DNA from: Candidatus Latescibacterota bacterium
Lineage (GTDB): Bacteria; Latescibacterota; UBA2968; GCA-2709665
DNA: 64,000 nucleotides
Direction: 5' to 3'
Assembly: GCA_965219455.1 (NCBI GenBank)
Contig: OZ244744.1
Location: forward strand, 3,072,001-3,136,000
The position numbers and the translations under genes were made by a program. This document shows, one piece after another, positions 1 to 64,000 of this stretch. How positions within the stretch are numbered: the first letter of the stretch is position 1; the number at the start of each line of letters is the position of its first letter. Under the pieces are notes generated by a model. The model made no database searches, was not told the origin of the DNA, and was given only the letters and a program-made list of their open reading frames with translations.

Positions 1-35
1 CCGAATTTCGGCAATCTATTTCCGGGACAGAACAC
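1..35. repeat. Right terminal repeat of a MITE-like family (…TTTCCGGGACAGAACAC)
   Basis: Same ~35-bp end recurs at 6820-6854, 17890-17924, 58173-58208 and inverted at 44677-44716. Confidence 0.7.
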
Positions 36-54
36 TTCGCCTCGGGTTCGCTCC

Positions 55-855
55 ATGCCTTCTAAGGACGAAAAGCAACCCCTCAACTGGTCAGCCCTGA
101 CCTCCGTGAGTTTCGCCGGCGTTCAGATCGCCGCGATCGCCGGTGTGGCGCTGGTCGTCGTGGCGGCTTCCGAACTCCTGGTCCGCGCCTGGGACGTCCC
201 GTCCTATGTGTTCCCGCTACCGAGTGAGATCGCATCCGCGCTCTACCGGACCTTCCCGTTGATCTGGCCGCATCTCGTGGTCACGCTTCAGGAACTCGGT
301 CTGGGATACGCTATCGGGGCTGTCGTCGGCATTCTTCTGGCCGCTCTCATCACCCAGTTTCCCTTTGTGGAAAAAATCGTTACGCCGTATATCCTCATTC
401 TGGTCACCACGCCCATGCTCGCCCTGGTGCCCCTGCTGATCCTCAAGTTCGGGTTCGGCCAGACGCCACGGGTTATCGCCGTCGCTCTCGCGGTCGGCCC
501 GATGGTGATGATCAACGCCGCCACGGGCTTCCGCAGAACCGACCTGGCAAAAATCGCCCTCGCACGCTCGTACGGCGCCACGACATTTCAGATTTTCCAC
601 AAGGTCCGCTTTCCGCTCGCTCTGCCGATGATCATCGTCGGACTCATGGTGGGAGGCATCTTCGGCCTGCTGACCGCGATTGGCGCGGAGATGGTGGGGG
701 GCGGTTCCGGCCTGGGCAATCGCCTGGTGTACTATTCCTCCCTCGCACGCATGTCCAGCTTTTTCGCCGTAATTATCCTGATTGCCGCGATCGGCATCGG
801 GCTTTACGTCGCTTTTTACCTGATCGGAAAGAAATGGGCGAATTGGGAGAATTAG
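55..855 (+). CDS. ABC transporter permease, NitT/TauT (SsuC-like) family
   Basis: Six hydrophobic segments; EAA-like loop 'LARSYGATTFQIFHKVRFPLALP'; 'AIGAEMVGGGSGLG' motif. Confidence 0.9.
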   Translation: MPSKDEKQPLNWSALTSVSFAGVQIAAIAGVALVVVAASELLVRAWDVPSYVFPLPSEIASALYRTFPLIWPHLVVTLQELGLGYAIGAVVGILLAALITQFPFVEKIVTPYILILVTTPMLALVPLLILKFGFGQTPRVIAVALAVGPMVMINAATGFRRTDLAKIALARSYGATTFQIFHKVRFPLALPMIIVGLMVGGIFGLLTAIGAEMVGGGSGLGNRLVYYSSLARMSSFFAVIILIAAIGIGLYVAFYLIGKKWANWEN

Positions 856-1086
856 TGTTCCGTCCGGGAAATATCTAACCATTCTTCCAACCCCAAACGT
901 CCCCTATTCCCTTGCCGTTTTTCGAATGGCCGGGAGACGCAAGACGGGAGAGATTGCCTGCCCCGTGAGGTTTCAGTTCAGACCGGAGGCATAGAGGAAG
1001 GGCAGATCGGGCAAGGATTTCTTCTACCGTCTACCGTTTCACGTCTTCCCGCTTTTTCACGAAGGGCGCCGCTCGGCGCGGGGCCG

Positions 1087-1206
1087 GACCTACCCCTAAC
1101 CCCCTTCCTGAAGGAAGGGGGAACGATGATTGGTCAATATATCGGCGAGGCGACTCTTAGTTTACCTCCCCCTTTCCTTTAGGAGAGGGGGCCGGGGGGA
1201 GAGGTC
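1087..1206. repeat. REP/MITE-like element with GACCT…AGGTC ends and CCCCTTCC…GGAAGGGG palindromes
   Basis: Similar elements at 17658-17807, 44794-44947 (inverted), 57592/58046-58084; partial at ~26500-26535. Confidence 0.7.
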
Positions 1207-1248
1207 CCGCTTTCGCCAATCGCCAGGAATCAACAAGGAGGTCTTCAG

Positions 1249-2361
1249 ATGAACAAAGACACCCTCACACGCCGCCAGTTTCTGGGTTATTCATCCGCCA
1301 TGGGCGTCCTGTTTTGTCTTCCGGCAAACCCACTCAGCGCTGGCGAGGCCGACAAAATCGTCTGGGTTTCGCCCCGTGGGAACCTGGAAGTGATGGACGA
1401 CTTCAACCTGTGGGTCGCCCACGAAAGGGGCTACTTCAAGGAGATGAACCTGGACGTCGTGTTGCAACCCGGTCCCACGGAAGCCATGGCGGTTACCAAA
1501 CTCGTGGGCCAGAAACAGGCCGACATCGGTTTTCCGTCTCCCGGCGTTCTGCTGTCCAGTGTCGACGCGGGTATCCCGGTTGTGCTCGTCTGGGAAATGG
1601 TGATGAAGCAGGTCTTCGACTTCGCCCTGCCCGAAGACAGTCCTATTGCGAAGGTCCAGGACCTGGAAGGCAAAACCATTGCTGTCGCCTCCGAAGGATG
1701 GCGTGTGATCATTGACCCCATCCTGGTGGAAGCCGGTGTCGATCCCAAGGCCGTGACCTACCTCAACGGCGGCCCGCAGTGGGGGCAGATGGTCGCTCTC
1801 GGCCGCGCGGACGCGGGACTTGCATGGCGAGGGCTGGCCGCCCAGTGGAAGGCCCTTGGAATGAAGCTCAAGTTCCTTGTCGGGATGGAGTTCTCCAATC
1901 ATCCATCCAACGGATATGCCATCCACCGCGACGACCTGAAGGACGAAATCCGCGTCGACGTCTGGACGCGCTTCTTCAAGGCCAATTGCCTGGCCTACGA
2001 GTTTACACGAGCCAATCCGCGCGCAGCAGGTCAGATCACCTACGGCCGCTTTCCGGACTTGCGCGAACAGATGGCGCCCCAGCTTGCGATGGATTCCATG
2101 CTCGAGTTGGGCACCATGTACTTTGACGGCGGCCGCGTCGGCAAAGGATACGGATACAGCGACCTGGAATCCTGGCAGGCCTACATCGACACCGTGCACA
2201 AACTTGGGCAGATCGAGAACCACTACAAGGCCGAGGACGTCGTCAGCAACGCCTTCGTCAAGGAGGCCAACAACATCGACAAGGCGCGCGCCCGTGCGGA
2301 AGGCAAGGCCTTCAAGCTCAACGATCAGTTTAAGGATCTGAAAGTCAACTATCCGGTGTGA
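1249..2361 (+). CDS. ABC substrate-binding protein, NMT1/THI5/SsuA-like, Tat-exported
   Basis: TRRQFLG twin-arginine signal; 'GYFKEMNLDV', 'DLEGKTIAV' motifs; AGGAGG RBS; follows the permease. Confidence 0.85.
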   Translation: MNKDTLTRRQFLGYSSAMGVLFCLPANPLSAGEADKIVWVSPRGNLEVMDDFNLWVAHERGYFKEMNLDVVLQPGPTEAMAVTKLVGQKQADIGFPSPGVLLSSVDAGIPVVLVWEMVMKQVFDFALPEDSPIAKVQDLEGKTIAVASEGWRVIIDPILVEAGVDPKAVTYLNGGPQWGQMVALGRADAGLAWRGLAAQWKALGMKLKFLVGMEFSNHPSNGYAIHRDDLKDEIRVDVWTRFFKANCLAYEFTRANPRAAGQITYGRFPDLREQMAPQLAMDSMLELGTMYFDGGRVGKGYGYSDLESWQAYIDTVHKLGQIENHYKAEDVVSNAFVKEANNIDKARARAEGKAFKLNDQFKDLKVNYPV

Positions 2362-2380
2362 GTGTGAAAAGCCGTGAAGG

Positions 2381-2503
2381 GGAAGAATCTTCCCCACCCC
2401 CATGACGTCCCCTATTCCCTTGCCCTTTTTCTTGCATCGCCCAAGAAAAAGGGCGAAAAAGAAGGACGCCGCTCGGCGCGGGGCCGGTTTTTCCGTGAAC
2501 CAC
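2381..2503. repeat. Intergenic repeat family A (13-bp hairpin GCCCTTTTTCTTG-N7-CAAGAAAAAGGGC)
   Basis: Near-identical blocks at 8073-8162 and 57670-57790; fragments at ~897-916, 1060-1087, 22913-22950. Confidence 0.8.
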
Positions 2504-3199
2504 ATCAGGGGAACAAATGGGATTCAGGTGCCCTGAGAGCCCCTCAGGTGTACCAATACACCGGTGCTGGACGGAATAGCACGGAGAATCCGCCTCCGCC
2601 CGCGCAGCGGGTGACCTGTTGTTCCGGTGATTCTACGGGACAACAGGGGACGTCTGTTTCTGGCGTTCGAGGCTGATGGTGAGCGGCGCGTTTCTTGCCG
2701 CGAACAAACCCCCCACTTCGCCACCGGACGGCAGCAAGTTTGACCGGAATGGACCGCCGCGTGGATTTGCGGTTTTCCCGCTGTTTGTTGTTAGCTGACT
2801 GCTGACGGCCAATTGCTGCTCGCTACTCAGGTAGCAATATGGTTGTCTCACGCGATTCCTATACGGAGCAATACCAGAGCAGAGCGCGCGGTTCCGTTCA
2901 GCACCCAGGATCGTTGATTTTCTGTGGCCGGCAGGGCTGATGATCATGTGCATCCCGTGTGGCAATTCGCGCAATGCATATGGCAGGCCCCGCGCCCAGC
3001 GGCGACTTTTGGTTCCTTTTGGTCGCTTCAAAAGGAACCCGCCGGAGGCAGGGAATTTGGGGAGATGTGGATGTTGAACTTGGGTTTCGCCTTTGGCTGA
3101 CGGCTTACTGCTGATAGCTTATAGCTCCTCGCTCACGGGATACCAATCCTAATACGCTCGGAATGCCTTGCGAGAGGACTTTCATAGGAGACACTGACG

Positions 3200-4381
3200 A
3201 TGGCCGATGAAGGCAGCGCGAAATATCCCGGTATCAGGATCACCGCCGTGGACACCTTCCTGGTGGAAGGCAACTGCTGTTTCGTGAAGATCAGTACCAA
3301 CGAGGGGATCACGGGACTGGGCGAGGGCTCGATCAGCGACAACAAGGTGGGCACGATCGCCCAGTGCATCAAAGACCTGGAGGGCCACCTCATCGGCAAG
3401 AATCCCACGGACATCGAGTATCTTTGGCAGGGGCTCTACCGCTGGAACCGCTGGCACGTGGGCGTGCTTTTCAGCACCGCCCTCAGCGCCATCGATATCG
3501 CCCTGTGGGATATCCTCGGAAAGATCGCGGGCCTGCCGATCTACAAGCTCCTCGGAGGCGCCGCGCGGGACAAGGTCCGCATCTACGCCGGCGGCAGCGG
3601 GAAGTCGGGCGTGCAGCGCGCCCGGAGCATGGGATGCAATGCCGTCAAGACGGGGCCGCCGGTGACCAGGGTCGACGACCCTCTCACCGTGCCGATGCCC
3701 TGGGACCTGAAACGGGCAGCCCGGCAGATCGAGGAGATGCGGGTCGAAGGGGGAGATGACTTCGACATCCTCATCGACGCCCACGGCCGGCTGACGCCGA
3801 CTATGGCGCTGGAGTATTGCAAGGCCGTGGAGCCCTACCGCCCCTTCTGGGTGGAGGAACCGATCCAGGTGGAAGGATCGAACGACGCCCTCGAGTGGCT
3901 GAGCGACCGCACGACGGTGCCCCTGTGCATGGGCGAGCGGAACTTCACCAAGTGGGGCTTCCAGGACATCATCGCCAAGCGCCTGGTGAGCTACCTCAAT
4001 CCGGATATCGTCCACTGCGGCGGCATCTCGGAGTTCAAGAAGATCGCGGCCATGGCGGAGGCGCAGTACATCCAGGTTTCTCCCCACATCACCTACAGCA
4101 GGGTTGGAGTCACCGCCGAGATCCACATGGGCCTGAACTGCCCCAACAGCGTCATCCAGGAGATGGCCTCCTACGCGGACGACCCCACCAGGGAGACGAC
4201 CGACTGGAGGGACGACCTGTTCTACGGGCACCGGTACCGGATCGAGGACGGTTTCGTGACGTTGCCCGACACCCCCGGTCTCGGACTCGAGCTGAACGAG
4301 GAGGTAGCCCGGGCGCATCCCTACGAACCGCAACTCCGCGAGGAACTCAGGTACGAGGACGGGTCGGTGGAGGACAACTGA
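3200..4381 (+). CDS. Mandelate racemase/muconate lactonizing enzyme family dehydratase (DgoD-like)
   Basis: 'SAIDIALWDILGK..GLPIYKLLGG', 'IDAHG', 'WVEEP', 'MGER' enolase-superfamily motifs. Confidence 0.9.
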   Translation: MADEGSAKYPGIRITAVDTFLVEGNCCFVKISTNEGITGLGEGSISDNKVGTIAQCIKDLEGHLIGKNPTDIEYLWQGLYRWNRWHVGVLFSTALSAIDIALWDILGKIAGLPIYKLLGGAARDKVRIYAGGSGKSGVQRARSMGCNAVKTGPPVTRVDDPLTVPMPWDLKRAARQIEEMRVEGGDDFDILIDAHGRLTPTMALEYCKAVEPYRPFWVEEPIQVEGSNDALEWLSDRTTVPLCMGERNFTKWGFQDIIAKRLVSYLNPDIVHCGGISEFKKIAAMAEAQYIQVSPHITYSRVGVTAEIHMGLNCPNSVIQEMASYADDPTRETTDWRDDLFYGHRYRIEDGFVTLPDTPGLGLELNEEVARAHPYEPQLREELRYEDGSVEDN

Positions 4382-4421
4382 AGAGCGAGAAGTCGAAGCA
4401 CTCTCTGACCGGCTGAAGGGG

Positions 4422-4480
4422 TAGCAGTCCGTTGAAAAAGTCGCTCTGCAGCCCGGATGGACTTTATCAACGGACTGTTA
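4422..4480. repeat. Mini inverted-repeat element / probable bidirectional terminator
   Basis: AGCAGTCCGTTGAAAAAGTC … GACTTTATCAACGGACTGTT imperfect 20-bp inverted repeat between convergent genes; ends resemble IS1182/IS5-type termini. Confidence 0.55.
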
Positions 4481-4510
4481 GTTCATTTATTGACCCACGC
4501 TTGTAGCCAA

Positions 4511-6637
4511 TCAAGTATTCATCACTACCGCTGCATGGCTATCCGGGCCGCAAACCCCCGCGCTGTTGCGCGCCTTGAGCCGCAGTTGGTTCAGGCCTTC
4601 GTGCAGTCTCCACTCCAGCGAGGGGTCTGTTTGTTCGCTCCATTCGGCTCTGTCGATCTGCACCAGAAATGCGTCAAAGCAAGGCGTCTCGGTATCCACG
4701 TCCACGCGCAGGACATCCGGCTCGGCGGTTTCGCTCAAGTAGAGTTCCGTCTGGTTGAGCGGGGGACTGAAATCCTGCCAGCGCCTGGTGTGTTGGGGAT
4801 ATTCGCGTTTGCGGGGGAACACATCGCTGTAGAAGCAATAGAAGAGATCGCTTCCCCAGTTGCTGGAGAGTCGCCACGGTAGCGGCCAGGGCCGGCTGAC
4901 AAAGTCGTTGCGCCGCACCATTTGCAAGTGTCCTTTGAGCATCAGGTGCTCCGGCCCTCCGCTCAGGTCGTCAATCGAAAAAGCATTGTCGCCCTGGCGA
5001 TAGGCAACGCGCGCGGCACGGAGCATTTCGAGGTCCGGCAGGCGCCACTGGATGGGATATTCCCAGGTCGCCGGTCCCGGCATGATTTCGGCCAGGCGTT
5101 CGCTGATTTCCACCAGACTCAGGGGAATGCCCGTGTCGGGATCGTAAATGTAGTAATCGCGCGTCGCATCCAGGAATATCCACTTGTCGAACTCGTTGGA
5201 CCATACTTCGGCCACTTCGTGCCCGTACGTGTGCTTGGTGGAGATGTTGACCCAGCGGGCCGGAAAGCCCATGGCCAGACAGGCGGCGATTAAGGTCAGG
5301 TTACAGTAGAGGCAGTGGCCATCGCGTCGGCGTTTCCGGTCGTCGCCCGGCAGACCGGGGCGTCCACTTGCATCCCTATCGAGTCGAGGCAGATCAAAGT
5401 AATTCCATTGGTAGGCATCCAGGCGACCGAGCGGCACTTTGTAGGCCCAGTGCATGAGTTGCAGCTGGGCTTCGAACTCAGTCGCCGCGCCTGAGACCAT
5501 CGCGTCCAGTTCAAAGCGGTGGCGCAGTTCGTTCAAGCGGGCGAATTCTTCGTGGACGTAGGGTAGGGATGGACGGATGACGCGACCGTTGCGGAACCGG
5601 AGAAGGTGGTAACGTCTATTGGAGCGGTGCTTGTGCTCGCGGCACTTCGCTTCAACGGAAATACCTTTGAATACCGGCGTCACCAGCGGATTGTGGGCGT
5701 ACATGACAATCTTGAACTGCAAGTAGCGTCCAGCAGGAGCGCACCATGTCCTGGAGAAATTCGCTACGGACTCGAAAGGGGACCACGCGGCCGCTGTAGG
5801 CACTGGATTGTCGCCCAGACGCGCCTCTATTTCTACCTGGCTTCCCTCGGGCACATCCACCTCCCATCCTACCCGGCACGCTTCGATGTCGAGCAATTTC
5901 GCTATTCTTTTTGTATCCTCTCCTGTAGCCAGGTCGATCACCGGCGAGACAAAGGTGCCCTGCGGTACGCTGCGATCCAGACTTAGGCGGATGGTGTACT
6001 CCCCGTCGATTTCATCTTTCCAGCCCAGGTGCTCAAAATCCCAGGTACGGCCTCCGTCCCGGCTCTTGGCGCTGCGGTCAGGGTGGCAGAGCCGCGTTTC
6101 AGAGCCCCGCTTGTATTCTCCATCGGCTGCCACCATGATTTCCCAACTGGTCTCCTCCGATTCGGCCCACAGGACGAACTCATTGGTACCCTGCCGCAGG
6201 GCGCCCACCGGCACGGCCACCACGAACCAGTTGTCGAAGTGCGAGCCTCCCCAGTCGGTGGTGTAGTAGTGGCGGGCAGAGGGGTGGGCTATCTTGCTCG
6301 GAGGGCGGATCAAGTGGTGACCATTGATGGAGACGTGGAGTGCATGGTCATTGTCGTCCATTTCCCGTCCGTTGAAGATCAGATAGGCGGCTATGGCGCG
6401 AGGATCATCCAGGACCAGATCTTTGCGCGCCATCACGCCTTCCTGCAATTTCTCAAACCACGACCGGTCCTCAGCGCCCTGGGGCCGGCCGATGGCTGGC
6501 GCATCGTCTTCGACCAGGAGCATATCATTGAGAACGATAGCCTTTTTCAGCTCGCAGTATCGGAGTTGATCGAACTGACCTCGTACTTCGAGCGCCGTGG
6601 CATCGAGCGCAAAACTGAAACTGCTCTCTATCGACAT
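4511..6637 (-). CDS. Transglutaminase-like domain protein
   Basis: Cys-His-Asp triad pattern 'GHCLYCN…GFPARWV…HEVAEVWSNEFDKWIFLD'; ATG at 6637 with GAGGAG RBS. Confidence 0.7.
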   Translation of the reverse strand: MSIESSFSFALDATALEVRGQFDQLRYCELKKAIVLNDMLLVEDDAPAIGRPQGAEDRSWFEKLQEGVMARKDLVLDDPRAIAAYLIFNGREMDDNDHALHVSINGHHLIRPPSKIAHPSARHYYTTDWGGSHFDNWFVVAVPVGALRQGTNEFVLWAESEETSWEIMVAADGEYKRGSETRLCHPDRSAKSRDGGRTWDFEHLGWKDEIDGEYTIRLSLDRSVPQGTFVSPVIDLATGEDTKRIAKLLDIEACRVGWEVDVPEGSQVEIEARLGDNPVPTAAAWSPFESVANFSRTWCAPAGRYLQFKIVMYAHNPLVTPVFKGISVEAKCREHKHRSNRRYHLLRFRNGRVIRPSLPYVHEEFARLNELRHRFELDAMVSGAATEFEAQLQLMHWAYKVPLGRLDAYQWNYFDLPRLDRDASGRPGLPGDDRKRRRDGHCLYCNLTLIAACLAMGFPARWVNISTKHTYGHEVAEVWSNEFDKWIFLDATRDYYIYDPDTGIPLSLVEISERLAEIMPGPATWEYPIQWRLPDLEMLRAARVAYRQGDNAFSIDDLSGGPEHLMLKGHLQMVRRNDFVSRPWPLPWRLSSNWGSDLFYCFYSDVFPRKREYPQHTRRWQDFSPPLNQTELYLSETAEPDVLRVDVDTETPCFDAFLVQIDRAEWSEQTDPSLEWRLHEGLNQLRLKARNSAGVCGPDSHAAVVMNT

Positions 6638-6658
6638 ATTTGAATACTCCTCTGGCAA

Positions 6659-6854
6659 GTGTCCTGTCCCAAAGCTACCTCACCATTCGGCCGCCTGCCT
6701 GCGCCAAGCAACGCGCGGCAGGCAGGTCCCGCGGCGTTGGGCCGACCTTACGCAGGTCGCCTGCGTTCAGGCGCTGGGTCCTGAGCCTGTCGAAGGATGC
6801 GAGACGGGCGACTCGACGGCCGAATTTTGGCAACTTATTTCCGGGACAGAACAC
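6659..6854. mobile_element. MITE-like element with terminal inverted repeats GTGTCCTGTCCC…GGGACAGAACAC, containing REP palindromes
   Basis: TIRs visible; internal CCTGCCTGC…GCAGGCAGG and CCTGAGCCTGTCGAAGG REPs. Confidence 0.6.
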
Positions 6855-6864
6855 TCGATCCTGG

Positions 6865-7920
6865 TCATCTCCACGCCGCGCGCAGCAAGCGGACCCAGTT
6901 TCCGTGCATGATGTCGGCAACGTCGGTCTGCGAGTAACCGCGTTTTTCGAGGATGGCGGGAATCTTCCGCAGGTCGGCGATGGTGTCGAGATCGGAGGGG
7001 CACTGCTCCTTGCCGTAGCCGCCGTCCAGGTCGGTGCCGATGGCGGCGTGGCGGGAACTCCCGGTTAGCTGGCAGACGTGGTCGATGTGGTCTACCGCGG
7101 TCTCCAGCGTGATGCCCGTGTTGTCCATGGCTGCCGGGTCCCACAAGGGGGAGATCATCCAGATGTCCATGGCTGTGCCAATGACGCCGCCGCGCTGCGC
7201 CAGCATTTTGATCTGTCGATCGTCGAGCTGGCGGTCGTGGTCGCACAGGGTCCGACAGCAGTTGTGCGTGGCCAGCGCGGGACCGGTGAAAATCTCCAGG
7301 GCTTCCCAGAATGCCTGCTCGGCCAGGTGGCTCACATCGAGGATTATCCTGGCCGCCTCCAGGGCTTCGAGCATGGGGCGGCCCCTGGCCGTCAGGCCAC
7401 CGGGAGCCTGGGTCCCGTGTGAGTAGGAGCTGACCCCGTAGTGACACAAGCTCACGATCCGCAGGCCTTCATCCCACCACGCGGCTACCTGTTCGGGCGC
7501 CACAATGCCGTCCGCCCCTTCCATGCTGAGAACAAACCCCAGCGGGGTCGTCTGCGGATCGTTGTCCCACTCGGCCAGATGGGCGTCGAGTTCAGCGCGA
7601 TCGCGTATCTGGCGCAAGACTCCCTTGGCCTCCATCAGGCGGTAGTAGGCTAACTCGCCCTTGCACCTGGCGTAGGCAATGTCCTGGGTGCGCACCCCGG
7701 GAAAACGCTTGCCCATCGAAGCAAGCCGACAGCCCATGGTGACGAAGAAGAGGCCGATCCCGCCGCGCCGCAGTTCGGCGAAATTCACCACGTTCAGGCC
7801 GCGGCCCTTCTGCGCCATTCCGGCCTCGGCCTCGCGTATTTTGGCGATGGGCTGGAGCAAGTCCCGGTCCCATTCGAGCGCGTTGTAGGCGATATCGAGG
7901 TGGGCGTCGACGATCAGCAT
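6865..7920 (-). CDS. Membrane dipeptidase (peptidase M19)
   Basis: 'IVDAHLD', 'SMEGAD', 'LDVSH', 'ATH', 'IGTDLDGG' motifs. Confidence 0.9.
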   Translation of the reverse strand: MLIVDAHLDIAYNALEWDRDLLQPIAKIREAEAGMAQKGRGLNVVNFAELRRGGIGLFFVTMGCRLASMGKRFPGVRTQDIAYARCKGELAYYRLMEAKGVLRQIRDRAELDAHLAEWDNDPQTTPLGFVLSMEGADGIVAPEQVAAWWDEGLRIVSLCHYGVSSYSHGTQAPGGLTARGRPMLEALEAARIILDVSHLAEQAFWEALEIFTGPALATHNCCRTLCDHDRQLDDRQIKMLAQRGGVIGTAMDIWMISPLWDPAAMDNTGITLETAVDHIDHVCQLTGSSRHAAIGTDLDGGYGKEQCPSDLDTIADLRKIPAILEKRGYSQTDVADIMHGNWVRLLRAAWR

Positions 7921-8072
7921 GGAGGTTCTCCCATCAATAATATTCTGGCGAATTTAAAAGCCGGTTTTGTCCGCCGAAGGCAGGGGCCCTAGGGAAATGT
8001 GGATGTTGAATCTCGTATTTTGTTCTTTTTTCGTTCTTGCTTTCTCTTTACTTCTTCCCCGCCCTCTAAATT

Positions 8073-8162
8073 CCCCTATTTCCTTGCCCTTTTTCTTGCT
8101 TCGCCCAAGAAAAAGGGCGAAAAAGAAGGGCGCCGCTCGGCGCGGGGCCGGTTTTTCCACGA
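8073..8162. repeat. Intergenic repeat family A copy
   Basis: Matches 2406-2500 and 57691-57785. Confidence 0.8.
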
Positions 8163-8405
8163 ATCTGGCCAGCGGCGTTAACGAACGATTGTGCCCTGCG
8201 TACGCATATAGCTTCACGGAACTGCAGTGGTGGACGGATTAGCGTGGAAAAACCCCCAACACCGCCACCGGGCGGCCGTGAAGGGTCCTCTTCAAGGATT
8301 GCCGATAGGTTCCATGCCTTTACCGCTTTTCGCTGACAGCTGAAAACTGATGGCTGACAGCTTACGGCTGATAGCTGACGGCTTTTTTCCCCGGCTGCCG
8401 ATGTA

Positions 8406-9899
8406 TCAATTCCTGATTTTTTCGAACAAGGCCTCGACCTCCGCCTCCTTCTCCTCGCTGCGCTTGCTGATATAACCCTCGCCGAAGTAGATGACCAGTG
8501 CAACCAGGATCTCCACCCCCGTGTATAGTTCGAACCTGTCGGTGAACTGAATCATGATGAAATAGGTGATCACACCGCCGATAAACGACAGGATTGCACC
8601 CCGCGCCGTCGGGCGTTTCCATATCATACCGAACATCAATGGGATCGCGATGGGCGACAGGAGGCCGCCGAACAGTTTTACGGTGAGAGCAAACACCTTA
8701 TTCATTCCCTGACTCTGGGAGATCACAATTGCCGTCACCACAACCGCGATGCCGAAAATTGCCGTGATGGTCATGCCCGCCCTGAACAACGCCCTGTCAT
8801 CGATCTCCGGCCTGAAATTGCGCTGGTAGAAATCCTTGGTGAACACCGCGGCAAGCGCGTTGATATCGCTGTCTATCATGGACATGGTCGCGGCAAACAT
8901 GGAACATACAAGCAGTCCGATCAGCCCTGGCGCCAGCGTCGACAGTATTTTCTGCGTGACAAGGATATATGTCTGATCCAGATCGAAGCCGGCGACCGGC
9001 TGGAGCGTGACCGGATCGAAGTATTCGGGCATCAGCAGCGGCGCGGCCCACGCGGGGACGAAAATGACGATGGGATAGAACAGATAGAGAATCGCCGACA
9101 GAAGCGCCGCCTTCTGGGCATCCCTCGGCTTTTCCACCGACACGAATCGCTGCGCCAGTCCCCAGGTGCCCCCATTGTAGCTGAAAATGATCACAACCAA
9201 ATAAACCAGCCAGAAGCTCACGCTGATTCCACCCGAAGCATTGAAAAAGCCGGCGCGCTCTCGGGGCAGGCTGTCCCACATCGCGTTCCAGCCTCCCACC
9301 ATATCCAGCGCGATAAACAGCACGGCCAGACTCATGACGAGTTGTACCACGAACTGTACCAGGTCCGTGAGTACAGTCGCCCACAACCCGCCTATAAACA
9401 CGTAGGCGATGGTAATCAGACCCGAAACGACGATAACAGGGACTACCGCCCAACCGGTAACCACATGGACGACAATTGAGATTGCGAACAACTTGATCCC
9501 GAGGTCGATGAACTTGATGAGAATTCCGGAAATCGCGATCAGACCTCTCACGGAATTGCCGTAACGCGCTTCCAGATATTCCACTGGCGTCAGGACTTTC
9601 AACCTCGACCATCGCGGCGCCCAGGCGAGGCATCCGATCACCAGCGCCACGAACACGCCAAGCGAAAACAGGGTCCACATGCTGAACCCCGTGACCGCGG
9701 CACGTCCGGCAAAACCCACGAACGCGACCGCGCTATATCCCGACACATGGTGTGAGATGGCCGCCATCCACCAGGGCAACCCGTGCCCCGCCGCGAAGTA
9801 CTGTTCCACGTTGCCGGACTTCCGCTTTGCCAGAATTCCGATCCAGGCCATCAATGCGGCGTAGACCGCGATTACGGCATAATCGGTTAGTGTGAGCAT
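8406..9899 (-). CDS. Sodium:solute symporter family protein
   Basis: 'YFAAGHGLPWW', 'EYLEARYG', 'GGLWATVLTD', 'AQRF', 'AATMS' SSS motifs; many TM helices. Confidence 0.9.
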   Translation of the reverse strand: MLTLTDYAVIAVYAALMAWIGILAKRKSGNVEQYFAAGHGLPWWMAAISHHVSGYSAVAFVGFAGRAAVTGFSMWTLFSLGVFVALVIGCLAWAPRWSRLKVLTPVEYLEARYGNSVRGLIAISGILIKFIDLGIKLFAISIVVHVVTGWAVVPVIVVSGLITIAYVFIGGLWATVLTDLVQFVVQLVMSLAVLFIALDMVGGWNAMWDSLPRERAGFFNASGGISVSFWLVYLVVIIFSYNGGTWGLAQRFVSVEKPRDAQKAALLSAILYLFYPIVIFVPAWAAPLLMPEYFDPVTLQPVAGFDLDQTYILVTQKILSTLAPGLIGLLVCSMFAATMSMIDSDINALAAVFTKDFYQRNFRPEIDDRALFRAGMTITAIFGIAVVVTAIVISQSQGMNKVFALTVKLFGGLLSPIAIPLMFGMIWKRPTARGAILSFIGGVITYFIMIQFTDRFELYTGVEILVALVIYFGEGYISKRSEEKEAEVEALFEKIRN

Positions 9900-9968
9900 A
9901 GCCCCTTCCTGTAAAAACAACAACTCAGAATACCGGTTTCATGGTAGGTCCACCCTCGGTGGGTTCAT

Positions 9969-11705
9969 TCACCAACCGATGGCATACGACGTAGAACGTG
10001 GATCTGCACCGCCGACGCGTGTGCCCGTCTCAGGATCAACTGTAATCGCACACACCCGGCTGACCCCTGCGCTCCAATCGTCATCATCTTTAACGAGGTG
10101 CCCGCGACCTCGCAACGCCTCACGCACCGGTGGGGAGATGCGGGCTTCAACCGTTACCTCGCCGGGCAATGATCCGTGGGGCCAGAACGAATTCGGAAAA
10201 CTGTGACTGATGACACGGGGGGCCTCGATCGCTTCCTGCGGTTCCATTCCGAATTCAATGATATTGAGGAACACCTGCAGCATCCCCTGGACCTGTGCAT
10301 CACCACCGGGACAACCAAAGGGCATAAACGGCTTTCCATCTTTAAGTACCAGTGCAGGGTTCGGGGTGAGGCGTGGACGCTTCCACGGCTGCAAACAGGA
10401 GGGATGCGCCGGATCGAGCCACGTCTGCGTACCCCGTCCCGAGACGGGAAAACCCAGGCCCGGAACGACCGGGGACCAACCAACGACGTCCGAAGGGGTT
10501 GCCGAAAACGCGTTGCCCTGTTCGTCCACCGCGCAAAGGTAACTGGTATCGCTCTCCCAATGTGATATACGCTCCGGTTGCGGGCGATCCGGATCCAGGG
10601 TCGGGAAGGGACCGTTTTTCCCACGCGGTTCCGGATGGAATGGCCACGGATCACCGGCGGGCGGCATGTCACGAGCAGCTCGTTGGGGGTCAATGGCGCC
10701 CCGTCTTTCAGCGGCATAGCGCTCATCGAGCAGACCCGCCATCGGCACCTGCACAAAATCGGGGTCGCCGAAGTACGCCTCCCGATCGGCAAACGCCAAT
10801 TTGAGTCCCTCGATAATTGTGTGGAGATAGTCCGCGGATTCGTGCCCCATCCTCTGCAAGTCAACCCCTTCGAGAATCTTCAGCGCCATGTTCAACGTTG
10901 GCCCCTGACACCAGGGTCCGCAGGTATATACATCATAGCCTTTGTAGGTGATGTGCGTCGGTGGTTCGACCCGAACCGAAAATGCAGCGAGATCTTCGTA
11001 GGTCAGCAGCCCCCCCTCCTGCGCATGGAAATCGGCAATTTCCCTGGCAATTTCACCCCTGTAAATCAGATCGCGCGCGGCTCTGATTCCCGTTTCCCGA
11101 TCCCCCCCTGCCCCTCGTTCGGCGTCGATCATCCGCTGGAAGGTGTTCGCCAGATCCTTCTGGAAAAAAATTTCCCCGACTTGTGGAATATGTCCACCGG
11201 GATTAAAAACAGCAGCCGTCGATGGCCGATCTCCCAGCTCCCCGCTGACAAAGGCGTGGAACTGATCATCGACCGGATGACCGTTTTCGACGAGGTCCAG
11301 CGCGGGCTGGATGACCTGTTCAAAGGTCATGGTGCCAAACCGCGCCAACGCCGTCAACCACGCATCGGGCGATGCCGGTGTAAGGGTTCGCAAGATTCCG
11401 GGGGGCAGGTCGCTCCCGTGATATTTTCGGAAGTAGTCGATGCTTGCCGCCTGGGGCCAGCGTCCGAGTCCGCTGATGGTTTCAACGGGTGCGCCCGAAC
11501 CCGGGCAATAGATAATTGGTGCAACACCGCCAAAATGGGTGGATCCCGGTTGAAGCACGTTGATACAGATACCGACGGCGACACCGGCGTCGGCAGCGTT
11601 GCCGCCGTTTTCGAGGATACGGACCCCGCCCATGGTTGCGAGATAGTGCAACGACGAGACAACGTACCGTTTCCCGCGGACCGACGGGCGATGACTTTCT
11701 GGCAT
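9969..11705 (-). CDS. ggt: Gamma-glutamyltransferase family protein
   Basis: 'GGNAADA', 'KLAFADR', nucleophile 'DTSYLCAVD', 'GCPGGDAQ', 'GGADPR'; likely start MPESH at 11705. Confidence 0.88.
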   Translation of the reverse strand: MPESHRPSVRGKRYVVSSLHYLATMGGVRILENGGNAADAGVAVGICINVLQPGSTHFGGVAPIIYCPGSGAPVETISGLGRWPQAASIDYFRKYHGSDLPPGILRTLTPASPDAWLTALARFGTMTFEQVIQPALDLVENGHPVDDQFHAFVSGELGDRPSTAAVFNPGGHIPQVGEIFFQKDLANTFQRMIDAERGAGGDRETGIRAARDLIYRGEIAREIADFHAQEGGLLTYEDLAAFSVRVEPPTHITYKGYDVYTCGPWCQGPTLNMALKILEGVDLQRMGHESADYLHTIIEGLKLAFADREAYFGDPDFVQVPMAGLLDERYAAERRGAIDPQRAARDMPPAGDPWPFHPEPRGKNGPFPTLDPDRPQPERISHWESDTSYLCAVDEQGNAFSATPSDVVGWSPVVPGLGFPVSGRGTQTWLDPAHPSCLQPWKRPRLTPNPALVLKDGKPFMPFGCPGGDAQVQGMLQVFLNIIEFGMEPQEAIEAPRVISHSFPNSFWPHGSLPGEVTVEARISPPVREALRGRGHLVKDDDDWSAGVSRVCAITVDPETGTRVGGADPRSTSYAIGW

Positions 11706-11848
11706 ACCAGTTTTTCCTTTCGAAGGGCATTGACTTTCAAGAATTGCGATCGAACTCGACCGGGTACCTGCCCACGATACCATCGGTAATCCCACGGGCG
11801 AACGAAGTCTGGACGGAGCTGCCCGCCACGCCGGCGTTCCCGATCTGC

Positions 11849-12607
11849 TCAGAACACACCCGGGATGAGGGCATGGCGGTTGGGCGGGTAGTCCGGGAAG
11901 CGTTCCAGGTACCAGCGGTGATTGCTGCGTGCCCGGGGGGCCAGATTGGCGACCGTATAGACGCAAAACGCGAGCCCGGCGAGCGACCACGTGGCGAACG
12001 CCCAGCCCGTCCATTCCAGAATCTCGCCGAGGTAGTTCGGGCAGGAGACGTATCGGAAGGCTCCGCGTTCCGGGACGACATAACCTGTCTTCCCGTGTTT
12101 TCGCAGGCTGAGCAGGATATTGTCGCTGTGTAAGTTCAGAACGATGCCGCCGATAAAAACCGCCACGCCTATAAGGAAACACGGGTTGATTAACCACGAA
12201 ACACCGTACTCGACGAAGTGGGAGACAAACCGGGCGTTGACGTAAGCGTTCAGCACATTGATGAAGAACCCCGATCCAACGACAACAAGCGGCATTCTTC
12301 GCCCGGTCCGGGTCCGGAACGGGTAGATGAGCGTCCGGTTCAGGTAATGGCTCTGCCACATCGCCAGGAAAACCAGCGACAGGAGGCTGCACCTCGAGCT
12401 CCCTTGCAGATAGACGAACAGGAAGAAGAAGACCGCCGGACATTCCATGCCGATCCAGCCCGCCGTGCTGGAGACGGTCGGCCCCCAACCGTATCCCGGA
12501 TAGTGGCGGCCGTAAGGCGCTGGCGTCCTGAGCAAATACAGGAAGGTCCCGCCGGCCAAGCCGAATATGATCCACACCAGCAGGCGGTAGATGTCCGGCT
12601 CCGTCAT
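11849..12607 (-). CDS. 3-oxo-5-alpha-steroid 4-dehydrogenase (steroid 5-alpha reductase) family
   Basis: 'APYGRH', 'GWIGMECPA', 'HYLNR', 'NLHSDNIL..LR', 'YVSCPNYLGEILEW', 'NLAPRA..HRWY…F'. Confidence 0.9.
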   Translation of the reverse strand: MTEPDIYRLLVWIIFGLAGGTFLYLLRTPAPYGRHYPGYGWGPTVSSTAGWIGMECPAVFFFLFVYLQGSSRCSLLSLVFLAMWQSHYLNRTLIYPFRTRTGRRMPLVVVGSGFFINVLNAYVNARFVSHFVEYGVSWLINPCFLIGVAVFIGGIVLNLHSDNILLSLRKHGKTGYVVPERGAFRYVSCPNYLGEILEWTGWAFATWSLAGLAFCVYTVANLAPRARSNHRWYLERFPDYPPNRHALIPGVF

Positions 12608-12654
12608 ATCAGCCGTCCTGCATCAGGATGAGATTGGTACGGAACTTGTATTTG

Positions 12655-13656
12655 TCAATGCGCGTCCTCCACGGTATTCGGGAGTGTTCGGACCCACCTT
12701 TCAGACTGGTCCCACAGGCGTTCAGCGGCGACTTCGTCCTGGCTGTCCACGGTGGGTTCCACGATGCCACACCGCTCGTAATATTTCCCGCCCTGCAATG
12801 CCCTCGTGCTCGCACACATCACGGTGGTTTGCGCGCCGGCATTCGGGGTCAGCAGGACCAGTGAGGTCAGCGCGGAACTGATTCGATGCGCAGCCTTGCC
12901 CATCCGGCCCCGAAACGCCTGCGGCAGGGTCAGGTTGGTCATTACGACTCCCGGATGTACAGCCACCGCGTGCAGGTTGCATGATTCACCAAAACGTCTT
13001 TCGATTTCACAGGCCATGTGAATCATCGCCAGTTTTGACAGGCCGTACGCGTCCCAGGAGTGGTAGAGCGCCATATCGGTGAAAAGGTTTTCGTTCCCGA
13101 CCCGGTCGTGGAGGCCGGAGGACAGGTTGACCACCCGTGCATCGCCGCTTTCGAGTCCACTTCGTTGCAGGAGTGGAAGCAGCGCCCAGGTCAGGTGAAA
13201 GGCGCCGAGATAATTGGTCCGCCAGTGTATTTCGCGGCCATCTTCGGCTAACGGGGGCTCCTTACGCGGCGTGAAGGTCTTCCTGTGAATGCCCGCGTTG
13301 TTTACCAGCACATGGAGTTTATCCTGGTGCTTTTCGCGATACCTTGTGGCGAAGCCATTGACGCTGTCCGGATCGCAGAGATCCAACCTGTGCGCCGTGA
13401 TGTTGTTCTCGCTGGCGCCGATCTTTCGAAGTTCATCTTTCAGCGACGATTCCATTAGAGGCACATTGCGCACGCAGGTCGCCACGACCGTCGCACCCCA
13501 GCTTGCCAGGATCCTCGCGGTTTCGAACCCGAGGGAATTCGGCGACGCCCCGGTTACGATCACGTGGCGGTCCGTCATATCGACCGGCGTCGCCGACGGT
13601 TGACGGGTGCACAGCTGAATCAGATGCCTGGTGAATTTGGACAGGATTCGTGGCAT
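12655..13656 (-). CDS. Short-chain dehydrogenase/reductase (retinol dehydrogenase-like)
   Basis: 'VTGASPNSLG', 'VNNAG', 'NLSS', 'YGLSK'. Confidence 0.88.
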   Translation of the reverse strand: MPRILSKFTRHLIQLCTRQPSATPVDMTDRHVIVTGASPNSLGFETARILASWGATVVATCVRNVPLMESSLKDELRKIGASENNITAHRLDLCDPDSVNGFATRYREKHQDKLHVLVNNAGIHRKTFTPRKEPPLAEDGREIHWRTNYLGAFHLTWALLPLLQRSGLESGDARVVNLSSGLHDRVGNENLFTDMALYHSWDAYGLSKLAMIHMACEIERRFGESCNLHAVAVHPGVVMTNLTLPQAFRGRMGKAAHRISSALTSLVLLTPNAGAQTTVMCASTRALQGGKYYERCGIVEPTVDSQDEVAAERLWDQSERWVRTLPNTVEDAH

Positions 13657-13760
13657 GTTTCTGTGTATGCTGACGTAGCTCCCGCGATTTCGTCCCAGGG
13701 CTTCACTGGCTTCCTGCAGTCTGATTTCGTTTTCGAGGTCAACCGCGGCAGGCCCGACGC

Positions 13761-14618
13761 TCAGAAGTTCGCGCGGTAGTTGATTGCCTGCAAGTTTACG
13801 TGACGTCTTACGTCCCCTGGTAGCTGGAAAAGCCCGGGTTTCTGGCGGAATTCAAAGAGCCGGTAGAGATGGAATGCGTTCGCGTTCGCCTTGGAGAATC
13901 GGACCTCGCCGGCGCTGATGTAGAATGGCGTTAGCTTGCCGTAACGTGTCGTTTTGACCTCGATGAATCGATCACGTCCGCTGACTTCGTACGACCGGAT
14001 ATCAAAGCCGGCACGGTCGCCCACGGTTTTGGAGACCTGCTCGACGTTTCTGGCCAGGCGGTCCTTGCCTTCACGCAGCAGGCGGGTGCGCTCAAACTTC
14101 ATGACCAGTGCTTCTCCGGCATCTCCGAGAGATCGATTCAGCGCTTCCATCTGGAGATAGTTGATCGGTGGGCCAGGTTGGCTGGAAACTACGTAATCAA
14201 TCGATCCCTCACCTACCGAACCAGAAGCAGGCACAGGCGGATCGACACCGATACCGAGCACATCGACCACTGTGAAACGGTCCTGGAGTGCCGTGACATC
14301 GGCTACGACCAGGTCCTCAAGCGACGAAAGGTGCTCGCGCACCACGTCCCTCAGCATGTGCTGGATGTTACGGAGCGGTTTGTAACCGTTGATGTACGGG
14401 AACCCCAACTCGATCAGGACTGCGCTGATGTTCTGATGTTTGCGCTCTACCGCGCCATGTGACCGGTCATCCAGCCGCGCACGGAGCGCCCTATTGCGGG
14501 CGGCTTTGTTATAGGGTCCACCGGAAAGTTCCGAAGCCAGCATATCGAAATAGTCTCGAACAGTGGCTTCGACCTCCTGTCGGCTCCAACTGCTAAGGCT
14601 CGGCACATTCCCCTTCAT
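13761..14618 (-). CDS. DUF3883 (NO VEIN C-terminal) PD-(D/E)xK nuclease-domain protein
   Basis: 'GDAGEALV..FE', 'GFDIRS', 'RFIEVKTT', 'FYISAGE' motifs. Confidence 0.8.
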   Translation of the reverse strand: MKGNVPSLSSWSRQEVEATVRDYFDMLASELSGGPYNKAARNRALRARLDDRSHGAVERKHQNISAVLIELGFPYINGYKPLRNIQHMLRDVVREHLSSLEDLVVADVTALQDRFTVVDVLGIGVDPPVPASGSVGEGSIDYVVSSQPGPPINYLQMEALNRSLGDAGEALVMKFERTRLLREGKDRLARNVEQVSKTVGDRAGFDIRSYEVSGRDRFIEVKTTRYGKLTPFYISAGEVRFSKANANAFHLYRLFEFRQKPGLFQLPGDVRRHVNLQAINYRANF

Positions 14619-14670
14619 GACGATTCCAGAATCCCGCGCAAGTCATCTGTGATATGATTTGTTATTTGAG

Positions 14671-15885
14671 TTACTCTGACGGGACCTCTACAACATAAAT
14701 ATCAAAAGTCCTCTCGGGGCTGGAGAGAAAGGCGATTTTCCTGCCGTCAGGCGACCAGGCCGGAGTGTACTCGGCAGTTTCTCTATTCGTTAATCGTTTG
14801 ACATTCGTACCGTCAGCGTTCATTACTAAGAGTGGGCCGTCTCCCTCAGCTGAGTAAACGACTCTGGCGCCGTCCGGCGACCATGCGGCATCTACCCACA
14901 AATCATCCCAGATATCCTGAGAGGTCAGGCGAGTGACCTCGCTACCGTCAGCATTCATCACATACATATCGCCATAGTTTGTGCGGGCATTGTCGCGCCT
15001 TGACCAGAAGGTAATTCTTGTTCCGTCAGGCGACCACGTAGGCAGAATGCTACCTTCGGTATCTGCGGTGAGTTGCGTAACCGTTGCCGACTCAACATCC
15101 ACCACAGAAATCACGGCGAACCTATTTTCATTGGAATCAACACCTATAGACATAAAGGCGATCTTTTTACTGTCGGGTGACCAGACCGGAAGCCAATCCT
15201 GGACAGTACTGTTCGTTAGCCGTGTGAGATCTGCGCCTTCCGGACCCGCCACGTAAATTTCAAAGTTCCCGTCCTGGTTGGAAGAAAAGGCGATCCTGGC
15301 GCCGTCAGGTGACCAGGAAGGGTATATATCTTCTGCGTCATTATTTGTAAGGCGAGTGAGACCTTCACCATTTGCACCTACCTTATAGATCTCTGCATTC
15401 CCGTCCCGAGCAGAGGAAAAAGCGATGTGCTCACCGTCCGGCGACCAGGCTAGCGTCGTGTATAATTCGGTATCCACTGCAATTGAAGTGGCTAATCTTA
15501 TTGAATCACCACCATCCGCATTCATCACCCACAACTCCGGATCTTCAATACCGGAGAGATAAGCAATCTTTCGGCCGTCCGGCGGTGACCACGTGGGATG
15601 TAATTCGATGGTCTCGCTATTCGTCAAACGGGTGAGTTCGACAACACACGGTTTACCGAACAACCTCGCGAAGGCCAGAAAGTCGGCCAGATTAATTGCG
15701 CCATTGGTATCCAGATCCATTGCAGCGTTATAACCCGCTTCACCCTGCTGACCCCCAAATACAACGGCGAAGGCAAGAAAATCAGCGAAGTCAACCCGCC
15801 TGTCGTTGTCGAAGTCACCTGGACAACCGGAAGCCGGGGCTGTGATAACCAGGACCGCGAAGAGGACAACTGATCTGAAAAACAT
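14671..15885 (-). CDS. Secreted TolB-like PD40-repeat protein with N-terminal EF-hand/dockerin-like domain
   Basis: Signal peptide; 'GDFDNDRRVDFADFL…DLDTNGAINLADFL'; about seven WSPDG-type repeats. Confidence 0.85.
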   Translation of the reverse strand: MFFRSVVLFAVLVITAPASGCPGDFDNDRRVDFADFLAFAVVFGGQQGEAGYNAAMDLDTNGAINLADFLAFARLFGKPCVVELTRLTNSETIELHPTWSPPDGRKIAYLSGIEDPELWVMNADGGDSIRLATSIAVDTELYTTLAWSPDGEHIAFSSARDGNAEIYKVGANGEGLTRLTNNDAEDIYPSWSPDGARIAFSSNQDGNFEIYVAGPEGADLTRLTNSTVQDWLPVWSPDSKKIAFMSIGVDSNENRFAVISVVDVESATVTQLTADTEGSILPTWSPDGTRITFWSRRDNARTNYGDMYVMNADGSEVTRLTSQDIWDDLWVDAAWSPDGARVVYSAEGDGPLLVMNADGTNVKRLTNRETAEYTPAWSPDGRKIAFLSSPERTFDIYVVEVPSE

Positions 15886-16007
15886 AAATGGCTCCCTAGT
15901 AGAAAACCAGATACCTATTAATATAGTCTGAATTACAAGTAAAAAAAGGTAGTTTCCTTACACAAGTCATTGTATTATATTATGGTTAGCCCAATAACCA
16001 AACAACA

Positions 16008-16230
16008 ATGAACTTGGAAGAAACTACCGTGGAAGGGCAAGATAGACATCAAAGGCTGTCTTGCGCAAGTGTTTCGGGCGAGCCGGTAAAAGCCGCCTTC
16101 GCCAGCAGTCCTGCCTGCGCCGCTACCGTCGCGGCAGGCAGGCATCTTGACGAGCGACAGCGGGGCGATGCTGCTTCGCAAGGTGGCGTCCAGGATCGGC
16201 ATTTTGTATCGGATCGTTGAGGCGATAACT
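16008..16230 (+). pseudogene. IS1380-family transposase N-terminal remnant interrupted by a REP palindrome
   Basis: 'VSGEPVKAAF' then REP 16110-16142, then 'LTSDSGAMLLRKVASRIGI' in another frame. Confidence 0.6.
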
Positions 16231-16404
16231 GTTAGAATCGGCTTTAAATTAAACAGTAGCAACGGTATAAAGGTGGACACTTTCGTGAAGAATGGGTTGT
16301 AGGAAGAAGAGAAGCTCTGCCTGTGCGTGCTGCCTCACGCACGCAGCCGGGGCCGAATCCAGGCAATTAATCCGTGGACAGAACACGAGGGAACCGGAGA
16401 CAGG

Positions 16405-16600
16405 ATGCGAAAGGTTGAAAAGCACCAACACGGAACGCCGTGTTGGGTTGATCTGGCGACAACTGATTTGGCTGGAGCGAAAGCGTTCTACGCCGGGTTA
16501 TTCGGTTGGGAGTATGTGGACGAGGAGATGGGGGAGATGGACATCGGGGTCTATTCGATGGCGATGCTGGACGGGTCTGCGACGGCGGATCGTGAACTCA
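16405..16600 (+). pseudogene. VOC/glyoxalase family protein, 5' fragment
   Basis: 'HGTPCWVDLATTDLAGAKAFYAGLFGWEY…YSMAMLDG' then loses similarity. Confidence 0.65.
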
Positions 16601-17335
16601 CGCCCTCCCACCCGTCAAAATTGACACCACCTGAGGGACTGCCTCTTCCACGCTTTCATCCACTTTAGCGCCTTCCATGGGTGCAGCGTGCGCACGCAGT
16701 TCGATATTCCGGTAGCCCGCGACGCCGTCAAGAGTACTGGACCAGGCGCCGGCTCCGCGAGGCCTGATTCCGGCTTCCAGTTCCTTTCGAGGATACTCCC
16801 ATATCAGGTCCTTGCCGCGGTAGCGAACCCGGTCCCCCGCCTTCACGTCGCTCATCCTCATCCTGCGGTGTACACCGAAGTGAATCAGCCTGTGATGGAC
16901 GTCGTCTGACTGCGGTCCGGAGGCCTCCCATCCCTCAACCAGATAGTTTCCCGTTGCATGCGACAGGCTGAATCCATCACCATCGCGTTCGATCATTGGT
17001 ACTCTTCCTGCGGCCGTGATGTAGGCGGTTGGTATGCCTCTCATCTCGAACTCCAGCATATCGTGCAAACTGCACGAACTGGCGCCGCATCAATCCACAA
17101 CGCCCATAACAAGCCCGTCGCACCGTGGAACGATTGCCTCCAGAAGCTTCTTCGTGCAGACGCGGTAGGGGGATGACTTTTTCCAGGGTCCCACCACATT
17201 CGCGTTGTACTCTGCCGCGAGCCGCTCCCCAACAGCATTGAGAACGGCTCCCGCGGTACGCTTTCCCGGGTCCAGAAGTCCGATCCTGGCGTCATTCAGG
17301 CGGGTCAGGCGGGATGCGGGTTCAATTCTTGACAC
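16598..17335 (-). CDS. UGSC-family selenoprotein (thioredoxin-like), TGA at 17090-17092 read as Sec
   Basis: ORFs 17090..17335 and 16598..17068 are in frame: 'GVVD-U-CGASSCSLHDMLEFEMRGIPTAYIT'; SECIS-like hairpin 17061-17077; AGGAG RBS before GTG. Confidence 0.75.
17061..17077 (-). promoter_or_regulatory. Putative bacterial SECIS element
   Basis: TCGTGCA-GTT-TGCACGA perfect 7-bp stem with apical G-U, starting 12 nt after the UGA. Confidence 0.65.
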
Positions 17336-17481
17336 AGGTCTTCTCCTTTCTGATCTTACCTCTCGGTTAACGTCCGAAATGTCAGCGTATAGGGCAAGTC
17401 CCGGGCCTGGGCGCGTTCGAGCGCTTCTACCCTAGATTCCCGGCCTAATATAGCCGAAGAAAGGTCCGATGTCTGCTAAAA

Positions 17482-17924
17482 GTGTCCTGTCACAAAGATA
17501 TCTCACCATTCTCCCGCCGACTCATCTTGTCTCGCGGCGTTGTTAAAAGACGGTGAGACGGAAGACGTAAGCCGTGTTAGTTACTTTCCCGTACCACTCG
17601 TCCGCTAATGGACACTCGTTGTGCGAAACGAGAAGTGGATTGGGCAGCGGAGCGCAAGACCTACCCCCTTTCCCCCTTCCTGAAGGAAGGGGGGAACTGT
17701 CATTGGTTGACGACATAACGACAGTTAAAGAATCCACGCGACATATTGTTACGGGTCAACGCTCGTCTCCCCCTTTCCTTTAGGAGAGGGGGCCGGGGGG
17801 AGAGGTCACGGCGCTGATGTCAACTGATTGGGTTTTTGCTTCAAGCTGACGGCTGAGAGCTGAGAGCTGTTATTGCTGCTTCTGATCGGCCGGATTTTGG
17901 CAAACTATCTTCCGGACAGAACAC
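17482..17924. mobile_element. Composite MITE-like element with TIRs GTGTCCTGTCACAAAGAT…ATCTTCCGGACAGAACAC
   Basis: TIRs visible; the right ~150 bp is shared with 58046-58208 and (inverted) 44677-44835. Confidence 0.6.
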
Positions 17925-17993
17925 AAGTTGGCGTAATCACCCCTGGTCGCGTTTGCGCGACCGAAGTAGCCGAGCGAATTTGAGGAGGTCTTA

Positions 17994-18731
17994 ATGTTAA
18001 CTGACGAACAGGTCCGGCAGTTTCGAGAAGATGGGTATCTCGTTTTTGAAGCCCTGATACAAGGCGAACGATTGGCCTGTTACAAGCGCGTGTTTGATGA
18101 ACTGGTTGCAGAGGGGCGTAAAATGACCGGGGAGACGCCGCACTGGGCGCTCGAGTTGGACGAACGCGGTAAACCCCGGGCAGGTTTGTTGCACAAAGTT
18201 CAGGGGGTTTGCGTGGTCGATGCCCGCGTGTTGAAACTGGCGCGTGAACCGGCGATTTTAGACCGCGTCGCAGGTTTGATTGGTGAAAATATCGATGTGT
18301 TTGGCACCAAGTTTTTTCCGAAGTTGCCCAACGGCGGCACGTCAACGAGCTGGCATCAGGACAATTTTTATTTTGGCACCGATACGGATCGCATTGTCAG
18401 TTGCGGAATTTATCTGGAAGATTCAGACGTGGAGAATGGGTGTCTGCGGGTGGTACCCGGCAGCCACCGGACAGGCGAGATTGTCACGCACCGCAAAAAT
18501 CCAGGCAGGCATGGCAGTTGGACGGAGGTCGATGATTCGCGGTCCGTGGATCTGGTCATTCCCGCCGGCACGGTTGTTCTGTTTTCCGCCAATCTCTTGC
18601 ACGGCGCCTATGATAACCACAGCAATCGCACGCGCTACAGTACGGCCTGGCATTATCTGCCGGAGGAACTCAATCCGGAAAGGTTTCCAAAGGGAAGTTA
18701 CGAAGATCGACACGTGGCGCGTAAGCATTGA
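17994..18731 (+). CDS. Phytanoyl-CoA dioxygenase (PhyH) family protein
   Basis: 'QFREDGY', 'WHQD', 'NGCLRVVPGSH', 'LLHGA..N.SNRTR'. Confidence 0.9.
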   Translation: MLTDEQVRQFREDGYLVFEALIQGERLACYKRVFDELVAEGRKMTGETPHWALELDERGKPRAGLLHKVQGVCVVDARVLKLAREPAILDRVAGLIGENIDVFGTKFFPKLPNGGTSTSWHQDNFYFGTDTDRIVSCGIYLEDSDVENGCLRVVPGSHRTGEIVTHRKNPGRHGSWTEVDDSRSVDLVIPAGTVVLFSANLLHGAYDNHSNRTRYSTAWHYLPEELNPERFPKGSYEDRHVARKH

Positions 18732-18789
18732 GAAGCGGGGTCCGGGGGCTGGTCGGTGTGTTGATGAACTGCCCTGAAAGGTTGCCAGT

Positions 18790-18982
18790 TGTACCGCGTT
18801 CCGCTGATTCGTGTAGGGCTGCCGGCGGTGCCCCTTCAGACGGCCCCGCCTCAGCCGCAATTCGAGTTCGCCGCTTAACCTCCTCCGCGATTCGCACCCT
18901 GCCCCGCGAGCCGTAGGGAGGAGTAGACCCTACGCTGCCCGGTTGATCCCTGAAACGCGCCGATATTTTCCGCAACGGTACT
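18790..18982. repeat. Dispersed non-coding repeat (second copy ~39003-39200)
   Basis: Shared CCGCA.TTCGAGTTCGCCGC…GAGCCGTA.GGAGGAGT…GATCCCTGAAACGCG…CGGTACT. Confidence 0.55.
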
Positions 18983-19037
18983 GAGAGAAATCCCGAAAGA
19001 TCAGGTGCGAGGAAAAGCGTCTATTTCATAATATAGC

Positions 19038-19066
19038 TTGTTTCCCAGGAAGCGAAACATTATATT
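19038..19066 (+). promoter_or_regulatory. Sigma70-like promoter with overlapping inverted repeat
   Basis: TTGTTT-17bp-TATATT; TGTTTC-N9-GAAACA inverted repeat at 19039-19059. Confidence 0.5.
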
Positions 19067-19098
19067 TAGTGAAACGACTTTAATAGCGTAGGAGATCC

Positions 19099-20178
19099 AT
19101 GCCTCTCCCAGACAAACAGCCGCCGACCGCAACACAGGTCGCGCGCCACGTCGAAAGCGCTCTGGCTGAACGAATTCCGTCCGGCTGGTCACTTTCCGCT
19201 CGGACCAGGGCGCCTGCTGGTCGCTACCAGGTGGATCTGCTGGCAGAGATCGCGTCACCCGCCGGAGCTACCGCGGTCCTTGCCATTGAGGTCAAGCGCA
19301 CTCTGGAACCACGCGGCGTCCTCCATGCGATCGAGCAACTCACCGCGATCACGGCCGGCGCGATGCCTCGGGCGGTACCTGTGGTAGCGTCATCCTACCT
19401 CTCCCCCCGCGCCCGTACTCTCCTTCGTGAACGAGATGTCGGCTATATCGACACTACGGGCAATGTTCGCATCGAAGCTTCCAGGCCGGGGCTGTTCATT
19501 TCTGCCGACGGGGTTGATCGTGATCCCTGGCCAAGGGATCACAAGCTACAGTCGCTGCGGGGCCGGGGTGCTGCACGTGCAGTGAGGGCCATCATCGACA
19601 CAATTCCCCCGTACGGTGTCCGAGAGCTGGCCCAGTCCACCAGCGCGTCGGCGCCGACCCTGTCGCGCGTGTTGGACTTGCTCGAACGGGAAGCCATCGT
19701 GACCCGCGTACGAGGAGGAGTATCCGCCGTCGATTGGAAAGGCGCGATCAGGCGGTGGACTGAGGATTACGACCAGACGGACTCGAACACGTCTACGATG
19801 GCTCTTGAGCCACGGGGGATGTCGGCTCTCGAGAAGAAACTCCGCGCGACGAAGCTCGCGTACGTCGCCACCGGCGCGTTCGCCGCCCAGCGATTCGATC
19901 CGATTGCCCCGGCAGCACTGGCGGCCATCTACGTCACTGACTCGATCGAGTTCATCCAGCAACTGGATCTTCGGGAGACGGAAGCCGGCGCCAACGTGGT
20001 GATTCTAGAGCCTCTCGACCCCGTCGTCTTTGATCGGGCGGTCGACCGTGACGGCCTTCGTTGCGTCGCTCCCAGCCAGCTCGCCGCGGACCTCCTGACC
20101 GGTCCGGGTCGCGAACCATCGCAGGGTGAACACGTACTGACGTGGATGGAGAAGAACGAACATGTCTGGCGCTTCTGA
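19099..20178 (+). CDS. AbiEi-like (type IV TA) antitoxin / transcriptional regulator
   Basis: 'LAIEVK', 'GYIDTTGN', wHTH 'GVRELAQSTSASAPTLSRVLDLL', 'GANV', 'SQLAADLL..PGREP'. Confidence 0.75.
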   Translation: MPLPDKQPPTATQVARHVESALAERIPSGWSLSARTRAPAGRYQVDLLAEIASPAGATAVLAIEVKRTLEPRGVLHAIEQLTAITAGAMPRAVPVVASSYLSPRARTLLRERDVGYIDTTGNVRIEASRPGLFISADGVDRDPWPRDHKLQSLRGRGAARAVRAIIDTIPPYGVRELAQSTSASAPTLSRVLDLLEREAIVTRVRGGVSAVDWKGAIRRWTEDYDQTDSNTSTMALEPRGMSALEKKLRATKLAYVATGAFAAQRFDPIAPAALAAIYVTDSIEFIQQLDLRETEAGANVVILEPLDPVVFDRAVDRDGLRCVAPSQLAADLLTGPGREPSQGEHVLTWMEKNEHVWRF

Positions 20179-20990
20179 CCCTCTGTACGTACGCGCGCAC
20201 TGCGCTTCTCGACGCCGCCGAGGCGCTGGCCGAACAGCTCGATGCCGTCGTGCTCGTCGGCGCTCAGGCCGTCTATATCCACACAGGGGATGCGGATTTC
20301 GTCGCCACAGCTCCGTACACGACCGACGCCGACTTCTGCATAGCGCCAGAACATCTGAACGACACGCCTCTTCTGGATGAACTGCTGACCGCGCGCGGGT
20401 TCTCGCCCGGTGAGCATCCCGGCGCCTGGCTCAGCCCAGACCGCATTTCCGTTGACCTCATGGTCCCCGTAGTGCTGGCCGGAGCCGGTTCAAGGGGAGC
20501 CCGCCTGGGACCCCACGGCAAGAGAGTTGCAAGGCGTGCCAAAGGCCTGGAGGCAGCGCTTGTCGATCGGAAGCCAACAGTGATCACATCACTCACGCCA
20601 GGCGTCGAACGATCAGTCACAATGCTTGTCGCCGGGCCGGCGGCGCTTCTCGTCTCCAAGATACATAAGATCGCGGAGCGCACGGGCGCCGGTGATCGCA
20701 TCACGGACAAGGACGCGCTTGATATCCTGCGTCTGCTGCAGGCCATAGATACTGAAGCACTCGCGCAAGGCTTGGTTTTACTTGCGGCCCACAAGTTCTC
20801 CACGGAGGTAACAGCCGAAGCGATGTCCCAGCTCACGTCGTTGTTCGGTAGCCCACACGATGTGGGAATACGCATGGCGATCCGCGCCGCCCGCCCCAGC
20901 GTCGAGCAGGATGTGATTGCCGCTTCGTTCGCTGTACTCGTTTCAGATTTACTCGCCGCAACCGATAGACTGCTCGTTAACAGGCACTGA
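20162..20990 (+). pseudogene. AbiEii-like nucleotidyltransferase toxin, apparently frameshifted near codon 11
   Basis: 'VLVGAQAV', 'TTDAD', 'VDLMVP', 'K..KI.ER…DKDALD'; ATG 20162 frame (MSGASDPLYVRA) shifts to RTALLDA at CGCGCGC 20192-20198. Confidence 0.65.
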
Positions 20991-21002
20991 GGAAATCCAC
21001 GA

Positions 21003-21110
21003 ATGCTCAATAGAGGCTCTCAATGGAACCTGCGGGATCCGCATATCCATACTCTTATTAAGCAACCGGTTCGACGGAGCCCAACCGCGATGCGTGGAAG
21101 GGCCCTGGTG
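21003..21110 (+). pseudogene. N-terminal remnant of a PHP-domain/AAA ATPase (TrlF/Ppl-like)
   Basis: 'MLNRGSQWNLRDPHIHT' after GAGG RBS, resembling RGS.W..WD.H.HT; frame then lost. Confidence 0.5.
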
Positions 21111-21178
21111 AAAGTACAGTCGTCGTACTGGTTCAGTACGAATTGTCACAGCATCGCATGGATAAAAATGTGAACACC

Positions 21179-21886
21179 TCAGGTGTTTTGCTTCCTTAAA
21201 ACGCATGTGAATTTCTCTTTGTTCAAAACTGAATTGACAACCTGAAACGGAGATGCTTTCAGTTCTGCTATGAGATCTTCAGCGAAGAAAAAATGCAGGT
21301 AATTTGGTGATCCAAATGCAAATCCGTCCCCTTCTTCCAGGGTGTTATAGTTGAGAGCAAATCGATGATGGTTGTCATCGTATACCTCCTCGTAATTCTT
21401 CAGTACAGAATCCAGCACTGTCTGAGACATTAAAACTTCGCCATTTGGATATAACACACGCGAGATCTCTTCCAAGAAAGCGATTCTTGATGCGCGGTGG
21501 GGGACATAACAGTATACGTTTCCCATAAATGCAGCTGCAAATGATGTATTGGAAAAAGGTAGCGTCGGCATTTCATATTGTAGGAATGTCACGTCGATGG
21601 GTTCCTTTGCAGCATTTCGCCGTGCCTGTTCAATCTGCTTTTTTGCGACATCAATACCGGTGACGCTATATCCAAGCCGCGCAAGTGCGAAGCATAGTCG
21701 TCCTGTCGCACATCCGATGTCTAACAGGCGGCTGTCTACAGGGTACTTTCCAATAAACGCTTGTTCTTCCTCCCTGATACCGATTTTTAGTTCTTCTTTT
21801 CGGATTTCAAGTTCTGCAGGATCGTTGTACTTTTCCTTTACAGAGTCCAGTAATCTTTGGGATTCTTGTGAAATTTTAGCTTTCAT
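21179..21886 (-). CDS. Class I SAM-dependent methyltransferase
   Basis: 'LLDIGCATGR', 'VTGIDV', 'RVLYPNG'. Confidence 0.85.
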   Translation of the reverse strand: MKAKISQESQRLLDSVKEKYNDPAELEIRKEELKIGIREEEQAFIGKYPVDSRLLDIGCATGRLCFALARLGYSVTGIDVAKKQIEQARRNAAKEPIDVTFLQYEMPTLPFSNTSFAAAFMGNVYCYVPHRASRIAFLEEISRVLYPNGEVLMSQTVLDSVLKNYEEVYDDNHHRFALNYNTLEEGDGFAFGSPNYLHFFFAEDLIAELKASPFQVVNSVLNKEKFTCVLRKQNT

Positions 21887-21932
21887 GTGGAAGTTTAGCT
21901 CCCGTTGCTTGAGTCGCCTGGCCCCCGACTGA

Positions 21933-22871
21933 TTACCTCAGTCCATTGATTTCGTATCTTGAAACAAAGTTCCATATCAGCGCGCTTGTATTGGAGCCGT
22001 CGTAGTTGATATCAAACCAGACGTGTCCTCCGTCGATAACCTTATAGTGGTCAACAGAAGTATTGTCGTCTCCATCTGTATAGGAATAGCGTTCGATTGT
22101 TATTGCACCATCAGTCGCGCGATTTACCGTGGGAGTCGCACCGGTATTATTGAAACCTGTCCAATATGCAAGCACGTCGTCAATTGATTTTAATCCTTCA
22201 GTCCCGCCACCATAGGGGACATAGGCGTCCGATGTACCATGGATGTTTATCATGGCCGTGGGGTGTGACGGACTGCAGTTGTAATATGTTTCCTCCATCA
22301 TTGTTCCTGCAACGGATCCTATAGCCGCTATTTTATCACTATGATAGCAGGCAAGTGAATATGAAAAAAAGGCGCCATTTGAGTAACCACAGGAATATAC
22401 GCTTGCCGGGTCAATTTTGTAATTGGACGAGATTTCGTTGATCAGCGCTTCCACAAAGCCGAAGTCATCCGCATCACTTTTGTTGTCATCTGACTTTAAG
22501 CCGGCATTCCAGTGCGGGTCTCCATTCAGCAAGGTACCTTGAGGATAAACCAGAATAAAATTCCCTGTATCCGTCAATGACCGCATATCTGCGAAATTCA
22601 AATATTTGTCTGCGGTCTGACCAAATCCGTGAAAGTTGAGCATCAGTGGGACGCTAGCATCTCCATCATAAGAATCCGGCACATACACGATATATTCTCT
22701 TGTTATTCCGTTATGGGACAGTGTTTGTGCAAATAATCCTGCTGTAGCAGGTGCATCGAGTGGCACGTCGTCATTTCCTGAGCAGGAAAACAGGCTTGAC
22801 AATGCCACAGTGACAACAAAAAAAAGCCTCAACATCAAGGCGGTCCCAAAGTTCTGTTTTGTAAGTATCAC
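21933..22871 (-). CDS. PHB depolymerase/LpqC-family esterase, probable lipoprotein
   Basis: 'LNFHG', 'GYSNG' nucleophile elbow, 'IHGTSD', 'GGHVW'; lipobox LFSC. Confidence 0.85.
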   Translation of the reverse strand: MILTKQNFGTALMLRLFFVVTVALSSLFSCSGNDDVPLDAPATAGLFAQTLSHNGITREYIVYVPDSYDGDASVPLMLNFHGFGQTADKYLNFADMRSLTDTGNFILVYPQGTLLNGDPHWNAGLKSDDNKSDADDFGFVEALINEISSNYKIDPASVYSCGYSNGAFFSYSLACYHSDKIAAIGSVAGTMMEETYYNCSPSHPTAMINIHGTSDAYVPYGGGTEGLKSIDDVLAYWTGFNNTGATPTVNRATDGAITIERYSYTDGDDNTSVDHYKVIDGGHVWFDINYDGSNTSALIWNFVSRYEINGLR

Positions 22872-23770
22872 ACGATTCTTCCGGTGATTTGAAATCCTCC
22901 CCCAACCCCTTAACGTCCCCTATTCCAATGCCCTTTTCGAAAGGCGGGGAGACGGAAGAGGGTAGACGCAAGAGCACCACGCTTCACATCACAGGGCACA
23001 CGCTACCCTAAGCAATTCTCTTCCCTTTAGATATTGCGAGAGTCCTGTCGCGGACGCCTCGTATGACAGAGTTACCAACACCTCTAACGTGACTTAGTCT
23101 GCCAACACCGATTTTGTTTTTGACAGATCCACCGGTTTTTAAAATTAACACTCTTGATAGCGCGCGAGGTATGATCAAGGTGGCATGTGGTGCTTCTTTT
23201 TAGGTATCGTGATGGGTGCGTGTAGTCAGTCCGGCGGTAGTTATCGCGCTCCCAAACCCTTTCCACAGACACCAAAGAACCACTTGGAAAGGAGACCCAA
23301 AACACTAATTACATACCCCGTCCGAAACCCCACAATCGCCACTTCCAAGTGGCCTGATTAGACCTTACAGTCAGACTTTCAGGCAAGATGCTTTCATGTT
23401 TCTTCATGCTGCCAGCTAACGAAAGGCGTTGAAATGTCCTCTCCGCATCAGCCGTCGCAGGCCCTTCGGTGCTTCGACAACGCTTCGACAAGCTCAGGGC
23501 AAGCCTCAGGGACATCAAGATCACGGACCGGCTCGGCTTCTGCCTGCCTGTCTGCGGACGCAGGCAGGCGACTCCCCCTCAACGGGGAGTGATTAGACCA
23601 CTTAACGGGCTCGCGCGTTCAATGTGCCGCCTATTTGGTTGCTGCTGAGTACAGCGAAGCCGCGTTAGGGCGATCAGTGACAAGGTTATGTCACCAATAT
23701 GCGGACAAAAAAGAACGCCCTGGACCGGAGTATAACCCAGGGGCGGACAATGCGTGAATATGTCTCTAAA

Positions 23771-24274
23771 TCAATCCCTCCAGCGAGTTGTCTTCAAGAA
23801 CCATTCCCACTCCTTTTTTGCTTCTTGATACTCGGATCTCATAGTGTCGATGGAGTCTACCGGAGCGCCTTTTATCTCCATATTTTCTAGTTTCAATCTT
23901 AAAAGTTCTGTCTGATTCATAAGACTAAAGCCCTTAATATGGATGAGGTTATTGGGGACGTCAAGATTTCTGTATTCCCAACTGAGCAGTTTATAACGAG
24001 CTATAGAAAGAGAATCAGCCGGCACTTTGAAAGTAAGTACAAGGTCTTTCGGATAGCGAAAACCCGTATATAACTTTATGGGTCCTGAATATCGTCGAAA
24101 AAGGGCCAAAATGTCGCCAAACTCTGATACCCATTTTTCACATCGTTCGACACTAAGTAGAAAATCACGCCGAGAAAATTGTTCAGGTTTCACATAGGAT
24201 TCATCCATATTTTCTACAGCCGTACTGGGAGACCAGGAAAGGAGGAATACCAAGAGGAAGATGAATTTTTTCAT
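23771..24274 (-). CDS. Secreted hypothetical protein
   Basis: Signal peptide MKKFIFLLVFLL; GGAG RBS; AT-rich. Confidence 0.6.
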   Translation of the reverse strand: MKKFIFLLVFLLSWSPSTAVENMDESYVKPEQFSRRDFLLSVERCEKWVSEFGDILALFRRYSGPIKLYTGFRYPKDLVLTFKVPADSLSIARYKLLSWEYRNLDVPNNLIHIKGFSLMNQTELLRLKLENMEIKGAPVDSIDTMRSEYQEAKKEWEWFLKTTRWRD

Positions 24275-24279
24275 AACTC

Positions 24280-24879
24280 CTACTCCCTCGCTATTCGGGC
24301 TTGCTTTATTAAGGCGCCTTCAACGGCAGAGAGGTCAAATTTGAAGGTCCATTTATCCAGGTGTTTTACTACTTCTGAAGGGTGCTGGCCCGGTTTTCGT
24401 TTAGGGAGTTCCCGTAGAAATACATAGAGTGTACGAAATTCACCAGTCTTTAATTGCCGGAGCATAGGTTTCGAATCATGGGCCGAGAACAAGAGAAGAT
24501 TACGATTTTTGTAATATTCCGTAAAGGTACAAGGGAATATCCCCATTAATTCCGAACCATGCTTAGTATTTAACCGAAATACGACATCTTGAGTGAATTC
24601 ATTTTTCTGTTTGGGATTAACAAAACGGTCATATGGGTAATCAATAACAATGAAGGTAGGTGCGATAAGAAGTGTGCAATGAAGCGGATCTGCTTGATCC
24701 TTAGCGTCAAATCGATACCGAGAACCAATCTCACCCCGTTTTTCCAACAAAGTTACTTCTTCGAAAGGCGCACGTGTCCGAGTCATCGTCCAACCCGAAT
24801 CAAGTGTATCAGGAAGACTCGCCAATGCGTGATGATCAGCAAAAATCACTAGAAACAGCAATAGGATCAGGCGATACAT
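24280..24879 (-). CDS. Secreted hypothetical protein
   Basis: Signal peptide; operon spacing with neighbours. Confidence 0.6.
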   Translation of the reverse strand: MYRLILLLFLVIFADHHALASLPDTLDSGWTMTRTRAPFEEVTLLEKRGEIGSRYRFDAKDQADPLHCTLLIAPTFIVIDYPYDRFVNPKQKNEFTQDVVFRLNTKHGSELMGIFPCTFTEYYKNRNLLLFSAHDSKPMLRQLKTGEFRTLYVFLRELPKRKPGQHPSEVVKHLDKWTFKFDLSAVEGALIKQARIARE

Positions 24880-24910
24880 TTAGTCCACACCTATTCGGTG
24901 ATTGTGTCTT

Positions 24911-26347
24911 TCAAAACGGACAATAGCCCTGCTCAATAAAATGGTAGGAACGGACGGCCGCTTCTCGAACAGCTAATTCTGGATCATTCATAATCAGTTC
25001 TTTTAAAAGAGTCATTATTTCTTCACCACCGTAATATATAAACAAACTGACTATTTGCGCGCGGGTAGCATTATTTGAAGAACGAGCCGCCTGGAGCAAT
25101 GCCTCTCTTATCTGATTTCTTCGTTGCTCGCTAGGGGACCCGAGCAACCCATGGTGTACTATCCCTGTGCGAAGCATTTTAACTAGGGTTTGTTGGCGAT
25201 CAGGAAACTGATGTTGCAGGAGGATCTTTGTGATACTCTCAGTCACCTGCTCAGAAGAATGGTCTAACCACACACCAAATTCCTCTAGAAAAGTAACAAA
25301 ACGTTCGTCTGCCTGATCAACAATCATAGCGTAAAGCGCCCTACTTCGTACCGAATCAATCGCTGAGGATTTGAAAACAGAATAGCGAAGGTCGTGGGAT
25401 CTAGCTGAATCGATATAGTGATTTGTTATTTTCAATAATAATTGTCGATATGGCTCCGGCCACTGTTCTTGCGGCAAGGTGTTCAAGTTATCGATCAAGG
25501 TAAAGGCGATCCAAAAGTCCATCGGTACGCTCACGCGTTCCCAATCTTCCAGTTGTTGTAAGCGTGGGTATTTAATCTCTGCAAACCATTCTGACGCTTC
25601 TGGTATCACTTTTATAACATTCCAAGCCTTATTGCGTTCACGTAATCTTGGTGCATGTCTACTGACCGAATCTAATATCGCGAACATATGCCGGTCAGCC
25701 GAGTCTGAAAAATTACTTAGAGCTTCCAAGGCTGTTTCTTTAGCCCTTCCATTGCGAACTACGTGTAGCAATCCCTTCTTGATCTGTTCCCACTCTTTCC
25801 CTTCCTTTAATAGGAATGGTCCTTCTTTGAACATCTTTTTAAAGGTATTTATGGCATAGTATTGATAGTGCCAATTATTGTCGTGATACAAGGCTCTTGC
25901 AGTAGCCTCAACAGCACCTGCACCAATAGCGACTAAACCATCAATGCTTTTATTTGAACCATGGTGCAACCAACTTGCCAGAAAAGGCGCAAAACGAGCA
26001 TCTTCTTGTCTCCCAGCTAACGCTACAAACTCATATTCAAGCTCCATGTTTGTATCGTAGTCAGGTCTTCCTCGTTCTCCCCAATCTACTTCGCTAGGAT
26101 TCCTCTGCAAGGCGGTACGTATTTCATTATATTTTTCTAAAGTCTCCAGCAAAAAAACCCTGGCATGCTCCGGTAGGGGTGGCAAATATATACTCATTTG
26201 ATATAGTACGTCGTACACCGTGCTCGCGTTTCCATCTCCCAATGCTGTTCTCCACTCATGTACCTGTTCTTTGGATATAAGTTCATCCGCTTGTATCGTC
26301 AGCGGCGTGAGGCCCACAATAACAATAGCAAATACGGCAATTCGCAT
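24911..26347 (-). CDS. Secreted HEAT-repeat-like hypothetical protein
   Basis: Signal peptide from MRIAVF; helical repeats such as 'DPELAVREAAVRS' and a repeated QED/QADERF motif. Confidence 0.55.
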   Translation of the reverse strand: MRIAVFAIVIVGLTPLTIQADELISKEQVHEWRTALGDGNASTVYDVLYQMSIYLPPLPEHARVFLLETLEKYNEIRTALQRNPSEVDWGERGRPDYDTNMELEYEFVALAGRQEDARFAPFLASWLHHGSNKSIDGLVAIGAGAVEATARALYHDNNWHYQYYAINTFKKMFKEGPFLLKEGKEWEQIKKGLLHVVRNGRAKETALEALSNFSDSADRHMFAILDSVSRHAPRLRERNKAWNVIKVIPEASEWFAEIKYPRLQQLEDWERVSVPMDFWIAFTLIDNLNTLPQEQWPEPYRQLLLKITNHYIDSARSHDLRYSVFKSSAIDSVRSRALYAMIVDQADERFVTFLEEFGVWLDHSSEQVTESITKILLQHQFPDRQQTLVKMLRTGIVHHGLLGSPSEQRRNQIREALLQAARSSNNATRAQIVSLFIYYGGEEIMTLLKELIMNDPELAVREAAVRSYHFIEQGYCPF

Positions 26348-26636
26348 CACACTATTCCCTGCGTTTAAAAGAGACCGGCAGGATAACGCCGAAAACGGGA
26401 GGCTTCGACTATTGGTTCTCCGGACACGGCTACTTACTGTCATAAATTCCAGGCTTACCAGTCTCACAGTAATCCTACGGAAGCCATTTTGCTCTGCTCT
26501 CCCTTTCCTTTAGGAGAGGGCTTCGAGGGGAGGAGGTTTAGCTGACGGCTGTTGGCTGAGTGCTGCCGTTGGGGTGCTTTTCGTCGGCTCGGTCAACGAT
26601 TCACAGGCTCCCTGCAAGGACTTCGCGGGGCCCCTC

Positions 26637-27287
26637 TCAATAAATGCCGGGAATAATCCGGTACTTCACCCGCGCCTGATATTCCGCCCACTTTTCGGGG
26701 CCGTATTTCTCGGCACAGCGCCTGTCGTCCTGAACCTGACGTATGGTGAACAACGTGACGATGAAGACAAAGTAGGTCCAGGCCCAGAGATTGGTGAAGT
26801 GGCCGAACACCAGGGCGATTGACAGGGAAAGAAACCCCTCGCCCAGGTAGTTGAAGTGGCGGGCGACACCCCATAGAACGCTGCACAGGATCTTGCGGTC
26901 ACCGGCCTCAATAGATTCAGGCTCGATGAGACCCAGAAACTTGCGCTCCGGCCATCGCTTGAACGTGTATTTCTGCATATTGGCGCCGCGCGAGATCCCC
27001 CACCCGACCAGAAACAGCGCAGGCGTTCCGATGAGCCAAAACTTCGACCACGCCGGCGAGAATCCGGGGTCCGGGTAAGCGGCCATGGCCCACAGCGCCA
27101 GGAGCGCATTCTTTATCCTGCCTTGCGGCTGGCTGAACACCGCTACGACTGTAAAGATAGTGGTGAAAACCGTTCCGCCGGCCACGGCATAGATCGATGA
27201 CCGGTAGAACCAGTCGCGCGTCAGCCCGGTGAGCTCGAACGCCCACACGATCAGCGCGATTGTAAATACCAGAATACCGTTCAGCCG
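26637..27287 (-). pseudogene. ERG4/ERG24 sterol reductase-family gene, 3' part (IS-disrupted)
   Basis: 'RLNGIL', 'RGANMQKYTFK', 'WGVARHFNYLGE', 'RQVQDDRRCAEKYG..W.EY..RVKYRIIPGIY'. Confidence 0.8.
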
Positions 27288-27291
27288 TTAG

Positions 27292-29179
27292 TCTCTAATT
27301 AAGCGGGTTTTTTGAGATTTTTATGTACAAAAGTACCGGAAAGACTTATCTTAGTTGGAGTTAGAAGTATCAGACAGTCTGTTGATACACCAACGAAGGG
27401 GGTCTTTCCGGTGAAGAGAATATCGGTAAAAGAAAGCCGCAGGAACAGTGTTAATTGTGGGCGCAAGGTACGTACTCGGCAAAAGCTTGGCGGTCGTTTT
27501 TGTGCACAAGGCAAGCCGATGTTTGGCAGCACCTATGTGCATTACGAGGTCAGCGCGCAAGCAGCAGCGATGAGCTGCGGTGGCATTGCGGCCGTGCATC
27601 GTCTGGTGACCAAATTGGGATTGGTCGAAGAGATAGACGAGAAGTTGAAGTTGTTGAAGGTTCATCTGCCGTATCATGAGTCGGATCACGTGTTGAACCT
27701 TGCCTACAACGTGATGTGCGGTGGCACGCGTCTGGAAGACATCGAGCGTTTGCGGCACGACGAGGCCTACATGAATGCGTTGAACGCGAAGCTGATCCCG
27801 GACCCGACGACTGCGGGCGACTTTACGCGTCGCTTCACGGAAGCTGACGTGATCGGGCTGATGGACTGCATTAACGCGGTACGGTCTAAGTTGTGGCGCA
27901 CGCGGGCCGCCAGTTTGCTTTCTTCGGTAGCGTACATCGACGTGGATGGCACAAGCGCCCCAACGTATGGGGAGAAGAAGGGCGGCATGGACATCTCCTA
28001 CAAGGGCGTGTGGGGGTATGCGCCCCTGATCGTATCGTTGGCCAATACCAAAGAGGTGCTGTATATCGTCAACCGTCCGGGCAACGCGTCTTCTCACCAG
28101 GGGGCCGCCCCCTGGATCGATGCGTCCATCCGGGTGGTGAAGCCCCACGCCAAGCGCGTGTGCCTACGCGGCGACACGGACTTTTCGCTTACGGCTCACC
28201 TCGATCGCTGGGCAAAGGACGTCGATTTCATCTTCGGGATGGACTGCAATGACGCCTTACGAACACGGGCCAAGGCCCTTGACGAAGCCAACTGGCAGCG
28301 CCTGCACCGACCTCACGCGCCCCAGAAAAGGCAGCGGCGCGACAATGAGAAGCAGCGTATCGTCAAGGCGCGGGGCTACCTCAAGCTGGCGCTGAACTTC
28401 GAAGACGTGGCCGAGTTTGACTACCAGCCCGGCAAGTGCAAACGCCCCTACCGCGTTGTGGCGCTGCGAAAAAACATCAGTAAGGCCAAAGGTGAGCAGA
28501 CCCTCTTCGACGAAATCCGCTATTTCTTCTACATCACCACGCGCGACGACCTGACGCCCGCCGAGGTCGTCTTTGCTGCCAACAAACGATGCGACCAGGA
28601 AAACGTCATCGAACAGCTCAAGAACGGCGTCAATGCCCTGCGCGTGCCCTTGTATGACTTGATCAGCAACTGGGCCTACATGGTCATCGCCGCGCTGGCC
28701 TGGAACATCAAGGCGTGGTTTGCCTTGATGATGCATCGAAAAAAACACCGCCGACACTATATCCGTATGGACTTCCGGACCTTCCTCTCACACATCATCC
28801 TTTTTCCCTGTCGTGTCGTGCGACACGCCCGAAGCACCACCGTGCGCATCATCGGCTATCAGCCGTCACTGAATAGACTCTTGAGCGCCTGGGCTACCAT
28901 CGAACGCACCGGCTTCACATGACACCCGCACGAACCGTCATCACATACCACGGGATCCACGACGCCCACGGCGACGTAACGGACAAATACGCCTACACCA
29001 CAACCAGACACCAACAACACACCCCTAACGCTGCGCTTTACCACACCAACTTACACTCCACAAACCTCAAAACGACCTCCCGCGCACCTCAATAGACAAC
29101 ACACATACGTCATTCAACCACAACGTCGCACAAATCTGCAATTCTGTTCACCAAACACCAATACTCGCTTATTTTAGGG
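27292..29179 (+). mobile_element. IS1380-family insertion sequence
   Basis: Imperfect TIRs (TAAGCG.GT core); TTAG(T) direct repeats at 27288-27292 and 29180-29184; splits a gene. Confidence 0.85.
27411..28922 (+). CDS. IS1380-family DDE transposase
   Basis: 'PYHESDHVL', 'IPDPTTAGDF.RRF', 'IDVDGT', 'LRGDTDF', 'RCDQENVIEQLK'; start position uncertain. Confidence 0.9.
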   Translation: MKRISVKESRRNSVNCGRKVRTRQKLGGRFCAQGKPMFGSTYVHYEVSAQAAAMSCGGIAAVHRLVTKLGLVEEIDEKLKLLKVHLPYHESDHVLNLAYNVMCGGTRLEDIERLRHDEAYMNALNAKLIPDPTTAGDFTRRFTEADVIGLMDCINAVRSKLWRTRAASLLSSVAYIDVDGTSAPTYGEKKGGMDISYKGVWGYAPLIVSLANTKEVLYIVNRPGNASSHQGAAPWIDASIRVVKPHAKRVCLRGDTDFSLTAHLDRWAKDVDFIFGMDCNDALRTRAKALDEANWQRLHRPHAPQKRQRRDNEKQRIVKARGYLKLALNFEDVAEFDYQPGKCKRPYRVVALRKNISKAKGEQTLFDEIRYFFYITTRDDLTPAEVVFAANKRCDQENVIEQLKNGVNALRVPLYDLISNWAYMVIAALAWNIKAWFALMMHRKKHRRHYIRMDFRTFLSHIILFPCRVVRHARSTTVRIIGYQPSLNRLLSAWATIERTGFT

Positions 29180-29368
29180 TTAGTTGCGGGGCTCGCCGGT
29201 CTCCGGATTGATGACGTAGCCGGGAACCCGTTTTCCAGGCCGTATGAGCTGCGCCAGGAAAAACACGGCGAAGATCACGAGCGGGGTGAAATACCCCGCA
29301 ATCGCTTCCGTCCCTGAAAGTTCGAAAAGGTGGCCAATACCGAGCCATTCAATCATCGTCGAATGCAC
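29180..29368 (-). pseudogene. ERG4/ERG24-family gene, 5' part
   Basis: 'AQLIRPGKRVPGYV…GEPRN' joins in frame to 'RLNGIL' across the IS. Confidence 0.75.
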
Positions 29369-29483
29369 CTTCCTCCAGTGACGGGGTCATTCTCGATGAT
29401 AGTCTCCATCAGCTTGCCGGAGGGGAGTCGACGGTGGTAAGTTCGCGGGCCGCCGGCCAACGCAAAGAGCAGTTTGGCCGTGT

Positions 29484-29957
29484 TTAACCGGACTCGCGCA
29501 GCGCCCTTAGCACCGCCGCGCCGTGCTCGGCGGGCCGGGCCCGTTTCCAAACCCTGGTCAGTATTCCATCGGGGCCAATGATGAAAGTCGACCGCGTCAT
29601 TCCCTGGAACCGACGACCATAGAGGACTTTCTCACCCCATGCGCCATAGCGCGTGGCGACGGTTGCTTCGTCATCTACCAGCAGGGGAAACGGCAGCCGT
29701 TGGCGTTCGCGGAAATCCCGGTGCGAATCGGCATCGTCTCTCGAAACACCGAGCACGATTGCACCCTCGGCCAGGATTTCGGCGTGATGATCCCGAAAAG
29801 AGCAGGCCTGAGTCGTACAACCCGGGGTCTCATCGCGCGGATAGAAGTAGAGGACGACCGTCCGGCCCCGGTATCCGGCCAGCGAATGGATGTTGCCGTC
29901 CTGGTCCGCGAGCGCGAATTCCGGGGCAACGTCGCCTGCCCCCAGCGTGATTGCCAT
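29484..29957 (-). CDS. bcp: Thioredoxin-dependent peroxiredoxin (BCP/PrxQ)
   Basis: 'LYFYPRDETPGCTTQACSFRD'. Confidence 0.93.
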   Translation of the reverse strand: MAITLGAGDVAPEFALADQDGNIHSLAGYRGRTVVLYFYPRDETPGCTTQACSFRDHHAEILAEGAIVLGVSRDDADSHRDFRERQRLPFPLLVDDEATVATRYGAWGEKVLYGRRFQGMTRSTFIIGPDGILTRVWKRARPAEHGAAVLRALRESG

Positions 29958-30126
29958 CGTGGTCCCTTCTTATACTACCTTCAACGAATATGCGCTGCAG
30001 GCCGAAGTGCGGCTTCGGGACGAATTGCTCTACGTCAATGACGCGTTGTCGACTGATGCCCTGCATTCCGCGCCTATCTCGGCTCCTCGGATGCTCGGAT
30101 GCCGCCGTGGCGAGCACCCGATGAGA

Positions 30127-32262
<2,136 letters not shown>

Positions 32263-32767
32263 TTACCTCCCGTTAGATGTTCTGGATATGGCGCAACCCT
32301 ACGGAACCGTTGCAAGCCTGGTGTATTGTTGGCGTATAGGAAGAAAATACGACGTTCTCTCGTTCACAGGCAAGGGGAATCTGGCGGGAAATGGGACAGG
32401 TTCGGGCGTCCAGCCCCCGCAGGAGCGGTGCTACCGGGATGCGTGGCGGAGCATGCACCAGCCTGCTGCCGGATGCCGGGCGTCGGATACGTCGAATTGC
32501 CGCGATGTGGGTCTGGCTGCCGGCGCAGGTGGCCATTCACGCCACGCGAGGACACAATTCTCCCCGGTCGCACGTAAGGCGGCCAAGGGAAAGGCCGGGT
32601 TAGCCCGCGTGTTCGAATTCGGTCTGAGGTTGGAGCGTTAAGGTGTGATGGGTGGTGGACGCGAGGCAAGACCGGCCCCGGCGAGGCAGGTGCGAATGGC
32701 CAGGGGCCGGATGAGTGCGGTGACGGTCTTCATCGAAGGACCTGATTGAGGAAAGTGCAGGTGCCAA

Positions 32768-33637
32768 TCAGCGGATCTGGATGCGTAGTAATTTGCTCCG
32801 GACTGCATCCAGGAATCTGTTTTTCTCTCGACGATTGAAATACTCAGCCGTCCGTTGTGCGCCGTATATATTGCCCAGGTGGAAAAGTCCTGCTATGGAA
32901 ATTGCAAAGTAGGTCGTCAGGTGACTGTTTTTCTCACTCCGGTTAAATTTGTACATTGCGTAAGAAGAAAAGGCAAATGCCGTGACAAAACCCAATGCCT
33001 GTAGTCCATCGTAGTAGTGTTTAGAGTAAATCTGACCGCTTCCAGGCAGAAAGGCCGACATGGTGGCTGCCAAATGCGGATTTCTCCGGGGCAGATTACC
33101 TGCCTGCAAGGCATCCTGCGAAACATCACTGGCGATCTGTCCGACCAGAGTCTGTGGATGGGTCAGGGCAATTTCGCTGAAATCCTGGCTGGCTCTGCGC
33201 CAGTTGCCGGACTCCAGGATCAGCAGCCCCAGATAACAGGCGGCCAGGCCATTGCTGTCTATCGCTGCTGCCTGCCTCCAGTAACTCCGAGCCTTGGAAT
33301 GCAATTTCATTTGATAGTAATTCAGTCCCAGAAATATCAGTGCCTTGTAATGGTAGTTTTCTTCTATATTGGGATGGTTCAGCAGACGAGAAAGGAATGT
33401 TATGGAAGCTTTGTAGCGGTGACTATTGTAGTAGGACAAGGCAATCTGCGCCAGGCAGTACTGTTCAAGGGATCGCTTACCCGTATAGTACAAGGCTTCT
33501 TTGTAAGCCGATATCGCCCTATAAAAGTCCTTGTCTTTGAACAGATGGTCGGCGTAATCCAGTTGCGTTTGAGCCGGGATGGTGCTGTGAATCGCGAATA
33601 TCAGAATGACAACCGTGAGGACTCTGTTTCTATACAA
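32768..33637 (-). CDS. Secreted/membrane TPR protein
   Basis: TPR-like helices; 'SAFLPGSGQIY' TM2-like membrane motif. Confidence 0.7.
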   Translation of the reverse strand: MYRNRVLTVVILIFAIHSTIPAQTQLDYADHLFKDKDFYRAISAYKEALYYTGKRSLEQYCLAQIALSYYNSHRYKASITFLSRLLNHPNIEENYHYKALIFLGLNYYQMKLHSKARSYWRQAAAIDSNGLAACYLGLLILESGNWRRASQDFSEIALTHPQTLVGQIASDVSQDALQAGNLPRRNPHLAATMSAFLPGSGQIYSKHYYDGLQALGFVTAFAFSSYAMYKFNRSEKNSHLTTYFAISIAGLFHLGNIYGAQRTAEYFNRREKNRFLDAVRSKLLRIQIR

Positions 33638-33659
33638 TTCGACCTCCGTTCAGACCGGC

Positions 33660-34187
33660 CTATTTGGTGGGGGAGAACTGGACGATGCAGAGCCTCGAGT
33701 ATTGTCTTGAATTTTCCGGTGGGCCTACGATGCTGGTCGACAGCTGCTGGTAACCGGGAGTTTGAAGATGAGGTTTATCAGTTTCCGGATATAAGAAAAA
33801 ACTGTCATCCAGCTTTAGCACACCATCTTTCGATTCTCTTAGACCGTAATGCCAAAAACTGCTCGAGTTCTCCCGATAGAAGTACCGGTCAATGAAAACC
33901 GAAACACCCAGTATCAACCCGTACTTATCTATTGCCTGTCGGGCATAGTTAGAGCAGGATATATGAAACGGACAGCGACTTATGGAATTCGGTCCTATTT
34001 TTTTTTGATAAAACTGAATCATCCTGTCAGTTATCAGCCTTCCCAGACCTGGACGAGAAAAAAAACGGGCAGCAGGCAGGGAGATATCTTCCGGTTCCCA
34101 GGCCGATATTTCTATATAGTCATCCTGGGCACTCACAGTACTGGAAACAAAAAAACATGCAATCAGAAAGGTGGCTGCTTTTCCCAT
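33660..34187 (-). CDS. YidD-like (membrane protein insertion efficiency factor) domain protein with signal peptide
   Basis: 'FYQKKIGP…RCPFHISCSNYARQAIDKYG'. Confidence 0.7.
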   Translation of the reverse strand: MGKAATFLIACFFVSSTVSAQDDYIEISAWEPEDISLPAARFFSRPGLGRLITDRMIQFYQKKIGPNSISRCPFHISCSNYARQAIDKYGLILGVSVFIDRYFYRENSSSFWHYGLRESKDGVLKLDDSFFLYPETDKPHLQTPGYQQLSTSIVGPPENSRQYSRLCIVQFSPTK

Positions 34188-34191
34188 TGAC

Positions 34192-34800
34192 TTACTGCCT
34201 GATGAAAGGCACGGTCAAAGTTCTTACATGGCCATGATGGCGAGTGTGGAATACCAAATAAGTCTCGTTGATATTCTGATTTGAGAGCGCTGTGACCAGA
34301 TTGATGGCAATCTGACCCGCACCAAGATCTCTCACGGGGCTAAAGAGGCGGTTTACGCCGAAGCCCTCACCGCCTATCCAACGTAAGTCGCAACCACTTA
34401 AGTCGCAATCATCCGAGTCGCAATCATCCGAGCCGCAATCATTCGAGTCACAATCATTTGGGTCGCAGAGGTCGAAAGACCAGTCAGAATCTCTCTTCTT
34501 TTCCTTCTCCTCCTTTTTCTCTTCCTCCTCCTTTTTAAATACAAAGGGATTCTGCTCTTTGTAACCTGGCAGGATAAATAACACGGAAAAGTCACCCCCG
34601 GGTGGAATCCTGACAGTGGCCGGGGTAACACCTCGAAACACTTCAACGCCTTCAGAGTTCCTCAAAACAACCTCGGCATTGTTTTGCGTAGAACGAGTCA
34701 AGGCATTTTGTTTAAATGTCGTGGCACAGCCGACAAACGCCAGCAAGAATATCACGATACAAAAGGCGGATACCCCTCGAGCTAATGAACCAATAGACAT
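34192..34800 (-). CDS. Lipoprotein with Glu/Lys tract and Cys-Asp pentapeptide repeats
   Basis: Lipobox AFVGC; 'GVTPATV' PEGA-like segment; GGAGG RBS. Confidence 0.6.
   Translation of the reverse strand: MSIGSLARGVSAFCIVIFLLAFVGCATTFKQNALTRSTQNNAEVVLRNSEGVEVFRGVTPATVRIPPGGDFSVLFILPGYKEQNPFVFKKEEEEKKEEKEKKRDSDWSFDLCDPNDCDSNDCGSDDCDSDDCDLSGCDLRWIGGEGFGVNRLFSPVRDLGAGQIAINLVTALSNQNINETYLVFHTRHHGHVRTLTVPFIRQ
34386..34468. repeat. 15-bp coding tandem repeat (six units, CDxxD)
   Basis: AGTCGCAA-type units at 34386, 34401, 34416, 34431, 34446, 34461. Confidence 0.8.
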
Positions 34801-35179
34801 GTCGAGGCCTCCTATGGTTAAAGTTAGTCCATCATTCAGTTGGAAACTCAAACCCAAATTTAATGGCTGGACGATGCACAGGTTTTGCACCTGCTTCTAT
34901 CGTTGTCGGGAGATTCAAGATCATGTCGACAATTCATGAGAATCAGACGTGATCATTAAAATAGATTAATCACACGGACAAGTGATGTCAACACCTAAGG
35001 TTTGTCCAATAATTCGAGAATTTGTCCCATCCTCCACTTTTTTCGATTTGAGGTCGGATTGTCTCCATATTTTGCTTGAAATATCCTCCTGAACTACCGT
35101 TCCGGGGCAGCGGTGTTGACCGCCGCCGCCGAATTCCATGGCGGCAGTATCGAAAGCGTCAACTTCACGCCCGCGGTCG

Positions 35180-35400
35180 AGCGCGCCAACGCGGCTTGCA
35201 GCATCCGCCTGGCACCAACACGAATCAGGGCTTCCAGGCTCAACGACACTTCATCTTTGACTATCGTCTCAACTTCGGAGGCTGTATATTGTCTCATCGA
35301 GCGTATCCTTTCTCCCTCGTCTGAGGGATCTCGGGTTAATTGTGATACTATAGGATACGCTCTTTTTTTTATCTCATCCACAACTATTGAATATAACTCT
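35180..35400 (-). pseudogene. IS256-like transposase 5' remnant
   Basis: 'SLEALIRVGARRMLQAAL' resembles the IS256 N-terminus; truncated. Confidence 0.5.
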
Positions 35401-35486
35401 GGCATTTCTGAAAATGAGCAAGTTCGATATCGCCGAGTTGGAGAAGGCGTTTCGCAATGCGTAAGCCCAGGCCGAAAGGAAAACCC

Positions 35487-35675
35487 ATGCACAAGACCAA
35501 CCAGTTGAGAGCCGGAGCGGCGATGATTGACATCACGCCACCGACGCGGGCCGCCTACGCCCGAGGCGGACACGAGGCCAACAAAGACGTGACCTACTGG
35601 GCCAAACTCGCCCCCGGCTGCCTTGAAACCGTGGTTGAGCGGGCCCGGACGCTGGTACAAGACCTGTTTGTATGA
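35487..35675 (+). pseudogene. Internally deleted copy of the ceramidase-family gene at 39463-40878
   Basis: N-terminus 'LRAGAAMIDITPP' fused directly to C-terminus 'TRAAYARGGHEA…LFV'. Confidence 0.85.
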
Positions 35676-35767
35676 ACGATTTATCGGGCTACGTCCAGGA
35701 TGTGGAACGTCGAAAATGTAATTGTCCACAGACAAAACGCAGATTCATAACCGGGAAAAAGTAAACA

Positions 35768-36361
35768 ATGCCGCGCAAAAACAGGGTCCTCAGCGTCGAC
35801 GATACGACCCCCTTATTTACCCTCCCCTCGCATCAGCAACGACACGTGTCGCTGGCATCCCATCGGGAAAACGAACACGTCGTTCTGACGTTTTTTCGGG
35901 GGACCTGGTGAAGGAGAAGCCGTCGTCAGTTGGCGACTGTGCAAGAACATATAGACGCTTACGCCGAACGTAACGCGACATCTATTGCTATCGCCGCAGG
36001 GCGGCAGCTTTGCGAACTGCGCGAATATGCCGAACGCAGTGGCATCACCTATCCTCTTTTGCCGGACGAAGACTGGAGCATCATCAAGAGTTATGGGGTA
36101 TATCACGGGTTCGGCCTGGCGATGCACAACCTCGCTTACAACATCGTCCGCCCCACGACGTTCATCATCGACAATCTCGGCTATCCTTTACACAACTGGA
36201 TCGGCCTGGCGGATCACAATCTCAGCAACAGCATTGCCCGCCCGGCGACGTTCATCATCGATAGCTTCGGCACTATCAGATATATGTACATCGGCTCGAA
36301 TCAGTTTGATTTGGCCGAACAGGAAGAAATTCTCGAACATTTGAATTCGCTGACGCGGTGA
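35768..36361 (+). CDS. AhpC/TSA peroxiredoxin-like selenoprotein (TGA at 35909-35911 read as Sec)
   Basis: 'TPLFTLPS…VVLTFFRGTW-U-RRSRRQL…YPLLPDED…RPATFIID'; ATG 35768 is in frame; hairpin GTCGTC-AGTT-GGCGAC at 35922-35937. Confidence 0.7.
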
Positions 36362-36362
36362 G

Positions 36363-36680
36363 GTCCGAATGAGTAATTTCGTCGCCGCGACCCGGTCAGG
36401 TAGAACCACTTGCCCGACGGCCACAGTCCGCGATTGAGGACGTCGCCCGAGTGCTTGATTTCGGCCGAATGGCCGCGCCAATCGGTGTGCCACCCTACGG
36501 GAGCCGAACCAGTCCGGCGGATGATGGCAGCTGAGCGGTGGATCGTCAACTCGTCGGTGGCAATCAGGTGCCGGTTAATAACCATGAAGGGCTCGTAGTC
36601 GAGCACCTCGCAAGCACCCGGCGGTAGCCCAAGTCCGGCTTTTGAATGTGCGAATAGTCTGCCATGACTTTCCTCCATAC
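36363..36680 (-). pseudogene. PhyH-like dioxygenase fragment
   Basis: 'VGWHTDW…KWFYLTGS' HxD motif; no credible start or end. Confidence 0.45.
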
Positions 36681-36737
36681 AAGTGCCCGGTTATTAGAGT
36701 CGCGATTGGCGGGGTAGCGGGAAAATACATGGCCCTG

Positions 36738-38282
36738 TTAGAAGCGCTGCGCCTGAGCACCGTTTGCAAGCGCCAGCTCGTAGCAGGCAGCCTCGCTGTC
36801 CGTGCGCACTAACAGATAGGGTGTGGCAAAGGCCGGGGGATTCCAGGTTTTGCCGTCGAAGGCCGTCATGCGCGCTAGTTCTACGTGGCGGTCGGGGCGA
36901 GCCTCGACCAGTAACACGTCACCCGATTCGCTCATTATCAGCAGGATATCGTCTATCAGGATGAGCTGGCCGTGGCCGTAGCGCCCGCGCTTCCAGCGAC
37001 GCTTGCCGTCTTGCGGGTCGAGGCAGACCAGTACCCCATCGTCGAGGCCATAGACAAAACCATCGCAATAGACCATGTTGGCAAATTTGGCCTTGATCCG
37101 GGGGCTTTTCCAGACGATATCGGTCGTCAACTCGCCGTTGGGCGCGGCATTCACTTGATACAGCTTGGCTCCAATGCCGTAGCCGGTGGAGACCAGAACC
37201 CGGTTCCCGGGCAAGGGCAGGGGATTGGCAATGCATTCAACCCGATCCCAGGGCTGACGCCAAAGGGGAGTTCCGCTCTGCGGATCGTGCGCGACAACGC
37301 TGTGGTTGTTGAAGATCAGGATCTGCTCGCGTCCAGCCAACGTGACCAGACGCGGCGAACTGAAGCCGGCCTTGTCTGTGCCCCCACCCCAGACAAATGC
37401 GCCGTTTTGGCGGTGATAGGCCACGAGCGAGCGCTCATCCGAGCCTCCGGCACTGACCACGACCAAGGTGTCGAGGACCAACGGCGAACAGCTAATGCCC
37501 CACATATGGGCCTCAGCCTGGTTGGCGGCGAGGATGTCCCGCGACCAAATCAGCGCCCCGCTGGCCAGATCCAGGCAGTTGAGGATGCCAGTAGCGCCCA
37601 GCGTGAAAACCCGGTCTCCAGCGATGGTGGGCGTAGCGCGCGGGCCGACGCCGGCTACGGCGGTCTCGTAGCGAGTCGAGTCGGCGTGTTGCCAGAGCTT
37701 GCGGCCCGTTGCCAAGTCGTAGCAGACGACCTGCTCCTCGGGGCCGTGTTGCTCCTGGGTTACGGCCCGGCCGCCGACAATGGCAAAGGAGGACCAGGCT
37801 GCGCCGACGGGGCGACGCCAGATTTCGCGCGGCGGGTGCTTGGCCCAGTCGGGCTCGAGGTGGACGCCGCGGAGGCGGTTGTTGCGTTCGGGGCCGAGAA
37901 ATTGCGGCCAATCGCGGGCGTCGAGCGCGGTGGCGTCCCCTCCTTCGACCTCGGTGGCTTCCCCTTTGGTGCTCCAACGCCATTCGAGGACCGGTACGAA
38001 GTCGCCGCTCATACCCTTAATGCGAATAAGTCCAATACCAAGCGCAATGACGAGGACGGCACCGCCGAAATAGCGCAGACGCCGTCCCCAGGCCAGCCGC
38101 GACGCGAAGAGCAACCAGAGCAAAGCAAAGAAAATCGCGAGAATGAAGGTGGCCATGCTGCGCATGACCTGTTGCTGGCGATGGGGGGCTTCGGGCAACC
38201 AGATCAGCAGGAGCGCCAGGACGACGATGCCTCCGAGGAAATAGAGAGGCCATAAGCGAGGGCGAGCCGAGGACATGGGCAT
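36738..38282 (-). CDS. PQQ-like beta-propeller (BamB-like) membrane protein, copy 1
   Basis: Three N-terminal TM helices; 'DWPQFLGPERN', repeated 'DLATG…LW' blades. Confidence 0.85.
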   Translation of the reverse strand: MPMSSARPRLWPLYFLGGIVVLALLLIWLPEAPHRQQQVMRSMATFILAIFFALLWLLFASRLAWGRRLRYFGGAVLVIALGIGLIRIKGMSGDFVPVLEWRWSTKGEATEVEGGDATALDARDWPQFLGPERNNRLRGVHLEPDWAKHPPREIWRRPVGAAWSSFAIVGGRAVTQEQHGPEEQVVCYDLATGRKLWQHADSTRYETAVAGVGPRATPTIAGDRVFTLGATGILNCLDLASGALIWSRDILAANQAEAHMWGISCSPLVLDTLVVVSAGGSDERSLVAYHRQNGAFVWGGGTDKAGFSSPRLVTLAGREQILIFNNHSVVAHDPQSGTPLWRQPWDRVECIANPLPLPGNRVLVSTGYGIGAKLYQVNAAPNGELTTDIVWKSPRIKAKFANMVYCDGFVYGLDDGVLVCLDPQDGKRRWKRGRYGHGQLILIDDILLIMSESGDVLLVEARPDRHVELARMTAFDGKTWNPPAFATPYLLVRTDSEAACYELALANGAQAQRF

Positions 38283-38412
38283 TGATCCGTTGTGTTAGAC
38301 GCCGCCGGTGACGGTCTCCAAGCGGACCCAATCGCCGCTTGCGACCGAGCGGGCAATGGCGGCCATCGCCCGCATAGCTTGAGTTCCATCCTCCACACTT
38401 GGCGGTCTTTGT

Positions 38413-38799
38413 TCACGCACTTTCGGTGGGCAAAATGGCGTAGGCTTCGATCTCGACGACCAGATGCGGCTTTAGCAGCGCAGCTATGATGACCAGGGTC
38501 GAAGCCGGCAAAATCTCGCCAAATACCTCGTGGTGAGCGCGGGTGACGCCAGCAGCATGAGCCGCATCCGTGATGTACACGACCGTTCGCACCACGTCGT
38601 CGAGGCTGGCACCGGTTTCGTCGAGCGCTTTGGCGATGATCTGTAACGCGCCCCTGGCCTGCTCGTAGGCATCGCCCTGGTCGTCAGGCGGCTGGGCGCA
38701 GGTGCCAGCGACGTGGACGTGCCGGTCCACGCGCACGGCGCGCGAGTAACCGAATTCCGCGCCAAATGCGCTGCTGGTAGCTATGTTTTTGCGTTTCAT
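38413..38799 (-). CDS. RidA/YjgF family protein, copy 1
   Basis: 'GYSRAVRV…VAGT…DVVRT…PASTLV…VEIEAYA'. Confidence 0.9.
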   Translation of the reverse strand: MKRKNIATSSAFGAEFGYSRAVRVDRHVHVAGTCAQPPDDQGDAYEQARGALQIIAKALDETGASLDDVVRTVVYITDAAHAAGVTRAHHEVFGEILPASTLVIIAALLKPHLVVEIEAYAILPTESA

Positions 38800-38890
38800 G
38801 GGTCTCCTTTATCCATGGCTTCCTCTGCCTCCACCCACTCCTCCAAGAGGGCCGCCAACGTACGCTCGATATCCGCCTGTTCGCATCTGC
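38796..38890 (-). pseudogene. C-terminal tail remnant resembling an ABC-F ATPase
   Basis: 'EQADIERTLAALLEEWVEAEE'; second copy at 43639-43755. Confidence 0.4.
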
Positions 38891-39462
38891 TTTTCTCCTT
38901 CAATAATTCGACAGTAAAGGTATAACTAAAGGAAATCAAAATCAAAGCCCAAGTGCGCCTGTTCAATGTGCTGGGTGTATAGCAACCCATAGCCCCGTTG
39001 GAAGTACGGTTCAGGAAGAACGAGCTGCTTCCTCCGTTTTGCCAATATTGCATCGTCTCCCTACCCCCTCCGCCGCAGTTCGAGTTCGCCGCCTGGCCTC
39101 CTACGCGATTCGCTCCCTGCGTGAGCCGTACGGAGGAGTGCGCCATCAAGTGCCATGCCGATCCCTGAAACGCGACAAAATCCTTTACCGCGGTACTCTG
39201 AGCATTCACGAACGATTCTGTGGGACGACAGGCGATTCATGAGGGACCCTGCTGGATCCTTGCGTACGTTTTCGGCGAACTGCATATTACCAATATCGGT
39301 ACCTTATTTTTCCTCAGGCCGAACAACGCACACGTTCGCGTGACCGCCTGGATCCTTTCCAAATCAGCCAAAATTCCGTTTATCCTGCCTATGCACCAGA
39401 GGCGCTGACCGACGCCGAGCCTTTTGTGCGCTTTGACGCCCTCGGCGTCGAAAGGAAAAACC

Positions 39463-40878
39463 ATGCATGAGACCAATCTGCTGAGAGCCGGAGCGGCGAT
39501 GATTGACATCACGCCACCGCCGGGGACGCATCTGGCGGGAAGCGGGGCTGGCGAGCACCGCCCGGCCCAAACCGTGATGGATCCGCTTTTTGCCAAGGCC
39601 ATCGTCTTTGAAGTCGGCCAGCGGCGCGTCTGCATGGTGATCCTGGATCTCACCATTGTCACCTGGGACTACACGGACCAGATCCGCGCCGCTATCGGCG
39701 GGCATACGGGCATCGCACCGGAGGCGATCATGGTCCAGGCGACCCAGACGCACTCCGCCCCGAGCCTCGGCTACTTTATGCTGGATCCGGATTTCCCTTT
39801 GGAGACCCACGCGGAGACGGAGTATCTGCGCGGAGGCGAGCGCGCCTACGGCGACCGGGTTGCTGCCGCCGCAGTGGAGGCTGCGGTCGAAGCGGTGGGC
39901 AAGCTGCAACCCGTGCGCATCGGTTTGGGGCGCGGCGTGTTGGGGGACCTGGCTTTCAATCGCCGCGGCATACGCCGGGACGGCGCCATCGCCATGCCCA
40001 AGCCGCTGGGCCGGGAACAACAGCCGTTCGGGAACGCGGATATCTGCTATCTCGAAGGGCCGATGGACCCGGAAGTCGGCGTGTGCTGCGTCCAGGACAT
40101 GGATATGCGGCCGGTGGCCTTTCTCCTGCACTACACCTGTCACCCGGTCAATGCGTTCGGAAATCCCAAGTCCTACCGGACGGTGTCGGCGGATTGGCCT
40201 GGCGCCTGGACGCGGGAGATGCAGCAGCTGTTCGGCTTCGACGCGGTGCCGTTGGTCGTCAACGGCTGTTGCGGCAACATCAACCCCTGGCATCCTTTCG
40301 ACCCGGATTGCCGGCCGGACCACCGGCGAATGGGGCGCGAATTGGCGCAGATGAGCGAACGAATTGTTCACAATATGGCGTTTACCAACAACGCTGCGTT
40401 GGCTTGCAGCGTCGAAAAGGTAGGCCTGCCCTTCCGCGAGATTCCGGCCAAGCGCTTGCGCGAGGTCAATGCGATTCTCACTGAGAATCCACAACCGCCG
40501 CGCGGAGCAAACGGCGAAGTGGATCCGCACTGGTTTCGGGCCGCTTCGACCCGCAGCGTCGAACTATGCCGGCAGCGGGACGCCGAGTTCCCCTATGAAA
40601 TCCAGGCTTTCCGCATCGGCGACCTGGGCGTTATCGGCCTGCCCGGAGAACCGTTTGTCGAAGGACAACTCGCACTCAAAACGAACTCGGCGGCGCCCTT
40701 TCTCTTTCCGGCGCACCTTACGACGCACTATGTCGGCTACCTGCCGACGAGGGCGGCCTACGCCCGAGGCGGACACGAGGCCAACGAAGACGTTACCTAC
40801 TGGGCCAAGCTCGCCCCCGGCAGCCTCGAAACCGTGGTCGAACAGGCTCGGACGCTGGTACAAGAGCTGTTTGTATGA
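39463..40878 (+). CDS. Neutral/alkaline ceramidase-family hydrolase
   Basis: 'IDITPP', 'DPLFAKA', 'ATQTHSAP', 'FNRR', 'YTCHP', 'SADWPG', 'GCCGNIN', 'LPGEPF', 'GYLPT'. Confidence 0.8.
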   Translation: MHETNLLRAGAAMIDITPPPGTHLAGSGAGEHRPAQTVMDPLFAKAIVFEVGQRRVCMVILDLTIVTWDYTDQIRAAIGGHTGIAPEAIMVQATQTHSAPSLGYFMLDPDFPLETHAETEYLRGGERAYGDRVAAAAVEAAVEAVGKLQPVRIGLGRGVLGDLAFNRRGIRRDGAIAMPKPLGREQQPFGNADICYLEGPMDPEVGVCCVQDMDMRPVAFLLHYTCHPVNAFGNPKSYRTVSADWPGAWTREMQQLFGFDAVPLVVNGCCGNINPWHPFDPDCRPDHRRMGRELAQMSERIVHNMAFTNNAALACSVEKVGLPFREIPAKRLREVNAILTENPQPPRGANGEVDPHWFRAASTRSVELCRQRDAEFPYEIQAFRIGDLGVIGLPGEPFVEGQLALKTNSAAPFLFPAHLTTHYVGYLPTRAAYARGGHEANEDVTYWAKLAPGSLETVVEQARTLVQELFV

Positions 40879-40934
40879 ACGATCCGGGGTACATCCAAGC
40901 GGAACCCGCGGCTGAATCGAGCTGAGGGGCTGCT

Positions 40935-41070
40935 GGCGCTCAGTCGGCAGGTGCGGGCGGTGGATGTCGCGCCGACGCTGTGCTACTTGCTCGGCATCCC
41001 CATGCCCGAGCAGGTGGGGGGCGGCGTGGTCTACGAGGCGCTTGAAGACGCAGACTGGCACCTGCGATGA
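40935..41070 (+). pseudogene. Alkaline phosphatase-superfamily C-terminal remnant
   Basis: 'VRAVDVAPTLCYLLGIPMP…GGVVYEAL'. Confidence 0.55.
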
Positions 41071-41136
41071 AGGCGGCCTGCTACTGCGGCGACAGCACGG
41101 TCGAAATTTGAATCGACACCCAAGGGCGGAGGATGT

Positions 41137-41511
41137 ATGAGTGAAAGTGAACGCTACGAAGCAGGGCGCAGAGTTCTCTCGACGATGCTCGGAGAGGCCG
41201 CTGCAGAGGCCTCTGCCAAGAAGATGCGCACACTTCATCCCGAGTTCGAGCGACTCGTGATGGAGCACGTGATGCATGACCTGTACGGACGGGACGGGCT
41301 GGACATCAAGACCCGTCTGCTGTGCACGATCGCGGCCTTGACGGTTCTCGGCAGGCCGGAACAACTTGCTGTTCACATCGACCGAGCCCTTGGTTGTGGA
41401 TCCACAAGGACGGAGATTGAGGAGGTCATGTTGCAGATGAGCGCTTTCGGCGGATTTCCGGCGACGTGGGATGCTCTGACCGTTCTTCAAGGACAGAACC
41501 AGGGGGAATAA
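41137..41511 (+). CDS. Carboxymuconolactone decarboxylase family protein
   Basis: 'RDGLDIKTRLLCTIAAL…QLAVHIDRAL…EIEEVMLQ…GGFP'. Confidence 0.88.
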   Translation: MSESERYEAGRRVLSTMLGEAAAEASAKKMRTLHPEFERLVMEHVMHDLYGRDGLDIKTRLLCTIAALTVLGRPEQLAVHIDRALGCGSTRTEIEEVMLQMSAFGGFPATWDALTVLQGQNQGE

Positions 41512-41539
41512 CAAGGGGATTTCTTTAAGCTCGACGGAC

Positions 41540-43087
41540 TCAATCCAGGCGTGCCGCGTGCGGCTCTCGCCCGTTTGCAAGCGCCAGTTCGTAGCAGGCG
41601 GCCTCGCTGTCCGTGCGCACCAACAGATAGGGTGTGGCAAAGGCCGGGGGATTCCAGGTTTTGCCGTTGAAGGCCGTCATGCGCGCTAGTTCTACGTGGC
41701 GGTCGGGGCGAGCCTCGACCAGTATCACGTCGCCCGATTCGCTCATTATCAGAAGGACATCGTCTATCAGGATGAGCTGGCCGTGGCCGTAGCGCCCGCG
41801 CTTCCAGCGACGCTTGCCGTCTTGCGGGTCGAGGCACACCAGCACCCCATCGTCGAGGCCATAGACAAAACCGTCGCGATAGACCATGTTGGCAAATTTG
41901 GCCTTGATCCGGGGGCTTTTCCAGACGATATCGGTCGTCAAGCCGCCGTTGGGCGCGGCATTCACTTGATACAGCCTGGCTCCAATGCCATAGCCGGTGG
42001 AGACCAGAACCCGGTCCCCGGGCAAGGGCAGGGGATTGGCAATGCATTCGGTCCGATCCCATGGCTGACGCCAGAGGGGAGCTCCGCTCTGCGGATCGTG
42101 CGCGACAACGCTGTGGTTGTTAAAGATCAGGATCTGCTCGCGTCCAGCCAACGTGACCAGACGCGGCGAGCTGAAGCCGGCCTTGTCTGTGCCCCCACCC
42201 CAGACAAATGCGCCGTTTTGGCGGTGATAGGCCACGAGCGAGCGCTCATCCGGGCCTCCGGCACTGACCACGACCAGGGTGTCGAGGACCAACGGCGAAC
42301 AGCTAATGCCCCATATATGGGCCTCAGCCTGGTTGTCGGCGAGAATGTCCCGCGACCAGATCAGCGCCCCGCTGGCCAGATCCAGGCAATTGAGGATGCC
42401 AGTAGCGCCCAGCGTGAAAACCCGGTCTCCAGCGATGGTGGGCGTAGCGCGCGGACCGACGCCGGCTACGGCGGTCTCGTAGCGAGTCGAATCGGCGTGT
42501 TGCCAGAGCTTGCGGCCCGTTGCCAGGTCGTAGCAGACGACCTGCTCCTCGGAGCCGTGTTGCTCCTGGGTTACGGCCCGGCCGCCGACAATGGCAAACG
42601 AGGACCAGGCTGCGCCAACGGGGCGACGCCAGATTTCGCGCGGCGGGTGCCTGGTCCAGTCGCGCTCGAGGTGGACGCCGCGGAGGCGGTTGTTGCGCTC
42701 GGGGCCGAGAAATTGCGGCCAATCGCGGGCGTCGAGCGCGGTCGCGTCTCCTCCTTCGACCTCGGTGGCTTCGCCTTTGGTGCTCCAACGCCATTCGAGG
42801 ACCGGTACGAAGTCGCCGCTCATACCCTTAATGCGAATAAGTCCAATACCAAGCGCAATGACGAGGACGGCACCGCCGAAATAGCGCAGACGCCGTCCCC
42901 AGGCCAGCCGCGACGCGAAGAGCAACCAGAGCAATGCAAAGAAAATCGCGAGAATGAAGGTGGCCATGCTGCGCATGACCTGTTGCTGGCGATGGGGGGC
43001 TTCGGGCAACCAGATCAGCAGGAGCGCCAGGACGACGATGCCTCCGAGCAGATAGAGAGGCCATAAGCGAGGGCGGGTCGAGGACAT
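41540..43087 (-). CDS. PQQ-like beta-propeller membrane protein, copy 2
   Basis: Near-identical to 36738-38282; start MSSTRP at 43087. Confidence 0.85.
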   Translation of the reverse strand: MSSTRPRLWPLYLLGGIVVLALLLIWLPEAPHRQQQVMRSMATFILAIFFALLWLLFASRLAWGRRLRYFGGAVLVIALGIGLIRIKGMSGDFVPVLEWRWSTKGEATEVEGGDATALDARDWPQFLGPERNNRLRGVHLERDWTRHPPREIWRRPVGAAWSSFAIVGGRAVTQEQHGSEEQVVCYDLATGRKLWQHADSTRYETAVAGVGPRATPTIAGDRVFTLGATGILNCLDLASGALIWSRDILADNQAEAHIWGISCSPLVLDTLVVVSAGGPDERSLVAYHRQNGAFVWGGGTDKAGFSSPRLVTLAGREQILIFNNHSVVAHDPQSGAPLWRQPWDRTECIANPLPLPGDRVLVSTGYGIGARLYQVNAAPNGGLTTDIVWKSPRIKAKFANMVYRDGFVYGLDDGVLVCLDPQDGKRRWKRGRYGHGQLILIDDVLLIMSESGDVILVEARPDRHVELARMTAFNGKTWNPPAFATPYLLVRTDSEAACYELALANGREPHAARLD

Positions 43088-43255
43088 AGGTACTATACGC
43101 CTCCGGTGACGGTCTCCAAGCGGACTCAATCGCCGCTGGTGACCGAGCGGGCAATGGCGGCCATGGCCCGCATCGTTTGGGTTCCATCCTCCACATCGGC
43201 CCCAATTTGGGGCCGTAGCCCAACACGCCAATAGACAGGACTTGGCGGTCTCTGT

Positions 43256-43642
43256 TCACGCACTTTCGGTGGGCAAAATGGCGTAGGCTTCGATTTCGAC
43301 GACCAGATGCGGCTTTAGCAGCGCGGCTATGACAACAAGGGTCGAAGCCGGAAAAATCTTGCCAAACACCTCGCGGTGAGCGCGGGTGACGCCATCAGCG
43401 TGTGCCAAATCCGTGATGTACACGACCGTCCGCACCACGTCTTCGAGGCTGGCACCGGTCTCGTCGAGAGCTTTGGCGATGATCTGCAATGCGCCCCTGG
43501 CCTGCTCGTAGGCATCGCCCTGGTCGTCAGGCGGCTGGGCGCAGGTGCCAGCGACGTGGACGTGGCGGTCCACGCGCACGGCGCGCGAGTAACCGAATTC
43601 CGCGCCAAATGCGCCTCTGGTAGCTATGTTTTTTCGTTTCAT
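43256..43642 (-). CDS. RidA/YjgF family protein, copy 2
   Basis: Near-identical to 38413-38799. Confidence 0.9.
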   Translation of the reverse strand: MKRKNIATRGAFGAEFGYSRAVRVDRHVHVAGTCAQPPDDQGDAYEQARGALQIIAKALDETGASLEDVVRTVVYITDLAHADGVTRAHREVFGKIFPASTLVVIAALLKPHLVVEIEAYAILPTESA

Positions 43643-43903
43643 GGGTCTCCTTTATCCATGGCTTCCTCGACCGCCGCCCACACCTCCATGAGGGCCGCCA
43701 ACGTGCGCTCGATATCCGCGTGTTCGCATTCAATGGCCTTGATCTGGTCGGGCGAGGTGTTGACGCAATGCAAGCGCAGGCGCCGCCACCAGGAGTTTTT
43801 GCAGTTTCTCAACCATATCCACCAAGACGTCGAAGCCCTTCCTCTGGACGGACACGGCAGATTCCATCCTCCAGAAAATCCAGGTTGAGTTATGCCTCGG
43901 AGT

Positions 43904-44662
43904 TCACTCCACGTCCAGGATGTAGCGCGCCAGCGGCAAGAGCCGTTGCGCGGTTTCGGGCCGAAGGTACTGGCGCTGGTTCGTCTGCTGCGGGTGCTCG
44001 CGGGCGATAAAGGCGCAGTGCAGGGTGCGGCGGGGGGCGTCGCTGAGGTTGCGATATGAGCTGTGCAAGAGGCTGCCGTTGAATACGGCGACCGAGCCGG
44101 CGCGTCCAGTTAGTTGTACTTGATCCGGATGATCGGCCAGGGGATCGGCTACGTGGTCGGCGATTCTGCCGGGTTTGCGGTGGCTGCCGGGGACGCAGCG
44201 GGTCGCGCCGTTGACCCGGGTGAAATCGTCGAGCATCCACATGGAGTTGACGACGTGGTACGGTCCGCCAGGCGCGGTGGGCTGTCCCCAATCCGCGTGC
44301 AGGCCCTGTAGCCCGCTGCCGGGCAGTGGATCGTGCCCGTTGAGCGAGTGCAGCTTGAACGGCCGCTGCAAGACGTGAAAGACCGCCGTCAGCAGCGCTG
44401 GTTGCAGGTACACGGCGTCGAAGACCGTCCCCTTGTTGACCAGGTCGGCGAGGCGGCGCACGCCGTCCATCTGGGCGACCTCAGTACCGGCTTTGTCGCC
44501 CTCGAGGGCAAAGATCGCGTCAAAGGCATGGCGCAACCCGGCCAGCCAGTCAGGCGCGATGACGCCTTCCAGAATGACGAAGCCGTTGGTGTCCAGCGCG
44601 CTGTATTGCGCGGGCGTCAGCGACTGGGGGACGAAGCCCCTTTGCAACAATTCACTGTCCAT
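43904..44662 (-). CDS. Phytanoyl-CoA dioxygenase (PhyH) family protein
   Basis: 'LHADW', 'NGATRCVPGSH', 'LLHS…RR'; GAGG RBS before MDSELL. Confidence 0.88.
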   Translation of the reverse strand: MDSELLQRGFVPQSLTPAQYSALDTNGFVILEGVIAPDWLAGLRHAFDAIFALEGDKAGTEVAQMDGVRRLADLVNKGTVFDAVYLQPALLTAVFHVLQRPFKLHSLNGHDPLPGSGLQGLHADWGQPTAPGGPYHVVNSMWMLDDFTRVNGATRCVPGSHRKPGRIADHVADPLADHPDQVQLTGRAGSVAVFNGSLLHSSYRNLSDAPRRTLHCAFIAREHPQQTNQRQYLRPETAQRLLPLARYILDVE

Positions 44663-44676
44663 AGCGGATGTTCCTC

Positions 44677-44947
44677 GTGTTCTGTCACGGAAACAGATTG
44701 TCGAAAATCGACCGACCAGAAGCAGCAAAAACAGCTATCAGCTCTCAGCCGACAGCTTGAATCAAAAACCCAATCAGTTGACGTCAGCGCCGTGACCTCT
44801 CCCCTCTGCCCCCTCTCCTAAAGGAAAGGGGGAGGGAAAACGGGCGATGGCTTGTCAAGACATTTCACCTGGATATTTTCAACCATCGAAATGTTGCCAA
44901 CCATTGACAGTTCAGCCTTCCTTCAGGAAGGGGGATAGGGGTAGGTC
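44677..44947. mobile_element. Inverted copy of the composite MITE/REP arm
   Basis: Reverse complement of 17658-17924-type sequence. Confidence 0.6.
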
Positions 44948-44957
44948 TCGTCCTCAC

Positions 44958-45083
44958 TCCCGTCCGGCGACGTTTATCATCGATAGACGCGGCATAATCA
45001 CATACACGTACATCGGATCGAGTCAGTTTGATTTAGCCGAACAGGAAGAAATCTTGGTCCACCTGGATTCGCTGACGCCATGA
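44958..45083 (+). pseudogene. 3' remnant of a second peroxiredoxin-like gene
   Basis: 'RPATFIID..GII.Y.YIGS.QFDLAEQEEIL.HL.SLT' matches the end of 35768-36361. Confidence 0.75.
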
Positions 45084-45181
45084 GGTCCGATGTCTTCAGT
45101 TTTGAGCGGAAAGGAAATCCTCGTTTGTCTGTCCCGCACCCACGACTTGTACGCAACTCGTCAATTTAAGGGGTAACGAAG

Positions 45182-45481
45182 ATGTACAAAGACATAATCA
45201 GTTACGAGTTGGCAGAGAATATCTCGGAGGAACATCTATTGAATGTTGCCGGTGATGTTCTGGAGAATTGGATGAGCAAACAGTCAGGATTCAAAAAGTG
45301 GGAGATTCACCGGAATAGTGATGGAGGTTATACCGACATTGTTTACTGGGAATCAGAGGGCAACGCGAAGGATGCACAAGCAGACATGGTGAATATCCCA
45401 AACGCTACTGATTGGTATTCTTGCTATGAGGAAGGTTCAATTTCCAGCAAGAATCTCAATCAGGTAGCAACTTTCAAATAG
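45182..45481 (+). CDS. ABM-like dimeric alpha/beta-barrel protein
   Basis: 'KQSGF…YTDIVYWES'; AT-richer than flanks. Confidence 0.6.
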   Translation: MYKDIISYELAENISEEHLLNVAGDVLENWMSKQSGFKKWEIHRNSDGGYTDIVYWESEGNAKDAQADMVNIPNATDWYSCYEEGSISSKNLNQVATFK

Positions 45482-45565
45482 CAGGGGTCCGCCAGGAAAT
45501 CAATCCAAATCCCGCGTCGGCGGCTTGATTTCCAAAATATAATTCAATCTATCCAGGAGACGTCT

Positions 45566-46336
45566 ATGCTTTCACAGGAGCAAATGGCGCAGTATGACCG
45601 GGATGGGTATGTGCTGGTGTCGGGCTTAATTCCGGAAGAGACAATCGCCAATGCGGAAGCTGCGATGTGGTCCGTACTCGGGATGGACAGGGACGATCCG
45701 GCTTCGTGGTCTCCGTTGCCGGACGATACGGATGGGGTGACAACAACCGTCAGCCAGGGGGTGATTGAACATTTCGGGGTTCAGGATCCCGCGTTGCTGG
45801 CTTGTTGTACTCCCGCATTCTACGATGTGCAGAGCCAACTGGCCCGGGAAAATGCAGGCGCATTTCACTGTCAGAAACCACAGCCTGAGGCCGTGTGGGC
45901 ACGCAGTGTATTTCCGGTTTCGAAAGGCTGGGACTATCACAATGGGCATGCCGATGGTGGACATCGGTCCTTCAATGTCTTTCCCGGGTCATTCCGCGTA
46001 TCTTCCCTGACCTATCTCGATTCCGGTGTTGCGCAGGGCGGTGGTACCGCGGTCTGGCCAGGGGCCCACCGGAAACTCAGCGAGGCGGCGGTGCGTGACC
46101 CTGGCCGGTATCGAATGCTGTCGGATTTAAAGAACCCGCAGCAGAGGTTCGATCTGGGAGAGCCTGTTGAGCTGACGCCTTCCCGGGGAGACGTACTGTT
46201 TTTTCATTATCTTTTGGTGCACGCCGGATCTCTCAACACAAGCAACAAACCGCGTTTCGCCCTCCGGTGGATGTGCGCCTGCGACACCTGCCGCATCTGG
46301 GAAAAATACGGCAAGTGGAATATCTGGATGCCGTGA
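45566..46336 (+). CDS. Phytanoyl-CoA dioxygenase (PhyH) family protein
   Basis: 'QYDRDGY', 'GHADG', 'GGTAVWPGAH', 'GDVLFFHYLLVHAG..N..KPR'. Confidence 0.85.
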   Translation: MLSQEQMAQYDRDGYVLVSGLIPEETIANAEAAMWSVLGMDRDDPASWSPLPDDTDGVTTTVSQGVIEHFGVQDPALLACCTPAFYDVQSQLARENAGAFHCQKPQPEAVWARSVFPVSKGWDYHNGHADGGHRSFNVFPGSFRVSSLTYLDSGVAQGGGTAVWPGAHRKLSEAAVRDPGRYRMLSDLKNPQQRFDLGEPVELTPSRGDVLFFHYLLVHAGSLNTSNKPRFALRWMCACDTCRIWEKYGKWNIWMP

Positions 46337-46396
46337 TGGTGGCGTATGGACTAGGTGCAATGTTTCTGGGAACGTCCCGGAGCGGCCTCGGTATAG

Positions 46397-46520
46397 TGCT
46401 TAGTTGCATTATTTCCTGTCAAAACCTATAATGGGGGCATTCCATTCCCCGTGAGCCCAATCTAGTTGACGGAAGAAGAACGCACCACGCTGTCGCAGCG
46501 GACGCGGCCGGGTCCACCCA
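46397..46520 (+). mobile_element. Probable IS630 left-end remnant
   Basis: TAGTGC… end followed by 'LTEEERTTLSQRTR', resembling IS630 transposase N-termini; in-frame stop just before. Confidence 0.4.
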
Positions 46521-46787
46521 GGCGGTATGTCGTGGAAAGCGAGCGGCGCCTCATCGACTTGGTGTCCCAGCCGGCGCCTTGCTGGCGGAAACTACCCGCC
46601 GGTGTTGGTCCATTACGTGTGGAGCGTGTTGCGTCAGCATAGCATCCTTATGCGGCGACGACGGTCCCGTGAAGGGAGCGCCCATCTTGAGTTTTCGGCC
46701 AAGACCGCCGATTTCGTTGGGATTGTACCTTCGAGCACCAAGTGACGTCTCTTTCTCGGACGAATCAACCGAAGGAGAAAAATCACA

Positions 46788-48311
46788 TTGGCATCATACG
46801 ATTGGATCGACCTTGAGGCCATTGAAGGCTACGACCGTCTCATCCAAGTGCTTGACCCGGAATTCGATCCGAAGGGAATTGCAGAGAGACTCAGGTCTCA
46901 AGTCACCGATGCTGCCAAAGGCGTGCTTGTGGAGCACGGGTACGTCGACAAGGACTATCGGAGTACGTTCTATAACTTCTATGCGAAGATGGGCCGTCAG
47001 TACCGAACCGATTGCGTCCGACTGCATTTCTTTGACGGTTTCGTTCAATATAAGGAAACCCAAACTGACATCACCTGCAGCGACGGCCGTCTGCAAGACC
47101 ATTACTACGGATACATCGTGTTGAGACCAACGATCGTCGCCACTTTGGGGCGATCCGTGCTCTCTCCAGACATTCGTTTAGGCGCGCGCGGCAGAGCGAT
47201 CCAGTCCCTACACCACGTCAACCTGCTTGGTCATCGACTCCCCGTATGGGGTTTCCCGTCGATGGCTCAGCATGTTGACATCGCGGTCTGCGCTCATGTG
47301 TCGTGCTGGGCCATTCTCCGATATTACAGTGAGACATATTCGCGACATAGGGAGTATCTCGTCCACGACGTAACAAAGCTCGTCGCCCCGTTCGACCCTG
47401 GCGGATTGGTGCCGTCACTTGGCTTCAATGTCTTGGAAGCTGAACGTGTATTTCAGGCGGCTGGCTGTTTCCCGGTGCTCGTCGGCAAGCGTAATTCCTC
47501 TTCCGATGGGGCGTTTTTCTCCCAGTTGCTTGCCTATCTCGAATCGGGTTTCCCGTTGTTCGTTGCCATGCCCAGCGAGACCCACGCCGTAGTCATCGTC
47601 GGCCACAATTGGAAGCAAACCGCAATACCACGGCAGGCTTCGTCATCGCATGTCTGGACGCAAGTTGAAACACTGCTGACCGTAGACGACAACCTGCTTC
47701 CCTACGCTACCGTTCCGCTGTACTCGCCCGGAACTCAAGCCGGACAGCCGTCGTATTCCGCCGACTCGTTCGACGCGTTTATCGTTGCACTGCCTGACAA
47801 AATCTACTACCCCGCCGATGCTATAGACGCCTTGAGCCAGCGGGTCGAGGGATCCTTGGCGCGCGCGCGCGGACCAAGCCAGGAGCCGCTCGAGTTACGG
47901 CGTTATTTCATCACGACGGTCTCCAATCTTCGTGAGCACGCAAGCAACCACCGTACGAATCTCGGCGACGGCCTCGTCGGTCTATTGATGCATCTAGACA
48001 CGGCTAAATTCGTGTGGGTTGTCGAGTACTGCAGTGTCGCGCAATGGCAAGCCGGGCACGTTGCCGCAAGGGCGATCGTAGACGCTACCGCTAGTCCAAC
48101 GGACAAAGTGCCGATCTGGTTGCTACATGATGAGGAAGTGGCGCACGTCTTCGATCGGACGTCGGCAGAGATGAACCCCACGTCCATCCGCCTCAGTCGC
48201 ACTAACCTCGGACTTCTACCACGGATCGAGCTCAATCTGCGCCCGGTCCACGAATCACCGGCATCCACGAGTACGAGCGGAGGAGCCGCAGAAACTGGAG
48301 GAGACGAATGA
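46788..48311 (+). CDS. Papain/C39-like cysteine-protease-fold hypothetical protein
   Basis: 'AQHVDIAVCAHVSCW' (Gln…Cys), 'THAVVIVGH' (His), 'VDDN' (Asp); GAAGGAGA RBS before TTG. Confidence 0.6.
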   Translation: MASYDWIDLEAIEGYDRLIQVLDPEFDPKGIAERLRSQVTDAAKGVLVEHGYVDKDYRSTFYNFYAKMGRQYRTDCVRLHFFDGFVQYKETQTDITCSDGRLQDHYYGYIVLRPTIVATLGRSVLSPDIRLGARGRAIQSLHHVNLLGHRLPVWGFPSMAQHVDIAVCAHVSCWAILRYYSETYSRHREYLVHDVTKLVAPFDPGGLVPSLGFNVLEAERVFQAAGCFPVLVGKRNSSSDGAFFSQLLAYLESGFPLFVAMPSETHAVVIVGHNWKQTAIPRQASSSHVWTQVETLLTVDDNLLPYATVPLYSPGTQAGQPSYSADSFDAFIVALPDKIYYPADAIDALSQRVEGSLARARGPSQEPLELRRYFITTVSNLREHASNHRTNLGDGLVGLLMHLDTAKFVWVVEYCSVAQWQAGHVAARAIVDATASPTDKVPIWLLHDEEVAHVFDRTSAEMNPTSIRLSRTNLGLLPRIELNLRPVHESPASTSTSGGAAETGGDE

Positions 48312-48508
48312 ACCAAAAGCTCAAGGACTACTTGGGGAAATTCAGCCCGGCAACAGAGGACCAAACCATGCTCGATGACTTGCGCCAAGAGATGGAACAA
48401 GCCGTCCCGGAGATCGCTAAGAGCATCCGAGAGCGTGAGGAATTGGCTGCCGAATTACGAATTGCCGCATCAAAGCCGTCTCAGTCCGACAAGGACAAGC
48501 AGGATTAG
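48308..48508 (+). CDS. Small helical hypothetical protein coupled to the protease gene
   Basis: ATGA overlap; GGAGGAG RBS; coiled-coil-like composition. Confidence 0.65.
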   Translation: MNQKLKDYLGKFSPATEDQTMLDDLRQEMEQAVPEIAKSIREREELAAELRIAASKPSQSDKDKQD

Positions 48509-48864
48509 GGATCTGACGACGGACGCTTAAGCCTCTCGTACGCTGTAGTGATGATGGCCTCCAACGCATCGGCGCCGTGCTCATCGAGGTTCGGGTCTGC
48601 ACGGAGCAACCTCGACACCATGGCAACCGGTTCAGCGTCGTTCTTCGGTGCGGCCGTGAAATCCACGGGGTTGAGGCCCGACCACGCGCAAAGCGCCGTT
48701 AGGCTGGCGGCATCCGGTTGCCGCCCCTTCGACATCCTGGACAACGTCGACTGCGAGACACCTGTCTGCTCGCTTACCGCCTTCCAACTGATATCACGGG
48801 CCGTCACGGTAGCGCTTAGTGCCTTGTAGAAAGCTTTAAAGTCGAAGTTCAGACGCTGGGTCAT
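48505..48864 (-). CDS. XRE-family HTH transcriptional regulator
   Basis: 'ISWKAVSEQTGVSQSTLSRMSKGRQPDA'. Confidence 0.8.
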   Translation of the reverse strand: MTQRLNFDFKAFYKALSATVTARDISWKAVSEQTGVSQSTLSRMSKGRQPDAASLTALCAWSGLNPVDFTAAPKNDAEPVAMVSRLLRADPNLDEHGADALEAIITTAYERLKRPSSDP

Positions 48865-48958
48865 TATTGGCTGTTTCCCTTATGGTCGCAGGCCGGATGA
48901 TGGCACACTCTCGATTGATCCAGCCCCGAACGATTGACGGAGCCCCTTGGATACCACG

Positions 48959-50326
48959 TTATCCCTCCACTACCGGAAGTTCGAGCGCGTCACCCATGGC
49001 CAATCTGTGGACGCATTCCCTACATTCCGGATCACGACGCGGAATTACGCGTTGCGCCTTGCCGCGATGAAAATGGAAGTGCTGATAGGCTGCTTCTACT
49101 TCACCGGTTCGGAGCCCCAGGAAGTCGAATAGGAAGTCATTGACCGCATGTGCAGCAGCGACAGCGTTCAAGGTAATCACGCTAGGGTTGGCTTCCTGAA
49201 CTCCGTAGGCCTGTTCCTTGCGTTCCCTGTCCGACTTCGCCTCGATCGCCAGCTGCGTCGGATCAATCAGTCCGTTGCACCAAAGGCAGCCGGTGCCTGG
49301 CCTGATATGTCGCACCGCACACATGGCATCTTCGAGCTTGCCGCGATACCCTCGCCGTATCTTTGCACCCATTTGAATCGTAGGAATGAGATACTGGTGG
49401 GCAAGAGCATTGACGACGAGCCGGGCTCGCATGGAGTCTGCGGCCAGGAAGATGAAGTCACAATCGCGCAGAATCTGGGCGACGGACTGACGCGAAACGT
49501 CGGCGGCGACCGGATGCATCGTAGCATCAATCGCCATCTCGCGTGCGTGACGAATCGCGATCTGGGTTTTGAGTTGGCACGTTTCGACGTCAACGCGGGT
49601 CGCGCCAACCACACGAGAAAGGTTGCTGCTCTCAATCTCATCCGGATCGATGAGTACGAGGTTCCCGACCCCAAGTCGCGCAAGGTATTCCGCCACTAAT
49701 GAACCAACACCGCCGAGCCCAATGACAGCTACCTTGCTCGCTTTCAGGATCTGCTGTCCAGCCGCGCCGAACATACGTACTTGGCGATCATGCTCGCCGT
49801 TCGACCCACGCGCTCGGCGGGGTTTGGTGTAAAGCCTCGTAATCTCGTCTCCGACGATACGATAGGTCCCGAGAGATCGACGGCCGCCATCCGGCAGCCA
49901 GATATCGGCGGCGACCGAGCGTCGGCCATACACAAGTGCGCCAATCGGGACTCCGCGGCCAATGTCGAGGAGCGCGGGATAACCGCGCTCGTGGGATTCA
50001 ATATCGACGCGGCTGAAATCGACACGCCGACTGCTTCCGTGATTGTGGACAGCAAGGTAGGCTAAGCCCGAGTCCCGGCACTGGAGGATCTCGCGGTGAA
50101 TGAAGGTTGGAGACAGCGCTCGGTAGCCGTATTGGCCCGCGACGTAGTCCGTTCCAAACTCCGCCGGCTGAACATGCTGCACCAACAGGCGCATGTAAGA
50201 CCCGTTGCGCACGACGCCGGCGCGCAGGATTGCACCGTACTCGTCCCGGTCGCCGGGAAATAGGTGCTCCATGATTCGCTGGTGATTCTCGGAAGTCACC
50301 AGGATGTCGCAAGATTCCCGCGTCAT
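48959..50326 (-). CDS. JAB metallopeptidase - ThiF/E1 adenylyltransferase fusion
   Basis: JAB 'DEYGA…HNHGS…FSRVD'; E1 'GLGGVGS', 'DPDEIESSNLSR', 'CLWC…CREC'; ATGA overlap with upstream E2. Confidence 0.85.
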   Translation of the reverse strand: MTRESCDILVTSENHQRIMEHLFPGDRDEYGAILRAGVVRNGSYMRLLVQHVQPAEFGTDYVAGQYGYRALSPTFIHREILQCRDSGLAYLAVHNHGSSRRVDFSRVDIESHERGYPALLDIGRGVPIGALVYGRRSVAADIWLPDGGRRSLGTYRIVGDEITRLYTKPRRARGSNGEHDRQVRMFGAAGQQILKASKVAVIGLGGVGSLVAEYLARLGVGNLVLIDPDEIESSNLSRVVGATRVDVETCQLKTQIAIRHAREMAIDATMHPVAADVSRQSVAQILRDCDFIFLAADSMRARLVVNALAHQYLIPTIQMGAKIRRGYRGKLEDAMCAVRHIRPGTGCLWCNGLIDPTQLAIEAKSDRERKEQAYGVQEANPSVITLNAVAAAHAVNDFLFDFLGLRTGEVEAAYQHFHFHRGKAQRVIPRRDPECRECVHRLAMGDALELPVVEG

Positions 50327-50709
50327 CGGAGTTCCTCCAGGAAATGCAGTACTTTGACGAACTTGGCCACCGCCGTCTGAGGGTAGTTTTGAGTTTGATT
50401 GTTGCGCCTGGAAACCTGTAGGGCGGGTCGGTCGAAGAATTGGGCACCGGCAGTAACGGGCGGCTCGAAGGCCACGCCGTCCAAGCGACACACGTTGTCG
50501 CCGATGAACATTGGGTAAATGTCGGCGTATGGATAGAGTGGCGAGATATGGCCCCCTAGCCATGTGGACGAAGGATTATATCGTTCCCCAATGTTGACGG
50601 GTTCGACGACAACGTATGCGCCCCCGCTCCCGTCCTCCCGACTGCTTACATCCGAAGTCGGAAACGCCCGCTTCAGTTCCTCGATCGCGCTAGCGGCATC
50701 CTGCTTCAC
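50323..50709 (-). CDS. Prokaryotic E2/UBC-like protein
   Basis: 'YPYADIYPMF' UBC-like strand motif; 'QVSRRNN' active-site segment; lies between Ubl and E1. Confidence 0.65.
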   Translation of the reverse strand: MKQDAASAIEELKRAFPTSDVSSREDGSGGAYVVVEPVNIGERYNPSSTWLGGHISPLYPYADIYPMFIGDNVCRLDGVAFEPPVTAGAQFFDRPALQVSRRNNQTQNYPQTAVAKFVKVLHFLEELR

Positions 50710-50730
50710 GGTGTGTCCTAACTGATACGG

Positions 50731-51000
50731 TCAGCTGTTATCGTCCGCAGCGATGGCGGTGAAGGCTAGGTGTTCGGTCAACAGAACTTTGTCGTCGTTT
50801 CCGATCACCTTGCTCGATCCGTTCGGCAGTTGGACCTGCAGCACGAAGTTCAGCTGAATGTTGACATCCTGCTTGATGGCGGCCTCCTTAATCTCAAGTC
50901 CCGTCGCTGGTCCGGCAGGCATCGCGACCTTGTGGTCGTTGACTTCAATGGTAACGGTCTTGAGGCGAATGTCCTCTACCACAGCGTCTTTAGCTGTCAT
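50731..51000 (-). CDS. Ubiquitin-like (multi-ubiquitin-type beta-grasp) protein
   Basis: 'VTIEVND..V…TGLEIKEAA…FVL…KVIGNDDKV…FTA'; AAGGAG RBS; first gene of the E2-E1 operon. Confidence 0.7.
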   Translation of the reverse strand: MTAKDAVVEDIRLKTVTIEVNDHKVAMPAGPATGLEIKEAAIKQDVNIQLNFVLQVQLPNGSSKVIGNDDKVLLTEHLAFTAIAADDNS

Positions 51001-51040
51001 TTCTCTCTCCTTATGAAGATGGGTGTATGTTTGTAATAGA

Positions 51041-51085
51041 AATATAATCATTGCTCATTTGAAAGTCAATTGCTTTTTAGCAATT
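51041..51085 (-). promoter_or_regulatory. Sigma70 promoter of the Ubl operon with palindromic operator
   Basis: Minus strand TTGACT-17bp-TATATT; perfect AATTGCT-N4-AGCAATT at 51068-51085 overlapping the -35. Confidence 0.65.
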
Positions 51086-51285
51086 TTTTCCGGTGATGAA
51101 AATCAGCCATGTAGATGTTCACTTACCATACCACGGCCTTGAGGGTTTGCAGCGCCCAACCTGACGGATCAACCCTACGTGTCAATTAAGTATTAGACGA
51201 CTTCCCGTGAGAGTTTGTTGTCGAATATTGGGCGTACTCCCATTTAGCCAGAATCCCGATCTCGGCCATCAGCGCGCGACCGCAC

Positions 51286-52164
51286 CTACCCCTTTGCTTC
51301 CATGAACGCCTCGTACAACGCCAGGGGCTGCGCCATCGATTCATCGATTTCGGTGACGGCGAACCTTACCTCCACGGTCCGTTCATCGCCAACGCGGAAA
51401 TCGTCCCCGAACAGCGAGAGGTAGAGGGGGTTCTGATCCCTGAACGGATCCTTCATGTTCTCACTCTCGTACCCGCTGATCACCGCGTAACAATCCTGGG
51501 GCCTGGACATCAGTACGCCCGCAATGCCCTTTTCCAGGTTCGCGCTCATGATCACCGGCAATTCAAAATACCGTTGCGGATTCCACTGGTAGAGGCCCCA
51601 GATTCGGTCCCATCGCCCGTCGGTGGACCGCCGGGCCGCGTGTTGATCCCTCGAGAATACCAGTCCCGTTCCCACAAATACGTCGTTCACTGCCGGCGCT
51701 ATCCATCGCGCCTGGTCTGCCGGGATATCGAACGGACTGCCCTGAACGTACACGTACGGCCGCAGCGACAGATCGAAATAGTTCGACAGGAACACTTCAT
51801 AAGCCGGGTACGGCCAGTTGGACGCCACGGTTATCGACAGATCCACCGCGTTCGGTTCCACAACTTCGTACCTGGCCGTCATCTCCGCCTTGTGATCGTC
51901 CGTTGGCGCCCAGTGCACGTCGATCGCATTGCCGTCGGATGTAATGGTGCGCTCGTTCTCACGAGCCTGCCCCATACAGTGATTCTGTGAAAACATGAAA
52001 AACAGATTCAGGAGGTCGTACTTCGGATGCACCACCTGCTCCCCGGTGGGCTTATGGGTCAACGCCTTGATCCCATGCCGGTCCCCGTCCGGCTGTATGT
52101 GTCCCGTCATCTCCTCAGTCTCAAAGTGCCACACGTCCCGTTCGGCATCGTGTCTCAACGCCAT
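51286..52164 (-). CDS. Hypothetical protein (beta-rich, possibly carbohydrate-related)
   Basis: 292-aa ORF with GGAGG RBS in the carbohydrate cluster. Confidence 0.6.
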   Translation of the reverse strand: MALRHDAERDVWHFETEEMTGHIQPDGDRHGIKALTHKPTGEQVVHPKYDLLNLFFMFSQNHCMGQARENERTITSDGNAIDVHWAPTDDHKAEMTARYEVVEPNAVDLSITVASNWPYPAYEVFLSNYFDLSLRPYVYVQGSPFDIPADQARWIAPAVNDVFVGTGLVFSRDQHAARRSTDGRWDRIWGLYQWNPQRYFELPVIMSANLEKGIAGVLMSRPQDCYAVISGYESENMKDPFRDQNPLYLSLFGDDFRVGDERTVEVRFAVTEIDESMAQPLALYEAFMEAKG

Positions 52165-52216
52165 CTCTCAGCCTCCTGTTTGGATGGGCAATCGCAATCT
52201 TCTTTCGTCCGCCGTC

Positions 52217-54751
52217 TCACCTGATTTCAAGACATCTCGAAAACCCATACGGATGCATCGGTAACAGCGCACCCGGCATCGGCGGTCTATCCTGGACAAT
52301 CGTCTGCCTGGCGGGCGCCTCGTATCCCGTGATCCAGGCTTTTACCGTCAGTTCTTCGAGGTCGTCGCCCGTAATATCCACCGTTACGGACGACCATCCG
52401 CTGTCGTGAATGGCGAAGAGATAGTCATCTCTTTCTCTGGGACCCACGGGAGGCAGAAACCTGGACGTGCCGTGGTCGCTGCGATCCTGCCGGTGGATGC
52501 GTTGGGTCACGTACGAGTAACGAGCGGGCACACCCCGGTACCGCGATCCGCCGGCGCGGACGTCCACGCTGTCCAGCACCTTCTCCGGCCCGGTCAGGAC
52601 AACCTGCAGTTCGGGGTGCTCGAACCGGTGGGAAACCGCAACGTACCATTGCATCCTGTGCATCCCGTCGTTCAGGTCGTCGCACGTTGCCTCGGCGGAG
52701 AGACCGGGAATCTGCATATCCGGATGCACCACCGGCCCCACGTCGTCCGTGAGTCGCCGGTCCCCTGGAAACCGGTATTCACACCCGCCATCGCATAGCC
52801 GCGCCATGAACGGCGCGCCGGGTATCGGAGAGACGTCCTCCTGCTTGTCGGCGAAGATCTTCAGCAGCCGTACTTCGTTCCCCAACACCGTCACCGACCC
52901 TTCCAGGTCCTGCCAGAAAGGATAAACCTGTCGGATGGCGCCCGGCACATATCCCAACCCGTAATCCACGCGAAGGTCCACAGCCTGCGGCTCGACGGAC
53001 GGATTTCGCAGCATGAGCCACGCGCTTCCGTCCGACGGATGCAGGAAACCATAGACTTCGCCGAAGGCCGGACTCCCCAGCACCATTTGCGTTCCCTTCG
53101 TGCCCAGTTGGTCCGCGTTGAACCGCATCCAGTCCATCATTGACTGAAGCTGTTCCGCGCGATCGGCCCTCAAACTTTCGGGATTTATCGGCATCGGCAT
53201 ATAGGTGGTGCCACGGCAGGCCGCCAACACGAGGTTGTCCAGCCACGTATGGTCCGGGTCTGCAAACGCGTTGGTCAATGCCTGCACGAATTCGTGATTG
53301 TCGTACGCGTCGAAAAAGATGGGCGTTTCCGCCCGGCGCATGATCTGATAGTAAACCGCGTCCCGATGCGTCAGGGCCCGGTCGCGCTGGGTGCGAGACG
53401 GCCACGACGCATACTCACAATCTCCCGAATGCACCAGCCACGTGTGGTTCGCCAGGCACAACCACCACGGGCTCGGCCACCACCCGTTCCGTGTCACCAG
53501 GTCCGGATTGATCGCCCGCAGCCGGCGGTCGATCCGATTGAACGCGTTTACCGAAGCCTCACGCATGTGCTCGGGTGTGGGGAAACGGTCCCGGAAATCG
53601 GGATGGGTGGCGCACTCGTTGTCCCAATCGATTTTCAAGTGCACGGCTCCCACGTCTCTCACCAGCCGCTCCCAGCGCTGAGCCAGGGCCTCTTCGAAGG
53701 ACGGCTGCGCCATGACCACGAACGTTCCGCTTCCATAGGAGCCGGGACCCTCGCCGACCCGCCATCCCTGTTCCTGGATCCAATCGGTGTCAAAACCCAC
53801 GGGGCCGTTGTGGGTCACCCACAATGCCAGCGAGAACCCCTTTTGTTTCAGGTCTTCGGAAAACGCGATAAGCCGTGAGTCATTCTCGTCGTCTCCCTTA
53901 TGCCGGTAGATGGACTTCCGGTCGAACCACCCCGCGTCAAACGCCAGGGAATCCGGCTTCAGGCCTAGGTCCGATACCGCCTCTGCATAGGCCTGATTCA
54001 TCTCGAACGAGTCGATATACTCCCGGTTTCCGAGATACCGCACGGACCATCCGACGGAAAGATGGAAAATAGGCTTTGAAAGCCGGGGCAGGCGGATCTG
54101 CCACAGATAGTCCATAAACGCGTCTCGCACGGTCTCGTGACTTTCTGCCGCGCCGTAGACCGCCGTGTAGCTCTCGATGCGTCGCTCTTTGTCCCATACA
54201 GGGTGGTGGATGAGTTCCAGCCTTTCTCCGGGAACGGCAAACCCCACCGGATGCTCCAGACCGGCGAACCAGTCACCGGCCCAGACCGGATACCCGCACC
54301 CCGGTACCGGGGGGGCGTACGAGTCGAGCCCGGTCTGTTCTTCTGCGTCGGGCCCGCCGCGGACGCCGTATCCGACCCGCCGAATCGGCCGCGGAGGTTG
54401 GTCCTGTAGGTCCACCCAGAGCCGGTCCGGCGTCGGCGCGCTTGGACTGTCCGGCGCCTGAAGCTTCAATTGCTTCCTGAACCAGGGATTGTCTCCATCG
54501 ATCCAGTACCGCACCCGGACCCGAATGCCGGTCGCTTCGTGCCGATAGTCGAACCCCACCTCATCCGTACCGGACTGCATACCGGTCCGGATAAAGCGGT
54601 CGGCAGGAATCTCCACGTCTCCCAGACGGATCATGAATGCCGGAAAGTCAAACGAGCGGCGCGTGCCCGAAAGCCGATTCTCCACCTGCAGATCCCCACC
54701 CTCCCATTTCAGACAAAGGGCGCTGTTTTGTAGCATGCACTGATCGGTCAC
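52217..54751 (-). CDS. Glycoside hydrolase clan-D-like (GH36-like) protein
   Basis: 'FDAGWF', 'LALWV', 'HLKIDWD' TIM-barrel motifs. Confidence 0.55.
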   Translation of the reverse strand: MTDQCMLQNSALCLKWEGGDLQVENRLSGTRRSFDFPAFMIRLGDVEIPADRFIRTGMQSGTDEVGFDYRHEATGIRVRVRYWIDGDNPWFRKQLKLQAPDSPSAPTPDRLWVDLQDQPPRPIRRVGYGVRGGPDAEEQTGLDSYAPPVPGCGYPVWAGDWFAGLEHPVGFAVPGERLELIHHPVWDKERRIESYTAVYGAAESHETVRDAFMDYLWQIRLPRLSKPIFHLSVGWSVRYLGNREYIDSFEMNQAYAEAVSDLGLKPDSLAFDAGWFDRKSIYRHKGDDENDSRLIAFSEDLKQKGFSLALWVTHNGPVGFDTDWIQEQGWRVGEGPGSYGSGTFVVMAQPSFEEALAQRWERLVRDVGAVHLKIDWDNECATHPDFRDRFPTPEHMREASVNAFNRIDRRLRAINPDLVTRNGWWPSPWWLCLANHTWLVHSGDCEYASWPSRTQRDRALTHRDAVYYQIMRRAETPIFFDAYDNHEFVQALTNAFADPDHTWLDNLVLAACRGTTYMPMPINPESLRADRAEQLQSMMDWMRFNADQLGTKGTQMVLGSPAFGEVYGFLHPSDGSAWLMLRNPSVEPQAVDLRVDYGLGYVPGAIRQVYPFWQDLEGSVTVLGNEVRLLKIFADKQEDVSPIPGAPFMARLCDGGCEYRFPGDRRLTDDVGPVVHPDMQIPGLSAEATCDDLNDGMHRMQWYVAVSHRFEHPELQVVLTGPEKVLDSVDVRAGGSRYRGVPARYSYVTQRIHRQDRSDHGTSRFLPPVGPRERDDYLFAIHDSGWSSVTVDITGDDLEELTVKAWITGYEAPARQTIVQDRPPMPGALLPMHPYGFSRCLEIR

Positions 54752-54852
54752 GGAAATGCCTCCTCAATATGTCTATCAACGGGGAACCCTGTGGTCCCTG
54801 GGCCCCCTGAGCAACGCAGGCAGCGTGCATTTTAAGAAGCTCAATGACGGCG

Positions 54853-54969
54853 TTTCGACAAGCTCAACGAACGTCATTGAGCCCGCATCCTGAACTGTGG
54901 CACCTATACCGTCCCGTGAGCCGCTCCCTGAGCTTTTACCCTGAGCCTGTCGAAAGGGGTGTCGAAGGG
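54853..54969. repeat. REP-like TTCGACAAGCTCA / CCTGAGCCTGTCGAA elements
   Basis: Related motifs at 6778-6797 and 23462-23513. Confidence 0.55.
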
Positions 54970-55011
54970 TCGGCGAAGGACTTTCTAAGGGCAACGAACG
55001 GTTGCAGTCAT

Positions 55012-57429
55012 TCACTTTCCGAGTCGTATGGTCTGCCCGGCGTCGACCGCCCGCTCCTCGCCCTCATCTTCACCGCTTGCGAATTCGACCATCAGGTTAT
55101 CCGTATCGTTATTCGTTAAATAGATTGCGCCATCGGGCACGGCATCCACCCGTATGTCGCCCTTTACGCGCAGCGTATGCGATACTCCAAGCATGCAGGC
55201 GCTCTCACTGTTGAGCGGCACGTCATATCGTACAGTGTCTCCAGTCGCATCCACCGCGGCGCCGGCATAAACGTGGATTTCCTCCCGGCGGGTATGCGTA
55301 AACTGACACACCCTGCGCTCGGTGTCGAAATTGGCTGCAGCCAGGTAGCCGTCCGCAACCACGCAGGCGCTCTGTTCCGGTCCGGTCAGGACGTTGAGGC
55401 GACTTGAAGCCGTGTCGTCGTGGGCCTGCTCGGGAATCAGCAACGCCGCCAGGGATCCGCCTTCCTCACCCGCCCGCAACGCCCTTTCTTTCCCCTGACG
55501 CGAGAGCGTGAGATCATCCGCGATGGCGCGATACGGTTTGTAATAGTGCCGATTGAGATAAACCGCGTCGCCCGTTCCCGAAAATACAATGCCCAGCCGG
55601 TCGTCAATATTCAGCCAATCGGGCTTGACGATGCGATCCTCGATATCGTCCTCCTCGCGATCGCCGAGCCAGCCTCTGTAGTCGGTTGACCCGTCGGGGC
55701 GATACAGTGTGCGGACCCCTCTGCAGTTCGGCTTGAGTAACGGGAAATGTTCATTGGTGATCCGCAGGAACCCCTGGTCGAGCGATTCCACCGTCAGATC
55801 TTCCATGGCGGTGAACCGCTCGAAGGACAGTGCCCGTCCATCCGGCAGACTGGCGAACAAAACCTGCTGCCGCAGTGACTCCTGGCACCGGTCCATGACC
55901 ATCGCGGCGGCGAATCCGTCGTCATAGTCGGTCACCCGCACCCGCTTCAGTCGATGGCTGTCCGGCCGTCCCTTCACCACCGGCCTGCCCAGCCAGCTAT
56001 CCGAACAGGGCGCGATCGTATAGATTCCCTCTCTCGTGAGCGGCATCGCCATCACGGAATTCCGCCAGGAAAAGGAAGTCTGCCCTTTGGGATGCCGGTG
56101 ATGGACGAAACCCGCGTGCGGGTATTCCCGCACGCCTGCCAATCGCCGTTCCAGTTCATCTTCCGGGGTGGGTTTCGGGCCGGGACCGAACAAGCGGTGA
56201 AAAAGATACTGGTGCGCGATGGCGCCGATGGTGACTTCCCGCATAATCATCGGATCCTGCTGGTCGTGCGCCCTCATGGAGAATTCCCTGTCGTACATCC
56301 GACCCCCGTTTCCATCCTGCCGCAGTTCCGTGTTCCGGAGTCCTCTGCGCAGCAGCGCGGCGGCGTCCGGGTCGTCAAAAAATACAGCCGCCGCGGAATG
56401 CGGGGTCTCGCTTCCCGTGGACGGCAGATAGTGCCAGTCCATCCCCTGCACGGCCTGGGCATATCCGGACCCGTCGGTCATCGCCTTAAGGTTCTCATAC
56501 ACCCTGCGGCGGTTCCAGAACACCTCCGGCGGCAGTTCCCGTCCCCACAGCTTCAATTGTGCTCCCGCCGAGGTGAGCGGCCGAACGCCCGACGCGGTGT
56601 AGTTCGGATGCACCATCCCGTGGTTTTCCGCCCAGTAATCCGGCAGCGCCGTAAACGTCTTTCCTGCAAGCGCCCCCGCCGTGGCGCCGTTCAACTTTCC
56701 GCGGTCCTTCGCGTCCTGGGGCGCCGCACAGGTGGAATACATCCACCGCCTGCACGTGGCCTCCCACTGAGCCGCACTTTCGTGGCGTTCCAGAAACAGG
56801 AAGCACGACGTCAATCCGTTGGACGTCCAGGCATTCTCTTCCATCTGCGTGTCGACGTAGATCCCGCTCTTCGGCGCCATATCCCCGAACCTGCCGGCAT
56901 AGTCCGCGTGGACACGAGCCATCATCATCCAGGTTTCATCGTCCACCCGGTCCCGCAGCAACAGGCAGACGCGCCCCATGGCCGAGATCCCGTGGCCGCA
57001 CTGGCTTTCCTTGAAGAACCCCAGCCCTCGTTCCCCCCACTTGGTTCCGCAGATCTCCGGCCGGCCCATTCCCACGCTGGGCCGCACGCAATCCGCCGGC
57101 CCGGAGTCGTGTGTGAAACAAAGATAGCGCAATCCCATAATGGCCATGCGCTGAAGGTCGTCCCGGGATACGCCAACCCCTTTCTCATCGTACTCCGGCG
57201 AGACGCTGGCCAGGGCGAATGTCTCCACGGGCGGCGCCGTCTCGTTTCCGTACCAGTGGCACCCGCCGAAAAAATGCCCGCAATCCGGCCTGTCCGGCCA
57301 TTCCTGAAAATACTCGATGCCCACCGGAATCCATTTCTCGATCATCCGCAGGTAGCGGCGGCTCAATTCATTCTCCTCCGCCGGCAAGAACGGCGCCTTC
57401 AATTCCGTAGTGTCTGTCATCTGCGTCAT
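55012..57429 (-). CDS. Hypothetical protein, alpha-toroid plus beta-sandwich, polysaccharide-lyase-like
   Basis: 'DTQMEENAW', 'ENHGMVHPNY', 'QGMDW', 'WLNIDDRLGIVF'; paralogue at 62369-64000. Confidence 0.55.
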   Translation of the reverse strand: MTQMTDTTELKAPFLPAEENELSRRYLRMIEKWIPVGIEYFQEWPDRPDCGHFFGGCHWYGNETAPPVETFALASVSPEYDEKGVGVSRDDLQRMAIMGLRYLCFTHDSGPADCVRPSVGMGRPEICGTKWGERGLGFFKESQCGHGISAMGRVCLLLRDRVDDETWMMMARVHADYAGRFGDMAPKSGIYVDTQMEENAWTSNGLTSCFLFLERHESAAQWEATCRRWMYSTCAAPQDAKDRGKLNGATAGALAGKTFTALPDYWAENHGMVHPNYTASGVRPLTSAGAQLKLWGRELPPEVFWNRRRVYENLKAMTDGSGYAQAVQGMDWHYLPSTGSETPHSAAAVFFDDPDAAALLRRGLRNTELRQDGNGGRMYDREFSMRAHDQQDPMIMREVTIGAIAHQYLFHRLFGPGPKPTPEDELERRLAGVREYPHAGFVHHRHPKGQTSFSWRNSVMAMPLTREGIYTIAPCSDSWLGRPVVKGRPDSHRLKRVRVTDYDDGFAAAMVMDRCQESLRQQVLFASLPDGRALSFERFTAMEDLTVESLDQGFLRITNEHFPLLKPNCRGVRTLYRPDGSTDYRGWLGDREEDDIEDRIVKPDWLNIDDRLGIVFSGTGDAVYLNRHYYKPYRAIADDLTLSRQGKERALRAGEEGGSLAALLIPEQAHDDTASSRLNVLTGPEQSACVVADGYLAAANFDTERRVCQFTHTRREEIHVYAGAAVDATGDTVRYDVPLNSESACMLGVSHTLRVKGDIRVDAVPDGAIYLTNNDTDNLMVEFASGEDEGEERAVDAGQTIRLGK

Positions 57430-57591
57430 ATCATGTTCTCCTGGTTCTGGTCGGAAAATAAGCTATCAGCGGTCACATCACCCGCCCAACCCAACCCGTG
57501 GCAAGACGGGAGACGGAAGAGGGTAGAAAAATCAAAGAGCGAAGAGCCGGTAGAGGGAAGAGGTCAGCTCAAACCGAAAATCAAAAGGCGG

Positions 57592-58208
57592 GACCTCTCC
57601 CCCCGACCCCCTTCCTCTTGCAGCTTTTTTGAACTGCGTTCCGGGACGTTCATTTAATTCGGAGCGGCAAAGAATCTTCCCACCCCCGAACGTCCCCTAT
57701 TCCCTTGCCCTTTTTCTTGCTTCGCCCAAGAAAAAGGGCGAAAAAGAAGGGCGCCGCTCGGCGCGGGGCCGGTTTTTCCGTGAACCACCTCAGGTGCACA
57801 AATGGGAATTTAGTGGCCTGCGAGCCTTACAGGAACGCCCGGCCTGTGGAGATGAACGGAATAACACGGAAAAACCCCCCACACCACCAGTTCCACGTGA
57901 AGTAAACCGGCAAGGCCCGCCGCCTGGTTTTGCGGTTTTGGCTAACAACAGAACACTGTTCGCTGTCTTTCCCTCTGTGTCTTCGTGTCTCCGTGTGAGC
58001 CGAATCTCGTCGTTGCCGGCGTCCGCTGGATATATAGGTTTTCCACCCCCTTTCCTTTAGGAGAGGGGGCCGGGGGGAGAGGTCACCGCGCTGACGTCAA
58101 TTGATTGGGTTTTTGATTCAAGCTGACGGCTAATGGCTGATAGCTGAAAGCTGTTTTTGCTGCTTCCGGTCGGCCGAATTTCGGCAATCTATTTCCGGGA
58201 CAGAACAC
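57592..58208. mobile_element. Composite repeat: REP ends enclosing family A element, followed by MITE right arm
   Basis: GACCTCTCCCCCC (57592) / GGGGGGAGAGGTC (58084) inverted ends; family A at 57670-57790; TIR at 58189-58208. Confidence 0.6.
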
Positions 58209-60912
58209 GATGTCTTACGTCCATAATCTCAAATCGATTCTCTCCGTCCCAGGATCGTCGGGGGAAATAAACTTGCCGGCTCGTCCCGTCCGGACCCATT
58301 TCGAATCCGGGATCGTCCGCCAGCACCAGGATCGTCCGTCCTTCCCGTCTTACGACATCCGATAACCTGAGCCCAAGCGTAAACCCTGCCACGTCCTTAA
58401 CCACAACCGTCAATCCCCTCAGCCCCTCCCCTTCGGGAACGTTTCCGTCCACCACCAGACCGTCCAAATCGGCACCGTTTTCCTTCCGAAATACGCCCAG
58501 GATCTTACCCCTGATGATACCCTCTCCCGACAGGTGGACGTTTCCCTTTTGCAGCAGCCTCCCGCCCACCAGGGTCATCCTCTCCACGGCACCGTCGCGC
58601 TCACGCACAAACCCGATCCGGCCATCCAGCGCCATGTCTTCCACAACCATCCGTTTACCGTCCGGGTTACAGAACAGATAGTCCGTATAACCCTCTCCTG
58701 AAATTTTCAGCGCCAGGCCGTCGGAATCTGTGCCCAGCCGCGTCACCGAGCGGATAAAAGGTGCTTCGCCAATCGGCTCCAGCACATTCACGAATACACT
58801 GGAGAGATCCTTCCCCTCCCGCCGATGAATCAATGCCGGCATGGTGCAATCATCAAGTCTGCCTTCGCTCTCTTCCGCACGCCGAACGGACGGCATGCTC
58901 CCGAAGAGCAGTTCACCATCCAGCTCTGAGACCCCGTGGGTACGAATACGACCCTTCGGCTCGCCCTCGCTGGCGAAGACCACGTTCCACGGCGTGGAGA
59001 TTTCAGCCCGGCTCACGTCCCGCACGTAACCGTAGACGAAATTGTGTCCCTCCGCGTAACCCGGCACGGTCTCGCCGCTGGGAAACACGACCTCCACGTC
59101 GGGCGGCAGCAGTGTCTCACCATAGGTCGACCGATCCAGATCCGTCTCGATAGACCCATCGTTATTCGCATCTCCCACCAGCACGTAGTCGTGCCGCGTT
59201 CCCCCGTCAACGCGAAACACATCCACCACGTACGCATCCTGCGCCGAGACGCCGATCATCACGAGCAAACGTCTGTAATCCCTTACGACCCCGGGATACG
59301 CCCGATTGCCCTGTGCAGCCACCGCCTGAAACCAACTGTTTCCCGGCACAAACAGCAGCAAGTTGCCATCGGAAGGGTCGTTTTCATTGCCCCGCGCCTG
59401 GTCCTCGCCATTCACGACCACGGTGCTGTGTGATAGCGTACTCGACGCCCACTGCCGCTGGTGGGTCCAGGTATAGCCGATATCTGACAGACGCTCCTGC
59501 CCGTGTGAAAACAGGGAAATGCTCAACAAATCGGCATGGGCGTGTCCGTAAGCGCCCGAAAAATGCAGGTGCGCCTGCATCTGATACGCGCCGTTGCCCC
59601 GCCCCAGCCAGGCATGTCCGACGCCGGCCAGCAGATGTGGAGCGGTCTCCGTGGTTGGCGCCCTTTCCTGCCAGGCCCACGTATCGTGCACCGCGACAAG
59701 GCGCCCGTTCGGATATCGCAAGAGATCCGGAATCCGTCTGGCCCTTTCAAAAAACGGGAAGCTGTCCAGGAGATCCAGGTTGTCGTAACGCTCGCCGCTT
59801 TTAGGATTCGAGTAACCCTTTGGATCACTGTATCCCGTCAACAGGTCCATGACGGACACCAGGCCTTCCACCGTCTGATTATGATAGGAGACGGCCCCTT
59901 CCCGCCACATTCCATCCACGAAAAACTGCTTCCGGATCAGATCGCCAATCCATTGTACCGACTCGTGCACGTACGCGGGCTCACCCAGAACGCGTCCCGC
60001 CGAAATCAGCCCGCGCAAGATTGCCGGGTCCATATTGCTGAGTGTAATCGGATAGGACCGTACGAATCTGACACTGCCGTGAAACAGATCATCCTCGATC
60101 CGCCGTTGCATCTCATCGTCTATCTGGCCACTTTCCCGAACGAGATCGTAGGCGAAGATCAGGTTCGACGGGATATCCCCGTACGCCCAGTAATCCCACT
60201 TCGCCGCCAGATACGGAGACACCGGATAGGGAAACGTGTGGTCTCCCTCGAATACCACCTTGGTCCGGAAGGGCGCGTCGAACCGGGCGCAATACCCCGG
60301 ATAAACCTGAGCAAAGCGATCCAGAATCAGCGCAGCTCTGCGTGCGAATGCCGGATTCCCGGTCAGATAGTAAAGCTTTCCGAGTTGATGGGCCGCATCA
60401 GAAAAATACATCCGGGCGACGTACCATCCCTTCGCCCGGAAATAGTGCCGGTACTTCTTGTCGGGCTCGATATGAGAAAGCGGTCCCGGCAACTGCGCCG
60501 GCGGCGGGAACGGCGCCTCCCAGTACGGATACTCCTGGACCTCGCCACGCGGATTGGCCACCCGCATCACCCCGTTTTCCGGGTATAACTCGTTTGGAAA
60601 CCGCATGTTGCAGAACTGGCAGAAGACCCGGTCGGGTTCCTCGATCGACCACGACAGTTGATTCTCTTCCGCGCCACCCGCGCAATTCGGACAGTCCACA
60701 AACCGAAAACCGGACCGGTTCGGAATCAGTCGTACCAGTTCTTCTTCGGACAGCGCAATTACGGACGCCAGGTTTTCCTCAAGGCCCGCAACGTGACCCT
60801 GGTCGACCTGGGGCCGAAATACCGGTTCCGCGTTAAGCCGGTCCGGCATCAGAAACAGCAGAAACGCCAGAGTCAACACCACGCAGATCAATATCATTTC
60901 CCGCTCCATCAC
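58189..60912 (-). CDS. Heparinase II/III-family polysaccharide lyase, secreted
   Basis: 'DGMWREGAVSYH', 'GHAHADLLS', 'DIGY', 'HSTVVVNG..Q'; N-terminal CPNC…CQFC. Confidence 0.8.
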   Translation of the reverse strand: MMEREMILICVVLTLAFLLFLMPDRLNAEPVFRPQVDQGHVAGLEENLASVIALSEEELVRLIPNRSGFRFVDCPNCAGGAEENQLSWSIEEPDRVFCQFCNMRFPNELYPENGVMRVANPRGEVQEYPYWEAPFPPPAQLPGPLSHIEPDKKYRHYFRAKGWYVARMYFSDAAHQLGKLYYLTGNPAFARRAALILDRFAQVYPGYCARFDAPFRTKVVFEGDHTFPYPVSPYLAAKWDYWAYGDIPSNLIFAYDLVRESGQIDDEMQRRIEDDLFHGSVRFVRSYPITLSNMDPAILRGLISAGRVLGEPAYVHESVQWIGDLIRKQFFVDGMWREGAVSYHNQTVEGLVSVMDLLTGYSDPKGYSNPKSGERYDNLDLLDSFPFFERARRIPDLLRYPNGRLVAVHDTWAWQERAPTTETAPHLLAGVGHAWLGRGNGAYQMQAHLHFSGAYGHAHADLLSISLFSHGQERLSDIGYTWTHQRQWASSTLSHSTVVVNGEDQARGNENDPSDGNLLLFVPGNSWFQAVAAQGNRAYPGVVRDYRRLLVMIGVSAQDAYVVDVFRVDGGTRHDYVLVGDANNDGSIETDLDRSTYGETLLPPDVEVVFPSGETVPGYAEGHNFVYGYVRDVSRAEISTPWNVVFASEGEPKGRIRTHGVSELDGELLFGSMPSVRRAEESEGRLDDCTMPALIHRREGKDLSSVFVNVLEPIGEAPFIRSVTRLGTDSDGLALKISGEGYTDYLFCNPDGKRMVVEDMALDGRIGFVRERDGAVERMTLVGGRLLQKGNVHLSGEGIIRGKILGVFRKENGADLDGLVVDGNVPEGEGLRGLTVVVKDVAGFTLGLRLSDVVRREGRTILVLADDPGFEMGPDGTSRQVYFPRRSWDGENRFEIMDVRHRVLSRK

Positions 60913-62297
60913 GCCCGGAATACGACGTCCTCGTCCAGTGGAAACACAGACCGCCGGATCCGTTCATAGGGCAACGTCTCCAGCGCGAGGGTCGTACACC
61001 CAGGGCTGATCGCCATTATGGCCGTCCCTGCTATCTCCCGCAGTTCGGGTGCGAGATATCCGTGTTTCACAACCACGATCTCGTGTTCCGAGGGATTCAC
61101 GTTCGCCATTTCAAAGCTTCGCAGATCCAGGAACGGCATGCGGTCGGCCGTTAGAACCACCCTTACGCCACCCACCTGGAACACGACAATCCGCGGCGGA
61201 TTCATCGAGATTACGCGGCCGGTGACCTCCAGAGGAAATCCGTTGACCCTGTCGAGCTTGCCGCCCACCGTCAGGGTCAGCTCGGCGCCTGTTCCCGCTT
61301 CGATACATCGCGCCACGGACTCGGCATCGGCGATCCCCGCCACAACCGCATCTCTGGCGCCGGCCTCAAGCAGCGTCTTCAGGACCAGGGTGACATCGCC
61401 CGCCGCGCCGGCCGTCACATTGTCTCCCGAGTCGGAAACAAACACGGGGTGCCGGGTCTCGCGGACGGCACACCTTATGACATCTTCCACCGGCATCGTC
61501 CGCACATCCGGCGCGAATCGCTCACGCGTTCGCCAGATTTCCAGCGCCAGGCGTTCAGCGTGTTCCCCGGCTACCGACCGATTCTCCGAAACCACAATTG
61601 TGGCCACGGACGTAAAGGGCGAATCCGTCCACGCGCACCCGATCATAATCGACGCGTCAATAACCTCGGGCCGCGCTTCCAGCGTCTGAAGTCCGCTGTA
61701 AAGGGACCGTGCGGGTTCCACTCCCGTTGCCGCGTGTTCACCCGGAAGCAGCATGGGCAGTCTGACAATGGCATTAACGGGGCGGAGATTCTCTCTCACA
61801 CAGCGGATGAGATGTCCAATTGCCCGCCTTTGCGTCTCGGTTCGGTCCACGTGGGGCGCGGTCCTCAGCGCCGTCAGCACATCGGTCTTCTCCACGACCT
61901 CGGGCGCGAGATTGGCGTGCAGGTCCAGACTGGCGACGATCGGAATATCGCCGCCTACCGTCTCGCGCACACGGCAAACCAGGTCGCGTTCGCCGTCGCC
62001 CACGCCTTCCACCTCCATTGCGCCGTGCAAATCCAGGTACACGCCGTCCACCGGCGATGCCCGACGCAAGCGATCCACCAACTCGGCCGCCATCGACTCG
62101 TACGTGTCCCGGAGAACGAGCCCATGGGGCTGCGCCCTGGCAACCAGCGTCGGCGCCCATTCAACGTTGTCAAACGCCTGCCAGGGTCTATCAGCCAGAA
62201 TCTCGTTCCCGCGCAAGACGTGAAAATCCTCGATTCCAGCCCGTAACGCCGAAAATGTGTTCGTTTCATGCCTGATTCCGCAGATCGCCAGCCGCAT
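60909..62297 (-). CDS. M81 (MlrC-like) metallopeptidase
   Basis: 'HETNTFS', 'LDLHGAM', 'SLDLHAN', 'RTAPHVD', 'SDSGDNVTAGAAGD'. Confidence 0.9.
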   Translation of the reverse strand: MRLAICGIRHETNTFSALRAGIEDFHVLRGNEILADRPWQAFDNVEWAPTLVARAQPHGLVLRDTYESMAAELVDRLRRASPVDGVYLDLHGAMEVEGVGDGERDLVCRVRETVGGDIPIVASLDLHANLAPEVVEKTDVLTALRTAPHVDRTETQRRAIGHLIRCVRENLRPVNAIVRLPMLLPGEHAATGVEPARSLYSGLQTLEARPEVIDASIMIGCAWTDSPFTSVATIVVSENRSVAGEHAERLALEIWRTRERFAPDVRTMPVEDVIRCAVRETRHPVFVSDSGDNVTAGAAGDVTLVLKTLLEAGARDAVVAGIADAESVARCIEAGTGAELTLTVGGKLDRVNGFPLEVTGRVISMNPPRIVVFQVGGVRVVLTADRMPFLDLRSFEMANVNPSEHEIVVVKHGYLAPELREIAGTAIMAISPGCTTLALETLPYERIRRSVFPLDEDVVFRA

Positions 62298-62368
62298 TTC
62301 ACAATTTCCCATTCATTGACCCGTGGGTACGGACCATCGACCATCTTGCCGGTATTCCATCCCTGACG

Positions 62369-64000
62369 TCAAATGCGCACCACCTGTTCCGCTTCGATCT
62401 GCAAGATCCGTACTCTCCGGTCTTTCAGAACGCTCGCCTCCACCCTTCGTCCCGCTTCATTGGTGATATACGCGCCGCCGGCAGGGACCGCTTCGATCCG
62501 AATATCCCCATCGGTCCGGACCTTCATCACTTCCCTCGCGTAGACGGCCTCTCCGCCCTCGATGGGCATGGCATACTCGACGCGCTGTCCTGTAACGCGC
62601 GTTGTGCTTCCAAAAACCGGTACCGGATTCCCGACTCCGGTCTCAAACGCGCATATCTTCCGCTTCGATCCGAAATTGCCGGCGCACAGATATCCGTCCA
62701 CAATCAGACAGACTGTATCTTCCGGGGATTCGGCTATTGTCAGGAACTGGGCCGGCGTTTCCTCGTGCGGCTGCTCGGGACAAATCAGCAAGGCGAGCGC
62801 GCCCACCCGCTCGCCCGCGCGGTATGCCTTCGCCGTGTCGTCCAGGCTCAGGAACAGATCGTCGGCGACCGCCCTGAAGGCAAAGGGCGGGAAATAGTGA
62901 CGGTTCAGATAGCGGGTTCCGCCCGTCCCCTGGAACACAATCCCCAGCTGATCGTCCACGTTCAACCAGCCCGGGTCGCGCATATCAAACACGACGTCGT
63001 CGTCGGGGTCATTGCTCGGAAACCCGGGAAACGTCTCCTTTCCGTGCGGATGATAGAGAATACGCTTTCCATCGCACACCCCGCCAACCAGCGGGAAGTT
63101 TTCGTTGACGACCCTGATGAATCCCTGATCCAATTTCTCCACCGTGCAATCCCGAAGCGCCTCGAGTCGTTCACTGCAAACCATGCGTCCATCCGGAAGC
63201 GAGCAACACAGCACGCGCTGGCGAATCGTATCCTGGGCCCGGTCGTTTTCCATCAGCGCCGCGAACCCGTCGTCCTTACGATTGATCCACATGACACGAA
63301 GATTGTGGCTGCCGGGCCGATCCTTTACCGTTACGTTGGCCAGCAGACTCCACCGGCTGGGTCCCACCGTATGCACGCCGTCGCGGGTAAACGGCAGCGC
63401 CATCACGTAGTTTCGCCAGGAAAGGGAAGTCTGCCCCTTCTGGTGTCGATGATGCACAAATCCCGAATGCGGGAACAACCGGACACCGTTGAACTTTGTT
63501 GCAATCTCCGCTTCGGGCGTCGGCGCCGGCGCCTCTCCATCCATCAACCGATGCAGAAGGTAGGGTTTCACGATCCCTTCGATCATCTCCGACTCCTTGA
63601 TTTCCATGGGATCTTCCACCTCGTGGCACGTGGCCGCAACGTCGGGATCGATCAACCGCCCTCCGTTTCCTTCCTGTTTTCTCTCTCGAAGCGCCAGCGA
63701 TACCTCCTCGAAGTACCCGGCATCCGGATCCTTCAGAAACAGGTATGCCGAAGCGTGCAACGCGTGTTGTTCCCCGAGATAAAGGCGGTCCATCCCCTGT
63801 GTCGGCATCGCCGATCCCGTTTCATCCGTCAGCAGCTTGATCGCATCGTAGACCCGCTGACGGTTCCAGTAGGCCTCCTGCGGTTCGGTCCGTCCGTACA
63901 TGCGGTAGAGCAACCCCAGACCGGCCACCGACTGCACGCCGGAGGCGGTGTAACCGGGGTGGACCATACCGTGGTTCTCGGCCATGTAGTCCGGCAGCGT
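62369..64000 (-). CDS. Paralogue of 55012-57429 (5' end beyond window)
   Basis: 'TLPDYMAENHGMVHPGY', 'YWNRQRVY', 'QTSLSWRN', 'YLNRHYF' shared. Confidence 0.7.
   Translation of the reverse strand, partial: TLPDYMAENHGMVHPGYTASGVQSVAGLGLLYRMYGRTEPQEAYWNRQRVYDAIKLLTDETGSAMPTQGMDRLYLGEQHALHASAYLFLKDPDAGYFEEVSLALRERKQEGNGGRLIDPDVAATCHEVEDPMEIKESEMIEGIVKPYLLHRLMDGEAPAPTPEAEIATKFNGVRLFPHSGFVHHRHQKGQTSLSWRNYVMALPFTRDGVHTVGPSRWSLLANVTVKDRPGSHNLRVMWINRKDDGFAALMENDRAQDTIRQRVLCCSLPDGRMVCSERLEALRDCTVEKLDQGFIRVVNENFPLVGGVCDGKRILYHPHGKETFPGFPSNDPDDDVVFDMRDPGWLNVDDQLGIVFQGTGGTRYLNRHYFPPFAFRAVADDLFLSLDDTAKAYRAGERVGALALLICPEQPHEETPAQFLTIAESPEDTVCLIVDGYLCAGNFGSKRKICAFETGVGNPVPVFGSTTRVTGQRVEYAMPIEGGEAVYAREVMKVRTDGDIRIEAVPAGGAYITNEAGRRVEASVLKDRRVRILQIEAEQVVRI

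What the first reader, a model, noticed from the sequence alone, without database searches (positions are those of the whole stretch)
50731..51000. Ubiquitin-like protein ending in …FTAIAADDNS with no C-terminal glycine
Seen: the last Gly lies in 'VIGNDD', inside the predicted fold, so JAB trimming cannot expose a Gly tail. Known: E1/ThiF substrates are normally adenylated at a C-terminal Gly. Inference: activation occurs at a terminal Ser, or at Ala/Asp/Asn after JAB cleavage, which would be non-canonical Ubl chemistry.
Basis: partly seen in the sequence, partly recalled or inferred. Interest (0 to 1): 0.8.

Follow-up and report, generated by a model that had tools for sequence, protein, structure and literature searches.

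The report
Ubiquitin-like protein ending in serine
This small ubiquitin-like protein belongs to a large, overlooked bacterial family whose tail always ends in Asp-Asp-Asn-Ser instead of glycine, and it probably feeds that serine end into a ubiquitin-style tagging machine encoded next to it.

Summary
The minus-strand ORF 50731-51000 encodes an 89-aa Multi_ubiq (PF14452) beta-grasp protein ending ...FTAIAADDNS, and its last Gly is G67.

It is neither a mutant nor a sequencing error:
- 118 of the 120 closest clusters end in DDNS.
- 117 of 150 distant representatives (34-60% identity) carry the motif at their very C-terminus: 113 Ser, 3 Ala, 1 Gly.
- D86 and S89 are invariant in 66 diverse sequences.
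- Contigs from two studies match the tail without a difference.

The motif lies exactly at the Ubl/E2 junction in six fused relatives. It is followed by 2-6 extra residues in seven others. It is collinear with the terminal Gly of Gly-type Bub Ubls.

The neighbouring genes are a BubB-like UBC-fold protein with an invariant Ser, and a JAB-E1 fusion whose best solved relative is Citrobacter BubCD. The fusion keeps the JAMM residues, the adenylation residues and the crossover-loop Tyr. A complex model puts tail residues 83-89 against the E1 P-loop and the Asp297 motif.

Best reading: this is a Bub-like cassette without BubE in which a C-terminal Ser replaces Gly as the activated residue. The chemistry is untested. 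I found no description of it in print. An in-frame TGA read-through fusion of Ubl and E2 was tested and rejected.

The parts
50731..51000 (-). Ubl gene: 89 aa, a single Multi_ubiq beta-grasp domain. The stop is TGA at 50731-50733.
   Evidence: ORF and translation. Pfam PF14452 E 9e-7. 112 of the 120 best homologues are also 89 aa.
50734..50745 (-). Codons for D86-D87-N88-S89, the conserved C-terminal motif. S89 is the proposed activated residue.
   Evidence: D86 and S89 are invariant, and D87 and N88 are at least 90% conserved, in 66 diverse sequences. 117 of 150 representatives end with the motif. Residues 83-89 contact the E1 P-loop and the Asp297 motif in the complex model.
50710..50730 (-). 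21-nt spacer carrying the Shine-Dalgarno sequence (AGGA) for the next gene. It is in frame with both ORFs by coincidence.
   Evidence: Spacer length varies in relatives (9, 10, 13 or 21 nt in the genome loci; about 6-27 nt across the 89 loci), the frame is not kept, the stop is TGA, TAG or TAA, and L002 has two further in-frame stops.
50323..50709 (-). E2-like protein (E2L): 128 aa, GTG start, BubB-like UBC fold. S100 is invariant, D63 is at least 90% conserved, and there is no conserved Cys.
   Evidence: AF2 pLDDT 93.5. The top Foldseek hit is Citrobacter BubB 9eae_C, TM 0.72. Conservation. The nearest Atlas clusters carry Prok-E2_E. Relatives give sub-threshold PF14462 matches.
49832..50326 (-). 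JAB/JAMM peptidase domain (about residues 1-165) of the JAB-E1 fusion. Its ATG overlaps the E2L stop (ATGA).
   Evidence: Aligns to Citrobacter BubCD from residue 8. E29, H94, H96, S105 and D108 are invariant in 53-55 sequences.
48959..49831 (-). E1 (ThiF-type) adenylation domain of the same protein (about residues 166-455, plus the stop).
   Evidence: Pfam ThiF 1.2e-39. BubCD 9ea4 E 5.8e-29. Invariant residues: G203/G205/G206/G208, R238, D297, Cys347/350/435/438 and the crossover Tyr374.
48505..48864 (-). HTH (XRE-type) regulator, 119 aa, a conserved member of the cassette.
   Evidence: Pfam HTH_26 and HTH_3. Present in 9 of 9 genome loci and in the metagenome loci that reach it.
48308..48508 (+). 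66-aa protein of unknown function. It is convergent with the HTH gene and its start overlaps the stop of p507.
   Evidence: Found in 9 of 9 genome loci and weakly in some metagenome loci. No family hit.
46788..48311 (+). p507: a 507-aa conserved partner with a papain-like Cys-peptidase signature (Q161, C168, H266, D300/D301/N302 invariant).
   Evidence: Present in 9 of 9 genome loci and in the metagenome loci that reach it. Conservation in 35 sequences. No Pfam or NCBIfam hit. In the Atlas, one distant cluster carries Peptidase_C39_2 in 11% of members. The peptidase assignment is by motif only.

Best explanation
The 89-aa protein is the modifier of a Bub-like (Iyer 2006 '6e'-related) ubiquitination-type cassette: Ubl, a BubB-like E2, a JAB-E1 fusion, an HTH regulator, a 66-aa protein and a 507-aa putative Cys peptidase.

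In this large clade the C-terminal Gly of other Ubls is replaced by an invariant ...D-D-N-S-COOH. I infer the following steps:
1. S89 is the mature C-terminus. This gene is already 'pre-cut'. In relatives where the Ubl is fused to the E2 or carries a short extension, the JAB domain cuts after the Ser.
2. The E1 domain binds the beta-grasp domain and threads residues 83-89 into its adenylation site, where the alpha-carboxylate of Ser89 is adenylated.
3. As in Bub, the acyl group passes through oxyesters on the crossover-loop Tyr374 and on E2L Ser100 to a target that is still unknown.
4. Extra conserved basic residues of the E1 (R300, K322, R324, R339, K364, R430) read the acidic Asp-Asp pair.

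Shown here: the conservation, collinearity, folds, catalytic-residue conservation and gene neighbourhood. Inferred: every chemical step, the target and the biological role. The role is probably defence or stress response, because the cassette sits among defence and mobile genes.
For: **Tail conservation**
- 118 of 120 close homologues end in DDNS.
- 117 of 150 distant representatives have the motif at the C-terminus.
- D86 and S89 are invariant in 66 sequences, of which 65 were hand-picked from the 150.
- In tandem two- and three-domain forms only the last domain carries the motif.

**Junction and extensions**
- Six fused Ubl-E2L proteins have the motif exactly at the junction: P0268, P0377, P0386, P0279, P0322 and P0393.
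- Seven proteins have the motif followed by 2-6 residues.

**Collinearity with Gly-type Bub Ubls**
- hhalign of A2 against a Bradyrhizobium Bub Ubl gives probability 95.7%, E 1e-8, ungapped up to D86.
- The Mesorhizobium Bub Ubl ends ...FSAVPKANFG-stop, the same length after the F-x-A-[IV] strand as ...FTAIAADDNS.

**Enzymes**
- The JAB-E1 best solved relative is BubCD, E 5.8e-29 over both domains.
- The JAMM residues, P-loop, R238, D297 and Tyr374 are invariant.
- E2L folds at pLDDT 93.5, with BubB as the top structural hit (TM 0.72), followed by UBC E2s.
- S100 is invariant in 51-66 sequences.

**Complex model**
- ipSAE is 0.85 against 0.01 for the best of 3 controls. The mark was reached by 116 of 157 solved complexes and 2 of 215 mismatched pairs.
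- The runs share at least 83% of their contacts, and the partner pLDDT is at least 91.
- Ubl residues 81 and 83-89 touch E1 residues 203, 205-208, 295-297 and 299.
- Like complexes are solved (BubCD-BubA, ThiF-ThiS, MoeB-MoaD), so the pass shows likeness and may come from memory.

**E1 residues specific to the DDNS type**
- R300, K322, R324, R339, K364, R430 and S382 are conserved in 20 DDNS-type E1s and differ in 4 Gly-type E1s.

**Cultured hosts**
- 5 of 5 plasmid systems examined (Rhizobium, Mesorhizobium, Mycolicibacterium, Rhodococcus, Nostoc) end in DDNS.
Against: - No experiment exists for this clade.
- In the one bacterial E1-type system where it was tested, Gly-to-Ser at the C-terminus abolished thioester formation and conjugation. 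Only Gly or Ala worked (Jenson 2023, PMC10097602; passages seen).
- The JAB catalytic residues stay invariant although this Ubl needs no processing, so the peptidase must have some other job. Further trimming cannot be excluded.
- The E2L profile gave no significant profile-profile match to a Bub-type E2 (probability 3.9%) and no PDB sequence hit. The window's own E2L has no Pfam hit.
- The BubB His at +2 from the catalytic Ser is Arg here.
- The E1 has a CxxC at residues 347/350 close to the crossover region. I read it as half of the Zn site, together with Cys435 and Cys438, but a catalytic Cys is not ruled out.
- The E1 comparison (20 against 4) is small and its sequences are related.
- The metagenome loci were fished with the pattern AIAPDDNS, so they cannot count towards conservation of the tail.
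Confidence: 0.6

Rival explanations
1. The JAB domain trims the tail further, for example removing Ser or the whole DDNS, and the E1 activates the newly exposed Asn, Asp or Ala.
For: The JAMM residues are invariant although the gene product already ends at the motif. BubCD's JAB domain does process its Ubl (Ye 2024 preprint; Results read). E1-like MccB, which scores E 8e-10, acts on a C-terminal Asn (this is recalled, not from a call).
Against: The supposed propeptide would be the most conserved part of the protein, while the residues that would be exposed (84-85) vary freely: AP, AD, AG, PN, PD, DG and others. N88 is replaced by H, K, D, S or T in some members, whereas the last residue stays small (113 S, 3 A, 1 G). 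The Ser is collinear with the terminal Gly of a Bub Ubl that ends at that Gly.
Confidence: 0.12
2. The Ubl is not conjugated through its C-terminus at all. It would be an adaptor or regulator, and the acidic tail would be a binding or metal site, or would plug the E1 or JAB active site.
For: A C-terminal Ser was not accepted by Cap2. Iyer 2006 read the E2-like domain of 6e operons as inactive (passage seen). Bub Ubl3 proteins use Ca2+ sites for assembly (Gong 2024, abstract seen).
Against: All adenylation residues, the crossover Tyr and the E2L Ser are invariant. In Bub the same Cys-less enzymes were shown to conjugate. Only the last domain of tandem forms carries the motif, and the motif marks the junction in fusions. 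That pattern fits a processed, activated end.
Confidence: 0.15
3. The E1 uses the tail for peptide-modification chemistry of the MccB/PaaA kind (cyclisation or nucleotide attachment on the DDNS end) and not for protein conjugation.
For: MccB and PaaA are among the PDB sequence hits of the E1 domain (E 8e-10 and 1.5e-8). The tail is Asp/Asn-rich.
Against: BubCD is a far better match (5.8e-29, both domains). An E2-fold partner and a folded beta-grasp substrate are present. Asn88 is not invariant.
Confidence: 0.08
4. Ubl and E2L are made as one protein by read-through of the in-frame TGA (as in fused BubAB), and the Gly five codons later (..PYQLG) is the true cleavage site. Alternatively, the stop is a mutation or a sequencing error.
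For: The two ORFs are in the same frame, separated by one TGA and seven sense codons. TGA followed by C is a leaky context (recalled).
Against: In 9 genome loci the spacer is 9, 10, 13 or 21 nt, 3 of the 9 are out of frame, one has two further in-frame stops, and the stop is TGA or TAG. In all 89 loci a stop follows DDNS directly, then a Shine-Dalgarno sequence and a start codon. The GGA Gly codon is part of the Shine-Dalgarno sequence. Contigs of two studies agree with the window with no indel.
Confidence: 0.02

Closest known systems
Type I Bub operon (6E.1; Citrobacter BubAB, BubCD, BubE; Ye, Gong, Chambers and Corbett, bioRxiv 10.1101/2024.11.21.623953)
   Same: Both have a JAB-E1 fusion with an intact JAMM site and adenylation site and an invariant crossover-loop Tyr. 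Both have a Multi_ubiq-type beta-grasp modifier with one to three domains. Both have a small UBC-fold E2 without a conserved Cys but with an invariant Ser. Fused Ubl-E2 forms exist among the relatives. Both sit in mobile or defence neighbourhoods.
   Different: The modifier ends in D-D-N-S and not in Gly. Ubl and E2 are separate genes here and in all 89 loci. There is no DUF6527/BubE in the cassette. The His at +2 from the E2 Ser is Arg. The cassette has extra conserved partners (p507, p66, HTH). The E1 carries additional conserved basic residues at the predicted tail path.
Gly-type Bub operons with separate Ubl and E2 on rhizobial plasmids (Bradyrhizobium guangxiense p53363; Mesorhizobium sp. 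131-2-5)
   Same: The gene order is the same: Ubl, E2, JAB-E1. The Ubl is collinear up to the last residue.
   Different: Those Ubls end in ...FG or ...FG plus 4 residues. Their operons carry DUF6527 and a phosphotransferase gene, and their E2 is annotated E2/UBC.
Type II CBASS Cap2/Cap3 (Jenson 2023, PMC10097602)
   Same: An E1-type enzyme activates the C-terminus of a bacterial protein, and a JAB peptidase partners it. The C-terminal residue is not always Gly.
   Different: Cap2 uses thioesters and accepts only Gly or Ala. Gly-to-Ser abolished the reaction. The substrate is a CD-NTase, not a beta-grasp Ubl.
MccB / PaaA (E1-like peptide-modifying enzymes)
   Same: They have a ThiF-fold adenylation domain acting on a non-Gly C-terminus (PDB hits; the substrate details are recalled).
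   Different: Their substrates are short peptides. They have no E2 or JAB partner and are much weaker matches than BubCD.

Membership tests
Pfam Multi_ubiq (PF14452) | Score above the gathering cut-off over the whole domain | tested here: met
   29.4 bits against a cut-off of 24.5, residues 16-84 on profile positions 1-67 of 69.
Type I Bub (6E.1) | JAB/JAMM-E1 fusion homologous to BubCD, with intact peptidase and adenylation residues | tested here: met
   9ea4 E 5.8e-29 over residues 8-400. E29, H94, H96, S105, D108, G203-G208, R238 and D297 are invariant.
Type I Bub (6E.1) | Invariant crossover-loop Tyr in place of a catalytic Cys | tested here: inconclusive
   Tyr374 is invariant and aligns with the BubCD Tyr region. 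However, Cys347 and Cys350 lie near the start of the loop. I read them as a Zn site together with Cys435 and Cys438, which was not tested.
Type I Bub (6E.1) | Ubl-E2 fusion protein (BubAB) cut by the JAB domain | tested here: not met
   The genes are separate in the window and in 89 of 89 loci. Fused forms exist only in more distant relatives.
Type I Bub (6E.1) | Conserved C-terminal Gly of the Ubl | tested here: not met
   Ser is at the collinear position. Only 1 of the 117 motif-ending representatives ends in Gly.
Type I Bub (6E.1) | UBC-fold E2 with an invariant Ser plus His and Asp | tested here: inconclusive
   The fold criterion is met: BubB 9eae_C is the top hit with TM 0.72. S100 is invariant and D63 is at least 90% conserved. 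Position +2 is Arg, not His. Residue-level superposition of S100 on BubB S333 was not available.
Bub (both types) | DUF6527 / BubE serine protease in the operon | tested here: not met
   None of the six cassette proteins has a Pfam hit to it. 0 of 43 flanking ORFs in 10 long loci hit it. The only DUF6527 in the genome lies about 1 Mb away.
Pfam Prok-E2_E (PF14462) | Score above the gathering cut-off | tested here: not met
   The window's E2L has no hit at E up to 10. 4 of 4 E2Ls from metagenome loci (49-55% identical to the window's) score 15-22 bits against a cut-off of 25, E 2e-4 to 0.02. 26 of 30 Atlas neighbours carry the family. This makes it a distant relative, not a member by the curated test.
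Canonical E1-activated Ubls (Ub, ThiS, MoaD, SAMP, BilA, BubA) | C-terminal Gly (or Gly-Gly), native or exposed by processing | tested here: not met
   There is no Gly after G67, and this is conserved across the clade.
MccB/PaaA-type peptide modification | Short peptide substrate with an essential C-terminal Asn or Glu | tested here: not met
   The substrate is a folded beta-grasp domain (partner pLDDT 91). Asn88 is penultimate and is replaceable by H, K, D, S or T.

The most novel reading that the evidence does not exclude
The terminal serine is not merely a tolerated small residue but is chemically used. In this Cys-less cascade the beta-hydroxyl of adenylated Ser89 would take part in the reaction, for example through a transient beta-lactone or an O/N acyl shift. 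Alternatively, the Asp-Asp-Asn-Ser end would direct conjugation to a non-lysine or non-protein acceptor. Either would be a kind of ubiquitin-like chemistry not seen before.
Probability: 0.1. Interest if true: 0.9.

Novelty: new variant of a known kind. Interest (0 to 1): 0.7.

Why it matters
A C-terminal glycine, or at most alanine, is treated as a near-universal requirement for E1-activated modifiers. Here a large family keeps an invariant Asp-Asp-Asn-Ser end at the position of that glycine, next to enzymes that look fully active. The family has 323 hits among 50%-identity representatives and occurs in at least seven named phyla or lineages, on plasmids and in defence islands.

If the serine is indeed adenylated and transferred, three things follow. 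The substrate rule for E1 enzymes widens. There is a second, independent test bed for the oxyester (Tyr/Ser) mechanism proposed for Bub. There is also a set of candidate specificity residues in the E1.

The result further shows that screens for bacterial Ubls that require a terminal Gly will miss this clade. Members in cultured, tractable hosts (Rhodococcus aetherivorans, Nostoc linckia, Rhizobium, Mesorhizobium, Mycolicibacterium chubuense) make the question directly testable.

Tried and rejected
- **Read-through or fusion across the in-frame TGA.** Rejected: spacer length, frame and stop codon are not conserved.
- **Mutant copy or sequencing error.** Rejected.
- **AF2 of E2L with a shallow alignment (A1, 20 sequences, 75-91% identical).** It failed at pLDDT 35. 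Only the deeper A6 alignment worked.
- **Sequence searches against the PDB.** The Ubl gave no hit at E up to 10. The E2L profile gave one chance-level hit.
- **hhalign of E2L against a Bradyrhizobium Bub E2.** Probability 3.9%, so no support.
- **PADLOC.** Only generic Cap2 'E1-E2' models matched the ThiF domain. Nothing matched the Ubl, E2L, p507 or p66.
- **NCBIfam.** Nothing beyond sub-threshold ThiF/MoeB models.
- **The search for related loci with the 66-sequence alignment A2.** It was repeated with 13 sequences, which biased the scan to the pattern AIAPDDNS.
- **The search for homologous proteins 'longer' with the E2L profile.** It gave only 3 proteins. One is a true fusion (P0393) and two look like frame-fused artefacts.
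- **p507 C-terminal Gly-Gly as an alternative E1 substrate.** The GG is present only in close relatives and is not conserved.
- **The genome's single DUF6527 gene as a missing BubE.** It lies about 1 Mb away beside a methyltransferase-like ORF and is not linked.
- **RNA evidence.** One 190-letter contig from an RNA library covers 50820-51009. This does not show transcription, and parts without cover mean nothing.
- **Burroughs 2011 (Mol Biosyst).** Cited in the Bub preprint for these operon families; not held, so not read.

Full report
**What is there.** On the minus strand the window carries a tight operon.
- An 89-aa ORF (50731-51000) has a good Shine-Dalgarno sequence.
- After 21 nt comes a 128-aa ORF (50323-50709, here called E2L).
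- A 455-aa ORF (48959-50326) starts at an ATG that overlaps the E2L stop.
- A 119-aa HTH gene (48505-48864) follows.
- Convergent on the plus strand lie a 507-aa ORF (46788-48311, p507) and a 66-aa ORF (48308-48508, p66).

The 89-aa protein is a Pfam Multi_ubiq domain (E 9e-7, above the cut-off). The 455-aa protein has a ThiF domain (1.2e-39).

**First lead, rejected.** The Ubl and E2L ORFs are in the same frame, separated by one TGA and seven codons that include a Gly (...DDNS*PYQLGHTV...). [quoted passage not shown] A read-through fusion would therefore have explained the missing Gly.

It does not hold. In 9 genome loci from other organisms the spacer is 9, 10, 13 or 21 nt, three loci are out of frame, one has two more in-frame stops, and the stop is TGA or TAG. 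In all 89 fetched loci a stop (TAA, TAG or TGA) follows DDNS at once, then a purine-rich spacer and a start codon. The 'Gly' codon is part of the Shine-Dalgarno sequence.

**The tail is conserved, not a defect.**
- Of 351 homologues, the best 120 (mostly 80-93% identical) include 112 of exactly 89 aa. 118 end in DDNS, one in DDNR, and one is truncated.
- A search of 1.84 billion 50%-identity representatives gave 323 hits. I classified the best 150 (34-60% identical).
  - 117 carry [DE][DE]x[SAG] at the very C-terminus: 99 DDNS, 5 DDHS, 4 DDKS and nine other variants. The last residue is 113 S, 3 A, 1 G.
  - 7 have the motif followed by 2-6 residues.
  - 6 have it followed by a long region.
  - 20 lack it. 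These are mostly short or out-of-frame-looking products, and I did not inspect them one by one.
- In an alignment of the window protein with 65 sequences that I picked from those 150 (37-60% identical), the invariant columns beyond the initiator Met are G34, K38, F80, D86 and S89. D87 and N88 are at least 90% conserved, while positions 84-85 vary.
- In tandem two- and three-domain proteins only the last domain has the motif.
- Contigs from two studies cover 49892-50830 with no difference and no indel. One of them may be the source sample.

**The Ser marks a processing and activation point.**
- Six proteins are Ubl-E2L fusions, and in each the motif sits exactly at the junction: DDNS|DDSN, DDNS|FDNC, DDNS|DTTH, DDEAS|FPPL, DDDS|REIK and DDNS|DGDV.
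- I fetched Gly-type Bub Ubls from plasmids that do carry DUF6527, and they are collinear. The Mesorhizobium one ends ...FSAVPKANFG-stop, and the Bradyrhizobium one ends ...FFAVPPATFG plus four residues. Compare ...FTAIAADDNS-stop here.
- hhalign gives probability 95.7%, E 1e-8, ungapped to D86.
- S89 therefore stands where the activated Gly stands in the nearest characterised family.
- Two other Gly-type tails (Sinorhizobium, Planctomycetes) are one residue longer, so the register is not universal.

**The enzymes look active and Bub-like.**
- The best solved relative of the 455-aa protein is Citrobacter BubCD (E 5.8e-29, residues 8-400, both domains).
- In 53-55 homologues (52-95% identical) these residues are invariant: the JAMM residues (E29, H94, H96, S105, D108), the P-loop glycines, R238, D297, four Zn-type Cys and the crossover-loop Tyr374.
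- E2L has no Pfam hit of its own. Four E2Ls from metagenome loci (49-55% identical to the window's) score just below the Prok-E2_E cut-off, and 26 of 30 Atlas neighbours carry that family.
- With a deeper alignment that includes the fused forms, AF2 gives pLDDT 93.5 (after a failure at 35).
- Foldseek then ranks Citrobacter BubB first (TM 0.72, rmsd 3.0 over 117 columns, 15% identity), followed by classical UBC E2s.
- E2L has no conserved Cys. S100 is invariant and D63 is nearly so. This parallels BubB's Ser and Asp, but the His at +2 is Arg here.
- Against this, the profile-profile comparison with a Bub E2 was not significant.

**Complex model.** I submitted two copies of the E1 domain (residues 165-455), Ubl residues 12-89, ATP and Mg.
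- The score is 0.85 against 0.01 for the best of three controls.
- The mark was reached by 116 of 157 solved complexes and by 2 of 215 mismatched pairs.
- The runs share at least 83% of their contacts, and the partner pLDDT is at least 91.
- Ubl residues 81 and 83-89 touch E1 residues 203, 205-208 (P-loop), 295-297 and 299 (the Asp297 motif), 319-326 and 351-358.
- Similar complexes are solved, so this shows likeness to them, not binding.

At those contact positions 20 DDNS-type E1s conserve R300, K322, R324, R339, K364, R430 and S382, while four Gly-type E1s have other residues. That is a hint that the E1 is adapted to the acidic tail, from a small and related sample.

**The cassette.**
- Ubl, E2L, JAB-E1, HTH and p507 co-occur in 9 of 9 genome loci and in every metagenome locus that reaches far enough. 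p66 is found in all 9 genome loci but only weakly in some metagenome loci. In the metagenome loci the gene order is different.
- The genome loci come from Gemmatimonadota, Latescibacterota, Acidiferrales, Chloroflexi, Tepidiformaceae and Spirochaetia, with 71-95% protein identity, which points to horizontal spread.
- p507 keeps a papain-like Q/C/H/D signature. It may be the deconjugase or an effector.
- No DUF6527 is present.
- Flanks in ten long loci hold DNA methylases, AbiEii, integrases, HipA, PIN and OLD-like ATPases.
- More distant DDNS-type systems sit on plasmids of cultured Rhizobium, Mesorhizobium, Mycolicibacterium, Rhodococcus and Nostoc. 5 of 5 end in DDNS. Two have an ImmA/IrrE-HTH pair, and none has an annotated p507 homologue that I recognised.

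**Literature.**
- Searches for 'DDNS' with 'ubiquitin-like', for 'C-terminal serine' with E1/JAB terms, for PF14452 and for oxyester follow-ups found no description of this tail.
- The two Bub preprints (outlines, Results and Discussion of one, one section plus passages of the other) speak only of a conserved Gly and define Bub by BubE.
- Iyer 2006 (passages seen) notes that some new Ubl families lack a conserved C-terminal Gly.
- Jenson 2023 (passages seen) shows that Cap2 accepts Gly or Ala but not Ser.
- Burroughs 2011 and the preprints' supplementary tables could not be seen.

**Verdict.** The most likely mechanism is a Bub-like, Cys-less cascade that activates a C-terminal serine. This is a new variant of a known kind, well supported by comparison and wholly untested at the bench.

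Noticed in passing
window 46788-48311 (+): p507 is a conserved partner of the cassette with no family hit. It has an invariant Q161...C168-x-H170...H266...D300-D301-N302 pattern like a papain-fold Cys peptidase, an N-terminal Y-x-D-K-D-Y-R-S-T motif and a C-terminal N-L-R-P motif. It could be the deconjugase that replaces BubE, or an effector.
   Followed up: partly
L001-L009 compared with window 46788-51000: The six-gene cassette is 71-95% identical at protein level across MAGs labelled Gemmatimonadota, Latescibacterota, Acidiferrales, Chloroflexi, Tepidiformaceae and Spirochaetia. Only L001 and L002 share the flanking genes. This looks like recent horizontal transfer.
   Followed up: partly
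L012-L089 (for example L024 5540-9993): In the more distant metagenome loci p507, [p66] and HTH lie upstream and divergent from Ubl-E2L-JAB-E1. In the window they lie downstream. The genes are the same but the order is different.
   Followed up: yes
G000:C1:2080515-2080694 (locus L096): The genome's only DUF6527 (BubE-type) match is a stand-alone ORF of about 180 aa, roughly 1 Mb from the window. It sits beside a DNA-methyltransferase-like ORF and an ATPase-like ORF, with no E1, E2 or Multi_ubiq within the 3 kb fetched.
   Followed up: partly
L027 10019-11407, L034 10869-11816, L081 10011-11399: An AbiEii-type nucleotidyltransferase gene lies downstream of the JAB-E1 gene in 3 of 10 long loci: directly after it in L027 and L081, one ORF further on in L034. 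DNA methylases, integrases, HipA, PIN and OLD-like ATPases lie nearby in others, which is a defence-island setting.
   Followed up: no
L091 6295-7899 and L092 5220-6704: Gly-type Bub operons on Bradyrhizobium and Mesorhizobium plasmids have separate Ubl and E2 genes and a 'phosphotransferase' gene between the E1 and DUF6527. This layout differs from the fused Type I layout described in the preprint.
   Followed up: no
window 48900-51100: The same metagenome runs hold many contigs only 90-95% like this stretch, so several variants of the cassette coexist in those samples. One contig from an RNA library covers 50820-51009.
   Followed up: no
P0061, P0392, P0394: Three database proteins join parts of Ubl-E2L or E2L-JAB-E1 through stretches that look out of frame. 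They are probably frameshifted assemblies, not real fusions.
   Followed up: no
L090 2811-3718 and L098 2309-2836: The Rhizobium plasmid DDNS-type system has an ImmA/IrrE metallopeptidase plus HTH pair of the CapP/CapH kind where the window has HTH, p66 and p507. The Mycolicibacterium plasmid has an ImmA/IrrE gene followed by an unnamed ORF.
   Followed up: no
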